From: Mobula birostris
Taxonomy: Eukaryota
NCBI RefSeq assembly: GCF_030028105.1
Contig: NC_092402.1
Span: forward strand, 33,154,843 to 33,218,842
DNA: 64,000 bases
Direction: 5' to 3'
Under the pieces are notes generated by a model. That model saw only the letters and a program-made list of their open reading frames with translations, did not search any database and was not told the origin of the DNA. The position numbers were made by a program, and so were the translations under genes. Of the stretch, positions 1 to 64,000 are shown piece by piece. The first letter of the stretch is position 1. Every line of letters begins with the position of its first letter.

Positions 1-359
1 ACCATGAGAGAGTCCAGTTCCATCCCCACAGCATCACTGACCTTACGAATAAGTTTGTTGATTCTGTTGGTGTCTGCTACCCTCAGCCTGCTGCCCCAGC
101 ACATAACAGCAAACATGATAACACTGGCCACCACAGACTCGTAGAACATCCTCAGCATCGTCCGGCAGATGTTAAAGGACCTCAGTCTCCTCAGGAAATA
201 GAGACGGCTCTGATCCTTCTTGTAGACAGCCTCAGTGTTCTTTGACCAGTCCAGTTTATTGTCAATACGTATCCCTAGGTATTTGTAATCCTCCACCATG
301 TCCACACTGAATACCTGGATGGAAACAGGGGTCACCGGTACCTTAGCTCTCCTCAGGTC
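1..359 (-). mobile_element. Rex1/Babar-type non-LTR retrotransposon fragment (RT C-terminal region), continues off the window start
   Basis: Minus-strand translation reads VEDYKYLGIRIDNKLDWSKNTEAVYKKDQSRLYFLRRLRSFNICRTMLRMFYESVVASVIMFAVMCWG, the typical Rex1 post-RT region. Confidence 0.85.
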
Positions 360-1204
360 GAGGAGAGCTAAGGTACAATGCACAGTTGTAATAAAATGAT
401 CTGTATAGATGGCATGGCAAGCTAGGATTTTCACTGTGCCTCGATAATGAACTAATTATCAACTTACCAATTTTATCAATGACCTCCTTCTATATCATAA
501 GTAAAAGGAATAAATAAAAATCTGAAAAAGAAATATAGTTTCAATCAGCAGCCTGTATTGAGTTGATCATTTACAATCAAGATAAAACTGTGAATGGCAA
601 GCAGCCTGATGGGATAAAGAAGGAGAAAACTCAAAATTCTTGTCGGCAATCACATCTGCTCCAGTCAAGAAGGATATGGCGATCAATCATATTGCAAACC
701 ATTGAGTAAGACTCACAATTTGGAAGAGGCACTTTAGGGAATTCCTCTGGACATTACCTTCACTGGAGGAGGTGGGAACAGGGAAATAGCATGACAATAA
801 AGGTTGAGGCTTATATCTAAGAGCCACTCATATAACAGATTTTATGGTATTGGATAAGTTTACTCCCTCGTGATAGGTTGAACATTTTTGCTTAGTAAGC
901 TCAACAGATAATACTACAACAACTCATATCATATTTATTATCATTATTTGGAGTAAATTTGTTTCAGGGAATGGGTGGGTTTGACCTTGAAAAAGGCACT
1001 TGATTATCTCAGAGTGGAATATTGAATTATGACATATTTGGTACCAAAATCTAATTGCTTACATGTAAACAAAGGAGCCAATCTACACACCAATTTGAAC
1101 CACTCATTTGCTACTGGCCATGGCAAATTATTCTATGAACTTTGACTGGCGTTCCACCTCAAGTACTCAGTCTTCCAGACCTGCATGAATATAGTTAGGT
1201 GTTA

Positions 1205-1685
1205 AACAGAGTCATAGGTTCATAGCTATACATCAATGAAATAGACCCTTAGGCCCAACTCTGCCATGGTGACCATGTTGTCCTTCTGAACTAGTTCCAT
1301 TTGTCCACAGTTGGCCCACATACGTCTAATCTTTTCCTATCCATGTGCCTATTTCAATGTTTTTTGAACACTGTAATTGCACTTGTCTTCATATTTCCTC
1401 TGGCAACTCATTTCGTATACCCATCACTCTTTGTGTGGAAAACTTCCTGCTCATGTCCCTTTTAAATCTTTCCCCTCTCACCTTAAGCCTAGCTCTTCTT
1501 GTTTAAGACTCCATTACCCTTGGAAAAAGACTGTGATCATGAACATTATCTCTGTCCCCCATTATCTTATAAACCTTTGTAAGCCTCCTTCACTCCAGGA
1601 AAAACAATCACAGCCCATTCAGTCTCTTCTTATAACTCAAGTCCTCCAGTCCCAGCAACATCTTGTGATGCTTTTCTGCATCCTA
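1205..1685 (-). mobile_element. Degenerate CR1 LINE 3' fragment
   Basis: Reverse complement resembles the CR1 ORF2 C-terminus and 3'UTR seen in other copies here (e.g. 42818-43461). Confidence 0.75.
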
Positions 1686-1930
1686 GTTTATACTTACATA
1701 GACATTTATACCAATTTCTGTTGCAGTAAGGTACAGTAGATCTACAGTAAATGTTCTGGAATAAAATTCATCATTCCAAAAAAAAGAAAAAAAATTACCA
1801 TGAATAAAATGATTGTTTGAGTGGTTTATATTATCTGTCAATTTTCATAACAAATCAGTGACTAATGATTTCTGACCTTATAATGCAATATTATCTCAAA
1901 AATTATGCATACTTCTAAAGAAATGAAAGA

Positions 1931-1999
1931 TTCTTAACGCACATTTCTGACTGAATGAAAAAATGTTCTTAACGCACATTTCTGACTGAATGAAAAAAT
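1931..1999. repeat. 35-bp tandem duplication
   Basis: ttcttaacgcacatttctgactgaatgaaaaaat at 1931-1964 and 1966-1999, identical. Confidence 0.95.
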
Positions 2000-2018
2000 C
2001 ATGTTTGTTTAAACTAGA

Positions 2019-2948
2019 ATGGTTGGGGTTGGGAATCAAATTAAAGAGGCTAGGCGTGAGGAGGTTAGTTCACAACAGGGGGATGGGAACCAGTGCAGAG
2101 AGACAGAGGGGTGTAAAGTGAGGGTAGAAGCAAAAAGTACTATGGAGAAAAGTAAAAGTGGCAGGCCGACAAATCCAGGGCAAGCATTAAAAAGAGCCAC
2201 TTTTCAGCATAATTGTATAAGAGCTAAGAGAGTTGTAAAAGAGCGCCTAAAGGCTTTGTGTGTCAATGCAAGGAGCATTCGTAATAAGGTGGATGAATTG
2301 AAAGTGCAGATTGTTATTAATGATTATGATATAGTTGGGATCACAGAGACATGGCTCCAGGGTGACCAGGGATGGGAGCTCAACGTTCAGGGATATTCAA
2401 TATTCAGGAGGGATAGACATGAAGGAAGGGGAGGTGGGGTGGCGTTGCTGGTTAAAGAAGAGATTAACGCAATAGAAAGGAAGGACATAAACCGGGAAGA
2501 TGTGGAATCGATATGGGTAGAGCTGCGTAACACTAAGGGGCAGAAGACGCTGGTGGGAGTTGTGTACAGGCCACCTAACAGTAGTAGTGAGGTCGGAGAT
2601 GGTATTAAACAGGAAATTAGAAATGTGTGCAATAAAGGAACAGCAGTTATAATGGGTGACTTCAATCTACATGTAGATTGGGTGAACCAAATTGGTAAAG
2701 GTGCTGAGGAAGAGGATTTCTTGGAATGTATGCGGGATGGTTTTTTGAACCAACATGTTGAGGAACCAACTGGAGAGCAGGCTATTCTGGACTGGGTTTT
2801 GAGCAATGAGGAAGGGTTAATTAGCAATCTTGTCGTGAGCGGCCCCTTGGGTAAGAGTGACCATAATATGGTGGAATTCTTCATTAAGATGGAGAGTTGT
2901 AAAAGAGCGCCTAAAGGCTTTGTGTGTCAATGCAAGGAGCATTCGTAA
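2019..2948 (+). pseudogene. CR1 ORF2 N-terminal APE-type endonuclease, broken by an internal duplication
   Basis: Motifs NARSI, GITETW, GGGVAL, YRPP, MGDFN, LD and SDHN; the frame shifts at ~2897 where a duplicated segment begins. Confidence 0.9.
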
Positions 2949-3137
2949 TAAGGTGGATGAATTGAAAGTGCAGATTGTTATTAACGATTATGATATAGTT
3001 GGGATCACAGAGACATGGCTCCAGGGTGACCAGGGATGGGAGCTCAACGTTCAGGGATATTCAATATTCAGGAGGGATAGACATGAAGGAAGGGGAGGTG
3101 GGGTGGCGTTGCTGGTTAAAGGGGTAACTTTGAAGGT

Positions 3138-5237
3138 ATGAGACGTGAATTAGCTAAGATAGACTGGCAAATGACACTTAAAGAATTGACGGTGGATATG
3201 CAATGGCAAGCATTTAAAGGTTGCATGGATGAACTACAACAATTGTTCATCCCAGTTTGGCAAAAGAATAAATCAAGGAAGGTAGTGCACCTGTGGCTGA
3301 CAAGAGAAATTAGGGATAGTATCAATTCCAAAGAAGAAGCATACAAATTAGCCAGAGAAAGTGGCTCACCTGAGGACTGGGAGAAATTCAGAGTTCAGCA
3401 GAGGAGGACAAAGGGCTTAATTAGGAAGGGGAAAAAAGATTATGAGAGAAAACTGGCAGGGAACATAAAAACAGACTGTAAAAGCTTTTATAGATATGTA
3501 AAAAGGAAAAGACTGGTAAAGGCAAATGTAGGTCCCCTACAGACAGAAACAGGTGAATTGATTATGGGGAGCAAGGACATGGCAGACCAATTGAATAATT
3601 ACTTTGGTTCTGTCTTCACTAAGGAGGACATAAATAATCTTCCAGAAATAGTAGGGGACAGAGAGTCCAGTGAGATGGAGGAACTGAGCGAAATACATGT
3701 TAGTAGGGAAATGGTGTTAGGTAAATTGAAGGGATTGAAGGCAGATAAATCCCCAGGCCCAGATGGTCTGCATCCCAGAGTGCTTAAGGAAGTAGCCCAA
3801 AAAATAGTGGATGCATTAGTGATAATTTTTCAAAACTCCTTAGATTCTGGACTAGTTCCTGAGGATTGGAGGGTGGCTAATGTAACCCCACTTTTTAAAA
3901 AAGGAGGGAGAGAGAAACCGAGGAATTATAGACCGGTTAGCCTAACGTCGGTGGTGGGGAAACTGCTGGAGTCAGTTATCAAGGATGTGATAACAGCACA
4001 TTTGGAAAGCGGTGAAATGATCGGACAAAGTCAGCATGGATTTGTGAAAGGAAAATCATGTCTGACGAATCTCATAGAATTTTTTGAGGATGTAACTAGT
4101 AGAGTGGATAGGGGAGAACCAGTGGATGTGGTATATTTGGATTTTCAGAAGGCTTTTGACAAGGTCCCACACAGGAGATTAGTGTGCAAACTTAAAGCAC
4201 ACGATATTGGGGGTAAGGTATTGGTGTGGGTGGAGAGTTGGTTAGCAGACAGGAAGCAAAGAGTAGGAATAAACGGGACCTTTTCAGAATGGCAGGCGGT
4301 GACTAGTGGGGTACCGCAAGGCTCAGTGCTGGGACCCCAGTTGTTTACAATATATATGAATGACTTGGATGAGGGAATTAAATGCAGCATCTCCAAGTTT
4401 GCGGATGACACGAAGCTGGGTAGCAGTGTTAGCTGTGAGGAGGATGCTAAGAGGATGCAGGGTGACTTGGATAGGTTGGGTGAGTGGGCAAATTCATGGC
4501 AGATGCAATTTAATGTGGATAAATGTGAAGTTATCTACTTTGGTGGCAAAAATAGGAAAACAGATTATTATCTGAATGGTGGCCGATTAGGAAAAGGGGA
4601 GGTGCAACGAGACCTGGGTGTCATTATACACCAGTCATTGAATGTGGGCATGCAGGTACAGCAGGCGGTGAAAAAGGCGAATGGTATGCTGGCATTTATA
4701 GTGAGAGGATTCGAGTACAGGAGCAGGGAGGTACTACTGCAGTTGTACAAGGCCTTGGTGAGATCACACCTGGAGTATTGTGTGCAGTTTTGGTCCCCTA
4801 ATCTGAGGAAAGACATCCTTGCCATAGAGGGAGTACAGAGAAGGTTCACCAGATTGATTCCTGGGATGGCAGGACTTTCATATGAAGAAAGACTGGATGA
4901 ACTGGGCTTGTACTCGTTGGAATTTAGAAGATTGAGGGGGGATCTGATTGAAACGTATAAGATCCTAAAGGGATTGGACAGGCTAGATGCAGGAAGATTG
5001 TTCCCGATGTTGGGAAAGTCCAGAACGAGGGGCCACAGTTTGAGGATAGAGGGGAAGCCTTTTAGGACCGAGATTAGGAAAAACTTCTTCACACAGAGAG
5101 TGGTGAATCTGTGGAATTCTCTGCCACAGGAAACAGTTGAGGCCAGTTCATTGGCTATATTTAAGAGGGAGTTAGATATGGCCCTTGTGGCTACGGGGGT
5201 CAGGGGGTATGGAGGGAAGGCTGGGGCGGGGTTCTGA
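3138..5237 (+). CDS. CR1 ORF2 reverse transcriptase region (uninterrupted 699 aa)
   Basis: KSPGPDG, NYRPVSLTS, QHGF, YLDFQKAFD, GVPQGSVLGP, FADD and the CR1 C-terminal FFTQRVVNLWNSLP. Confidence 0.93.
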   Translation: MRRELAKIDWQMTLKELTVDMQWQAFKGCMDELQQLFIPVWQKNKSRKVVHLWLTREIRDSINSKEEAYKLARESGSPEDWEKFRVQQRRTKGLIRKGKKDYERKLAGNIKTDCKSFYRYVKRKRLVKANVGPLQTETGELIMGSKDMADQLNNYFGSVFTKEDINNLPEIVGDRESSEMEELSEIHVSREMVLGKLKGLKADKSPGPDGLHPRVLKEVAQKIVDALVIIFQNSLDSGLVPEDWRVANVTPLFKKGGREKPRNYRPVSLTSVVGKLLESVIKDVITAHLESGEMIGQSQHGFVKGKSCLTNLIEFFEDVTSRVDRGEPVDVVYLDFQKAFDKVPHRRLVCKLKAHDIGGKVLVWVESWLADRKQRVGINGTFSEWQAVTSGVPQGSVLGPQLFTIYMNDLDEGIKCSISKFADDTKLGSSVSCEEDAKRMQGDLDRLGEWANSWQMQFNVDKCEVIYFGGKNRKTDYYLNGGRLGKGEVQRDLGVIIHQSLNVGMQVQQAVKKANGMLAFIVRGFEYRSREVLLQLYKALVRSHLEYCVQFWSPNLRKDILAIEGVQRRFTRLIPGMAGLSYEERLDELGLYSLEFRRLRGDLIETYKILKGLDRLDAGRLFPMLGKSRTRGHSLRIEGKPFRTEIRKNFFTQRVVNLWNSLPQETVEASSLAIFKRELDMALVATGVRGYGGKAGAGF

Positions 5238-8110
5238 GTTGGATGATCAGCCATGATCATAATAAGTGGCGGTGCAGGCTCGAAGGGCCAAATGGCCTAC
5301 TCCTGCACCTATTTTCTATGTTTCTATGTTTCTATGTTTCAGAAGGACATCCTTATATTGGCAAACATGGCAGGGGTTATAAGTACAATCTGTTCCAGGA
5401 AGTTACTTTGGGTGACATTCCTCAATGTGCTGGCAGAAATACTGTAAAGTAGCAAAACTCCTGATTGTTTAGTGGTTGCTCACGCTCTGTCATCACAGCT
5501 AAGAATATACTGATTATTTTTAAAGCTGTTATTTGATTATAGTCTTGGAAGGTTACAGAATGCACTATTTTCATTATGATTTACAGATACACTTCCAAAG
5601 AAAAACAGTGAGACTGATTGAGTTCAAAGTTCAAATAAATTTATTATCAAAGTACACATATATCACCATATACATAACTGAGATTCATTTTTCTGCAGAC
5701 ATACACAGCAAATCTGTAGAATAGTAATGATAACAGGATCAATGAAAGATCAACCAGAGTGCAGAAGACAAGAAACTGTGCAAATGCAAATATAAATAAA
5801 TAGCAATAAATAATGAGAACATGAGATAATGAGATAAAGAGTCCTTCAAGTGAGATCATTGGTTATAGGCAAATGAGTGTAGCTATCCCCTTTTATTCAA
5901 GAGCCTGATGGTTGTGGGGGAGTAGCTGTTCGTGAACCTGGTGGTGTGAGTCCTGAGGCTCTTGTACCTTCTACTTGACGGCAACAGCAAGAAGAGAGCA
6001 TGACCTGGGTGGTGGAGATCTCTGATGATGGATGCTGCATTCCTACAACAATGTTTCATATAGGCATGCTCAATGGTTGGAAAGCCATGATGTAGTGGGC
6101 TGAATCCACTGCTTTTTGTAGGATTTTCTATTCAAAGGCATTGGCATTTCCATACCAGGCTGTGACGGGGCCAGTCAATACACTCTCCACTACACATCTA
6201 TAGAAGTTTGTCAAAGTTTTAGATTTCATGCCAAGTCTCCGCAGATTTCAAAGGAAGTAGAGGCGCTGCCATGCTTACTTTGCAATTCCACTTCTGTGCT
6301 GGGTCCAGGACAGGTCCTCAAAAATGGAAACACCCGGGAATTTAAAGTTGCTAACCCTCTCCACCTCCAATCCTCTGATGAGGACTGCCTCATGGACCTC
6401 TGGTTTCCTTCTCTGGAAGTCTATAATCAGTTCCTTGGTCTTGCTGACATTGAGTGAGAGGTGGTTGTTATGACGCCACGCAGCCAGATTTTCAACCTAC
6501 CTCAAGTGGGCTGGTTCATCACCACTTTTGATGCGGCCCATAATAGAGGTGCCATCAGCAAACTTGAATATGGCATTGGAGCTGTGCAAGCTCTGTGTAG
6601 AGCAGGGGACTAGGCACACAGCCCTGTGGTGTGCCTGTGCTGATGGAGATCGTGGAGCAGATGTTGTTGCCAATCTGAACTGACTGCGGGCTACAAGTGA
6701 AGAAATCCAGGATCCAATGATATAAGAAGGTATGGAGGCCAAGGTCTTGAAGATTATGGATTAGTTTTGAGTGGATAATGGTATTGAATGCTGAGCTGTA
6801 CTCAATAAAGAGCATCCTGAAATATGCATCTTTGCTGTTCAAATGTTTTAGGATTGAGTGAAGAGCCAACAGGGTAGCAAATAGAAACAGATCCAAGTCA
6901 CCTCTCAGGCAGGAATTGATATGTTTCATCACCAACCTTTCAAAACATTTTATCACTGTGGATGTAAGAGCTACAAGGCAATAGTCATTGAGAGAGGTCA
7001 CCACGCTCTTCTTGGGCAGCGGTACAATTGAAGCCTATTTGAAACAGCTGGATACTACACACTGCCGCAGTGAGAGGTTAAAGATCTCAGTGAACACACC
7101 AGAGAGTTGGTCAGCAGAGGTCTTTAGTACGCGGCCAGGTACGCCGTCTGATCCAGATTTTTCCATGGATTTACCTTCCTCAAGGGAGCCCGCACATCAG
7201 CTTCAGAAACTGAGATCAGAGGATCATCAGGGGATGTGGGAGTTTGTGATGATTTCTCCATGTTCTGACAGTCAAAGCAAGCAGGGAAGGCATTGAGCTC
7301 ATCTGGAAGCAAAGCCCTGCTGTCTCCCATGCTGTCTGATTTAATTTTGGAGGAGGTGATAGCTGTCAAGCATCCCTCATAGATTCCAGTTTGCACCAGA
7401 AATTCCACTTCACCTGTGAGGTGGCTTTCCCAAAATCGTACTTGATCACGCCTCTTGGAGCTTTCTTGGTCTCCAGACTTGAATGCCTCTGATCTGGCCC
7501 TCAGCAAATTTCAGATTTCATGGTTCATCCAGGGATTCTGACAGGGGAAGACTCTAAATGATTTAGTGGGGACACACTCATCTACAGCTCTTTTAATAAA
7601 GTCCATTACAACCATGGTGTATTCACTCAGATCTCTAGATGAACGCTTGAACACGGCCCAGTCCACTGACTCAAAGCAACGCTGTAATTGTTCTGCCGCA
7701 TCTGCTCTCAGGATGAGGCTTTTCATTCCAGGACGAGGGAGATGTCCTCCTTTTTTAAAGAAAGGGGCCTCCCTTCCTCCACTACCCATCTGCTCTGACT
7801 GCATCCTCCCGCCACCCCACTAGGAATAGGGTTCCCCTGGTCCTCACCTACCACCCCACCAGCCTCCGGGCCCAACATATTATTCTCCGTAACTTCTGCC
7901 ACCTCCAATGGGATCCCACCACTAAGCACATCTTTCCCCCCCCCCCACTTTCCGCAAGGATCACTCCCTACGCGACTCCCTTGTCCGTCCCCCCTATCCC
8001 TCCCCACTGATCTCCCTCCTGGCACTTAACCGTGTAAGCGGAACAAGTGCTACATATGCCCTTACACTTCCTCCCTTACGACCATTCAGGGCCCCAAACA
8101 GTCCTTCCAG

Positions 8111-8437
8111 GTGAGGCGACACTTCACCTGTGAGTCGACTGGGGTGATATACTGTGTCCGGTGCTCCCGATGTGGCCTTCTATATATTGGCGAGACCCGA
8201 CGCAGACTGGGAGACCGCTTTGCTGAACACCTACGCTCTGTCTGCCAGAGAAAGCAGGATCTCCCAGTGGCCACACATTTTAATTCCACGTCCCATTCCC
8301 ATTCTGACATGTCTATCCACGACCTCCTCTACTGTAAAGATGAAGCCACACTCAAGTTGGAGGAACAACACCTTATATTCCGTCTGGGTAGCCTCCAACC
8401 TGATGGCATGAACATCGACTTTTCTAACTTCCGCTAA
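8111..8437 (+). CDS. PLE GIY-YIG endonuclease domain (C-terminal part of the element ORF)
   Basis: FTCESTGVIYCVRCSRCGLLYIGETRRRLGDRFAEH...HF...EEQHLIFRLGSLQPDGMN: VIY/YIG motifs with an intervening CxxC. Confidence 0.9.
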   Translation: MRRHFTCESTGVIYCVRCSRCGLLYIGETRRRLGDRFAEHLRSVCQRKQDLPVATHFNSTSHSHSDMSIHDLLYCKDEATLKLEEQHLIFRLGSLQPDGMNIDFSNFR

Positions 8438-8735
8438 TGCCCCACCTCCCCCTCGTACCCCATCCGTTATTTATTTTTATACACAGATTCTTTCTCTCTC
8501 TCTCCTTTTTCTCCCTCTGTCCCTCTGACTATACCCCTTGCCCATCCTCTGTTTCTTTCCCCCCCCCCCTTGTCTTTCTTCCCGGGCCTCCTGTCCCATG
8601 ATCCTCTCATATCCCCTTTGCCAATCACCTGTCCAGCTCTTGGCTCCATCCCTCCCCCTCCTGTCTTCTCCTATCATTTTGGATCTCCCTCTCCCCCTCC
8701 CACTTTCAAATCTCTTACTCACTCTTCCTTCAGTT

Positions 8736-8771
8736 AGTCCTGACGAAGGGTCTCGGCCTGAAACGTCGACT
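8736..8771 (+). ncRNA. Minimal type-I hammerhead ribozyme with intact core
   Basis: agtc-CTGACGA-a-ggg(tctcgg)cct-GAAA-cg-TC-gact: stem I agtc/gact, stem II, palindromic ACGU stem III and GUC cleavage triplet. This matches the known PLE minimal hammerhead layout. Confidence 0.8.
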
Positions 8772-9179
8772 GTACCTCTTCCTAGAGATGTTGCCTGGCC
8801 TGCTGCATTCACCAGCAACTTTGATGTGTGTTGCTTGAATTTCCAGCATCTGCAGAATTCCTGTTGTTTCTGTAATTGTTCCCCTGCCTCCCACGGCCAT
8901 CTTGCAGTTATCCTAACCTCTGGAGCTTTGCTTTTAAGGCTCTGCCTGTGTTCAGGTAGGAAGAAGACAGCCAAATGATCCAATTTATCAAAATACGGTC
9001 TGGGCTAGGAACAACAGGCATTCCTTATCTTAGTACAGCAGTGGTCTAGTATATTGTAACCTCTGGTGCTACAAGATATATATGCTGTAATATATTGGTA
9101 CAATATTATATGACTGTATAAAGAAAGATTATTCAAAACAAAAAATGTCTGTGAATTTATTCTTTTTTGGCCTTTGCTG

Positions 9180-9540
9180 GTTGGGTTGACCATGGATATT
9201 GCATCCTAGCTGTCTAAGTCGATACACAAGCCAGTGCAGTACGATACGGAGAGCAAGCTGTTACCCATGCTGCAGGCTCCCCCTCTCCACGCAATTGATG
9301 AATCCAAAGGAAGAGCAGAGACCAAAACAATTGATACCAGCAGAGTCGCAGGAGTTGCCAGTCAGTGTTTAACTCAACATTGGACTGCCTCTGGGACTCC
9401 AGCTTTGGATTTTTTCCTCAGGGTTTACTCCTGAAATCTTCCCTTAGTGTGTATAGCCGGAAGGCAGCGGAGGATTGAGATCAAAGTTTTCATTCTCCAA
9501 GATGAGCTGCCAACCATGGCTAACAAGCTCCATCTGCCCA
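9180..9540 (-). mobile_element. Non-autonomous RTE-related element (RTE 5'UTR-like motif)
   Basis: 9480-9535 (aaagttttcattctccaagatgagctgccaaccatggctaacaagctcc) matches the RTE 5'UTR motif at 13432-13482. Confidence 0.6.
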
Positions 9541-9726
9541 GAATTTATTAGCAGTTAGCAATGCTGTATTATGCTTAGGGTTGGGAAGTGAATGAGACAG
9601 AAGACTAATGTCAAAATGGCCAATGGAGCCACTGAAAGGCCAAGCCCTGAATTATTTCTTAACACTTGTTTACTAGGAGACTATCCTCCACCTTTCTATT
9701 TTCGTCAAGATTGATGATTTCCACTC

Positions 9727-12700
9727 AATCATGGCTTGGCTTCGCAGACAGGGATTTAGGAAGGGGGCTGCCCACGCCAGCTGCAGGTTTGCTGGTGGCT
9801 GACGAGACCAATACGGGACAGGCAGGTCTGGCCACAGTGGCTGCAAGGGAAACTCTGTTCTGGGTTTGGTGCTGCTGTGTCACGGTTCTTCCTCCTTCTC
9901 CTTTTGTCCTCAATGCCAGCCCTGCGTGCGTTCTCAAAGGAGGAGACAGACTGGTAAATGGTGTGTCGCCAGGACTCGCGATCAGAGGCTAGATTAGATC
10001 ACTGGCGATGGCCAATGTGACAGGCACCAAGGGATCTCTTCAGAGGGACCTTGTATCCCTTCTTTGGTGCCCCTCTGTCACGGTGGCCAGTGGAGAGTTC
10101 GCCATACAGCACAATCTTGGGCAGGCGATGATCCTCCATCCTGGAGATGTGCCCTGCCCAGTGCAGCTGTGTCTTCAGCAGCATGGCCTCAACGCTGGTG
10201 ACCTCCGCCTGTTCGAGGACTTCGATGTTGGTGACGAAGTCACTCCAGTGGATGTTGAGGATGGTGCGGAGGCAGCGCTGGTGGAAACGCTCAAGGAGTC
10301 GTAGGTGGTGACGGTAGGTGACCCATGACTCGGAGCCGTACAGGAGGGTGGTCAGTACAATGGCTCTGTACATGCTGATCTTTGTGCATTTCTTCAAATG
10401 CTTGTTGTTCCAGACTCTTTTGTACAGCCTGCCGAATGCGCTGTTTGCCTTTGCCAGTCTGTTGTCAATCTCTTTGTCGATCTTGGCATCTGACGAGATG
10501 GTGCACCCCAGATAGCTGAACTGGAGGACTGTCTTCAGCTGTACCTCAATGACGGTGATGCAGGGAGGGTGGTAATCTTCCTGAGGTGTAGGCTGATGGA
10601 GAATTTCTGTCTTCTTCAAGCTGACTTCCAGTCCGAAGAGCTCAGCAGGATGTTATACGCTGCAGGGCTGTCTCTGTGTGGGCGCCAAGGGCAGCATCAT
10701 CGGTGAAGAGTAGCTCTCGGATGAGTTGCTCCAATGTCTTGGTGTGGGACTGTAGTCGCCTCAGGTTGAACAGGCTGCCATCGGTGCGGTGTCGGATGTA
10801 GACACCGTCCTCGTCATCAAGGTCTTCTGTGGCCCTTTCGAGCATCATGCTGAAGAAGATGGTGAAGAGAGTCGGTACGAGGACACGTCCTTGCTTTACT
10901 CCATTGCCTATTGGGAAGGGTTCTGAGAGGTCATTGTTGTGTCTGACTTGGCCACTCTGATCGTCATGTAGCTGGATGACCATGCTGAGGAACTTTGGGG
11001 GACATCCCAGTCGTTCCATGATTTGCCACAGGCCTTCCCTGCTCACGCTGTGGAACGCTTTGGTAAGGTCGACAAACATCATGTACAATCCCTTGTTCTG
11101 TTCCCTACGTTTCTCTTGGAGCTGCCTGAGAACAAATACCACGTCGGTGGTGAACCTGTTTGCTCTGAAGCCACACTGGCTCTCTGGGAGGTGTTCTTCT
11201 GCAATGATGGGCACCAATCTGTTCAGGAGTACTCTTGCAAGGATTTTTCCTGCGATAGAGAGAAGAGTTATCCCCCGGTGGTTGGAGCAGTCAGACTTGT
11301 CCCCCTTGTTCTAATACAGGGCGATGATGACTGCATCACAGAGGTCCTGTGGTCGTTTACCTTGTTCCCAGCAGCAGGCAAAGAACTTGTGGAGTTTGGC
11401 GTGTAACGCTGGGCCCCCATGTTTCCAATTCTCAGGTGGGATTCCATCAACTCCTGCTGCCTTGCCATTTTTTAGCTGCTCTATGGCCTTGACTGTCTCT
11501 TCTAGGGTTGGAATCTTGTTCAGTTCTGTCTTCTCTGGCTGTTGTGGGATGCGATGAATTGCTGAGTCTTGGACCATGCGGTTGGCGCTGACAAGAGTCT
11601 GGAAATGTTTCAGGATGGACGCCTGTCTGTGAAGAGCGCCTGACCGTCTGCACTGCGCAAGGGACTCTGGACCTGGTGCAAAGGGCTATACACCGCTCTC
11701 AGGGCTTCATAAAACCCTCTGTAGTCACTGGTGTCTGCGCAAAGCTGAGTTCTCTTTGCGAGGTTGTTCCACCACACGTTCTGAATCTCTCGAAACTTGC
11801 GCTGGAGGTTGGTGCATACAAGGTGGAAGGCTGCTTTCTTATCAGGACAAGACGGCTGAGCAAGGTGCACCTGGTGGGCAGATCTCTTCTTCGCCAGCAA
11901 TTCTTGGATCTCCTGGTTATTTTCATCAAACCAGTCCTTGTCCTTTGTGGAAAACCCTAGGACTTCTTCAGAAGTTTGCAGGATGGTGGATTTTAGGTGT
12001 TCCCAAAGCAGACAGCTTTCACTTCAGCTGACTGGAGGTTGCCAACCTGAAACTTTTTCCTTGGAGCGCCTCCTCTCGTTGGCTTGGGTTTGAAATGGAG
12101 ACTGAGTTTGCAGCGGACAAGACGATGGTCCGTATGACACTCTGCGCTAGGCATCACTCGGGTGAGTAAGAAGTCCCGAAGGTCTCTCTGGTGCACCAAG
12201 ATGTAGTCTATGAGGTGCCAATGCTTGGACTGAGGATGCATCCAGGTTGTCTTCAGACGGTCTTTCTGCTGGAAAATGGTGTTAGTGGTGGTGAGTTGCT
12301 GCTCCGTGCAAAACTCTAACAGAAGGTGCCTGTTGTTGTTGCAGTTTCCAACACCATGTTTGCCAAGAACTCCTTTCCAGGCTTCTGAATCTTGGCCTAC
12401 TTTGGCATTGAAGTCGCCAAGGATGAAGACCTTGTCGTCTGCAGGGCCATTCCGTACGAGGTTGCGCAGATCAATGTAAAACTTGTCCTTTTCTGCAGGA
12501 TCCACTTGAGTACATGCTGAAGAGTGTGGCATGCTGCTTGGTTCAAAGTGGGAGGCGCATGGAGATGATGTGGTCGGAGTGACCCGTTGTCAATTTTTCA
12601 AGTTTGGAGGCAATGGAGTTCCTGACCATAAAGCCAACACCAGAAAGGCGCCTCTCAGTCTCTGGCTTGCCTGGCCAGTAGAGGGTGTAGCCGGCACCAT

Positions 12701-13746
12701 GTTCTTGAAGTTTGCCTTCCTCTGTGAAGCAGACTTCACTGAGAGTAGCAATATCGACATTCAGTCTTGAAAGTTCATGCGCAACTAGAGCGGATTGTCG
12801 TTCTGGGTGACCACTGTCTGCTTTATCGAGCATGATTCTGATGTTCCAGCATGCGAGCTTTAGTCCTTGCACTCCTTGCGAGGCAGGTGTGTACCTTTTC
12901 TTTTTTGTTGTTGTTCAATTGCATTTGAGGATGCCCGTTGACCGCGGCTAGCCAACTGGGGGAATGGAAACGAGCTTTAGTTAGGCCACCTTTTCTATGC
13001 CCCTCTCCATGTGGAGCAAGCAGTGCTGTCCCCAGAGAAGGCTGCTTGGTCGTTCAGGGTGCTGCTAAATGATATCACCGTATCCGGGGTCAACATCAGA
13101 CGACCCATACACCTGAACCGCCTGCGGCTTCCAGTGTCATCTTCCACCTGCTGTTTTCGCCCCTTTCCCATCGCTGCAGGGCTTGATGAATGGTCGGGGA
13201 GGATGGTCGTAGACGTGGGCGTGTCCCTCGGCCTGTGCAGTGGTATTTTAGGTGGAGTGCAGTGCGCGCGGTACCGGCCCCACCCTTTACACCGGGGTTC
13301 ATCTGCCATAGCCTAGCAAGCTGGGACGGTGACAGCGAGGTCTCCGGGTCGTAGGAGTTACGTCGGAGTGTCCTTCTCCTGGGTGGATGGTCTGATGAGG
13401 CTAACGAGCCCCACCTGCTGGGGTTTGGATTCAGAGTTCTCCTTCTCTTAGGCTGGCCGCCAGCCAAGGCTCACGAGCCCGGCCTACCCATCCAGTTATA
13501 CCACTGGACACTCGATCGCACCATGACGTAGCAAGCTCGGTGGAAACGGTGGGGGGGGGGGCACCGACGAGAAGGTGTTGCTACAGACTCAGTAATGTAG
13601 GAGAGGCCATTTGCAGTGGCCTTCTGCCTAGCAGGCCAGACAGTGACCACGCGGCGACCACTGCACTGGGAAAGGAGAGGCGATTCATTGCACGTTCACT
13701 TTCCCTGGGTGAGCGGGACGTCAGGCCCAGACCTCACCCACCCTCC
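9727..13746 (-). mobile_element. Near full-length RTE-clade (BovB/Expander-like) LINE, frameshifted
   Basis: ~0.85-kb GC-rich 5'UTR; endonuclease (LACWNIR, LSEV, LGDFNA, IDYI, TDH); RT (ESQCGFR, FVDLTKAF, GVKQG, LFTDD); C-terminal LLYGSESW, WAGH and a terminal CxxC..H finger; 3' end gcgaagccaagccatgat. Confidence 0.92.
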
Positions 13747-13911
13747 TAGTGTACATATTGTACACTATGTACAATAGAATAACACAGTAAAATTACTGTG
13801 GTTTGACATCGCAAATACTTGCCCTGGTATGACTCCAACCTTCATTTACTTAAGTTTGAAAGGGGGGGGTGAGAGATTTTAAAGTAAATGTCACACAGCT
13901 GGTCTAATTGA

Positions 13912-14092
13912 TGATTGGTAATTTGTTCATTATCGTCACATGTACCAAGATCCAGTAAAAAGCTTATTTTGTATGCTATCTGGACAGCTCGTTCCAAACA
14001 TAAGTACATTGAAATAATACAAAAGGAAAAGCAAGGACAGAATTCAGAATAGAGTGTTACAGCTACTGAGAAAGTGCAGTCTGTAGAAGGAA
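13912..14092 (-). mobile_element. Old Rex1-like 3' tail fragment
   Basis: Similar to the 3' ends at 18362 and ~51095 (ttggtaatttg..ttatcgtcacatgtacc..). Confidence 0.5.
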
Positions 14093-14237
14093 AATAGTTC
14101 ACATTTCAAATCTAAGAACTTTAGTCAAAACCAACAAAACATATTGGACCTGAAATATTGGCGATTGCTCTTTCCACAGATACTGGCAGACCTGCTGAAT
14201 GTTTCCAACATTTTCTCTGTCTACTCAAAACCATAAC

Positions 14238-14806
14238 GGACTTCCAGTTAAGATGGCGACAGCTTAAGTCACTAAAACTATTGCTCCGCTCTGTTTCATC
14301 TACCTGCTTTCCTTTATTTTACTTCTTACTCTTCCTCCCACTATTGAATCTGCTGGCTGCACAATGAGTGTACCTAAGACTACTAAATCGGCAAAAAAAG
14401 ACATTCCATCGGGAGCCACCTTGAGTGAAATTGTATCGCTGTTAAAACAAACCCGACAGGATATGTTTTCCCAATTTGGTTCGTTGGAACTGAAACTGGG
14501 TAAAATTAACTCTACACTGGAGAATCATGCTCAACGTTTATCACATGTTGAAGAAGTTACGGAGAAGTTAGATCGTCGTTGTAAAGAGCTGGAAAAAGTT
14601 TGCTTTACCATAAAAGAGCACAATAGCAAGTTAACTCTTAAAGTTATGAATCTTGAAGGCAGGAGTAGACGCAAAACTCTTCGAATTCTCGGTTTGCCGG
14701 AGGCTGTTGAAAGTGGATCTTCTATCAAATTTTCCTCAAACTTTCTATGTGAGATTTTTGGAAGTGAAATACTTTCCAGTCCTCCAGAGATCGATCGAGC
14801 ACATTC
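14238..14806 (+). mobile_element. L1-type 5'UTR plus ORF1 fragment, 3'-truncated
   Basis: Begins ggacttccagttaagatggcg (YY1-type motif typical of L1 5' ends). ORF 14364 has a coiled coil followed by LEGRSRRKTLRILGLPE...PEIDRAH (L1 ORF1 RRM). Confidence 0.85.
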
Positions 14807-15584
14807 CTCAGACAAACAGTACTGGTTCATTTTCAGCCTGCGGTCTGGTAGCTCTCAACTCACTGATTCAGAATTTAATCGCATAGCACGTGTATTGTTT
14901 GATTGACTTAAAGTTTAAAATTAATTATTGATTATGACCATCTCTCTTTATTGCTTGTAGAGCATAAAGGAACTTTGAATTGCATGTTTCAGTGCAAACT
15001 GCATGGATTCTGCAAGTCATGCAGAAATAAAATAAATCATCATGCAACTTGTGGCCTGTTCTTTGACGTGCTTAACATTAGCAACCATAGGCACCATGAT
15101 GTGGCATCTCCTTCACTCAGTTTTTTCCTCCTTTGAATCCATATTCACCATCCCTTAACTCCCTTATTTTGGCATCAAGATTTTTTCAGTGCAAGTTCAC
15201 TTTTTTAGCATTATGTTAATATGTGAACTTAGAGTCAGATCAGGAGTGCAACAGCTGGTTATTAAAGGCAGAACCATAAAAATTTTGGTGTAATTTCTGA
15301 CAGAGAAAAATAAATGCTTTAAGCGACCAAAAGAATCACGTTAAAAGGTTCAGACAACGTCCTCAGTTATGAACCTGGAACTACAGTATCATCTTAACCT
15401 TGAGATAAGATGCCCTGAGATCACTGCCACACTTTGACCGCTATGTTGAAATAAATGCTTGTCTGGACTGAAATTACATAGCTGTCAGATAAGCATTTCT
15501 ATCCACCCTTCTTTCTACTGCTTATACTTGTGGCGTTAAAATGCATCCTGTACAGTTTGAAATGCAAGAACATATCATGGAAAT

Positions 15585-15815
15585 TGGCACAGTGGTTCAT
15601 CTACTGAATCTGATGCCTCACAGCTTCACCGACCTAGATTCAATCCTAATCTTTGCTACCATCTGTGTGAAGTTTGCTTATTCTCAGAAATGCCCAGGTA
15701 GGTTCCCACTGAGTGCACTGGTTTTCTCAAAAATCCTAAAGATGTGCTCATTGGTAGATTAAATGGCCTCTATAAATTCACCAGACCCATGTTTCTTGTA
15801 CTATGACTCTATGAT
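15585..15815 (+). mobile_element. Degenerate tRNA-derived SINE (HE1/V-SINE-like)
   Basis: A-box-like ggcacagtgg, B-box-like gattcaatcc, V-domain-like core and a CR1-like tail (tactatgactctatga). Confidence 0.6.
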
Positions 15816-17149
15816 AATCCCAGCTTCTATGGCAAAATAACCACATCCGATTAGCCTGAGGGACTTTCAGGTGTATTTAAGTACAAATCAATTTTTGACT
15901 AAAAAGAGCCACTTTACCTGAAGGTACTGAACAATTGATTTCTATCTGTAATGAAATGCTTCATGCTAGGTTAAGTTATAAATCTTTCAAAGGGTTCAAA
16001 CATCCTCATCCTTGTTTTCAGGTGAAATCAGTTATGCTAGAGACCACAGAATGCATTAATGGTAAAATTCCCATGGAGAACAGGAACCTTCCTAGCATGC
16101 ATCCTTGCTGTTGTTGGAAGGACAGGTAAATCTGCCCACAGGTCCTCCGATGGAAAATGGCTGCCATTAACAAAAGAAGGACTACTGCAAACAAACTGGG
16201 CTCTGTCGCTTGTTCTAGTCCCTGGTGGGTGATCTATAATCTGACTGGACTTGGGTTTATGGGGAAGATATTTGTGTTTTTGTCAGCACCTCAAAATTTA
16301 ATACGTGCAATCAAAATAGGCTATAAAGACATCTAGACTGAAGGATTCATGATTGCAGATACATCAATTATTTATTTAGTCTTAGCCGTTAGGGAAAAAA
16401 TAGTGGGCTCAGTTCTGAAATAGCATTTAAATTTAAATCATATAAATGTAATAACATTCATTTGTTCAGTGCTATATAGTTCTTGCTTTAAAATTGCATT
16501 TTTCACTTGTTGTAATATTCTACTGTGATAACTTACCTTGGTGAGATCTTAACTGATGTAATAAAGTTATGATTAATTGTCATCGGAACCACCTATAACA
16601 TGCAATTATACGTTCATTATACAAGTTACAAGCCACCTGCTATCCAACCATAACAATATATTTTTGCATTCATTTAGGCCATTGGTGAATAAGCTAACTA
16701 CAATTTAGACAGACTCATGATATAAAATTGATCACATTTATAATCAGTTAGGAATTGTAATAATCAGGAGCAGTAAGCAAAGAATTAGTTTTACCATGCA
16801 ACTTCACAATGAAGTGCTGTTTGTGAAGTGATTAATGTACCACTTAAAATGTGGTCCTGTTGGAGACTGAGCACAGTCATGTGATTAAACCGTTAGGAGA
16901 TGTAACCAGGACTTGACAAACAGGCAGCAACAATGCAATTTTCTGTAAACTTTCCATTTTTAAAATTTTGACAGCTATCCATACAAAGTAATACCACTTC
17001 TTCTAAAAAACTTTGAGCAGCCCGATTAGCATTTACAGTCATACTTCAGTAGGTGAAGGGGCTCTTCGAAATGAACTTTTTAAAAATTAGCTTAATTATA
17101 TGGATGTTGCTATAACAGTGCATGTCATAAATGAATATTGTATTTTTTT

Positions 17150-17815
17150 CTTAGAATAGTGCAATACAAGCCTTTGGTCTATGATGTCTGTGATGACCAT
17201 GTTAACAATTTAAACTGCTTATCTGCCAGCACATAGTCCACATCCCCCCATTCCCTGCTTGTTTACGTGTCTGTCTACACACTGCTATCATATTTGGCAG
17301 CACAGTCCAGGCACTTGCTACTTTCTGTGTTAACAAAAAACACTTGTTTTTTAAGTTTTGTAAAGGTGGCACAGTAGCATAGCAGTTGACGTCACACTTT
17401 ACAGCACCAGTGATCTGGGTTCAATTCTGCCACTGCTGTTTGTAAAAGGAGTTTGTACGTTCTCCCCATGACCGTGTGAGTTTCCTCCTGGTGCTTCGGT
17501 TTCATCCCACATTCCAAAGACATACGGGTTAGTAAGGATGATTAAAATGTGAGCATGCTATGTTGGCGCCAGAAGCATGGTGACACCTGGGGGCTGCCCC
17601 CAGAACATCCTTGGACTGTATTGCCCGTTGACACAAACGATGCACTTTCACATAAGTTTTAATGTTTCAATGTATACGTGACAAATAAAGCTAATCTTTA
17701 AAATCCCCTTCTCACCTTAAAGCTATGCCCTCTGTTATTTGATGTTGCTACTCTATCTATCCTATCTATGCCCCTCATAATTTTATACACATCTATCAGG
17801 TCACCTCTTAGCCCC
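17150..17815 (-). mobile_element. Old CR1 3' fragment interrupted by a SINE
   Basis: Minus translation LRGDLIDVYKIMRGIDR...RGHSFKVR. Confidence 0.7.
17364..17697 (+). mobile_element. tRNA-derived V-SINE/HE1-like SINE
   Basis: ggtggcacagtag (A box), gggttcaattc (B box), ggagtttgtacgttctcccc..tttcctcc..catcccacattccaaagac core, aataaa tail. Confidence 0.8.
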
Positions 17816-18361
17816 AAGAATTGATTTGGTTGAATGATATTACATACTGAACTGTACTGAAGTTTTGGGAAATCAAAGAGACATTGGTTGCCTAAATCAT
17901 TTTTGGGGATCAATATTGTCTTGGCAGTTAATCTGCCATAAACCAACTCTGACATCAGTATGAGCCTTTTGTCTTTTAAAACTATTGTCAGAAGATAAAC
18001 AATGATAGCATTAAAGCAACAATAATGTTAATCCATTGGCATTCTCTAGTCTACCATTCTGAAGCAGGTGAGGTGGAGATGAGACTGTGGTGAGACATAT
18101 TATTCTAATTTTGCATTAATACAATAGTAATCCAGGAGTGATCACATGAACTTGATATGAATATATTAATTAGAATGCAAAAGTTTAAACATTATATCAT
18201 TGTAGTCATTTGGGCAATTGATATTGTTAGTGACAGTGAAAATATATTTTTGTAAGAATTAATAATATTGAAGACACTGTGGGTTCGACATATTGGAAGC
18301 TATCCATCTTGTGTATAAGATAAATGGTAATCAAAACACTACAATGGTAAGATTTAACTTT

Positions 18362-19110
18362 ATTTGGTAAATTGGGTTATTATTATCCCATACCGAGGTA
18401 CAGTCAAAAATGTGTCTTGCATAATTTCATTACAACAGTGGGATAGAACAAGGTAAAATAATATCACGGTGCAGAATAAAATGAAAAAGCTTACAGAGAA
18501 AATGCAGTGTAGGTAGACAATAAGGTGCAAAACCATAACACAATAGACTGTGGAGTCAAAAGACCAAATTATTATACTAGCAGATCATTCAATACCCTCG
18601 TAATAGTGGGATAGAAGCTGTACTTAATCCTGGTGGTAAATGCTATTGGGCTTTTGTATCTCCTGCCTAACTGGAGAAGGAGAAGAGAGAAAAAGGAGGT
18701 GGGTGGGGTCTTTGATTATGCTGGTTGTTTTATCAAGGCAGTGAGAAGTGTAGACAGAGGCTACGGAGGGGGAGGCTGGTTTTCGTGATGTGCTGAGCTG
18801 TGCTTACAACTCTCTTCAGTTTCTTGTGATCTTGGGCAGAGCAGTTGCCATATTAAGCAGTGATGCGTCTGGATAGGATGCATTCTCTGGTGCATTGATA
18901 AAAATTGCTGAGGGTCAAAGGAGACATGCCAAATTTCTTTAGCTTCTGAGGATGCAGAGGTGCTGGTGAGCTTTCTTGGTCATGGACCAAGACAGATTAT
19001 TGTTGATGTTCACTCCATAGAACTTGAAGCTCTCAACCCTCTTGACCTCAGCTCAGTTGATGTAAACAGGAGTATGTGCACAGCCTCCCTCCCTGAAGTC
19101 AATGACCATC
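18362..19110 (-). mobile_element. Old Rex1-like 3' portion
   Basis: Resembles the 3' part of the Rex1 copy at 5621-6450 (cctggtggt...ttttgtatctcctgcc..., aatttcttt..cttctgagg). Confidence 0.7.
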
Positions 19111-19224
19111 TGATTAATATAAAAATGGCTCAAAAGCATCAATGAGCAACACATTTTTAAAAACCCACGCCACACAGCTTTTTGTAAGGTCAAAGGAAGA
19201 TTTTTGATTGGGCAGAATGTATAG

Positions 19225-19500
19225 CATAGGGTGCAGCTAGTAAACCCTCAGCGCAGTGCTCGGAGTTTAATCCTGAGCTCCAGTGCTGTCTATGTGGCAG
19301 TTCACATCCTTCCGGTGGCCATGTGGGCTTTCTTTTTGGTCTTCTGGTTTTCTCTCTTATCTAAAGGACTGGTCACTTTAAATGGCCCCTCATATATAGC
19401 TAAACGATGGAATGTTGGGAGAATTGATGGAAATTTAGTGAGACTAGATTACAAAGAAAATTAATGGTGGAACTGGCTTACCTTGTAAACTGGTATAGAC
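19225..19500 (+). mobile_element. Highly degenerate HE1-like SINE
   Basis: gagtttaatcctgagctccagtgctgtctatgtgg..ttcacatccttcc..catgtgggcttt resembles the SINE cores at 17364 and 36366. Confidence 0.5.
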
Positions 19501-21000
19501 TATATGCAAATTAGCCTCTTTCCCTGTCATAAGAAAGTATTGCAACATGAGAATATTAGTGTAAAACATAAGGGTTAGACCTGAATGCGACTGTAAATCA
19601 ATCTGGGAAATTTTATCATGATGGAACCATGCTATTGGTAAAGATATTGCACAGGAATATTGTATCAACAGAAAAAAGTTATGAGCAATGCATTAGATGT
19701 TTCAATAGAACTTACATTATACATGCAATAATAGGAAAGGAAACATAAGAATGTGCAAGCTTCATGAGCTATGTCTCTCTCACAATTGCGCTTGTGTTTA
19801 AAGCAAAGTCCTTATAAATTGTCCTGTGATGAAGCTATGGTTAAATCAGCGAGTTGCTGGGCAGCACAGCTCAGTGGGCCGGAAGGGCCTGTTGCACACT
19901 GTATCACTAAATAAAATAAAAAATAAATATTCACACTTCCTTGGAGAGGATCACACGGTGGGATTGTAGGTCATAAAGCAGCAACATCCAAGGAGTCTTC
20001 TATTTTCAATTTTTCTAGCACAGAAAATTTAGCCCGAAAGCCAATGTGGGGGGGGGGGTGTCAATAACATTCCTCATCAATTTTGCAAAATTATTTTCAT
20101 ATGGTGATTTATAAAACCTGCTTAAAACCCCATTTATTTCCTCATGATGATTGTGTTACGGTAGCACATCAGACTGGTGTCATTTCCAACATTATTAAGC
20201 TCTGAGAACAGCACACAATAAAAGAAAAAAACTGCATTTCTGATTGCTTCACAGCATTGCAGAGCTGCAGTAATAACAATTATGGATATTGGATTGGATT
20301 GGAGATGTGACCATAACTTTTCTGGTCTCTGTCACATTGAGAAGACAGTGCCATTGGAAGACAGCAGCATTTAAACTCTAGCTTGAAGAGAGAGAAAAAG
20401 ATTTGCACTCTGATGGCACTTTTCATGACAGGAGTTCCAAATGAAGCCAATTAAATACTTTTGAAGTCTTTAAACTTATTTACATAATTGGCACTGATTT
20501 GACCAAAATTTATTTTCTATCAGTAATTGCCCTTAAGAAAATAATGGTGAGCAATCTTCTTGAAGTATTGGAGCAAGTGTAGTTGAGGGCTGTTGGAAGG
20601 AAGGACAGGGCTGTATATAAGTCAGAACATGGCCATCTGACCTTAAGAAGCAGAAAAAGTCTATTTTCACACTCCCAATCCCTGTGGCTTTTCACAATAA
20701 AAGTTTATTCGATTTTCCCAAATGACAATGTACCTAAAACAAAACTTATGCTGCAAGTTAGCAAGTATGAGTTGTAAAATAAAACCATGTGCCAACAGAG
20801 CAATGCTGGGAATGGGGCCAAAGCTACAGACTGAATGAAGATGGGAGCCGGGAGTAGGATCAGGTATACTGAAGCAGCAGGACCAGGAATGGGAGCTGAA
20901 GGGTGGAATGTAGCTAGGAGCAGGTGGAGTCAGAACGGAAGCATGGTCATGAATGGTGCTGGGGGCTGCAACATTGTCTTGAACATGGACTGATATGCCT

Positions 21001-21910
21001 TAAGACAATAAGACCATAAGGCATAGAACCTGAATTAGGCCATTCAGCCAATTGAGTCTGCTCTGCCATTCAATCATGGTCAATTTATTATCCCTCTCAA
21101 CCCCATTCTCCTGCCCTCTCCCCATGATCTTTGATACCCTGACTAATCAATCTCCATTTTAAATATCCCCAATGACTTGACCTCCACAGCCATCTGTGGC
21201 AATGAATTCCACAGATCCACCACACTATGACTTAAGAAATTCCTCCTCATCTCTGCTCGGAAGGACTTCTTTCTATTCTGAGGCTGTGCCCTCTGGTCCT
21301 AGACTCTCCCACTATTGAAAGCATTCTCTCCATGTCCATTCTACTTAGGCATTTCAATATATAGTAGTTTCAATGAGATCCCTCTTCATTATTCTAAACT
21401 CCAAAGAGAACAGTCCAGGAGCCATCAAGCACTCCTCATATGTTAACTTTTCATTCCTGAGACTATTCTCACAAACTTCCTCTGGATCCTCTCCAATGCC
21501 AGCACATCCTTTCTTAGATCAGGGGCCCAAAACCGCTCACAACACAACAAATGTGGTCTGATCAATGCCTTATAAAGCCTCTGCATTACATCCTTGTTTT
21601 TTTTTATGTTCCAGTCATCTCAAAATGAACGCTAACATTGAATTTACTCTCCTTCCTACCAACTCAACCTACAAGTTAACATTTAGGGAATTCTGCACTC
21701 GGATCCCTATGTCCCTTCACATCTCTGATTTCTGAATTCACTCTCCATTTAGAAAACAGTCGATGCCTTTATTCTTTCTACTAAAGTGCATGACCATACA
21801 CTTCCCTCCACTGTATTCCATCTGCCACTTTGCCCATTCGCCTAATCTGTCCAAGTCCTTCTGCAGACTCCTTACTTCCTTAGCACTACTTGTCCCTCCA
21901 CCTATCTTTG
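21001..21910 (-). mobile_element. CR1 3' fragment
   Basis: Tail taagacaataagaccataag; homologous to the reverse complement of 4450-5310. Confidence 0.85.
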
Positions 21911-22436
21911 TTATAATCCTCGCAGAGAGGGAGGACTGTAACGTTGAAGGAAGTGGTTTGTAGGAATTCTGTTGGGGGGCAATCTCAAAGTAAGGGGATT
22001 AAAGGACAGGGAGGCAAGAGGCTGTAAGTCATCAAGGGAAGGGCAAGGGGCATGTGAGGAGGGAGGCAATGGGCAAGGGCACCAGTCCCTGAGTGTTTGC
22101 GTGAATGTGTTAATGAAATGATAGAAATAGAGATGCATGAATAGATATACCCATAAAACATAACCTGGTTTCCAATCATTACCACTGATTAGAACCTCGA
22201 TCTCTCAAGTCCATGTGATGGCCTCTATGCAATGGCTATCCCACCATAACAGAAATCAGACATAGCCTACCTCAGATCCACTTCCTGATTTCTAAACTGA
22301 TTTTTATTGACTCTTGAGGGACTGAAAACACAGTTTCCAATGCAAGCTCAGAGATGGTTATAGAAGATGATAAAAGATCCTTGCACTAAATTGTAGCTTG
22401 ATAATGCTGGTAAGCAAAAAAGACTAAAGAAGCAAT

Positions 22437-24240
22437 TACATAAGAACATAAGAAATAGAAACAGGAGTAGGCCATCTGGCCCATCGAGCCTGTTCCGCCA
22501 TTCAATAAGGTCATGGCTGATCTGGCCATGGACTCATCTCCACTTACCTGCCTTTTCCCCATAATCCTTAATTTCCTCCTCACCTCTGTCCTAAATCTGT
22601 TCCTCTGAATCTAGGGGCTACGTCCCTTAGTTCTAGTCTCATCTACCAGTGGAAACAACCTTCCTGCTTCTATCTTATCTATCCCTTTCATAATTTTATA
22701 TGTTTCTATATCATCTCCTCTTATTCTTCTGAATTCCAGTGAGTACAGTCCCAGGCAACTCAATCTCTCCTCATAGTCTAACCCCCTCATCTCTGGAATC
22801 AACCTGGTGAACCTCCTCTGCACCACCTCCAAAGCCAGTATATCACTCCTCAAGTAAAAAGAACAGAACTGCATGCAGTACTCCAGATGTGGCCTCACCA
22901 GTACCCTATACAGCTGCAGCATAACCTTCCTGCTCTTAAATTCAATCCCTCTAGCAATGAAGGCCAACCTTCTATTTCCCTTCTTGATAGCCTGCTGCAA
23001 CTACAAATCAACCTTTTGTGTTTCATGCACAAGCACTCCCAAGTTCTTCCGCACAGCAGCATGCTGCATTTTTTACCATTTAAACAATAATCTGCTCTTC
23101 TATTTTTCCTTCCAAAGTGGGTGACCTCGCATTTACCAACATATATTCCATCTGCCAGTTCCTTGCCCACTCACTTAACCTATCTATATCTCTCTGCAGA
23201 CTCTCCGTATCTTCTGCACAAATTGCTTTTCCACTCAATTTAGTATCATCAGCAAACTTAGATACACTACACTCATTCCCCTCTTCCAGATCATTTATTT
23301 TCATAATCGGTCTTCCCTTTCTTTATTGCTCGCTTAGTGGTTCTTTGTTGCTTTTTAAAGTTTTCCCATTCGTCCAGTTTCCCACTACTCTTGGTGACTT
23401 TGAAAGCATGAGCTTTTAGTTTGATGCCTTCTTTTATTTCCTTAGTTATCCAAGATTGGCTCTCCCCACCCCCACTGTCCTTGTTTTTAACTGGAATATG
23501 CTTTTGTTGAGCAATGTGAAAAATCTCTTTGAAAGTCTTCCACTGTTCCTCAACCATCCCACCATTTAGCCTGTGTTCCCATTCTACACTGGCCAAATCC
23601 TCCCTCATCCCATTGTAGTCTCCATTGTTTAGGCATAATACAATGGTTTGCACCCTCCATTTTTATGAGAAACTCAATCATACTGTGATCACTCTTTCCA
23701 AGTGAATCCCTAACTACACAATCAACAATTTTACCTTTCTCATTGTACAGAACCAGATCTAAGATAACATGTTCCCTTGTAAGTTCAGTAACGTGCTATT
23801 CCAGAAAGCCTTCATGAATGCATTCTATGAAGTCCTCCTCAAGACTGCCTCAACCAACTTGATTCACCCATTCTATGTGCAAGTCAAAGTTCCCCATGAT
23901 AATTGCTGTTCCATTCTTACATGCCTCAGATATTTCTCGCTTATTGCCTGTGCCACTGTAATATTATTATTCGGTGGCCGATAGACAACTCCCACCAGTG
24001 TTTTTTTTCCCCCTTTACTATTCCTAATCTCTACGCAGATGCATTCAACATTCTGCTCCTTAGATCTTATATCGTCTCTCACTATCTCCCTGATCTCATC
24101 TTTAATTAAGAGCACCACCCCACTTCCCTTACCTTCCTGCCCATCATTCTGTATTACCTGATATCCTTGGATATTTAATTCCCAATCCTCTCCACCCTGC
24201 AACCACATCTCTGTAATAGCCACTAAATCATACCCCTTTG
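22437..24240 (-). mobile_element. CR1 ORF2 remnant with internal deletions
   Basis: Minus ORFs AITEMWLQG..YRPP, WITKEIK, INDLEEG..KFADD, LVRPHLEYC; tail acataagaacataag. Confidence 0.9.
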
Positions 24241-24402
24241 CCTATTCAAAAGAGTGTCACAACTGAGATCTGGCAAGGACAATTGAGTGAGATGAGTCAT
24301 TATTTGGTGAAGTTGCAATGCAAGTCTATTGCTATTAAGGAAACTTAAAATGACTTATCATGCCAGACATTGATCTATAGTATACCATCAGGTAGTCTTC
24401 CA

Positions 24403-24488
24403 TTCACAAACAAGAGAAAATCTGCAGATGCTGGAAATCCAAGCAACACACACAACGTGCTGTTGCTCCAGCATTTTGTATGTGCTGG
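24403..24488 (-). mobile_element. Miniature PLE-derived fold-back remnant
   Basis: PLE tail (aaaatctgcagatgctggaaat) plus a short inverted arm; imperfect TSD tcag(g/a)tagtctt(c/g)ca at 24388-24402 and 24489-24503. Confidence 0.6.
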
Positions 24489-25224
24489 TCAGATAGTCTT
24501 GCAGTGTTATACTGAGAATGGAGAAATTAGTGAAAGGAAATTGTATAAGGAGATTTCAGATATTTTTTCTCAACAGGCGAATTACCTGGATCACCTGGAT
24601 CAACAGGTGAATTACCAGCTTGAATGGGTCTTTTTGAGGAAGATGATCATGTGGAAAAATATATAAAGTAGCCTTATCACTTGCCAACAAGAAATGAAAA
24701 TGAATGACTTAAGGATGAAATTTTCTTTTTGAAGAATGAACAGATGGAAAAGCAATGACTGATGTCTGATTGGGTCATACCGAAAATGCTGTTTTTGAAA
24801 GAGTGGCACAATATTTTTAGAGATGAACAGAGACACAATGGAATACTCAGATCTGGCAAGGACAGGGGAGTGTATATTGTATTCAGCTGGCAACTCAGTC
24901 CCTGTTGAACAAGTCCTTAAATACACAACTCAGTGTTTTGATAGTGAAGACTATCTTGTTTGTACAGGTAAATTTTGACCTTGACTGTGCAACCTTCCAT
25001 GATAAACTGTTAAAAGACAGGAGGGCCTTACAGGTTTGTTTCTAAAGGAAAACACAATCCACTGGAGCAGGAGGGCAGTCTATTCGAAAGTGCTATAGAT
25101 ACTTCATTGCAAATATTTCTTTGTTTTGTTTTTCTTATTATTAATATCATTATGATTAGTTGAATATTTTAATGTTTTGATAACAACTGAGATGTTTCAA
25201 CTTTATTTCTGTTTTCCTTCATAC

Positions 25225-25626
25225 ACAGAGCATAGAGCAGTACAGAACAGTCCAGGCCCTTTGCTGACCCTTTAACCTTCTCCAACATCTATCTAATCCT
25301 TCACTCCCACATGGATCTTCATTTTTCTTTCATGCATGTGCCTATCTAAGAGTTTCTTAAATATCTCTAATGTATCTACCTCTACCACCATCCTTAGCAG
25401 TGCATTCTACATGCCTATCACTCTCTGCACGTAAAAAAAAGGTCTGACTTTCCTCCAAACACCTTAGATTTATGACCCCTTGTATTAGCTATTTTTCTCC
25501 TGGGAAAAGTCTCTAGCTGTCCATTCGATTTATGCCTCTTATCGTCTTGCACACCTCTATCAAGTCACCTCTCAACTTCCTTCACTTCAAAGAGAAAAGC
25601 GCTAGCTCCCTCAACCTTTCCTCATA
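25225..25626 (-). mobile_element. Old CR1 3' fragment
   Basis: catagagcagtacag tail and caagtcacctctc (RGDL) segment, like 48778-49345. Confidence 0.75.
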
Positions 25627-25999
25627 AATTTTATTTTCAACAATTTCATTTAATGAAGATGTGAAGATCAGCTGGAGGTGGGAGTTGAGTTGAGGTGCGA
25701 CTTCCCAGTTTTCAAAAGTCTGCACCTGGGGTGGGGGTGCCATGTATGACTTCCATACAGTCAGCTCCGGAGGTCAGTTTTGAGCCTGGATTGTTGTACT
25801 GTGGGGAAGAGAAGTCATCGTTGGTGAGTATTTGACCAAGGCCATCAATCTGAGTGAAGATGGAGAAATGGAGGAGATGGATGGCAAGGTTAATGAGAGA
25901 AAGATTACAGAGAGTCCAGAAACAACAGGAGTAGTAGGTCATCTTTGTCACATTCTCATTGACTGTCATTAGTGATTTTAATTAACAACATTTCTAAAT

Positions 26000-27220
26000 G
26001 ACATGCTTAAGATATGAGCTGGCCTTCATCAGTCAGGACACTGAGTATATAAGTTGGGATGTAATATTGACAAGACGTTCATATGGCCACAACTGGAATA
26101 TCAGTTTTGATTACCCCCCCCCCCATTATAGGAATGATGCCATTAATATAGAAAGAGTGCAGAAAACTTTTATGAGGATATTGCCAAGACTCAAGTGATA
26201 GAGTTACTGAGAGAGGTTGAGCAGCTAGTACTTTATTCTTGGAGCATAGGAGAATGAGGGGTGATCTTACAGGGGTGTATAAAAAGCATGAGGGGACCTA
26301 CGAGGGGTAATTGATAAGTTTGTGGCCTAATGTAGAAGGAGTCAATTTTAGAAAACCTAGCACATTTATTTTTCCTACACTTAGTCCAGCGGTTGTGGAG
26401 TATACAGATCCTTTCTTTGTCTTGGACCTCCAGAAGTGGTCCACACACGGGGTGATTGATAAGTTCATGGCCTAAGGTAGAAGGAGATGAGTTATTAACT
26501 TCAAACTTTCTGCATAATCACTCAAAGAGTTGAACTGCACGTGCATGTAACGAGAGCTGTATAACACATCTCCTTCTACCTTAGGCCACGAACGTATCAA
26601 TCACCCCTGCTGTGGACCCCCTAGAGGTCCAAGACGCACGTGCAGTACAACTCTTTGAGTGAGTATGCAGAAAGTTTGAAGTTAATAACTCATCTCCTTC
26701 TACCTTGGGCCACGAACATATTAATTACCCCTGCTGTGGCCCACTTCTACAAAGAAGGGATCCGTATGCTCCACGACCACTGGACTAAGTGTGTACATGT
26801 AGGAGGGGCCTATGTTGAAAAATAAATGCGCTAGGTTTTCTAAAATTGACACCATCTACCTTAGGCCACGAACTTATCAATCACCCCTCGTAGATAGGGG
26901 TGATGCAGAAGCATTTTCCCCTCAGAATACAGGAATCAGAATTAGAGGACATAAGTCAGGTTACAGTGGAGGTATTTAATACGAACTTGAAGAGTACCAT
27001 TTTTACATAGAAGATAGTCTATATATGGAATGAGTTGCCAATGGTTGAGGCAGACACCTTAACGACATTTAAAAGAACTATGGACAGGTAAATAGATAGG
27101 AAAAGTTTAGAGGGATGTGGGTTAAACGCAGGCGAATGACACTAGATTAAACAGGCATCTTGGCTGGCATGGATTGGTTGAGTCGAAGGGCCCGTTTTCG
27201 TGCTGTGTGACTCTATGACT
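26000..27220 (+). mobile_element. Old CR1 3' fragment hosting a mariner MITE
   Basis: ERVQKTFMRILP, then gaggggaccTA|gatagg split by the MITE, then a CR1 3'UTR ending gtgctgtgtgactctatgac. Confidence 0.8.
26301..26890. mobile_element. Mariner-derived MITE with nested TIRs
   Basis: TA TSD at 26299-26300 and 26891-26892; TIR cgaggggtgattgataagttcgtggcctaaggtaga; contains the mariner transposase C-terminus FYKEGIRMLHDHWTKCVHVGGAYVEK*. Confidence 0.9.
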
Positions 27221-27589
27221 CATTGAGTTTATTGGTAACAGGGGAGAATCAGATCCTGTTCACCACCACCTCACCCTCCCCTTTCACTGTTGCCTTGCTC
27301 TGCTATTATCTTTACTAATGCCTCGAAGAAGCTGAAAAACATTGTTCGCTCATCTTCTGCAATACATCGTGAAAACATTGCATCTGCCTTTTACTCAGCT
27401 GTGTTATAATTAAATAGCCAAAAAAAACATTTTTTAAAAAAATTGTTGATTTTGTACGTTATGTTCACTTCTACATTTAACTGTATTCTTCAGTTTCTAT
27501 AGTTCCAGTTTACAGATATCAATGGGTCCATAATCATGTCATTGAAACCATTTTTGTAGAAGACCAATTTTTAACTGAGGTTAGATTTT

Positions 27590-29300
27590 CAGACGTTTTA
27601 ACTATCGCATCAAATTATCGTTCAGTCCACGATCGGATAGGCTGCACAAGTACAAACATTTACTGTAAATCATGGCTTCCCGAGCACCCTGACAGCCGGC
27701 GCGATCTTTGACAATTTTCTTGATTTCGTGAGGTAATGAGTTAAATGTGAACAGCGGTGATCCGTCTGGGCGGCTTGAGACCTGCGAAGTGCGGAGAGTA
27801 TGTAATTGTGTCCGGAAGAGCAGTGTGCTCCGTGCGCAGGTTTGAAGGACAGGCGTGTACTGGGTGTGGAGGAGCTGGAGGGAGAGACGGCGAACTCAGA
27901 ATCACTGAGCAACTAACACTACCTTTGAAATAGACATGGCGCCTTGTGCTCCCCGTCCGTTTCAGCCTGGCGTTTACTTTCTCTTGTCAGCTGCCGTGTC
28001 GATCTCCTCTGCTTTTAACATCGATGTGACGAACCCGATCATTAAGAAGGGTCCAGCCGACAGCTACTTCGGATATTCGGTTGCTTTGCATCGACAGCTG
28101 AAAAATCAGGATCGCTACCTGTAAGTGCATTGTGGAGATCATAAGTGAGAGTGGAGCTAAGGTTTGCTCGTGTCTTTTACGGGACAGGGTAGTTTTGTTT
28201 TAATACAACAGGTGAAATGTGAAAACGAGAACGACCGGCGTAACTAGTCATCTGGTCGTTCAGCTTTAAAAGAAGAATTTTATTGCCTGCGGGCCGAATC
28301 ACCTCGGCTTTTATTAACTTTCATTATAACATAAAGGCGAGTAACATGTCCAAATCCGCTGGAGCAGAGCAGTCCTGGCTCGCGTTATAAATGAGTGGGG
28401 ATGAGTTTTATGCAATGAAATGTGCATGCATTGTTTTACTCAAATAAACCATTTGTTGCTCGTGATCGGAGCTGGAGACGTAAACTTGATTCAGCGGCAG
28501 CAGCAGATGGGTGGTGGGTCTGTTGCGAATTCCTTCAAGGTTGCTTCTACGTGTTTAAAACAAAACCCTTCAGCCCCACACAGGCGCCGCCAGTTTTAGT
28601 TTTAGTTTTGACAGAATGGTTAGATCTGAATTATACATCGACAGTTCTTTGTAAAACTTTTATTTATCCTCCCCCCCCCCACCCCCGGAGTTCCTTTCAA
28701 TTGTTACACATCGTACGGAGTCCTCTCGGGACGACCCGGATCACGCAGAAACATTTCAGGGCAGTTGGTGTTTCGTGGGAAAACACATCTTATGAATGTT
28801 GCTTTCACTTGAATAGCAGTTTACAGAGACGTAATAGGAACGAAAGAACATTTAAGACATGGGATTTCCCAATCAGAATTTGGAAAAACATGGGATTGCT
28901 TCTGTTAGTATTGAGGTTTCTGAACAATGTACATCATTTTACCGCAGAGCTCACAACCACTCTGCGGCTGATTCCAGTTTCTTTTGTAAGAGGGTGAAAT
29001 GTGTTGCATGCTGGTGCAGCCCCGAAACGGTTAACGAGACTGCGCCAACTCTCAGAGAAAGTAGAAGGAATTTTGTCTACCGCCCTGAGGAGCTCAATTT
29101 AACGTTCGCCCGGAGTACTTGGGGGGGGGGGGGGTTGCAGGTGAGCGCTGGTCACGGAGATCCATTGGACACCTGTAACTCAAGGTCAAATTTCCTCCGT
29201 GGTTGTGCGCACTCGAGCGCCGAACCCATTGTGATTGAACTTCACGCAACAGCTCCATTTTGCTTAAGCTGCGTCCTGCCATAATAAGATAAAGACCTTA
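27590..29300 (+). promoter_or_regulatory. CpG-enriched promoter/first-exon region of the integrin alpha gene
   Basis: CpG density is visibly higher than in the CpG-depleted flanks, and the region is repeat-free. An ETS-type CCGGAAG lies at 27812-27818. Confidence 0.65.
27936..28120 (+). CDS. itga3: Integrin alpha (laminin-binding group, best match alpha-3) coding exon 1: signal peptide and start of the beta-propeller
   Basis: gacATGg Kozak context; hydrophobic signal peptide; mature N-terminus FNID...FGYSVALHRQ...RYL (cf. ITGA3 FNLD..FGYSVALHRQTERQQRYL); phase-2 donor CT|gtaagt at 28121. ITGA7/ITGA6 are not fully excluded. Confidence 0.82.
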
Positions 29301-30799
29301 TCAGCAAGGAATTCCTTTGTAGAATTTTTTTTTGCTGAGGGGGATGGGTGATGTTGCATATTTGACTTAGGCGCTACATGTCATACTCTGGATTGGCCGT
29401 GTTTAACTCGAGTTGCGCAGATTTACTTAATATTCAGATGGGGAGACTTGGAGGGGTAGTTCCCATTATTTCTGAATTTTATTAATCTGAATCTGCATTG
29501 TCAGATGCGATTAGCGTTGAAACAGACAACGATTTCTTCTGCATTGCAAGTGGCACATCAGAATATTACCCCATGCTTCTTTTCCTGGCATCAATTTAAA
29601 GATCTGAAGAAATATAAGATCTAATTTGCTCGATGAACTATTCACTCAACTCACGCCAGATAACAAATTTCATTCTTAACGTGCCACTAATGTATCAAGG
29701 CGAAAAGGTTGCATCCTTCTTTGTTGGGACACACTTCCTTTCTTATTCCTTCTCCTTCCCTTTGTGGAGTAGTTCGCTGAGCAGCTGCTGATGGAGGGTA
29801 ACCGGTAGCTCCACCTTAGAGGCTGTAGTAGATTATTGAATTTGGACAAAAAAGTTAATGGTGGGCTATTTGAACACAGGAGTACTACCAGTGTCAGGGA
29901 ACATTGGGATCCTGTGGTAGTTGAGGTATTCAACCTTGTGATCATCAAAGCAATCCTGATCCTCCTCTCAGCCAATCTTCACAAATGGACATCAGTGCCT
30001 AAAAGATGAAGGACCTCAAGGATGTGAACACCTCTGGGTGTATGTTGGAAATCCCCTGTGTAGTTGGTTTACATACATTACCTCTGTTGTGTTTAGGACC
30101 AGTTAATCCATTCTTCCAAAAGCAGTCTAACTCTAGCCCACATGTATACCCCAGTGCTTAAGGTGTTGATAGAAAGTGCCCACACAACCGAGTTTCTACA
30201 CTCTTCCCATACCTCTTTGAATTACACACCAGAAATTCACCCCTGATCTTGCCTGCCCAGCTCAGATAAGATTTTGCTGAGCAAAAGAGAAAGCTAAAAT
30301 AAATTTATTTTTGTTTTGGAAACTCCACAACATGCAAAGTGAAAATGTACCACAGAAAATAATTTAGTTGATCTGTGGCTTTTCACACTGCTATGATTTC
30401 ACCATATTACTTGATTATTTCTGCTGCAACCACCTGTCTTACGTCAGCTATTTAGTTATGTATTCATCATCGACCTGAGTTGTGGAGAAATATTATGTGA
30501 TAAATGAAAGTAATGTCCAACCCTTATTTGCTTCTCTGCTACAGGTAGTGATTCGTTATTCATTGCTGGCAACCTGCCACTTCAAGGAACTGACCATTCT
30601 TTCTGAGTGAATTGAAAAATAGAATAGCAGCAAATCATTTGAATGTCAAAGGCATCATGATCTGATATATTTGTATGCATTCTTATCAATAATAGGATCT
30701 GAATAGTGTTTTAAATAACTTACAGCCTTTTCAACATCATTTATATTTAATTTCTTAGGAGATATAGTATGTGTGGACATTCTTTTGCATAGATTTCAG

Positions 30800-32245
30800 A
30801 ATAGCTGAAGCCCAAGCACCAATTCTGTGGTAACCCACTAGTCACAACTTGCCAACCTGAAGACCCATTAACTCTCATTCTTTGCTTTCTGTCCAATAAT
30901 CCATGTTAGTATTTTTGCCTCCCAATACTGTGTGTACTGGTTGACCAATCTTTTTTTGGCCCCTTATCAAAAGTCTTTGAAGATCCAAATGTACCACATC
31001 CACTGGTTCCAATTATCTATTCTACCAGTCGCATCCTTAAGGAACTGCAGATGTTTAGTTAAACATGATTTTTCTTTCACAATTGCACGTTGACTCTGTT
31101 ACTTACTCTTTTCTAGGTTTTTGGCTATTACCTCCTTCTTTAGGATTCCACTATTTTCCCTGATAAAGTCAGTCATCCCTGTTTTCTTTCTCCCTCTCAG
31201 ATTGTGTGGTCACATTTGTTGTCCTCTAATCTATAGTATTTTGGAAGATAATAACCAAAACATTCACTTCCTTTATGACCACCTTTTTCAGAATGTTAGG
31301 ATGTAGAACATCAGATCCTTGGGATTATTCATCTTTCAAGCTCACAAAACTATTTTTGACAAAGACTATTTCCTTCAGTTTCTCATCCTTACTAGGTCTA
31401 TGGTTCCCTAATATCTCTGGCATGTTACCTGTGTCCTCAGTTAAGACAGACACAAAGTAGTCAAATTCTTCCACGATTTCTTTGTTCCCTATTATAAATT
31501 CCCTCACTGTAAATGACTCATTTGCACGTAATAGTCTTTTTTTCTTGGATACTTGGAGAGCTTTATTAGTCCATTTTTATGTTTCTCTCCAGTCCACTCT
31601 TGTATTTTTTTTATCTTGGCTCTTTTTTGATCAGCTTCCTAGTCCTCCTTAACTGAGTTCTAAAATGTTCCCATTCTCTGGCTTTTTGTTACTTCTGGCA
31701 ATTTTATAGGCCTTCTCCTTTGATTTACTGCTATCTTTATTTTTTCCTTGTCAGCCACAGATGAATCACTTTTCTTTTTTTTTTGCCTTAAAGAAACCTA
31801 TGCATTTTTAAGTGCTCATTATTGCCTGCCCACAGCAAAACCTTTCAGTATAGTATCGCAATCAACTTTTCCCTCATATCTTCATTTTTTTTGTTAAGAT
31901 TTAAGATTCTAGTTTCACGTTGAACTGTTTCAGTTTCAAACGCAATGCAAGATTTTATCCTATTGTGGTCATTATTCCCTCACCCTCTCATTGCACCATA
32001 TGAGATTGAAAATAGTCTTCACTCTAGTTGGTTCTCCAGCCTCTAGAAAACCATATCATACACCTTCTATGATCCATACACTTTTTCAGTGGTCATTTGT
32101 TTTATCCATGTTAAAGTCATCTATGACTATTACTTCTGTTACATGCACATTTAATATCCTGGTTTATGCTTTGCTCAGTATTATAAACTACTATTTGGTG
32201 GCTGATAAATAATAACCACCAATGTCTTTTGCCATTTGCTCTTTC
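30800..32245 (-). mobile_element. Old CR1 ORF2 remnant
   Basis: EFIIGNKEIVEEFDYFVSVLTED resembles CR1 ELIMGSKDMADQLNNYFGSVFTKED; reverse complements of the GVPQ and DFQK regions are present. Confidence 0.75.
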
Positions 32246-32254
32246 TTAAAGCTG

Positions 32255-32545
32255 TGTGTTGCCATCACTGCCTAAGCTGAGCTATTGCTGAAACGTTCAT
32301 CCATGCCTCTGTTGCCTTCAAACTTGACTACTGATTTCCTAGCTAGCCCTTCTACCTTGTACCCTCAGCTTTCACAAACTGGTTTGTACCACATCCTAGT
32401 CTGCCATCATTTCTACACAATGATGGTAAATAGAATGTGGCTCCCAGTTTTACAATTCCTCAGCTTTAGCACTTCACTTTATTTGCAAATCCTTCCAAGG
32501 CCTTGTCCTTACCATATGCTGTCTCTTGACTCTTTCCTTCACTGA
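32255..32545 (+). mobile_element. Old L2-like fragment
   Basis: gctgaaacgttcatccatgcctctgttgccttcaaacttgactac = AETFIHASVAFKLDY, cf. L2 AETLIHAFVTSRLDY. Confidence 0.6.
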
Positions 32546-33644
32546 CAGCCTCTTAGAACTCTATACATTTTATGGTACAGAAGGAGGTCATTCAGCCCAT
32601 CTTGGCAGTAGTGGCTGAGGAAGTGCTATTTATTCTTATTTAAAAACCAGTCCTTCGTACATAGCATTTGAGAATGCAGTTTATCAAGAACATACATGAC
32701 TACATAATAAAAGTGAAGGTTTCTCCCTCCACCATGTCTTTGGGATTTCTCCCAACACATCTTCATCCCTCTGTTTCTCCTCTTCCTACAAATCTACATT
32801 GTAGTCGAATTCTTAGATCAATCTGAATTCATTTTTATGCAACTTTGTGTTACGTTTTGTCTGGTAATGTGGTATGCATTCCTATCACCTACCATTTTGA
32901 TGTACGCTAACCTTTTTAAAGGTGACAAACCATCTATAAGGTTAACATCACTTATCATCTTGAATTTCGGGTCATTTCCAAAGTCACAAACATTCATTTA
33001 TAAAAATAGAGCAAGTCGCAGAATACAGGTTGGGAGGATGTACTGCATTAAAGGTGCTCAATAAAATGAAATAAATACATGTTCAAACCATTAATTCACA
33101 ACCCAGCAGTTTGAGGATTAATCTTAGCTGCTGCTGAATTTTAAAAATCTGCACTTTTTTTTCATTGGGATTTGAAGCTGACAATTCTGAGCCAGTCACT
33201 GCACAAGCTGACCCATAATCCTTCAGTTTTCATGCAGGTCAGTGAACAGCCTCTAGTAACTAGCTAGCTTAAGGCAGAGTTAGCTCTTTATCAATCCGAA
33301 AGTGGGGAGAGTCTGTCATATTTCCTTTTGGTCACCTTATGTTGGATTGAATCTAATGATTTCTAATAATTGAAATAATAAGTGGACTGTTACTTTTGTA
33401 CTGTCAAAAATGACTACTTAGAGTGTCTTGAACAATTGTTAAGGAAATCAGTTAGCTTGAAGAAAGTGTGGAAGCAGCCTTCATGGTCAGTGGAAAGCTG
33501 AACACTGTAGGATTTTAAGAAATGTAAACTAAATCAGGCCAACTTGTAGATGTTTCTTCCATTAGCTATACGGGTCACTTTTAGGTTGCCCAAGATCATG
33601 GAAGATGCTATATTACTGCAAAACTGTCTTTTATGGAGTATAAA

Positions 33645-34640
33645 GTCAGAACAACACAGCATAGAAACAGGTCTTTTAGCCCAGCTGGCTTATGCCAATC
33701 ACAGCACCTTCCCTGCCAGTCCCACTTACCTGCATTTGGCCCATAACCCTCCAAGCTCCTCCACTCCAGGTATCTGTCCATATGCCTTTTAAATGTTGCA
33801 ATTGTTCCCGTCTTCACTACTTCCTCCGGCAGCTCATGCTGGGTACTCACTACACTCAGTGTAAGGAAGTTACTTCTCAGGTTTATTTTAAATCTTCCTT
33901 TTTATCTTGTATCTCTGTCTTCTAGTTTTGGTCTTCCCATGAGTTTATAAACTTCTGTGAGGCCACCCTTCATTCTCCTGTGCTCTTGGGAATAAAGATC
34001 CAACATGGCCAAACTTCCCCTATAATTTGGGCACTCTAGTCCAGATCTCTTCTGCATCCTCTCTAGCTTGAGTCTTTCCTATAAAAGTGTGACCAAAACT
34101 ATACATAATTCTCCAACAGTGGTTTCACTGATGGCTTGTATAATTACAACATAATATCACTACCCCTAAACCCAGTCCTCCGATTGATGACAGCCAACAC
34201 GCTAAATGCCTTCTTCACTACCCTGTCTACTTGTGTGACTACTTTCAACAAACTGTGCACTTGTACTCACAGGTCCCCTGTTTCAAAACCAGTCCTGCCA
34301 TTCACTCTATAAGTCCTACTCTGATCTGAATGTCCAAAATGTCTCATCTCACACTTATCTAATTTGAAAACTATTTACCATTCCTCAGCTCATCTCTCTA
34401 ACTGAGCAGGATCTCTTAGTAATTCATTGTAACCTGCTTCACCCCCTAATTGTGTATCGTCAGCAAATTTGCTAATCATGCCATGTACATTCATATCCAA
34501 ATTAGGTGCATAAATGATAAATGACAGAGGTCCTAACACTGACCCCCGGGCACCTATTTAATCACAGGCCTCCAATCACAGAAACCAACCTTCAACCATC
34601 ACTCTCTGTTTCCTATCATCAGGTCAATTCTGATTCTGCC
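33645..34640 (-). mobile_element. Old CR1 3' fragment (donor of the inverted duplication at 35127)
   Basis: ELPEEVVKTGTIATFKRHMDRY and a CR1 3'UTR. Confidence 0.8.
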
Positions 34641-34961
34641 TTGCTAGTACTAAATTGTGGATGTTGATGTTGTTTCAGAAAAATAAACCCTCTGAACACC
34701 TAGGCAAATAAACAGTTCATATAATGTAACACGTATTGTCTTTTTTCATTAAGGAGATTGCAATGTGGTGATTTGCAACACAATGTCAAATTCTACTTAA
34801 AGCATGGAATTGCTCAATTAGTGTTAGAAGCTTGAACTTGCATGTTACAGGTCCAACCATTTATAAACCTGCATATAGTTTTATCATTATATTACTAACT
34901 TTTCTGAACCGGATTGTGCAATCTGTTCTACTTTTATAAATCAACGTTTGTGACATTGGAA

Positions 34962-35126
34962 AAGATAGATAGATATACTTTATTGATCCCGAGGGAAATT
35001 GGGTTTCGTTACAGCCGCACCAACCGAGAATAGGGCATAAATATAGCAATACAAAAACCACAAACAATCAAACAACAAAATGCAAACTATGCCAGATGGA
35101 AAATAAGTCCAGGACCAGCCTATTGG
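34962..35126 (-). mobile_element. Short Rex1-like LINE 3' end
   Basis: Minus strand ends tgtaacgaaacccaatttccctcgggatcaataaagtatatctatctatc, a Rex1-type 3' terminus with a tandem tail. Confidence 0.7.
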
Positions 35127-35393
35127 AGCTAGAGAGGATGCAGAAGAGATCTGGACTAGAGTGCCCAAGTTATAGGGAAAGTTTGGCCATGTTGGATCTT
35201 TATTCCCAAGAGCACAGGAGAATGAAGGGTGGCCTCACAGAAGTTTATAAACTCATGGGAAATCCAAAACTAGAAGACAGAGATACAAGATAAAGAGGAA
35301 GATTTAAAATTCCTTACACTGAGTGTAATGAGTACCCAGAATGAGCTGCCAGAGGAAGTAGTGAAGACGGGAACAATTGCAACATTTAAAAGG
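35127..35393 (+). repeat. Inverted duplication of 33785-34068
   Basis: Reverse-complement match over ~267 bp with about 8 substitutions and one ~17-bp deletion. Confidence 0.92.
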
Positions 35394-35760
35394 AACTCAA
35401 ATTCAAGATGTTAATTGATGTTAATCTTATAGAAGATGGTGCCACCTTGAAAAAATTAGCTTATGTCAAAATGACAGAGTTGTCATATGAAGGTTCCAAA
35501 ATAGTGTTGGGATAACTTTTGAATGCCCTGTTTTTGTTTTAAGATTTGTTCTCAATGGCTCTGAATGTTCTTTCAGTGATCATGTGGTCACGTAATATTG
35601 CTCGCCATTGAACTTGGGAGGGTGTGTTGTGGGGGAGGGGGGGAGCTTTCCACAAATATCTAGTGATACCTGTGGGAGAACTTCCCATTTCTTAATGCCT
35701 GTTGAGTGAAGTACCAGTTGGAGGCATTTATGATTATATATTTTCAAGCATATTAAAGCA

Positions 35761-36123
35761 TAATCAAGGACACGACCCAGCCAGCCAACACATTTTCGTC
35801 CATCTTCCCTCCGGGAGAAGGCTCAGGAGCTTGAAGACTCGTACGGCCAGATTTGGGAACAGCTTCTTTCCAACTGTGATAGACTGCTGAACGGATCCTG
35901 ACCTGGATCTGGGCCGTACTCTCCAAATATCCGGACCTGCCTCTCGGTTTTTTTGCACTACCTTACTTTCCATTTTTCTATTTTCTATTTATGATTTATA
36001 ATTTAAATTTTTAATATTTACTATCGATTTGTAATCCAGGGAGCGGGAAGCGCAGAATCAAATATCGCTATGATGATTGTACATTCTAGTATCAATTGTT
36101 TGGGGACAATAAATTATAAAGTA
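35761..36123 (+). mobile_element. Young Rex1-like 3' fragment with TSD
   Basis: HIFVHLPSGRRLRSLKTRTARFGNSFFPTV; (tataaag) tail; TSD taaagca at 35754-35760 and 36124-36130. Confidence 0.85.
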
Positions 36124-36365
36124 TAAAGCACTCTCAGTGGCAGTAGACCAAGAAGCAATTTGTATTTAATTTATTATGTTGAATCCTTAACAAAGATAAG
36201 TATTAAAATATCATAAACTTCTGAACATACTATAATGCTCTTTTTAACTTTCATGTGAGGATATTGTCATGCACTCATCATTTTAAGGTCAAATAGTTTG
36301 CTAAGTAGTTTTTTTTTACATTATTCGAAGCTATCTTAGAGCTCGTGTGAGAACTGCAGGTGAGT

Positions 36366-36700
36366 GGGGTGGCACGATAGTGCAGATATTGCCTCACAGC
36401 ACCAGAAACCCTGATGCAACCTTGTTGCTATCTGTGTGGAGCGTGTACGCTCTCCCTGTAGTTGCATGGATTTCATTTGTGTACTCTGGTTTCCTCCCGC
36501 ATTCCAAAGGTATGCCAGTTGGAAAGTTAATTGGATGCTATAAACTGCTGTAAGTGAGAAATAAAATCTGAGGGACTTAATAGAAATGTGGGGAGAATTT
36601 AAAAAAAAGTGGGATTAAGCTGAATGAAAATGGGTTGTTAATGCTTGGTGCAGACTTGGTAGCTAAATAGTCTGTTTTCATACTGTAGTTCTCTACGTCT
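36366..36700 (+). mobile_element. HE1/V-SINE-like SINE
   Basis: ggtggcacgatag..gcctcacagcaccag..tgtgtggagcg..tttcctcccgcattccaaag core with a CR1-like tail. Confidence 0.7.
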
Positions 36701-39700
36701 CTGATCTCAAGGTAATCACTGAGGCCAAGTTTATACAGTAGATACCTTAAGTATCCAACTCAGTGACGTTAATAGCAGTGCAGAACATTTTAAACGCTAC
36801 AGGCACTGAATTATCAATGGCAACTTTTATGAATTAAACTGTGCATATGCAAAAATATCAAAGATGGTGTTGGTTCTATGGGCAAATGGGTGAGTACTAA
36901 TGGTAACTCCATTATTATCACCACGAAGTCCATGCCAATACAACCAAAACTTGCAGCAAGCTCTTGCCTTCTTCCATATTGAGATCTTGAAGTAATCTTC
37001 TGCCTTTTCAAACTGCAGGGATTTTCCATCAATATATATATTTCTTCAACATTAAACTAATTGCATATTACAATATAAATAATACTTCCAGCAGCATGTG
37101 TATAATAGTATTCGCATCCTATTTCAGGCTTTAGGATCTTTTGTCGTGAAACTATTTGAGGTATTTCTGCCCTTAGGGCAATTTCAAGTTAAATGCAACC
37201 CCTCCCATTATATAGCTGAGATGTATGAGGATGCATACACATGGAATGAATTGATAATTATAATTGTCCTTTGTCGAGTCATCTTGGATCCCCTTAACAC
37301 CAACAAATCACAAATAGTTCAGAAAAGTTATTGCTACATGTTTCATTCCTACTCCTCCTTTACTTAGATGGTAACCAACAGCAGTTAAAATTGATCAGAT
37401 CTGACTAGCCAATGCATATTTAGCAACTTTGCAACCTTTTAAAGGCAGCAAAGTCAAACAGAAACAGAGTAAATCCAAGAGGAACTTCTTTAACCAGAAG
37501 TTAACGTCTATTTGAGGCAAATAGACTTCAGGCAGGGTGATATCAATGTGTTGGTTAAATGGCTGAAAATGACAAATGGAGTTTAATCCTGATAAATCTG
37601 AACATAGAACATTGAACAGTGCAGCACAATACAGACCCTTTGGCCTATGATGAGCAGCTGGAGTATACTGGCCGAAGTTGAGGTGGAAGCAGGTCACTGA
37701 CAGCATTTAAGGGCCCAGATGAGCACTTGATTCACCTGGACACAGAAGACAATGGACCAAGTGCAGGAGAATACGATTAGTACAGATGGAGACCCACTTA
37801 TCAATGGTGCACCAAATGGCCCATTTCCCATGCAGCATGACTCCATACAAAAGAAAACAGGAAGAGAAAAGGTAAATAGATGAGAGACAAAGTGGAAGAA
37901 AGTGTTTCATTAAACTTCATTAAACCTCAGTCAAAACTTACTTTACATTTTCCAGTTTTAAGAATTCTATCAGATACAATCCTTTTGCCTTTTAAATCTA
38001 TTTGCCTTTTCCTTGAAAGTAGGAGCTGCTTCCATCTCAAGGCACCTTGAAAGTAATAACTGGAATCTTAAAGGGGTTAGTTAAATTCAGTTTAATCAAG
38101 TTGTAGGCCTTATTTAGGCTGAGTTGGTTAATTTCCAACAATGGAATAATGGCAGTCCCAACAATCTAATCGTCTCACTTATGTGAAAGGCAAAAACAAA
38201 TCTAAGGCTTCCAGTCCTGCTTACTGGTATTACTGCTATGGAGGCAAACTCCAGTGTTATTCTTGCCATGAATAACATCATTCACTGAACTCATCCACAA
38301 AGAATAGACATCCCAGTACACAGCAGAATCAAAGGAGCTACACTCAGGGACAAAGGAAGAAAATTATAAAGAAAATAAACCTTTCAGCAATTTGGAATTG
38401 ACTACTTATGGTCAGCGACCACATGTTAAAAGAAGCAAAGTAACACTTCTATATCCTCCCCTAAAACAAAGCCTTAAAACAGATACACATTTCAAGGATC
38501 CAGATGAACTAAATTAGCTGCGTGAAATTTACATCATAATCTGATTGCTCCATGTTGTGCTGATATTTTTAACTTGCAATTTGTGTAATTGCATTGTATA
38601 GTTAAACAGGAAAAGGTTTGGCAAAGGTTTGTTTTAGGGTCTGTTAGCTGGGGCTAGCTGTTTGTGGTGTGTATTTAGCTTTATAATTATATCATGTGCC
38701 TCTTGACATCACAATATATTTATTGTGGCATTAAGTTGTTTTCATGGTAAGTTAAGAAACAGTATTTGGAAGGAGAGACAGTAAAAAGAATGAAATGACA
38801 TATTTTTCAACACACAGGTGAATGTTTAGTCTGATGGAGGCTTACTGTGAGCAACAAATCGAAGACTCTATTGAAAATAACAATTTTATTCCTATTACAT
38901 TACAAAAGGAATTGCAGTTCAAAATTATTTTATTGGCTGTTCAAGATTTTACATCATTCTGAAAGGATGTAAAATGTGTTACGTAAATACATGTCTTGCT
39001 TTTGACCTTTGCATGTTTCAATTGCTGTGCTCTGGCTACATTAAAAGTTTGTTGTTTCAAAAAGATGATAAATTCAAGGCCATAAAAACAGTGATAGACC
39101 TCCCTAAAGGGGGGTGAAATAAAGAGAAAATATGATGTTTGTATTGCAAACAAGGCTATAAACTTGCAAAGTAGCAGCTGTGTTCCAATAAGTATCTTCC
39201 ATTTTTTTGATGAAACCATAAATCATGTTTGTATTTTATTACATTACCTGTTGATTTTTTTTCAAGTGATATAATCCTCTCAGACCACAGTTATTACAGA
39301 TTTTGCACCTTTTGGAAAAATTAGTTTGCATGAAAAATCATACTTCAGAATTATTTTGTTTGTCGATCATTTGCATAATGGTTCAGTAACTATTTTCCAA
39401 CATAATTATCCATTATGTTTCTTTTCCATTTTGTTTCATCGTTTGTATACTTTACTCAAGCCCATTTTGTTTCTGTCATTGTTGTCTTGGACAAAACACA
39501 CCTAGATGTGATTACTTCAGCTTTGCAGAGTTAAAAATCTCCTGTATCTGCAGCTAGACTTTTAAGGTGTATGTTTCTAGTGTAAGCTGTCTGATTCCAT
39601 TCCCCACTTGACTCCTGTCTCACTGTACTTGTCAGCACATGTGTCAAGATGCCATTTGATATTCTGCATTGTAGCTAAGGTGTAGTTTAAACAGTAGGTA

Positions 39701-42239
39701 GGAGGCAGCATTCAGATCAATGGTTTTCATGTAAAACTTGATCCCTGGCTTCTGTTCCCTTGCTTTGGAACTTAAAAATTATCCTGATCTCAGCTGGAGA
39801 TTGGAAAAGAATGCATGTTAAGAACAAGTTCTTCGTGCCTTGGAGAGGTAATTTTTTTCTGCACTTCTATTTTCATATCCCAACAAAGATTTTTTTGTGG
39901 CCAAGAACAAACTACTGAAATTCTTAAGGGTGTAGGATTAAAACGTAAGAAGTGGAATGAATAAACTGATCTGACCTTGGAATTAATTCCACTTTCTTGC
40001 CAGATTCCCATTAGGCTTGACTTTGCTCAAGTTCAAAGATCTTTCTCAATGATTCAGTTGAGGAAGAGAGCTCCAATAAAAAACATCATGATCCTGTGAG
40101 AACAAATTCCTCCTCATCTTTGTTTTGAATTGAATACCCGTTATTCTGAAACTGTGCCCAAAGCTTTGGGACCCCCACAAGGATAAATATTCTCTCAACA
40201 AATACCATCAAAACTGATAGCACACATGTACAGCAAAAAAATTTTGGAAAAATGTTGTGTTCTTAAAAAAGGAAAACGAGCTCCTTTATACTTCAGTCAT
40301 ACATTATAATCAAACACAATGACTTTTGAACCAGATAAGTGGCTATAAGCAGAGAGTGACCAGATATTGGCTTAAATATTTCAAGGAAAGGCAAAGAAGA
40401 GAGGTGGAGAAGCAAAAAGATGAGGGGAAGAATTCCGATCTGTGGTGAAGTGAAGGCATGTCCACCAGTGAGAGGCTGGATATTCCAAGGATGGTATCGA
40501 GGAAATTTAAGTATTCTGGAGGGATATTCTTGATAAATTTTGAGAATAAGATATTAATTATTTGCTAGAAAGCAGATGCTGGTTCCAGACCTCTTAACCA
40601 TTTTTTGTTCTAACACTGCAACTGTCCTTAATAACTGTGAAGATCTTTCAAAAAATATGAGGGAAGTGAAATAATGGTTTGTCTTCAAACTGATCGACTA
40701 ATGGCTAAAAATAATAGTTGATATTATTTTTGTATTTCTCAAATATACTGTTGTGACATTTTATTATATTTTGTATATCCCTAAGATTATTTATTGCCTT
40801 TTTCCTGATAGTGCAAATATTAAAAATATTTAAGTGGAACATATAAGTTAAAAAGGTGCAAACACAGGTTTAGATGCTGACATCAGGAGTGACTCCATAG
40901 GTATGCTCTGGTTACTACTGTGTGGCATTTACATTTCTGAAAGCCTCAAACGTTTTGAAGACTTTAGAGCAGGCAGTGAGCCAATGTGGCAGTGTTTGTG
41001 GCTTTGAATCCCACATGAACTTTCTTTATTGCACGTATATACCTGCACACAGATAAAAATGTGTTTGATAGTTACTGCCAGAAGACAGATAGAGAGGCAT
41101 GGGTATGAATGATTTGACTCCAGGGTGGATTTTTGTTGTCCATACCAAAAGTTTATCTTGGGGCGCAACACTTTTTCAATACCTCAATGCAGTCCTGACC
41201 AAAGTTCTTGTTGGAATGAAGCTAATTTCACATAACTGTTTAACCAATGTTTTCTCCATTCTAGAACTAAGATCATTCCTTCTCAGAGCCTTATCCAACT
41301 GAATCTTGTGTGTGTGCATATATTTTGAGGCTGAACCTTCAATGAAGAATATGAGAAAATGCAGTTGATACCTAACATCAGAAGAACAAAGGATATATTG
41401 GGAGTCACCCTTCAGCAAAGGCAGACATTAGCAATTGAATTCACTATTGATTTTCTTTTACCAGCACAGCCCAAGGCCCTATAAGAAAAAGAATGTTTGA
41501 AGATTGAGAGTTCAAACCCAGAACAATACTCATGGTCTAACATGGTGAACCCAGCCCTCCTATATGTTTTTGAGAAATGGCTTGCACCTGAAAGGAGGCA
41601 CCAACAATGTGGTCTATAAAATCCTTCAAATTCCACTGGCAGAAGAAGGGAACCCTAGATAAGCATTCACTCCCAGGTCAATATCCCAGCATTTCGGAAC
41701 AAGAAGTACTTATTTGGCCTTTCAAGCCCAGCTTGCTCTTTTGATCATGCTCTTTTGATTGTAAACTCTTACTTCCTCAGTCCTGTTACCTGTAGTAACA
41801 TTTTATTCCTTTTAAAATCAAGAGTCTATCTCCCTCTGCCTTTAAAACATTTAAAGAATTGTCTACTTTAAGGAAGAGAGTTTAAAAAACCCATAATCAG
41901 CTGAAAGAAGATTTTTTTTTCTAAATCTTGTCCAAATGGGTGACCTCTAGTTTTTAAACAGAGATCCTAATTCTAGATTCTCTCATGAAAGGAAACATTA
42001 GGAACTTGTATGCTCCTATAAAATCCCTTCCTAATCATACAATCGATCCTTCCCTCAAAAGATGATTAGTCATTCCCATGACTAATCTTGTAAATTCTAA
42101 AACGTGGCACTTGCTAAGATGATAGAAGTTTTTATAATTTAAAAAAAAAATTACTTTAAGGTCAATTAATATCTGAGATGCTGTGGGAGAATGACAATGA
42201 AAAGCCAAGTAAATACAATACTTACAGGGGACCTTGTGA

Positions 42240-42725
42240 TAAACACAAAGGATCCTGCAGATGCTGGAAATCCAGAGCAACACACACAAAATGCTGTCGG
42301 ATCTCAGTAGATCAGGCAGATTCTATGGAACTGAATAAACAGTCAATATCTTGGGCTGAGACCCTTCATTAGGACTGGAAAGGAAGGAAGAGGAAGCCAG
42401 GGTAAGAAGGTGAGCAGGAGGGGAGGAGAACAAGCTAAAAAGTGATAGATAAAGCCAAGTGGATGGGAGAGGGTGCTCTTGATCTCCTCGACAACTTTCA
42501 ATTCCCTGGCCCTCGTCCCCTCATTTTCACCATCGATGATCAGTCCCTATACATTTCTATTTCCCATCAACTTCGCTTCCAACTTCCACCCTGTCCATAG
42601 ATTCACTTGGTCCATTTCTTACACTTCACCCCTTTCCTCAATAATTCTGTCTCCATCACTGGAGACAAACTGTCTGCCAATATCTTTTATAAACCCACTG
42701 GTTCCTATGGCCGATATTCCCTCTG
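42240..42725. mobile_element. Old PLE with an inverted 3' terminus (minus) joined to RT fragments (plus)
   Basis: 42240-42470 is a reversed PLE terminus; the plus strand encodes NFQFPGPRPLIFT.D.QSLY and INFASNFHPVHRFTWSIS (PLE RT motifs). Confidence 0.75.
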
Positions 42726-42817
42726 ATTTGTAATGACCAGTGTGCGCAAAAATCTTGCACTATGCAATGTTTTGCCCAGTGACAACAACACGTGCGCCTG
42801 AATTTTTAGGTGGAAGT

Positions 42818-43461
42818 AAACCATAGAAACCATAGAAACTACAGCACAGAAACAGGCCTTTTGGCCCTTCTTGGCTGTGCCGAACCATTTTCTGCCTAGT
42901 CCCACTGACCTGCACACGGACCATATCCCTCCATACACCTCCCATCCATGTATCTGTCCAATTTAATCTTAAATGTTAAAAAAGAACCCGCATTTACCAC
43001 CTCGTCTGGCAGCTCATTCCATACTCCCACCACTCGCTGTGTGAAGAAGCCCCTCCTAATGTTCCCTTTAAACTTTTCCCCCCTCACCCTTAACCCATGT
43101 CCTCTGGTTTTTTTCTCCCCTTGCCTCAGTGGAAAAAGCCTGCTTGCATTCACTCTATCTATACCCATCATAATTTTATATACCTCTATCAAATCTCCCC
43201 TCATTCTTCTACGCTCCAGGGAATAAAGTCCTAACCTATTCAACCTTTCTCTGTAACTGAGTTTCTCAAGTCCCGGCAACATCCCTTGTAAACCTTCTCT
43301 GCACTCTTTCAACCTTATTTATATCCTTCCTGTAACTTGGTGACCAAAACTGAACACAATACTCCAGATTGGGCCTCACCAATGCCTTATACAACCTCAT
43401 CATAACATTCCAGCTCTTATACTCAATACTTCGATTAATAAAGGCCAATGTACCAAAAGCT
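42818..43461 (-). mobile_element. Young CR1 3' fragment
   Basis: LVRPNLEYCVQFWSP...RGDLIEVYKIM...FFTQRVVGVWNELP; tail (aaaccatag)2. Confidence 0.92.
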
Positions 43462-44024
43462 GAAGCTATTCTAAGAATAATAAACTCCCAAGTCCAGTTT
43501 GTTGTTTATTGTTTAAAAGAAATAAAATAACTGTCAATAAGAACTTTGATGTCCTCTGGGTTTAATCATTTTTGCTCTCGTTCATCTGCACTCTCACAAA
43601 ACATACCAAGCAGGATTGTAGCAGGTAGTGAAGGATTTTCTCGCCAGAGCTTTTACACACTGTCCATATGTGATTTGCTTGCTAAATGATGCTTTAAGAA
43701 GTCAAGTTTCTACTATTCATTAAGCCATTCCACTTTAAATGAACTAGCAGTTCTTTTGCACTTCACAGCCTTTCCTTCTTTGGAATTCGAAATAGCGAAA
43801 CAATAATTTCTTCAATAAAAACAGTATAAATAAGCCAATTCTAAAATGTGCAGACAAATCATCGCGAACTCCATGTTGTCAACACCGTCCGCATCAGAAA
43901 CTGGAAAAGGAAATGTGATTGTGTATGATTGTGAAATATACTTAACATGCCAACAAGGTAGAGGGTGGCAACCTTTTGTACGCAGTTTAAATTTCTTTGT
44001 GTGCTAGTAGCAAAAGATGTGTGT

Positions 44025-44025
<1 letters not shown>

Positions 44026-44084
<59 letters not shown>
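44026..44084. repeat. (CA)n microsatellite (~29 units)
   Basis: Directly visible. Confidence 0.98.
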
Positions 44085-44091
<7 letters not shown>

Positions 44092-44189
44092 CCTTAGATA
44101 GAACATTGCCCATGGCTAACTGGATTATAACTCTTCCCACCCTGTCTCCTATAAAAATGTTATTCCCTTTTCTCATTTCCTTCCTCCAC

Positions 44190-44634
44190 CATTGATGTTG
44201 CCCTCACCCACATCTCCGTTTCTCTACCATCCGCGTTCACCCAATCTTCTCACCGCCATAACAGGGATAGAGTTCCTCTTGTCCTCACATACCACTCTAT
44301 GAGGCTCCACATCCAACACATCATTCCGCCATCTTTAATAGAATCCTACCACTAAGCACATCTTTACCTCCCTCCCGACCCCACTCTCTGCCTTCTGCAG
44401 GGATCGCTCCCTCTATGATTCCCTGGCCCCTTCGTTTCCCACCCCCTCTATTAATCTTCCTCTTGGTACTGATCTCCGCAAGGGACAGAAGTGCTGCACC
44501 TGCCCATTCACCACCTCCTTCTCCTCCATTGAGGGTCCCAAACAGTCCTTCCAGGTGAGGCAACACTTCACATATGAATCCGTTGGGGTCACCTACTGTA
44601 TCCGGTGCTCCTGGTGTGGCCTTCTCTACATTGG
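44190..44634 (+). mobile_element. Older PLE fragment (linker to start of GIY-YIG)
   Basis: Homologous to 7790-8190 (gatagagttcctcttgtcctcac..cccaaacagtccttccaggtgagg). Confidence 0.85.
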
Positions 44635-45114
44635 ACCTGCAGATTTGCCAGCTTTTCTCTTTCAATATTTAAAACCTACAATTGACCCTAATCCTCCAGT
44701 CTGTGATATTACCAACTGACTTCAGACAACACGATTCTCTTGATTTGTCAAACAGCTGTGTTGTCTGCATCTTCAAGGCAATGACTCTTTTAAAGTCATG
44801 TTTTCATGTCATCAGATACTACTTCTTTATATAATAATTTGTTTTGGTGCTAACCCTGGCTGTTTTTACAAGGACTTCATACCACTTTTGCACTATGTAC
44901 TGTTTGAGAAGCAGGACCTGCAGATTTGCCAGCTTTCCTCTTTCAGTATTTAAAACCTACTGGGATTCATTAGGATTTCCATCTGTAATTAACTGCCTAT
45001 ACCATATTTAGCATTATCATTCCAATATAACAAACCAAATATTTGATTTAATCCTGCATCTCAATGAGTTATAGCAAATTTTAGGTATAATGAACAAATC
45101 AATCACATTGAAAT

Positions 45115-45730
45115 TAGAACATATTGGTGCAATTATAAAGAAGGCACAACAGCGGCTATATTTCATTAGGTGTTTGAGGAGATTTGGTATGTCACTAAAG
45201 ACAAATTTCCACAGATCTACTGTGGAGAGTATTCTAACTGGTTGCATCACAGTCTCGTATGGGGGTGAGGGGTGGGAGGTGGTGCACTGCACAAGATCAG
45301 ACAAAGCTTCAGTAATTTGCAAACTGAGCTAGCTCCATCAAGTACAATCGCCTCCCCAGCATCAAGGACACCTTCAAAAGGCAATGCCTCAAAATGGCGG
45401 CATCCATCTTTAAGGATTCCATCACCCAGGACATGCCCTCTTCACAATGCTACCATTAAGGAGGAGTTACAGAAGTTTGAAGACACACACTCAGTATTTT
45501 AGGAACAGTTTCTTCTCCTCCACCATTGACTTTCTGAATGGACACTAAACCCATATATAATACACTACCTCACGGTTTCTTTTTGGTTTCTTTTGGCACT
45601 ACTTATTTAACTCAATTTTTATACATATATTTCGTATTGTAATTTATTGCTTTTTATGATGTACTGCACTGTACTGCTGTCATAAAACAACGAATTTTAC
45701 AATATTTGCTGGTGATATTAAAGCCTGATC
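45115..45730 (+). mobile_element. Old Rex1-like 3' fragment
   Basis: IIKKAQQRLYFIRCLRRFGM..VESILTGCITVSYG. Confidence 0.82.
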
Positions 45731-45899
45731 ATTAATTTGTAAACACCACTAACTTGAATGTGGACAGAAAGTGTTGCACTATTTGCCACATTCTTGTGCC
45801 ATGTGCAAAAAATAAATTCTCACTGTTCTTTATTTTTGGTTGGGAGCTCAACCGGAAAAGACTGAGAGGAATAACACATAAAAGCAAAAAATCGGACAA

Positions 45900-46375
45900 T
45901 ATTTGGAGTAATTTTGACCCCATATATAAGAAAGGATGTGCTAGCATTGGAGAGAGCCCAGAGAATATTTACCAGAAAATCCCAGGGATGAAATGGTTTA
46001 ACACATTGGGAGTGTTTGATAGCACTGGACTTCAACTCGCTGCAGTTTAGAAAGGTGATGGGGATCTCACTGAAACCTACTTAATATTGAAAGGCCTGGA
46101 TAGCGTGGACATGGAGAGGATGTTTCCAGTAGTGGGAGTGTCTTGGACCAGAAGGCACAGCCTCAGAATAAAAGGATGTCTCTTCTTAACAGACGTGAAG
46201 TGGAAATTCTTTAGCCAGAGTGCAGTGAATCTGTGGAATTCATTGCCACAGACAGCTATGGAGGCTAGGTTATTAGGTATATTTAAAGTGAAGGTTAAAT
46301 GGTTCTTGATTAATAAGGACATTAAACGTCATGGGAAGAAGTCAGGAGAAAAAGTTGAGAGGGAAAAATAAATCA
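45900..46375 (+). mobile_element. CR1 3' fragment
   Basis: KGLDSVDMERMFP..FFSQSAVNLWNSLPQ. Confidence 0.85.
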
Positions 46376-46952
46376 GTATGGCCATCTGAAATGTATTCAT
46401 TTATAAAGTTAAAATTCTTCTACTTGGTTGCAAGTAAGAACTCCACAGGCAGCATGCGTGTGATAACTGTAGTGGCTGGAGCCAAGTATTTTTAGTACTT
46501 GCAGCTCAATGATAATCAAGTCTGGTTAGTTGTTCAGATGGACAGTGAACTGTCTGTCTGAACAAGTATGACATTAAAATCAACCACAGCTTCAGGCTGC
46601 TGTATCAGTTGTTTCACCACATGTCCGCTGTTTGTGTTGCCACATTCTTTCCTCAGAAGGTCTCTTACTTTGTGAAAGAAAGTTGTAGCAAGAAAGTGCT
46701 CTTGTTTATTTTATTTCATTCAGTTTGAATTATTGATAACTCTTTCAATACCATAGACATAGATACTTAAGCGGTTAGCATTTTAAGGGTATTATTTATA
46801 ACTACGTCTGCTATACTGAGCAATCCAGTACTTGACCACTAATTAGCTTATTAACTAGAGTAATGTCCTGGGCACTGCAAGATGAATCTGCTCTGCAGTT
46901 GTGAGAGTGATGCACACATTGCAAGGGCACAAACTGCTGCTTCATGGCTTAA

Positions 46953-47163
46953 GCAACACATGCAAAATGCTGGAGCAATACAACAGATCAGGCAGCATTT
47001 ATGGAGGAGAATAGACAATTGACATTTCAGGCCAAGGCTCTTCATCTCGGCTTGAAATGTCAACTGTTTATCTCTCTCCATAGATGCTGGATGACCTGCT
47101 GAGTTTCGCCAGTATTTTGTATGTGTTGCTCAAGGTTTTCAAAGCTGCAGAATCTCTTGTGTT
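46953..47163 (+). mobile_element. PLE-derived fold-back mini-element
   Basis: Imperfect ~85-bp inverted arms plus a PLE tail; TSD cttcatggcttaa (46940-46952) / cctcatggtttaa (47164-47176). Confidence 0.75.
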
Positions 47164-47689
47164 CCTCATGGTTTAACTTAATTTTGAGATTAAAAGCAAA
47201 TCACTACAGGTGCTGACAATCTGAAATTAAGAGGGAAAAAAATCTGGTAATGCACAGTTAGACAACATCCATAAAAGAAAATAAGTGATTTACATTTACA
47301 TAGTGTTTTTCATGCCCTTGGGACATTGCACACTGCTTTACACCAAAGAAACATTTTTGAAGCTCAGTTGATTATTAGAGGGCCACTGTATCCGGAACAG
47401 ATCTTTGGAACACTGACAGGACTGAAAAATCCTATTAGCCAGATCAAAGTGACTTTTTCAAATTAAATGAGTTAATAATGAAACCAGCCCTGTATGTATC
47501 TTGTTTCTCCTGCTCTAATAGTGTATCCTAATGATATATAGACGGTGGCAACCCATCTCTCCTGACCGACTCATCTAAAATAAAAACATGCAAATAATAG
47601 ACGGCGCCAGCAAAAAACGATTTTTTGGGCAACATCTTTCAGATAGTCAATTGTTTCAGTTTGTCTACATGTTCTACTTATTCTTTTTA

Positions 47690-48378
47690 TCTTAATTTTG
47701 TTTTTGAAACTGTTGGAGCCTGTAACTTACAGTCTGTAGTTCGATCGAGTGGGCTGGCACTTTGCTGTTCCTGAGAAAACTCCAGGAGGGAAATATGAGC
47801 ACAGGCTACCACAAGGAGAACCTCAGAGACAAGATGAGGAGCCATGATCGACTGCATTTCTCGCTGATTAAAGTGTCGAGGACAATTGAAACATCGAGGC
47901 AAATTTGAAGGAGAGCAAGTGTTTCTCAGAGAAGCTGCTTGTTCGAGTCACTGCCCTCGGAGGGTCTGATGAGTCCAGATGCTCTCGAATATGTTGTCAA
48001 AATTCTTGAGATTTCTGGATTGGACTGTAGTTGACACTAACTGTAGTTCATATTGGCCTCTATCAGTTCTATTTTTTTGGGTTCTTGCTCATTCTTTCTT
48101 GTTGCCAATCGGCGGGCTGGGTTTGTGGATTGATGTTCTTGCTGTTGTTTTTTCATGTGGGTGATCTGTTAGTTTTTGTGTGAGGGAGAGGTTGCGGGGA
48201 GGATTTGGGGTTTGCAAGTTTTTGTTTATTTTTCTTTTCGTGTGGGGGGAGGATTGATGACTTTCTTTCAACTACTCCTATGGTTTTCTGTATTTTATGG
48301 CTATCTGGAGAAAACAGATCTCAGAGTTGTATTCTGCATACATACTTTGATAATAAAATGAACCTTTGATCCTTTGAA
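47690..48378 (+). mobile_element. Unclassified interspersed repeat with a LINE-like 3' tail
   Basis: Ends tctcagagttgtattctgcatacatactttgataataaaatgaacctttga, similar to the Rex1-type tail at 5621-5700 (reverse) and 60985 (reverse). The 5' boundary is uncertain. Confidence 0.45.
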
Positions 48379-48777
48379 ATTAATCTTTCTGATTCATTTC
48401 CTGTGACTAAGGTACCAGTAACTGGCACTAATAGATTAACAGAGGTGAGAACAGTTTACTTTGAAAGGCTTGCACAATTAATGGTGAGTCATTTAAGAGT
48501 TAGCACTAAGGAGACAACTCAGCTGACCTTCTGCTGCTTCAGAAATGCTTTTGATGAATCATTGAGCAAGGTTATATGTGCAGTTTATACATTCATGGAC
48601 CCTAAATGATTTAATGTTTGCAAGTTTAAAGTTAGTGTACATGATCCGATTGTTTTACACTGTGGAAGGGTAAGTGTCAAATTTTGTTGTTTAAACCAGA
48701 GAAGGTGGTTTGAAAAGTGTTTCCTGCCAAACATTAACCCAACTGCTGATAAATGGAGCTTCTTCTCCATTGCCCAG

Positions 48778-49345
48778 ATATAGAACATCAAACATAGAGC
48801 ATTACAACACAGTACCGGCCCATCAACACATAATGTTGTGCCAACATTTTAACCTTCTCCAAGATCAATCTAATATTTCCCTCCCAAATAAGCTTCCATT
48901 TTACTTTCATCCACGTGCTTACCTAAGAGTCTTTTAAATGTACCTGATGTATCTGCCTCTACCAACGACCCCGGCAACACATTGCACGTGCTTACCACCC
49001 TGTGTAAACAAAAACCTACCTCTGACATCCCAGGCCCTCTATTTCCCTACAATCGCCGTAAAATTATGCCCCCTCATATTCCCCATTTCTGTCTTGGGGA
49101 AAAAAGTCTCTGGCTGTCCACTCTATCTGTGTCTTTTATCATCTTATACACCTCTGTCAAGTCACCTCTCATCCTCTTTCACTCCAAAGAGAAAAGCCCT
49201 AACTCGCTCAATCTATCCTCATAAAACATGCTCTCTAATCCAAGCAGCATCCCGGGAAATCTCCTCTGCACCTTCTGTAAAGTTTCCACATCCTTCCTAT
49301 ATTGAGGTGAATCAGAATGCAAGAATCCAACTGTGGTCTAATGAC
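48778..49345 (-). mobile_element. Old CR1 3' fragment
   Basis: atagaacatcaaacatag tail; LYTSVKSPL is the antisense reading of RGDLTEVYK. Confidence 0.8.
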
Positions 49346-49559
49346 TAGCCATAAAAAGCAGCCCACTCGATTTAAGCAATACATTCAGTATTAAGTGTGG
49401 TGTTCACTACAATGCAAAAAAAACTAACATGCAGAGCACTTGCATTCAGAGTGGTCCTTTTACCCACCACTTTAATTCTCCATCCCACTTCTACTCTGAC
49501 CCATCTGCTTGTGGCCTCCAGCACTGTTACAATGCACAGTATAAACTTGATGGTTTTGA

Positions 49560-50296
49560 TGGTCCTTCCAGGTGAGGCGACACTTCACCTGTGAGTCGGC
49601 TGGGGTGATATATTGCGTCCGGTGCTCCCGATGTGGCCTTCTATATATTGGCGAGACCCGACGCAGACTGGGAGATCGTTTCGCTGAACACCTACGCTCT
49701 GTCCGCCAGAGAAAGCAGGATCTCCCAGTGGCCACACATTTTAATTCCACATTCCATTCCCATTCTGATATGTCTATCCACGGCCTCCTCTACTGTAAAG
49801 ATGAAGCCACACTCAGGATGGAGGAACAACACCTTATATTCCGTCTGGGTAGCCTCCAACCTGATGGCATGAACATTGACTTCTGTAACTTCCGCTAATG
49901 TCCCACCTCCCCCTCGTACCCCATCCGTTATTTATTTATATACACAGATTCTTTCTCTCTCTCTCCTTTTTCTCCCTCTGTCCCTTTGACTATACCCCTT
50001 GCCCATCCTCTGGGTTTTTCCCCCCTCCCCCTTTTCTTTCTCCCTGGGCCTCCTGTCTCATGATCCTCTCATATCCCCTTTGCCAATCACCTGTCCAGCT
50101 CTTAGCTCCATCCCTCCCCCTCCTGTCTTCTCCTATCATTTTGGATCTCCCCCCTCCCCCTCCCACTTTCAAATCTCTTACTAGCTCTTCCTTCAGTTAG
50201 TCCTGATGAAGGGTCTCGGCCCAAAACGTCGACTGTACCTCTTCCTAGAGATGCTGCCTGGCCTGCTGCGTTCTCCAGCAACTTTGATGTGTGTTG
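49560..50296 (+). mobile_element. 5'-truncated PLE (GIY-YIG ORF 49572-49898) with 14-bp TSD
   Basis: Near-identical to 8101-8839; TSD cttgatggttttga at 49546-49559 and 50297-50310. Confidence 0.92.
50199..50234 (+). ncRNA. Minimal hammerhead motif with mutated core (GAAA to AAAA)
   Basis: agtc-CTGATGA-a-ggg(tctcgg)ccc-AAAA-cg-TC-gact. Confidence 0.7.
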
Positions 50297-50474
50297 CTTG
50301 ATGGTTTTGACCTGTTTTTCTTTCTATAGTTGCTGTCTAACCTGAGTATCTCCAGTATTTCCTGTTTATATTTCAAATATCCAGCCAGTGAAGTTATAAA
50401 ATTCTGATTTCCAGTTGATTAGCACCCCAACCATTGCCCTCAACATTTATTTCCTTTATCATGGCTGCAGTTGA

Positions 50475-50725
50475 TGCAGTGTATATGATTTACAAAATAC
50501 ACTGCAGTTACTGGTGCAGACTGCTCTGACAGCAAACTCTGAATCTGCAACTTCAACCATCCAGAAGGACAAGGGCATCAGGTACATAGAAACACCATCA
50601 CCTGCAGGTTTCTCTCCAGGCTGTGCACCACCCTGCCTTGGAAATGTATCACTGGTCTTTCATTGTTGCTAGGTCTAATACTGGAGCTGCCTGCTAACAG
50701 CATCACAACAGTACTTTCACCAGAA
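50475..50725 (+). mobile_element. Old non-LTR retrotransposon 3' region (unclassified)
   Basis: Resembles LINE C-terminal coding sequence (aaaatacactgcag..agaaggacaagggc..tactggagctgcctgc); recalled similarity only. Confidence 0.4.
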
Positions 50726-52969
50726 TCCCTCCAACGTAGAATGTGTCTCACTGCCAGTTGTCGTTGTTGTTATTTCAGTTTCAGTTGTTATTTGCAATAT
50801 TTTTTTCTACCTCCAGAAGACCATTGCTCTTTAAAACACACAGGCCTGAGTAGGACCTGTGTGGGAAAGATGTGGTAGCCATGGTGATATCGATAGATTA
50901 AGGAGGCAATCATTTAGAGTTTGCAGTTTGGAAAGTTTTAATTCATTCACTTCTCTGAAATGATAAAACATAGCTGTAGGCTATACATCTGTGCATATCT
51001 GCTGGAAATATAACTTGGGGGTTGCATCGGAAGTGAGGTCTGTTGATTACTGTTTATCATGAAAAGAACATATACTGACCTGAAACAAGACCACTACAAA
51101 TTGGTAAATTGCTTTATTATTACATTTACTGTACCTCGGTACAGTAAATGGCATTCATTTAGATCACTTCAATACAGCAGTGTTTTGAGGTAACACACAG
51201 AACTCAATAACAGAGTGCAGAATTGTGTTACAGTTACAGAGGAAGAGCAGTTCAGACAGACAATAAGATACAAGGCCCTGACAAAGTTGATCGTGAGGTC
51301 AAGTGTCCATCTTAAGTAGCACTGGCTCTGCTGAAAATGGTATAGGATAATTTCAGCAGATTCTAGATTTATTCTGGCCTGATAGGAAGAGGATTCAATG
51401 TACTTCTTTGGGTTTATCAGTGACTTCTAAAAGGTACTGGTCGGAATATTTACAAAAGGTTACCAGTACTTAAAATGCCTAGAAAATAACAGTTGCACCA
51501 CTACTGAATTAGACTGTCAGGCTTAGATATTCTATTGACATTTCATATGTATTCAAATACCTTTCTCTCCTGATTAATACGTTCTTTGCAACTTTAGTTT
51601 ATAATGTTATTTTATTATTTATCTGCTAATCATCTATCAAAACGGCTTTGCCAATAGTCCTGTTGCAGAAGGATTTTTTCATTTATAATTAAGATGATGG
51701 CATCGACTTTCATAAAACGTCATTGAATGTGGTTCTGTCATTTATCAAATGACCAATATAGGTTCGAATAAATGGGAAGAATTTCATTGAGTAAATGGCA
51801 CCAGAAATCTATCAGTGCACCAGATCCCTTGAGCTTCGTATTGAGTGAATTTTAAATAAAGGTCATTTTCTGTATTTTTATGTTATGCATGCCTGACCCA
51901 TACAATTATAGGGTGAAATATTTACATTTTTCAGTTTCATCACATTTTAAGCATTACTTCAGGCACAGTTTTGTCTTACTTATAACCTAACTTCTTGATA
52001 TCGTAATTGCAATAACTGACGCAGCTGGCCTACAACTCTCAAACTATTAATGGAAACCATGTGGATCACAACTGATTGAAAACCTGGATTGTGCACATCA
52101 CTGCAGGTTTTAATAGAAATTCTCTATTATCTTCATCTCTATCTCCTCAGCATTTAGTTCTGTGTGCTGTGCAGCAGTAAGCTCTAGACAATATGTACCT
52201 TTCACAGTGTTCCAATACAATTTACAGCTTACACAATTAATATCTTATGATATCCTTAATGCTGTAAATAAATAATAACTAATCAGTATAGAGTACAATT
52301 AGACCCTATTTATTAAAACTATTCTTCACTTTCCTTATGGACATGACCTTTTAATAAATACTAATTTATCCAACAATATGGAAGGTTCAATGGGTCTGTA
52401 TTGAGTACAATTGAAGACATATCACCAGATCAATTATTAATTTACAAGTCTTTTTCAATCAATAAAATGATAGAGGAAGGCATCAATAGTGGCCTCAACA
52501 GCACCTACCATCTGTTGTACCTTTGGCAATCAATTTCCTTCCAAAATCAAAATATTATTAATGGCTCCATTGAATTCCATTCCATTTACTTTTTAATCAT
52601 AATTACATGGGTAAACACAAGGCAATAGCAGATTTTTTTTAAATTGTGAAACTTAAACTTATTAAAACCAGGTAAGAATTGCATAGGCAAAGCAAAATAC
52701 AGCCATCAGTCTCTGAATTTTAATGAAATCAGTTCTGTCAGGGGCACCACTATCAATATATTGAAAGTTAGTGCCGACAAAATGCTTTGAAAATTATTCC
52801 AACCAGAATCTAAACTACAAACGTTTGTAGATAAACTACATCAAAGTCAGTAAAGGCAGATACTACATGTTGAGTTGTCATTTTACTTTTCCATATATCT
52901 GTGTCATTTATAAAATTCAGGTCAGAAGTATAAGGGGAATTCTGAGCAATCTTTTAATCTTAAACGGTC

Positions 52970-53545
52970 CCTCAGAATTGAAAATGACTTGCTTCCACTC
53001 CATTTCTGTGGATTCTGGGGTGGTTGATGAGGTCATTGTGGAACCCATTGACTCTGACACAGTTGGGGCAGAAAATGCCCAATGGGACAGGCAAATAGGT
53101 TGTTTGGAGCTGCTGCTCTCCTTCAGCCTTTATATTGAATTTTTGTGTGATCCGGACAAATGATCTTGAGGTTCTCAATGCCATCTTGAACAATTCTTTG
53201 TTCTGAGTGGTCAAGGGTAAGAGTAGATGGATAAACTTTGAGAACATTCTTGAAACAATTCCTCTTGTTAATCCCTTGCTGTGATGAAGTTCTGAGTGGA
53301 ATATCTGTCTTGTGTGCCTGATATCCGATATGCAAAAGATGTGGCCCACCCATCAGACCTAGCTGATCATAATTAAGGTCTTGGTGCTGGAAGTAGACAA
53401 TGATATTGGCTTGCTTACTCCACCAGTGGATTCGGAGGGTTTTGCTGAGGCATCTTGGAGTAATACTTCTCCTGTGTTTGAGGTTTCTGTTGTAATCTAC
53501 ATCTGTAAAGTCAGTGGGAGGCCAGAGAGAACTACTTTGTGCCAT
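52970..53545 (-). mobile_element. Old RTE 3' fragment
   Basis: RCLSKTLRIHW, GHIFCISDIRHTRQIFHSEL parallel the RTE C-terminus at 9999-10619. Confidence 0.7.
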
Positions 53546-53756
53546 GTTTGAGATATGGATCTCTGCACTATTCCCCCACTCCTGTCATTAACCTCCCTTT
53601 GCTGCCTATTCCTTTATCAGACTGCAAACTCCCACTTTTCTAGATTGAATTTGTTGTTTGTGACCAACTGACTAGACCAATTAAGGTTCGTGCAGTCTGA
53701 AGCTTTTGTCCTCACTGTCAGCCACACAACATTTTTTGCATGATCTGCAAAGAACT

Positions 53757-54075
53757 GTAGTGGAGGTTGGTTGTAGGGGATTCGTAGCCTGTTCCTTAGT
53801 TAGAGCCTTCAGTATTTTGGGCATCGAGGGAGAGAGGAAGAGGAGAGCCATCCGCAGTACCACCGATGCGGCAGAGAGGGCCTCAAGATGGCTGTGGCTC
53901 AAAAGAGGGGAGCCATGGAGTCATAAGTAGCTAGCCATCTGGACACAAGCTGGGGTCTGATCAGCCCCGGCTGGGTCACCTGGAGGAGGTTGTATGATGT
54001 TGAAAGACCCAAAACACCCGATGATTCCAGGAACATCACTGAAGATGTGTCCAGAAGCATCAGTAGATGTATGTA
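53757..54075 (+). mobile_element. Hero-like (RLE-type, R2 group) non-LTR retrotransposon 3' end
   Basis: VEVGCRGFVACSLVRAFSILGI...AERASRWLWLKR is the C-terminus of the restriction-like endonuclease typical of Hero elements, followed by a structured 3'UTR. Confidence 0.75.
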
Positions 54076-54567
54076 CACAGCCTACCCTGTATCTCCTGCT
54101 CAGTAATGGCTTCCTAATCACAAAGCCGTCCATTAACCATTCCCGTTTGTTATCCCCCACTGAGCTAATTTTGTATCCAACTATCACTCTCCCTTGTGTC
54201 CCACTGAGCAGCCTGTATGTTGTAGCAGCAATTGGAGCTGTAATTGGCTTAATATCTAGCATTAATGTTGCATTTCCTCTGCAATATTTGTGAGGTACTG
54301 TACATGGCAAAAATTTATCACACTTACCTCTTGGATCTTGAACAATGCAAAAGCAGAATGGAATTGTACCACTACATCAACGTGGAAATCTATTGCCTTT
54401 CTCTTGTGATTGAGTTGACTCACCAAAATATTGTAAGTGGCATCAGTTCTGGAATTTCAGGTATTATCTTGGGCCAAACAGTGACGACAATAAATGCAGT
54501 CATCATTGATGGCTTGAAGACAAATAGAAGCACGAACTAATTAAGAGCTACAAATCCCAACAACCAT

Positions 54568-54824
54568 AAACTCTTCTCAGGCTTCCAGCTGGGTCCAGGT
54601 GTCAATTTTAACCTATGCTGTGATTCAAAGTAACGAATATAGCGAGGAACTTCCTCCTCATAGAGGTAAGTGAAAAAGGGTCTTATCTCTATGGGAAGGA
54701 AGTCCACTGCAATATTCCTTTCTTCGAATCATTATGTAGGTTAAAATTGACACCTGGACCCGACTGGAAGCCCAAAAAGTGTTTATGCATCTTATACACC
54801 GGGAAAGCACTAGAACCTTTTTCT
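54568..54824 (+). mobile_element. Fold-back mini-element (second lineage, probably PLE-derived) with 10-bp TSD
   Basis: Inverted arms include 54580-54615 / 54737-54772 (34/36 identical); ~38-nt unpaired tail; TSD caacaaccat at 54558-54567 and 54825-54834. Confidence 0.8.
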
Positions 54825-54899
54825 CAACAACCATGTTTTTAGAACCCAACCTGTCTGTGGATTTTGTTTGTTGTCAAGCTCCTTTGCTCTGTGTGATGA

Positions 54900-55848
54900 A
54901 GATTCCCCTCATGTTCCCCTGAAGAGATGACCTCTGGTTATACTCCCAACCAACCTCAGTGGAAGAAACACATACAAAATGCTGGTGGAACACAGCAGGC
55001 CAGACAGCATCCATAGGAAGAAGCACAGTCGATGTTTCAGGCCGAGACCTTCATCAGGACTAATGAAGGGTCTCAGCCTAAAACGTCGACTGTGCTTCTT
55101 CCTATGGATGCTGTCTGGCCTGCTGCATTCCACCAGCATTTTGTGTGCGTTGCTTGAATTTCCAGCATCTGCAGATTTCCTCGTGTCTCAGTGGAAGAAG
55201 CCTGCTTGCATTTACCCTATCTATACCCCTCATAATTTTGTATATTTCCATCAAAGCTTCTCTCAATCATCTACATTCTAAAGAATGCAGTCCTAACCCA
55301 TTCAATCTTTCCTTCTAGCTCAGGTCCTCCAGATCCAGCAACTCTTTCAAACTTATTTACATCTTTTCTGTAGGTAGGTGACCAAAACTGCACATAATAC
55401 TCCAATTTAGGCCTCACCATCAACTTATACAACTTCAATGTATCATCCCATCTTCTGTACTCAATATTTGATTTATGAAGGCTAATGTGCCAAAAGCTTT
55501 CTTTATGACTCTATCTACCTATGATGCGACTTTCAATGAATTATGGATCTGTATTCCCAGATCCTTTTGTTCTACCGCTCTCCTCAGTGCCCTACCACTC
55601 ACTGTGTTAGATCTATCCTGGTTGGTCCGACCGAAGCGCAACACCTTGCACTTGTCGGCATTAAATTTCATTTTTCATTTTTCAGCCCATTTTCCAGCTG
55701 ATGCAGATCCCTCTGCAAGCCATGATAGACTTCCTCACTCTCCACTACACTCCCAGTGTTGGTGTCATCCGCAAATTTGCTGATCCAGTTAACCACATTA
55801 TCATCCAGATCATTGATATAGATGATAAACAACAAAGAACCCAGCACC
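54900..55848 (-). mobile_element. CR1 3' fragment interrupted by a fold-back element
   Basis: Reverse complement of CR1 RT end/C-terminus (gtcatccgcaaa = FADD; accaaaactgcac = VQFW). Confidence 0.85.
54968..55186 (+). mobile_element. PLE-derived fold-back mini-element with two head-to-head hammerhead motifs and 13-bp TSD
   Basis: Arms ~54968-55055 and ~55063-55151 are near-perfect reverse complements; tail gcttgaatttccagcatctgcagatttcctcgtgt; TSD ctcagtggaagaa at 54955-54967 and 55187-55199. Confidence 0.9.
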
Positions 55849-56117
55849 TGGAGGCAAGGGATTATTTTTTGCTTCCAGAACCTTCTTTACCCTTTCTAAT
55901 GGTAAGTATTGAATAATAAAAAACGTTCTTTTTATCTTAACCATTTCATCCCGACATGTAAATTTCCCACTACTCTATTTCCCCATGCTCCACTTAAAAA
56001 TGTTAACTCCACTACAATGCAATGAAACACCATTCTAAGTTCCTGCCTGAGACTGTTATTAACTGTCCCAAGGTTAGGTACCTCTGTAGTGCATTTATTG
56101 CCTTATAACATTTGTAG

Positions 56118-56330
56118 ACATAGAACAGCACAGAAATAAGCCCTTTGGCACGTCTAGTCTGTGCTGAACTATTATTTTGCCTAGTCCCATCAACCTGTAC
56201 CTGGAAGATAACCCTTCATACACTTCCCATGCCCATTCTTATCCAAACTTCGCTTTAATGTTGAAATCAAACCTGCAGCCACCATATCTGCTGGCAGCTC
56301 ATTTCATACTTTCATCATCATCTGAGTAGA
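56118..56330 (-). mobile_element. CR1 3' tail fragment
   Basis: Similar to 42830-43040. Confidence 0.75.
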
Positions 56331-59300
56331 AATTCACTCAGAGTGTGGTAAGTGTTCTTACTTAAAAGTTGTTGCTTAATATTACCTTAAGTTTGTTGCT
56401 GTTCCAGATGTGTTTAGTTCCTATTAAACTTCAGTTGTACTAAGCACTAATGTGCCACAGATTCAATTTTGGCCATTAATTTTTCTACATCAGTGAAGTG
56501 GCCAGAATGTCTTTCCAGCCATATACAGGAATCCTGATTTATTTCTTCTCAGGGTATATACAGACATTGTATTTGAGCTTTGAAGTGTTCCCTGCAATTA
56601 AGGAGTGCTGATCTTTTTGGAATTCCTGAGCGAATTACTCTTTTAATGTCTTTGTGGCAGCTATAAAGTGAAGAATCCACAATCATAAATAGGTCTGTTC
56701 AAATATCTTCTTCCTGTTTTTTTTGAAAACCCAGCAAACTTCGGACCAGTTGTGTGTTATGGGATACTCCTGGTCAGAAAGTAGAATTACAAAATTATTG
56801 ATAATGTTTGGTTTAAAATTTTAAGCCAAGTGCAAAGCTTGATATTTTTCTTTGTTAATTACCAATTTAAAATCAGAGGTAAATCTTAGCAGAACGTTGT
56901 TATTTGCTGTTGCCTTGCTTTATGTACAACCAACATGGATGAGCCAGATCCCACCCTCGCCTTTAATAATATCTATGGAAACAAGTAAAGAACACAGTCT
57001 TCATCCTCTCAGCACCCAATAATTTCCCACTGCCTGTCTTATGTTCCAAAGGCATTCTTATGAGGGACTAAAATTAAGAGTGGAGGTCCAGGGAGGGACA
57101 GCAAGTTCATCATTTGTACATATAAGAGGCTTAACACCTGTTTAGGCAGCTGTCTGGATCTCTTGGGGCAACTTGTTGATCATAAACCTATACTTTAAAA
57201 ACAACTAATCTTTATTTTCAGTTCTCCCTATAGTGAATTGGCATAGGTTAAAGAATATTGTCAATTCAAGGAGTTGAGTATGGGTTTAGACTGTTCTCCT
57301 CAGCCATTTTAAACAAAGTATTGAGTGAGCAACTATATTATGGCAATGCATAACAAGCGAATATAGCTCTACTAATGCTGAACCATGACCTGTTGGGACA
57401 AGGCACATGCTCAACATAATCAATTCAGTCTGCATCAGCCCATAGCTGCTGATTAACATGGCCATTAATAAACATTTCCTTTGTCTCATCACCATCAAGC
57501 TATGTAGCAACAGTTGTCAGTGAAAATCCCTCAATCCCTCATTTATATTCACCAGCAGAAAAAGTGAATTCTGAGGAATTTGCAGTGGCAAGTTTATTTA
57601 ACACCATTTGAGACTTCGATTAAGAATTAAATGGTCTCATTTTCAAAAATAATTCTGAGCCTGCTCGGAAAATGTATATTGACCTAAAAAGGCAAATGAA
57701 CCTTATATATACGGTGCATCCAAGTTTATTTCTTCTGTGGAGATCAGAGATGGTGACTGGATAAACTGGTATTCTCCTTTAGGCCAAACATGGCACCATG
57801 ATCAGCTAATAAGGCATTAAACAAGGGTGTGAATTTGAGATTGACATTGTTTAGATAATGGAGTAGAAGATTATGCAGTCCATTTCTCAAGAGGCAGATT
57901 GATGGAGTACATATCATCAACTATGGCTGCATTATCCTTTCTCTGCACAATGAACTGACATGGAACACAAATTTTATTGGATTAATTTTTGGTCATGTAA
58001 GCTAATGCTGAACTAAAATATTTCCACCAAGTATTCTGCAGTGGTTTGAAATAGATTTTACCTTTTCTCCAAACTGTGCTGTGCCTGATGGTTCCTAGAA
58101 AGATGATTTTCAGACATGAGGCTTATCCCTGCAGCCTTTGGTAGAGTAGTGGCAACTTCAGAGCAAAAGTTGACAATATTTACATTTCCTCAGTGGTGTG
58201 AAGCTAAATATATAGCAGTGTGTTTCTCTAGAGCTGTACGTGGAGTTCTTACTATAATTAGCTCCAAATTTAGGGATTGGAAGCACTGGATTAAGTGGAA
58301 GCATTCCTTTCCACTGGAGTTTCTCTGGAAGTTTCCTCATTATCCTTTGGTGGATTCCCATTTTACACAGGAGTCCTGAAGAGATTCTCTGTATATTCAT
58401 GCAATGACTTCTGACTTAGGGCAATGTATAGAAATTACACATGAATTTCATTAATCAAAGCCAAGTATACTGGTATTATGTTATTTTGTTATAGTTTTTA
58501 GTGTTCATGATCATCTTTCATTGTTACTTCCAGCCAGAGCATAGCTTTCTCCCTGCATGCTCCTAGACAACCCTATCCTGCAGCAACAATAAAGTCAGTG
58601 CAGGCCCAAGACTGTGATGGTTGAGGCTAGCCTCAAGTGTGTTTGAAAGATGCAATGTTCAGAAATATATCATGTGCTTTTTTACATTTAGTAGACTATT
58701 TTGTCTCAAGAGTTCAAGTTTTTTTGCTTGACTTGTTAAAGCAAGAAATGAATCAGCATAAATCCAATTTCCTGTGTCAATTGAATGAATAATAGATGTC
58801 CAATACCACAATTTGACTCAAGTGATAACAGAAATCACAAGCCAAGGATCAGCAATTATCAAACCTAGATGAGATCACCACAAAACCGATTTATAAAGCC
58901 AGTTTGTTTCCTCCTTTCATTGCTTATCTTGGTTAATGTTTATCATTCTTCCTTTGATTTTTTTTTAAAGTTTGAATGTGCATCTATGTGACTTATAAGT
59001 TATCAGTATGAACTTTAGACATGAAACGCACAGAAAGTGGGTAGTCCTGGAACGAATTCCCTGTCAATGATTGGGTCAAATGAATCCAATTCCTAAAATA
59101 AGCTCAATATTACCATTTGTAATGGTGTACTGTAGAATAAACTGTCAGCTTAAGCATCAACTGTTTAAAATAAACTTGCTTGGGTAATGCCGCACATTCT
59201 ATGTACTTGATCTTACACATTAAGTCAAACAAGATGAAATTACATTGTGAATGGAAACTTCTTTCTTGAAACCCTGTACTGCTTTTTGCTTAACCAGATT

Positions 59301-60984
59301 CAAAATGCTGGAACTGATTTCCCTGGAGCCCAGGAGGCTGAAGGGGTAATCTTATTAAGGTTTATAAAATTATAAGGGGCAGAAATAGGGTAGATAGTCA
59401 CAGACATTTTCCCAGGATAAGGGACTCTCAAACTAACAGGCATGCACAATTTCTTGGCAAGTGACTTTTAAAAGTTACTTTTGGATTCAAAGGAAACAAA
59501 CATTTTGGCATTGGTACAATGCTGGGCAACATCTGTAACCAAGGGTGACAATAGGTTTTGTTTATATGTCTTTTAAAATTATGCAACATATGTCGGAAGC
59601 ACCTCTCCGTGGTTCAGCTACCTTGAATATTTGTAAGGCTTAATTGTTAACAAAATGTTATAGTAATTTGTATTCCTCGAGGAAGAAGAAGATGAATGAC
59701 CACTTTAATTCATTTTTGATTTACAGGAAAGATATTGGTCAGGGCCCAAAGTAAATTGACTTTATTGTGTTAGGAATTTCTAACTTACATTCAAATGAGA
59801 AAGCCAGATGGGCCTTAATATACAGTAACATAATCCAAAAGAGAGACATTTTTTGGGAAGGCAACTTTCACTATTGCATTGGAGGAGTTTGTATTTCTAA
59901 TATTGTTAGCCTCAAGTTAACTAGCACTAAGTGATAGTTTTAGAGCTAAATGCACTGATAAGTTGTAGCCATTATGCTTTTCATTTGCTTAAGGAAATCC
60001 TAAACAATTTCTTATTTAGTTTGCTGGATATCTGAGCATTTTAAGTCAAAACTTCTCTGCAAGATTCACTTCTGCCATTTCTGTTTGTGATCCTAAAATA
60101 AGAACTGGCTTTGGACAGTAAAGTACTATGTCAGAGGTCAGTAAATATCCTTTAGCTTTATACCTTGTGTCCTAATATGCCATCAGATTATGTGGATATG
60201 CTAAAAACAATCACTAACTATGTGATGCATGTTTATTTTTTGCTCTTGCTTCCTTGTTAGTGCATTTTGATAAGTATAACCTTTATGTTCCCTTGAACAA
60301 GGGTAGAGGGGTTGCTTATTAGCAACCTGTCAGGGAAGTACACTTAAGACAACACCAGCACAATCTCAAGTATTTTCACTATTTCCTCTATCCTACCATT
60401 GACTGAAGTTTGGGAAAATTTTTTTTCATCTGGATCTCAACTTCAGAATTTTTGATGAAAATAAAACTCTGGCCTCACGGGGACAAGAGTAGACAACTCA
60501 TGTTCATTAACTCAGTTGCAGTGCTTTTCTTGGAAAGGAGTTTATCTAAGGTCCACTTTGCATTGACTATTACAAACTGATTTTGGCATCAATGTTACTC
60601 CAAGGAGGAACTTATGATTGCACATTCTTGCTGCTTTTTCCAATGAGAGAACACTTCCAGCACAAGATATGTGGAGAAGTCAACAGTTTAAATTCTTCAT
60701 TCTGTTGTTGATTAGTGATTAGCTAAAAGTAATGAAGGAAATGCTTTGGTTGTTTGCAGCCACCCTAGACTTGAAATAATCTAGCTGCAATTTGTAATCA
60801 TATAATTGCTAAGAAGAAGGCCTTGCACTCATTGAGTCCTTATCAGCTCTTTGAAGGGCCATCCATTTAGTTCTATTTCCATGCACTTTTCTATGACTAA
60901 ATTACTTTCCATCAAGTGTCTATCTAATTCCCTTTCAAAAGGTCCTCCACCATCCCAACAGACAGTGAGTTCCAGATCAAATGG

Positions 60985-61440
60985 TTTCAAATAGTTCTGA
61001 TTATTATCAGAGAATGTATACAATATACAACCTGAAATACTTGTCTCACAGACATCCAGGAAAAACAGAAGAACCCCAAAAGAATGAATGACAGAAAAAC
61101 GGTAGAACCCCAAACCCCCCCCCCCGCCTCCTGTGCAAGCAGCAGCAAAGCATCGACCCCAGGCCCATTTCAGCAAAAAGCGTCAGTGCCCACCACCCAC
61201 CAAGCAACAGGACAGCACCCAAAGAGAGACCATGAACTGCAGTTCACTAATGAGACAGAGAGATGCCAGCCATTTCACCATGAAAAGTGAGACTGACAGT
61301 CACCATTACACTGTTATAGTCTGCCATGTTGCTTTTTATTCCAAGATCCTTTGACTTGAGAATTGGCAGCAAACTCTCCCACCATCGAGAGAAAGAGAGA
61401 CAGAGTGCAATCACTCGACTATAGAGACCTCTGTTCAGAC
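60985..61440 (-). mobile_element. Unclassified repeat related to 47690-48378
   Basis: ttattatcagagaatgtatacaatatacaacctgaaat...aaaacagaagaaccccaaa...ccccaaacccccc mirrors the tail of that element. Confidence 0.45.
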
Positions 61441-61851
61441 ATCATAAGCACTCACTGCATTCAAAAAAAATCTTTCTTCAGATTCCTCCCTATATACTAA
61501 TTTATTTTTGTTTACAACTCAGTGCTTTAATAATGGAAACGTTAAGCTTTGAGTACCTGTAAAGCTTTTCTAAAATCTTTTCGGACATTCACACACACAC
61601 ATATATAGCACATCTGCAGCCCACACATCATCATTGTACTCTGTAACTACAACTTCTCTTTAAACCACAACGCCACAGTAGCCTGCTGCTTCTGTTAACA
61701 ATGTCCTTATAGCAGTGGAAACAAGGGAAATATCAACATTGAGAAGGTTCTTTCTTCAATTAAACAAATGGCTCCAAGATTTCAGAGGTGATTTATTGTA
61801 TATTGAGGGCATTTCCATAAAGAAGCACTTTCTGGTAAAATAATACTCTTC

Positions 61852-62038
61852 ACACAAATGCTGGAGGAACTCAGCGGGTCAAGCAACATCTATGGACCCT
61901 TCATCAGGTCTCGGCCTGAAACATCAAACATGTACAGTATAGTATTCCTCGCCCCAGATACTATCTGACCTGCTGAGTTCTTCCAACATTTTGTGTGTGT
62001 TATTCTGGATTGTCATCATTGCAGAATCTCTTGTGTTT
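61852..62038 (+). mobile_element. Degenerate PLE-derived fold-back mini-element
   Basis: acacaaatgctggaggaactcagc / gctgagttcttccaacattttgtgtg arms, hammerhead remnant ggtctcggcctgaaac and tail tgcagaatctcttgtgt. Confidence 0.7.
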
Positions 62039-62479
62039 AAACGATTCCCTTCACCATTTTATGTGTGGGGTGCCGCATTAGAAGGGTACTGTCCTTTGTT
62101 CTGGAGGTGGGAACTGTTAGCCAAAGCTGCAGTCATCTTGCTTGACTAGGTTCAGGGGATTTGTTAAAACTTTTTCACTGTGTCTCCTGAAGAAAACTGT
62201 CTGTTTGATGAGAAACAGGGCTTGTAGATTGCAGAGTAAAAGAGGGTGCAGACAATAGTGTTGATCTGTGTTTCTACATTGACACAGTCGAACAGGGTGT
62301 GTGATTTGACATCTGTTGTTTGCGCCAGCTACTGTTATGTCTGACTGAGCAGGAACAATGCTGAGATTTATAAACGGTAGGCTTCAAACTGATTACTGTG
62401 CTATATCCTGGGCCTTCCAGCTCCATTTGGCTTTCCTCCCAGGAAAAGTGCCATTCAAAGTAATAACTTTAATGAAGTC

Positions 62480-62780
62480 ACAATAGCTGGATCCAAAGGA
62501 GATTCACCAGGCCAATTTTTGGGATGCGAGGGCTGTCCTATCAAGAAAGGCTGGGTGTGTATTCCTTGGACCTAAGAATAATTAGGGGTAATCTTACTCC
62601 AGCATTATAAGATCCTAAGGGGGCTTCACAGGACAGATGCTGAGATATTTTCACAAACAAGGACTGGGACAGATGAGGAGTTGAGGCCAGAGTAGATCAG
62701 TCATTATCATATTGAGTGGAAAGGCAGGTTTGAAGGGCCTGGCGGCCTATTCCTGTTCCTATTTATTCATGTTTTGATGT
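62480..62780 (+). mobile_element. Old CR1 3' fragment
   Basis: agattcaccagg..tataagatcctaagggg..gaagggcc..cctattcctgttcctattt. Confidence 0.75.
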
Positions 62781-64000
62781 TTCACGACATTGACTGTGAG
62801 TAGATGCAAAGGATTGTGGGAAATTTACATCATGCTACTGAAATGAGCTTCTCCCATAATTAGATGTCTATATTCTAATCTTTAACTAGAACTCTGTTCA
62901 ATTATTAATTAGTAATTTAACCATGGTGTTCGTTCCTTCCTGTTATAAAATCTGTGAGAAATCTTGAAGGTGATTGGATATTTAGTCAGCATAATGATAT
63001 CACAAATATTGGATGCTAGAGATCTTGCAGGAAAAGAGGAAGTTCCCACCTTTGAAACAGCAGATTCATTGTGTTAAACTTTCTTTGATATTAGAGATGA
63101 GTTTCTTTGTGAACTGTAAAATCTTAGTTCCTGTTAGTCAAACTTACGAGCTGCCAAGAAAATTTGGAAAAATTAGCTACCATACAACGGATTTAAAACT
63201 TTCTTCGGTTAACTACTTTTAGATTTGATTCTGTTGTCTTTTAACAGAAAAAAAAATGTGCAGCCCTGCCCTTTCAGGGTTAGGACTGATACTTTGTGTT
63301 AAATGCAAAATATGAACACTTATTGACTGAATATGACAGTTGAGATTTACTGACTTTTGTGAAAGGGAACATCAACAATCCGTCATTCACATCTGGAAAG
63401 CCTCAAACTTCCGATGTGCACAGGCAAACATGGAAATCCGTGACGCGCTGAATGTCAAATACTGGCATGTCTGGTTGTCCATTCTTCCACTGAACCCTGC
63501 AGTGTAGCCGTGACTTTCTGAAAAGACAGTCCAGATGCACTTTGCACCTGGCCCTTGACATTTTATCAGGGAATACCATTGAACAGGTGGTCACTCCATT
63601 TACGTGTATTTACTCATCTACCCTGCGGACACAGATAAATGCTAAAATTATTTCATTTTGATATTTCAATTATTTATTGGCATTTTCATGAGTTTTTAAA
63701 TGAAGTTATTGTTCCTGTGATTTAAAATTATTTAAATCTGTCTTAAATGTCTGACTGTTGGGTACATTTAAAAGCTGTTAAGAAGCAAGTTATAGCCATT
63801 GACCATCAATGAGTCACCAATGGCTGTCAGGGGCAGGCCCTCTCACTACATTACCTGGTGCTATTTCCTAACCAAAGCCTACTCTACTTCCCTGGGTGCC
63901 TATTTGCCCCTGTGTGGTTGGAGGAAGTAGGTTGGGCAGGTAAGGACTGCAACTGGTGAGTTTGTGAAGTAGGCCAGGCCCAGGACAATCCAGCCTGATC

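Follow-up and report, generated by a model that had tools for sequence, protein, structure and literature searches.

A hammerhead-bearing fold-back in an integrin-alpha intron of Mobula birostris is a likely dead-end product of Penelope-like element integration

Insertions of Penelope-like elements (PLEs) typically consist of an inverted, truncated copy of the element together with a tail of 30-40 bp, according to the available portions of PMC8557442. The corresponding portions of PMC3846280 describe an inverted pLTR, a 31-bp tail and a target-site duplication (TSD) of 8-10 bp, and interpret head-to-head junctions as the result of self-priming. For Poseidon of Anolis (PAc), the accessible text of PMC11167929 reports that the protein nicks and extends both target strands in vitro, that two internal start sites for reverse transcription bound the tail, and that ribozyme cleavage is dispensable. 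Hammerhead motifs also occur in such elements as dual motifs on opposite strands, 100-700 bp apart (PMC4209133, in the part available). Non-LTR retrozymes, as outlined in the accessible part of bioRxiv 10.64898/2026.07.22.740005, are tandem head-to-tail repeats that carry two hammerheads on the same strand.

The window analyzed here is a stretch of 64,000 nucleotides from M. birostris (NC_092402.1, positions 33,154,843 to 33,218,842 of the forward strand), and the insert of interest lies in it within intron 1 of a plus-strand integrin-alpha gene. A first-pass annotation of the window had described a 219-bp insertion with a perfect 13-bp TSD, and the description stands: the 219-bp insert is bounded by a perfect 13-bp direct repeat (54955-54967 and 55187-55199), and in 11 of 13 matches to paralogous LINE-like copies the reconstructed empty site can be aligned through the insertion junction. 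The repeat is a true TSD because the 13-mer occurs once at these empty sites. Between the repeats are two pLTR arms arranged head to head. With parent positions numbered so that 0 is the last base of the tail, stem I of the hammerhead begins at -131 and the expected cleavage site lies just after -100. The inverted, tail-less arm (54968-55064, minus strand) spans parent positions from about -34 to -133/-134, and the tail-bearing arm (55063-55186, plus strand) spans -124 to 0, with a hammerhead that is 5'-truncated and mutated at G12. The junction (55063-55064) is read here as a 2-nt overlap between the arms; it can also be read as a commoner overlap at 55060-55061 plus one substitution. The inverted segments 54963-55049 and 55069-55155 are 87 nt long with 91% complementarity, and the predicted RNA fold of the insert has a z-score of -18.5, with none of 200 shuffled sequences as stable. 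The one-sided PLE tail (55151/55156-55186, plus strand) is unpaired and 31-36 nt long, in keeping with the earlier estimate of about 35 nt.

The inverted arm carries a complete minimal type-I hammerhead motif (55027-55061, minus strand, antisense to the host pre-mRNA), the sequence of which reads as had been claimed; its stem II is short by one base and its stem III palindrome is changed from ACGU to ACAU. It is the one complete member of the two head-to-head hammerheads that had been proposed, since in the plus arm (region 55062-55091) stem I is without its 5' strand and G12 is replaced by A. The two motifs sit on opposite strands, so that in any single transcript the sense motif would lie next to an antisense copy of itself. 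A hammerhead fold imposed on the minus strand is predicted to be 43 kcal/mol less stable than the hairpin (-128.6 versus -171.6), and the hairpin predicted for the integrin pre-mRNA comprises helices 20 and 45 bp long. The idea that either strand would yield a hairpin inside the integrin pre-mRNA has to be dropped, as only the plus strand is that pre-mRNA. With the plus arm truncated and bearing G12A, and with the minus-arm motif buried in the hairpin, this copy is predicted to fail as an active hammerhead, and the ribozyme in the insert would be an inactive passenger. Dimer cleavage has reportedly been studied by Lunse et al. A search of Rfam with the insert found no hammerhead family and returned only sub-threshold models of miRNA precursors, which reflect the hairpin; hairpins of this type could mislead annotation through such models or be filed as MITEs. 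In its minimal type-I form, 4-bp stem I, extra base before stem II and palindromic stem III, the motif resembles the metazoan PLE hammerheads in the available portion of PMC4209133. It differs from the dual motifs of that paper in that the two copies abut, one of them is truncated and stem II has 3 bp.

The host gene is represented in the window by its first coding exon (27936-28118, plus strand), which has a signal-peptide-like start and an FGYSV motif and is followed at 28118 by GTAAGT. The next integrin-like exon was found about 30 kb beyond the end of the window, and later exons past the window carry LLVGAP and GFFKR. Pfam gave no match for the 61-amino-acid exon 1, nor did it match as integrin exons any of ten window ORFs that had been guessed from motifs. 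The DNA into which the insert integrated is an old fragment of a LINE, presumably of the CR1 type (54927-55300, minus strand, with loosely defined ends), that is 74% identical to the 3' end of a copy with a long RT ORF in locus L137. No preference for CR1 targets was seen: CR1-like DNA starts 2 of 120 3' flanks as against 5.8% coverage of 264 kb, a comparison that used a single reference copy and is insensitive, for it overlooked the present locus, which does sit in a CR1-like fragment. A separate inverted repeat of 106 nt (54565-54787; 79%, 11-nt spacer) is located 170 bp upstream of the insert; it is unlike the PLE and is possibly a MITE.

By its sequence, the insert is assigned to the pLTR of a very abundant PLE that encodes a reverse transcriptase (RT) and a GIY-YIG endonuclease (EN). 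The earlier assignment to a PLE is borne out by longer copies, which run into an ORF for both domains. The parent has a single ORF, RT first and GIY-YIG at the C-terminus. Its RT match (PF00078, E=2.1e-06, 28 bits) is slightly below the Pfam cut-off of 29.6, its GIY-YIG match is above the cut-off, and every copy of the ORF that was read has stops or frameshifts. Translations from loci L091 and L139 contain a CxxxKCxxC motif between RT and EN. A Cys linker motif is described for both Neptune and Nematis in the available text of PMC8557442, and the motif points to a probable placement of the parent with one of these two. The motif also sets the parent apart from PAc as described in the accessible part of PMC11167929, and the two differ further in that the PAc ORF begins inside the hammerhead whereas the ORF here begins 41 bp past the tail. 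Partial tandems (L177, L187, L195, L196 and L199) have the order pLTR, hammerhead, tail and ORF, and the ATG is at that 41-bp distance in six of six tandem copies examined. The arms of the insert are thus copies of the pLTR, a segment that doubles as the 5' leader of the unit that follows; the first-pass annotation correctly recognized them as inverted PLE sequence, but its description of them solely as the 3' terminus was too narrow. The absence of coding sequence from the insert was confirmed for the parent ORF, which starts only past the tail.

The abundance of the parent is reflected in 2,417 exact genome matches to a 42-nt tail motif and 72,036 matches to a 19-nt half of the hammerhead, with no matches for the controls in either case. 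A descriptor of the family hammerhead gave 148 matches, in which stem I is fully paired in 84 and stem II in 124, and the core is intact in many copies; no compensatory double changes in the stems were seen among the common types of these matches. In the window, a 5'-truncated copy of the parent (49560-50301, plus strand) retains the GIY-YIG end of the ORF (PF01541, E=3.3e-05), the UTR and the hammerhead, with the tail absent. Its complete hammerhead core (50190-50301, plus strand) is sense in the integrin intron and outside any compact hairpin, and a second parent 3' end with a complete core is present at 8727-8862 on the plus strand. Other relatives in the window include an older, diverged fold-back of another subfamily (46951-47130, about 68% identical to the element, junction further 3'), an old, degraded fold-back with a tail (61851-62036), a very short tailed fold-back that ends short of the hammerhead (24400-24490) and an old lone arm (42255-42372).

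The first-pass annotation had weighed two origins for the insert, a non-autonomous ribozyme-bearing hairpin retroelement or a stereotyped abortive product of PLE integration, and had proposed that loci be compared for a common fold-back apex. No common apex was found. In a tail-anchored sample, taken as an unbiased set from the first 90 of the 100 matches to the tail that were listed for contig C1, an inverted arm is adjacent at 40 loci. Of these, 29 are compact fold-backs (260 bp or shorter), and no two of the 29 have the same pair of ends. Our samples are small and come chiefly from contig C1, and the exact patterns used are biased toward young copies. Genome-wide, patterns spanning the junction identified at least 2,953 fold-backs, and a hand tally of 50 listed loci gave about 36 junction classes, the commonest with 9 of the 50 and that of this element with 1. 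Junctions do recur, which is the main argument for a family that propagates as a unit: the junction of this element has 217 exact matches in the genome. The recurrent junctions sit on microhomologies of 2-4 nt, however, and same-junction copies are spread over several subfamilies. Among 32 such copies (the first 12 listed plus 20 selected, partly for TGA variants), a hand count placed the tail on the left in 18, on the right in 13 and in a complex arrangement in one. Copying as a whole unit would maintain a single polarity, so the occurrence of one junction with both polarities argues against it.

Sequence relationships point the same way. None of 27 alignable same-junction copies, nor locus L011, belongs to the subfamily of this element (best identity 92%), whereas copies with other junctions reach 97.6%. 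No left-versus-right arm difference common to the 27 copies was seen, and in this copy four of the five differences between the arms are of the CpG type, with no A-to-G editing scar between them. The 30 best genome matches vary in junctions and ends, and most have their own TSD. The two best-matching relatives, L002 and L003, do belong to the subfamily of this element and have a junction of equal length, and a single substitution in their junction would give the one seen here. Because their junction class makes up about 6 of the 50 listed loci (hand tally), such a pair is to be expected among 30 score-ranked matches. A non-autonomous element would have a common internal junction and a fixed polarity among its copies, and the fold-backs have neither. 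We therefore regard a self-propagating hairpin family as very improbable; the varied junctions, both polarities and several subfamilies instead support the abortive-product alternative. In a separate case, loci L167 and L168, which lie on the same contig at a distance of 4 Mb, have nearly identical flanks and insert and are likely a segmental duplication.

The insert has the inverted 5'-truncated copy, the tail and the TSD of a PLE insertion unit, and is a minimal form of the published PLE insertion architecture rather than a new element. Like Pen2a_Av of Adineta vaga in the available portions of PMC3846280 and PMC8557442, it has a head-to-head inverted pLTR with an inverted arm of variable length. 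A one-sided tail of 31-36 nt and a TSD of 9-15 bp are likewise common to it and to the EN+ PLE insertions in those portions. The fold-backs differ from Pen2a_Av-type insertions, as far as these are described there, in that both halves are too short to leave an ORF. Non-LTR retrozymes (bioRxiv 10.64898/2026.07.22.740005, accessible part) are similar in being non-coding, hammerhead-bearing and related to pLTRs; the insert is not one of them, being head to head with one ribozyme per strand.

Across 72 elements, the two arms of the same fold-back match at 493 of 567 diagnostic cells (87%), compared with 54% (maximum 66%) for shuffled partners, and rare variants are common to both arms in 7 of 150 cases where 0.7 would be expected. 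Together these indicate that both arms come from one source subfamily; the sharing of rare variants fits one RNA or two alike and does not separate these. The outer ends of the inverted arms fall at -25 to -46 in 32 of 40 cases in the tail-anchored sample and match the two sites, one at each boundary of the tail, where reverse transcription starts in vitro in the available text of PMC11167929. In 24 of the 40 it is the tail-less arm that extends further 5', in 11 it falls short of the tailed arm and in 5 both extend equally far; in this element the tail-less arm reaches -134 and the tailed arm -124.

This asymmetry bears on the published reading of head-to-head PLE junctions as self-priming, in which either an antisense template (PMC3846280, available portions) or a single cDNA would fold back on itself and be resolved by the endonuclease, leaving the tail as a resolution product (PMC8557442, likewise). 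The subfamily and the few rare variants common to both arms would suit such an origin. Folding back of a cDNA, however, requires a tailed arm longer than its partner, and in this element, as in 24 of 40 cases, that arm is the shorter one; two priming events would be needed, as a self-folded cDNA cannot supply bases that were never copied. Filler bases are also frequent at the junctions, which otherwise include overlaps and blunt joins, and the template in vitro is sense RNA (PMC11167929, as far as available). Self-priming consequently appears improbable.

We think it likely that the insert consists of two short PLE pLTR copies placed head to head between TSDs by a single dead-end event, and that it is not itself mobile. 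The element endonuclease would nick both target strands 13 bp apart, and each nick would prime reverse transcription of sense RNA, one at the end of the tail and the other about 35 nt upstream. Both cDNAs would halt at the first base of the hammerhead or slightly inside it, the most likely reason being that the RNA begins there, and their 3' ends would then be trimmed and joined through the 2-nt microhomology, with the gaps filled. In LINE-1 twin priming, both target strands are primed and an inversion results, and retroviral strong-stop DNA is a short cDNA that ends at the 5' end of its template. The proposed events would work like both of these, and differ from LINE-1 twin priming in that both primers copy the same leader from two fixed sites, giving a palindrome and not an internal inversion.

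The halt is suggested by the distribution of arm ends. Among the 61 tailed arms extending to -127 or beyond, 18 have their end in the 9 nt from -127 to -135, at the 5' edge of the ribozyme (17 is the safer count, as L058 is a BLAST over-extension). The end hazard is 0.033 per nt in this interval, compared with 0.008 at -103 to -126 and 0.004 at -136 to -200, and 10 of 25 inverted arms end in the peak as well. When a constant hazard was simulated, 18 ends in any 9-nt window occurred in 0 of 20,000 runs (mean maximum 8.3); counting any window allows for a bin chosen after inspection of the data. Inner ends peak at -129 to -131, and the -131 bin of one histogram (24 arms) holds about 11 arms from other subfamilies with differing upstream sequence; the statistic does not draw on that histogram. 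A hand tally of 100 further arms of a young subfamily gave 30 breaks in -99 to -151, 13-15 of them at -127 to -131, and about 70 arms that read through the peak site. Since the peak is present too in arms that directly abut target DNA or pieces of the ORF, it is not due to hairpin geometry. At four loci (L040, L054, L174 and L178), arms ending at the hammerhead edge are fused to differing internal ORF points of the same element, suggesting template jumps from that edge; at L178, the inverted arm is followed by a near-complete unit. Short duplications of the 5' part of the hammerhead, as if synthesis had restarted, are found at the junctions of L129, L131, L163, L169 and L005.

One might expect the stumps to be copies of ribozyme-cleaved RNA, given the intact hammerhead core in many of the 148 descriptor matches. 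There is no peak at the cleavage site: the interval from -96 to -102 holds the ends of only 2 of the 113 arms at risk, about 0.0025-0.004 per nt, which is the background level. Cleaved RNA as the source is rejected for this locus, in which both arms run past the cleavage site, and for the stumps generally we give it hardly any credence.

Run-off at the 5' end of the RNA is the interpretation of the peak that we lean toward, if only slightly. It is suggested by the end peak together with the location of the peak base inside a match to YYANWYY, a short motif which we take to be an initiator consensus. The ends form a shoulder on the 3' side of the peak and drop sharply on its 5' side, as might be expected if cDNAs were trimmed back from a fixed 5' end of the RNA. 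Alternatively, in the same dead-end product the peak could be a point at which RT stalls or switches, for example at splicing factors on an acceptor-like tract and AG or at the element's own protein bound to the ribozyme. A pyrimidine tract and CAG immediately before stem I are kept across several subfamilies whose sequences differ (L048, L055, L074, L110, L117, L143 and L202), and may represent a conserved splice acceptor or initiator. The available portions of PMC4209133 and PMC2377424 place the end of an intron at helix I in Penelope of D. virilis and its start site upstream of that intron. With this start site and the acceptor-like sequence in mind, the RNA need not start at the peak, and the fact that most arms run past the peak site is also in line with a stall. 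The shoulder and sharp drop, expected if the template has a fixed end and the cDNA is then trimmed, count against a stall, as does the lack of an apparent common upstream exon or GT donor at the junctions inspected, and we consider a stall or switch rather unlikely. Splicing to a common upstream exon was rejected as a candidate, as the inspected junctions have no sequence in common.

If run-off is combined with twin priming, the fold-backs would be paired strong-stop-like cDNAs: a dimer of the PLE protein would prime both target strands on the 5' leader of a single RNA beginning with the first base of its hammerhead, and the two cDNAs that run off this end would be joined in head-to-head orientation. 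This more specific proposal is tentative, with a chance somewhat short of even. No account of fold-backs that lack an ORF and have arm ends peaking at the hammerhead, or of fold-backs as paired run-off cDNAs of a hammerhead-starting RNA, was found in the literature, in a search that was scant for subscription papers. The end peak at the 5' edge of the ribozyme is not described for the insertions in the available portions of PMC3846280 and PMC8557442, and the PAc work, in the accessible part of PMC11167929, dealt with priming in vitro and not with inverted products.

As a single element the insert matters little, being a decayed stump in an intron and one among at least 2,953 similar fold-backs. 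Collectively, the fold-backs bear on how PLEs form their inverted repeats and tails, a question posed in the available portions of PMC8557442 and PMC11167929. Testable clues to PLE integration come from the arm asymmetry and the end peak, which make specific predictions for the existing in vitro system. If the paired-cDNA proposal is true, thousands of copies would map the start of the RNA and would give in vivo evidence for twin priming behind the inverted pLTRs.
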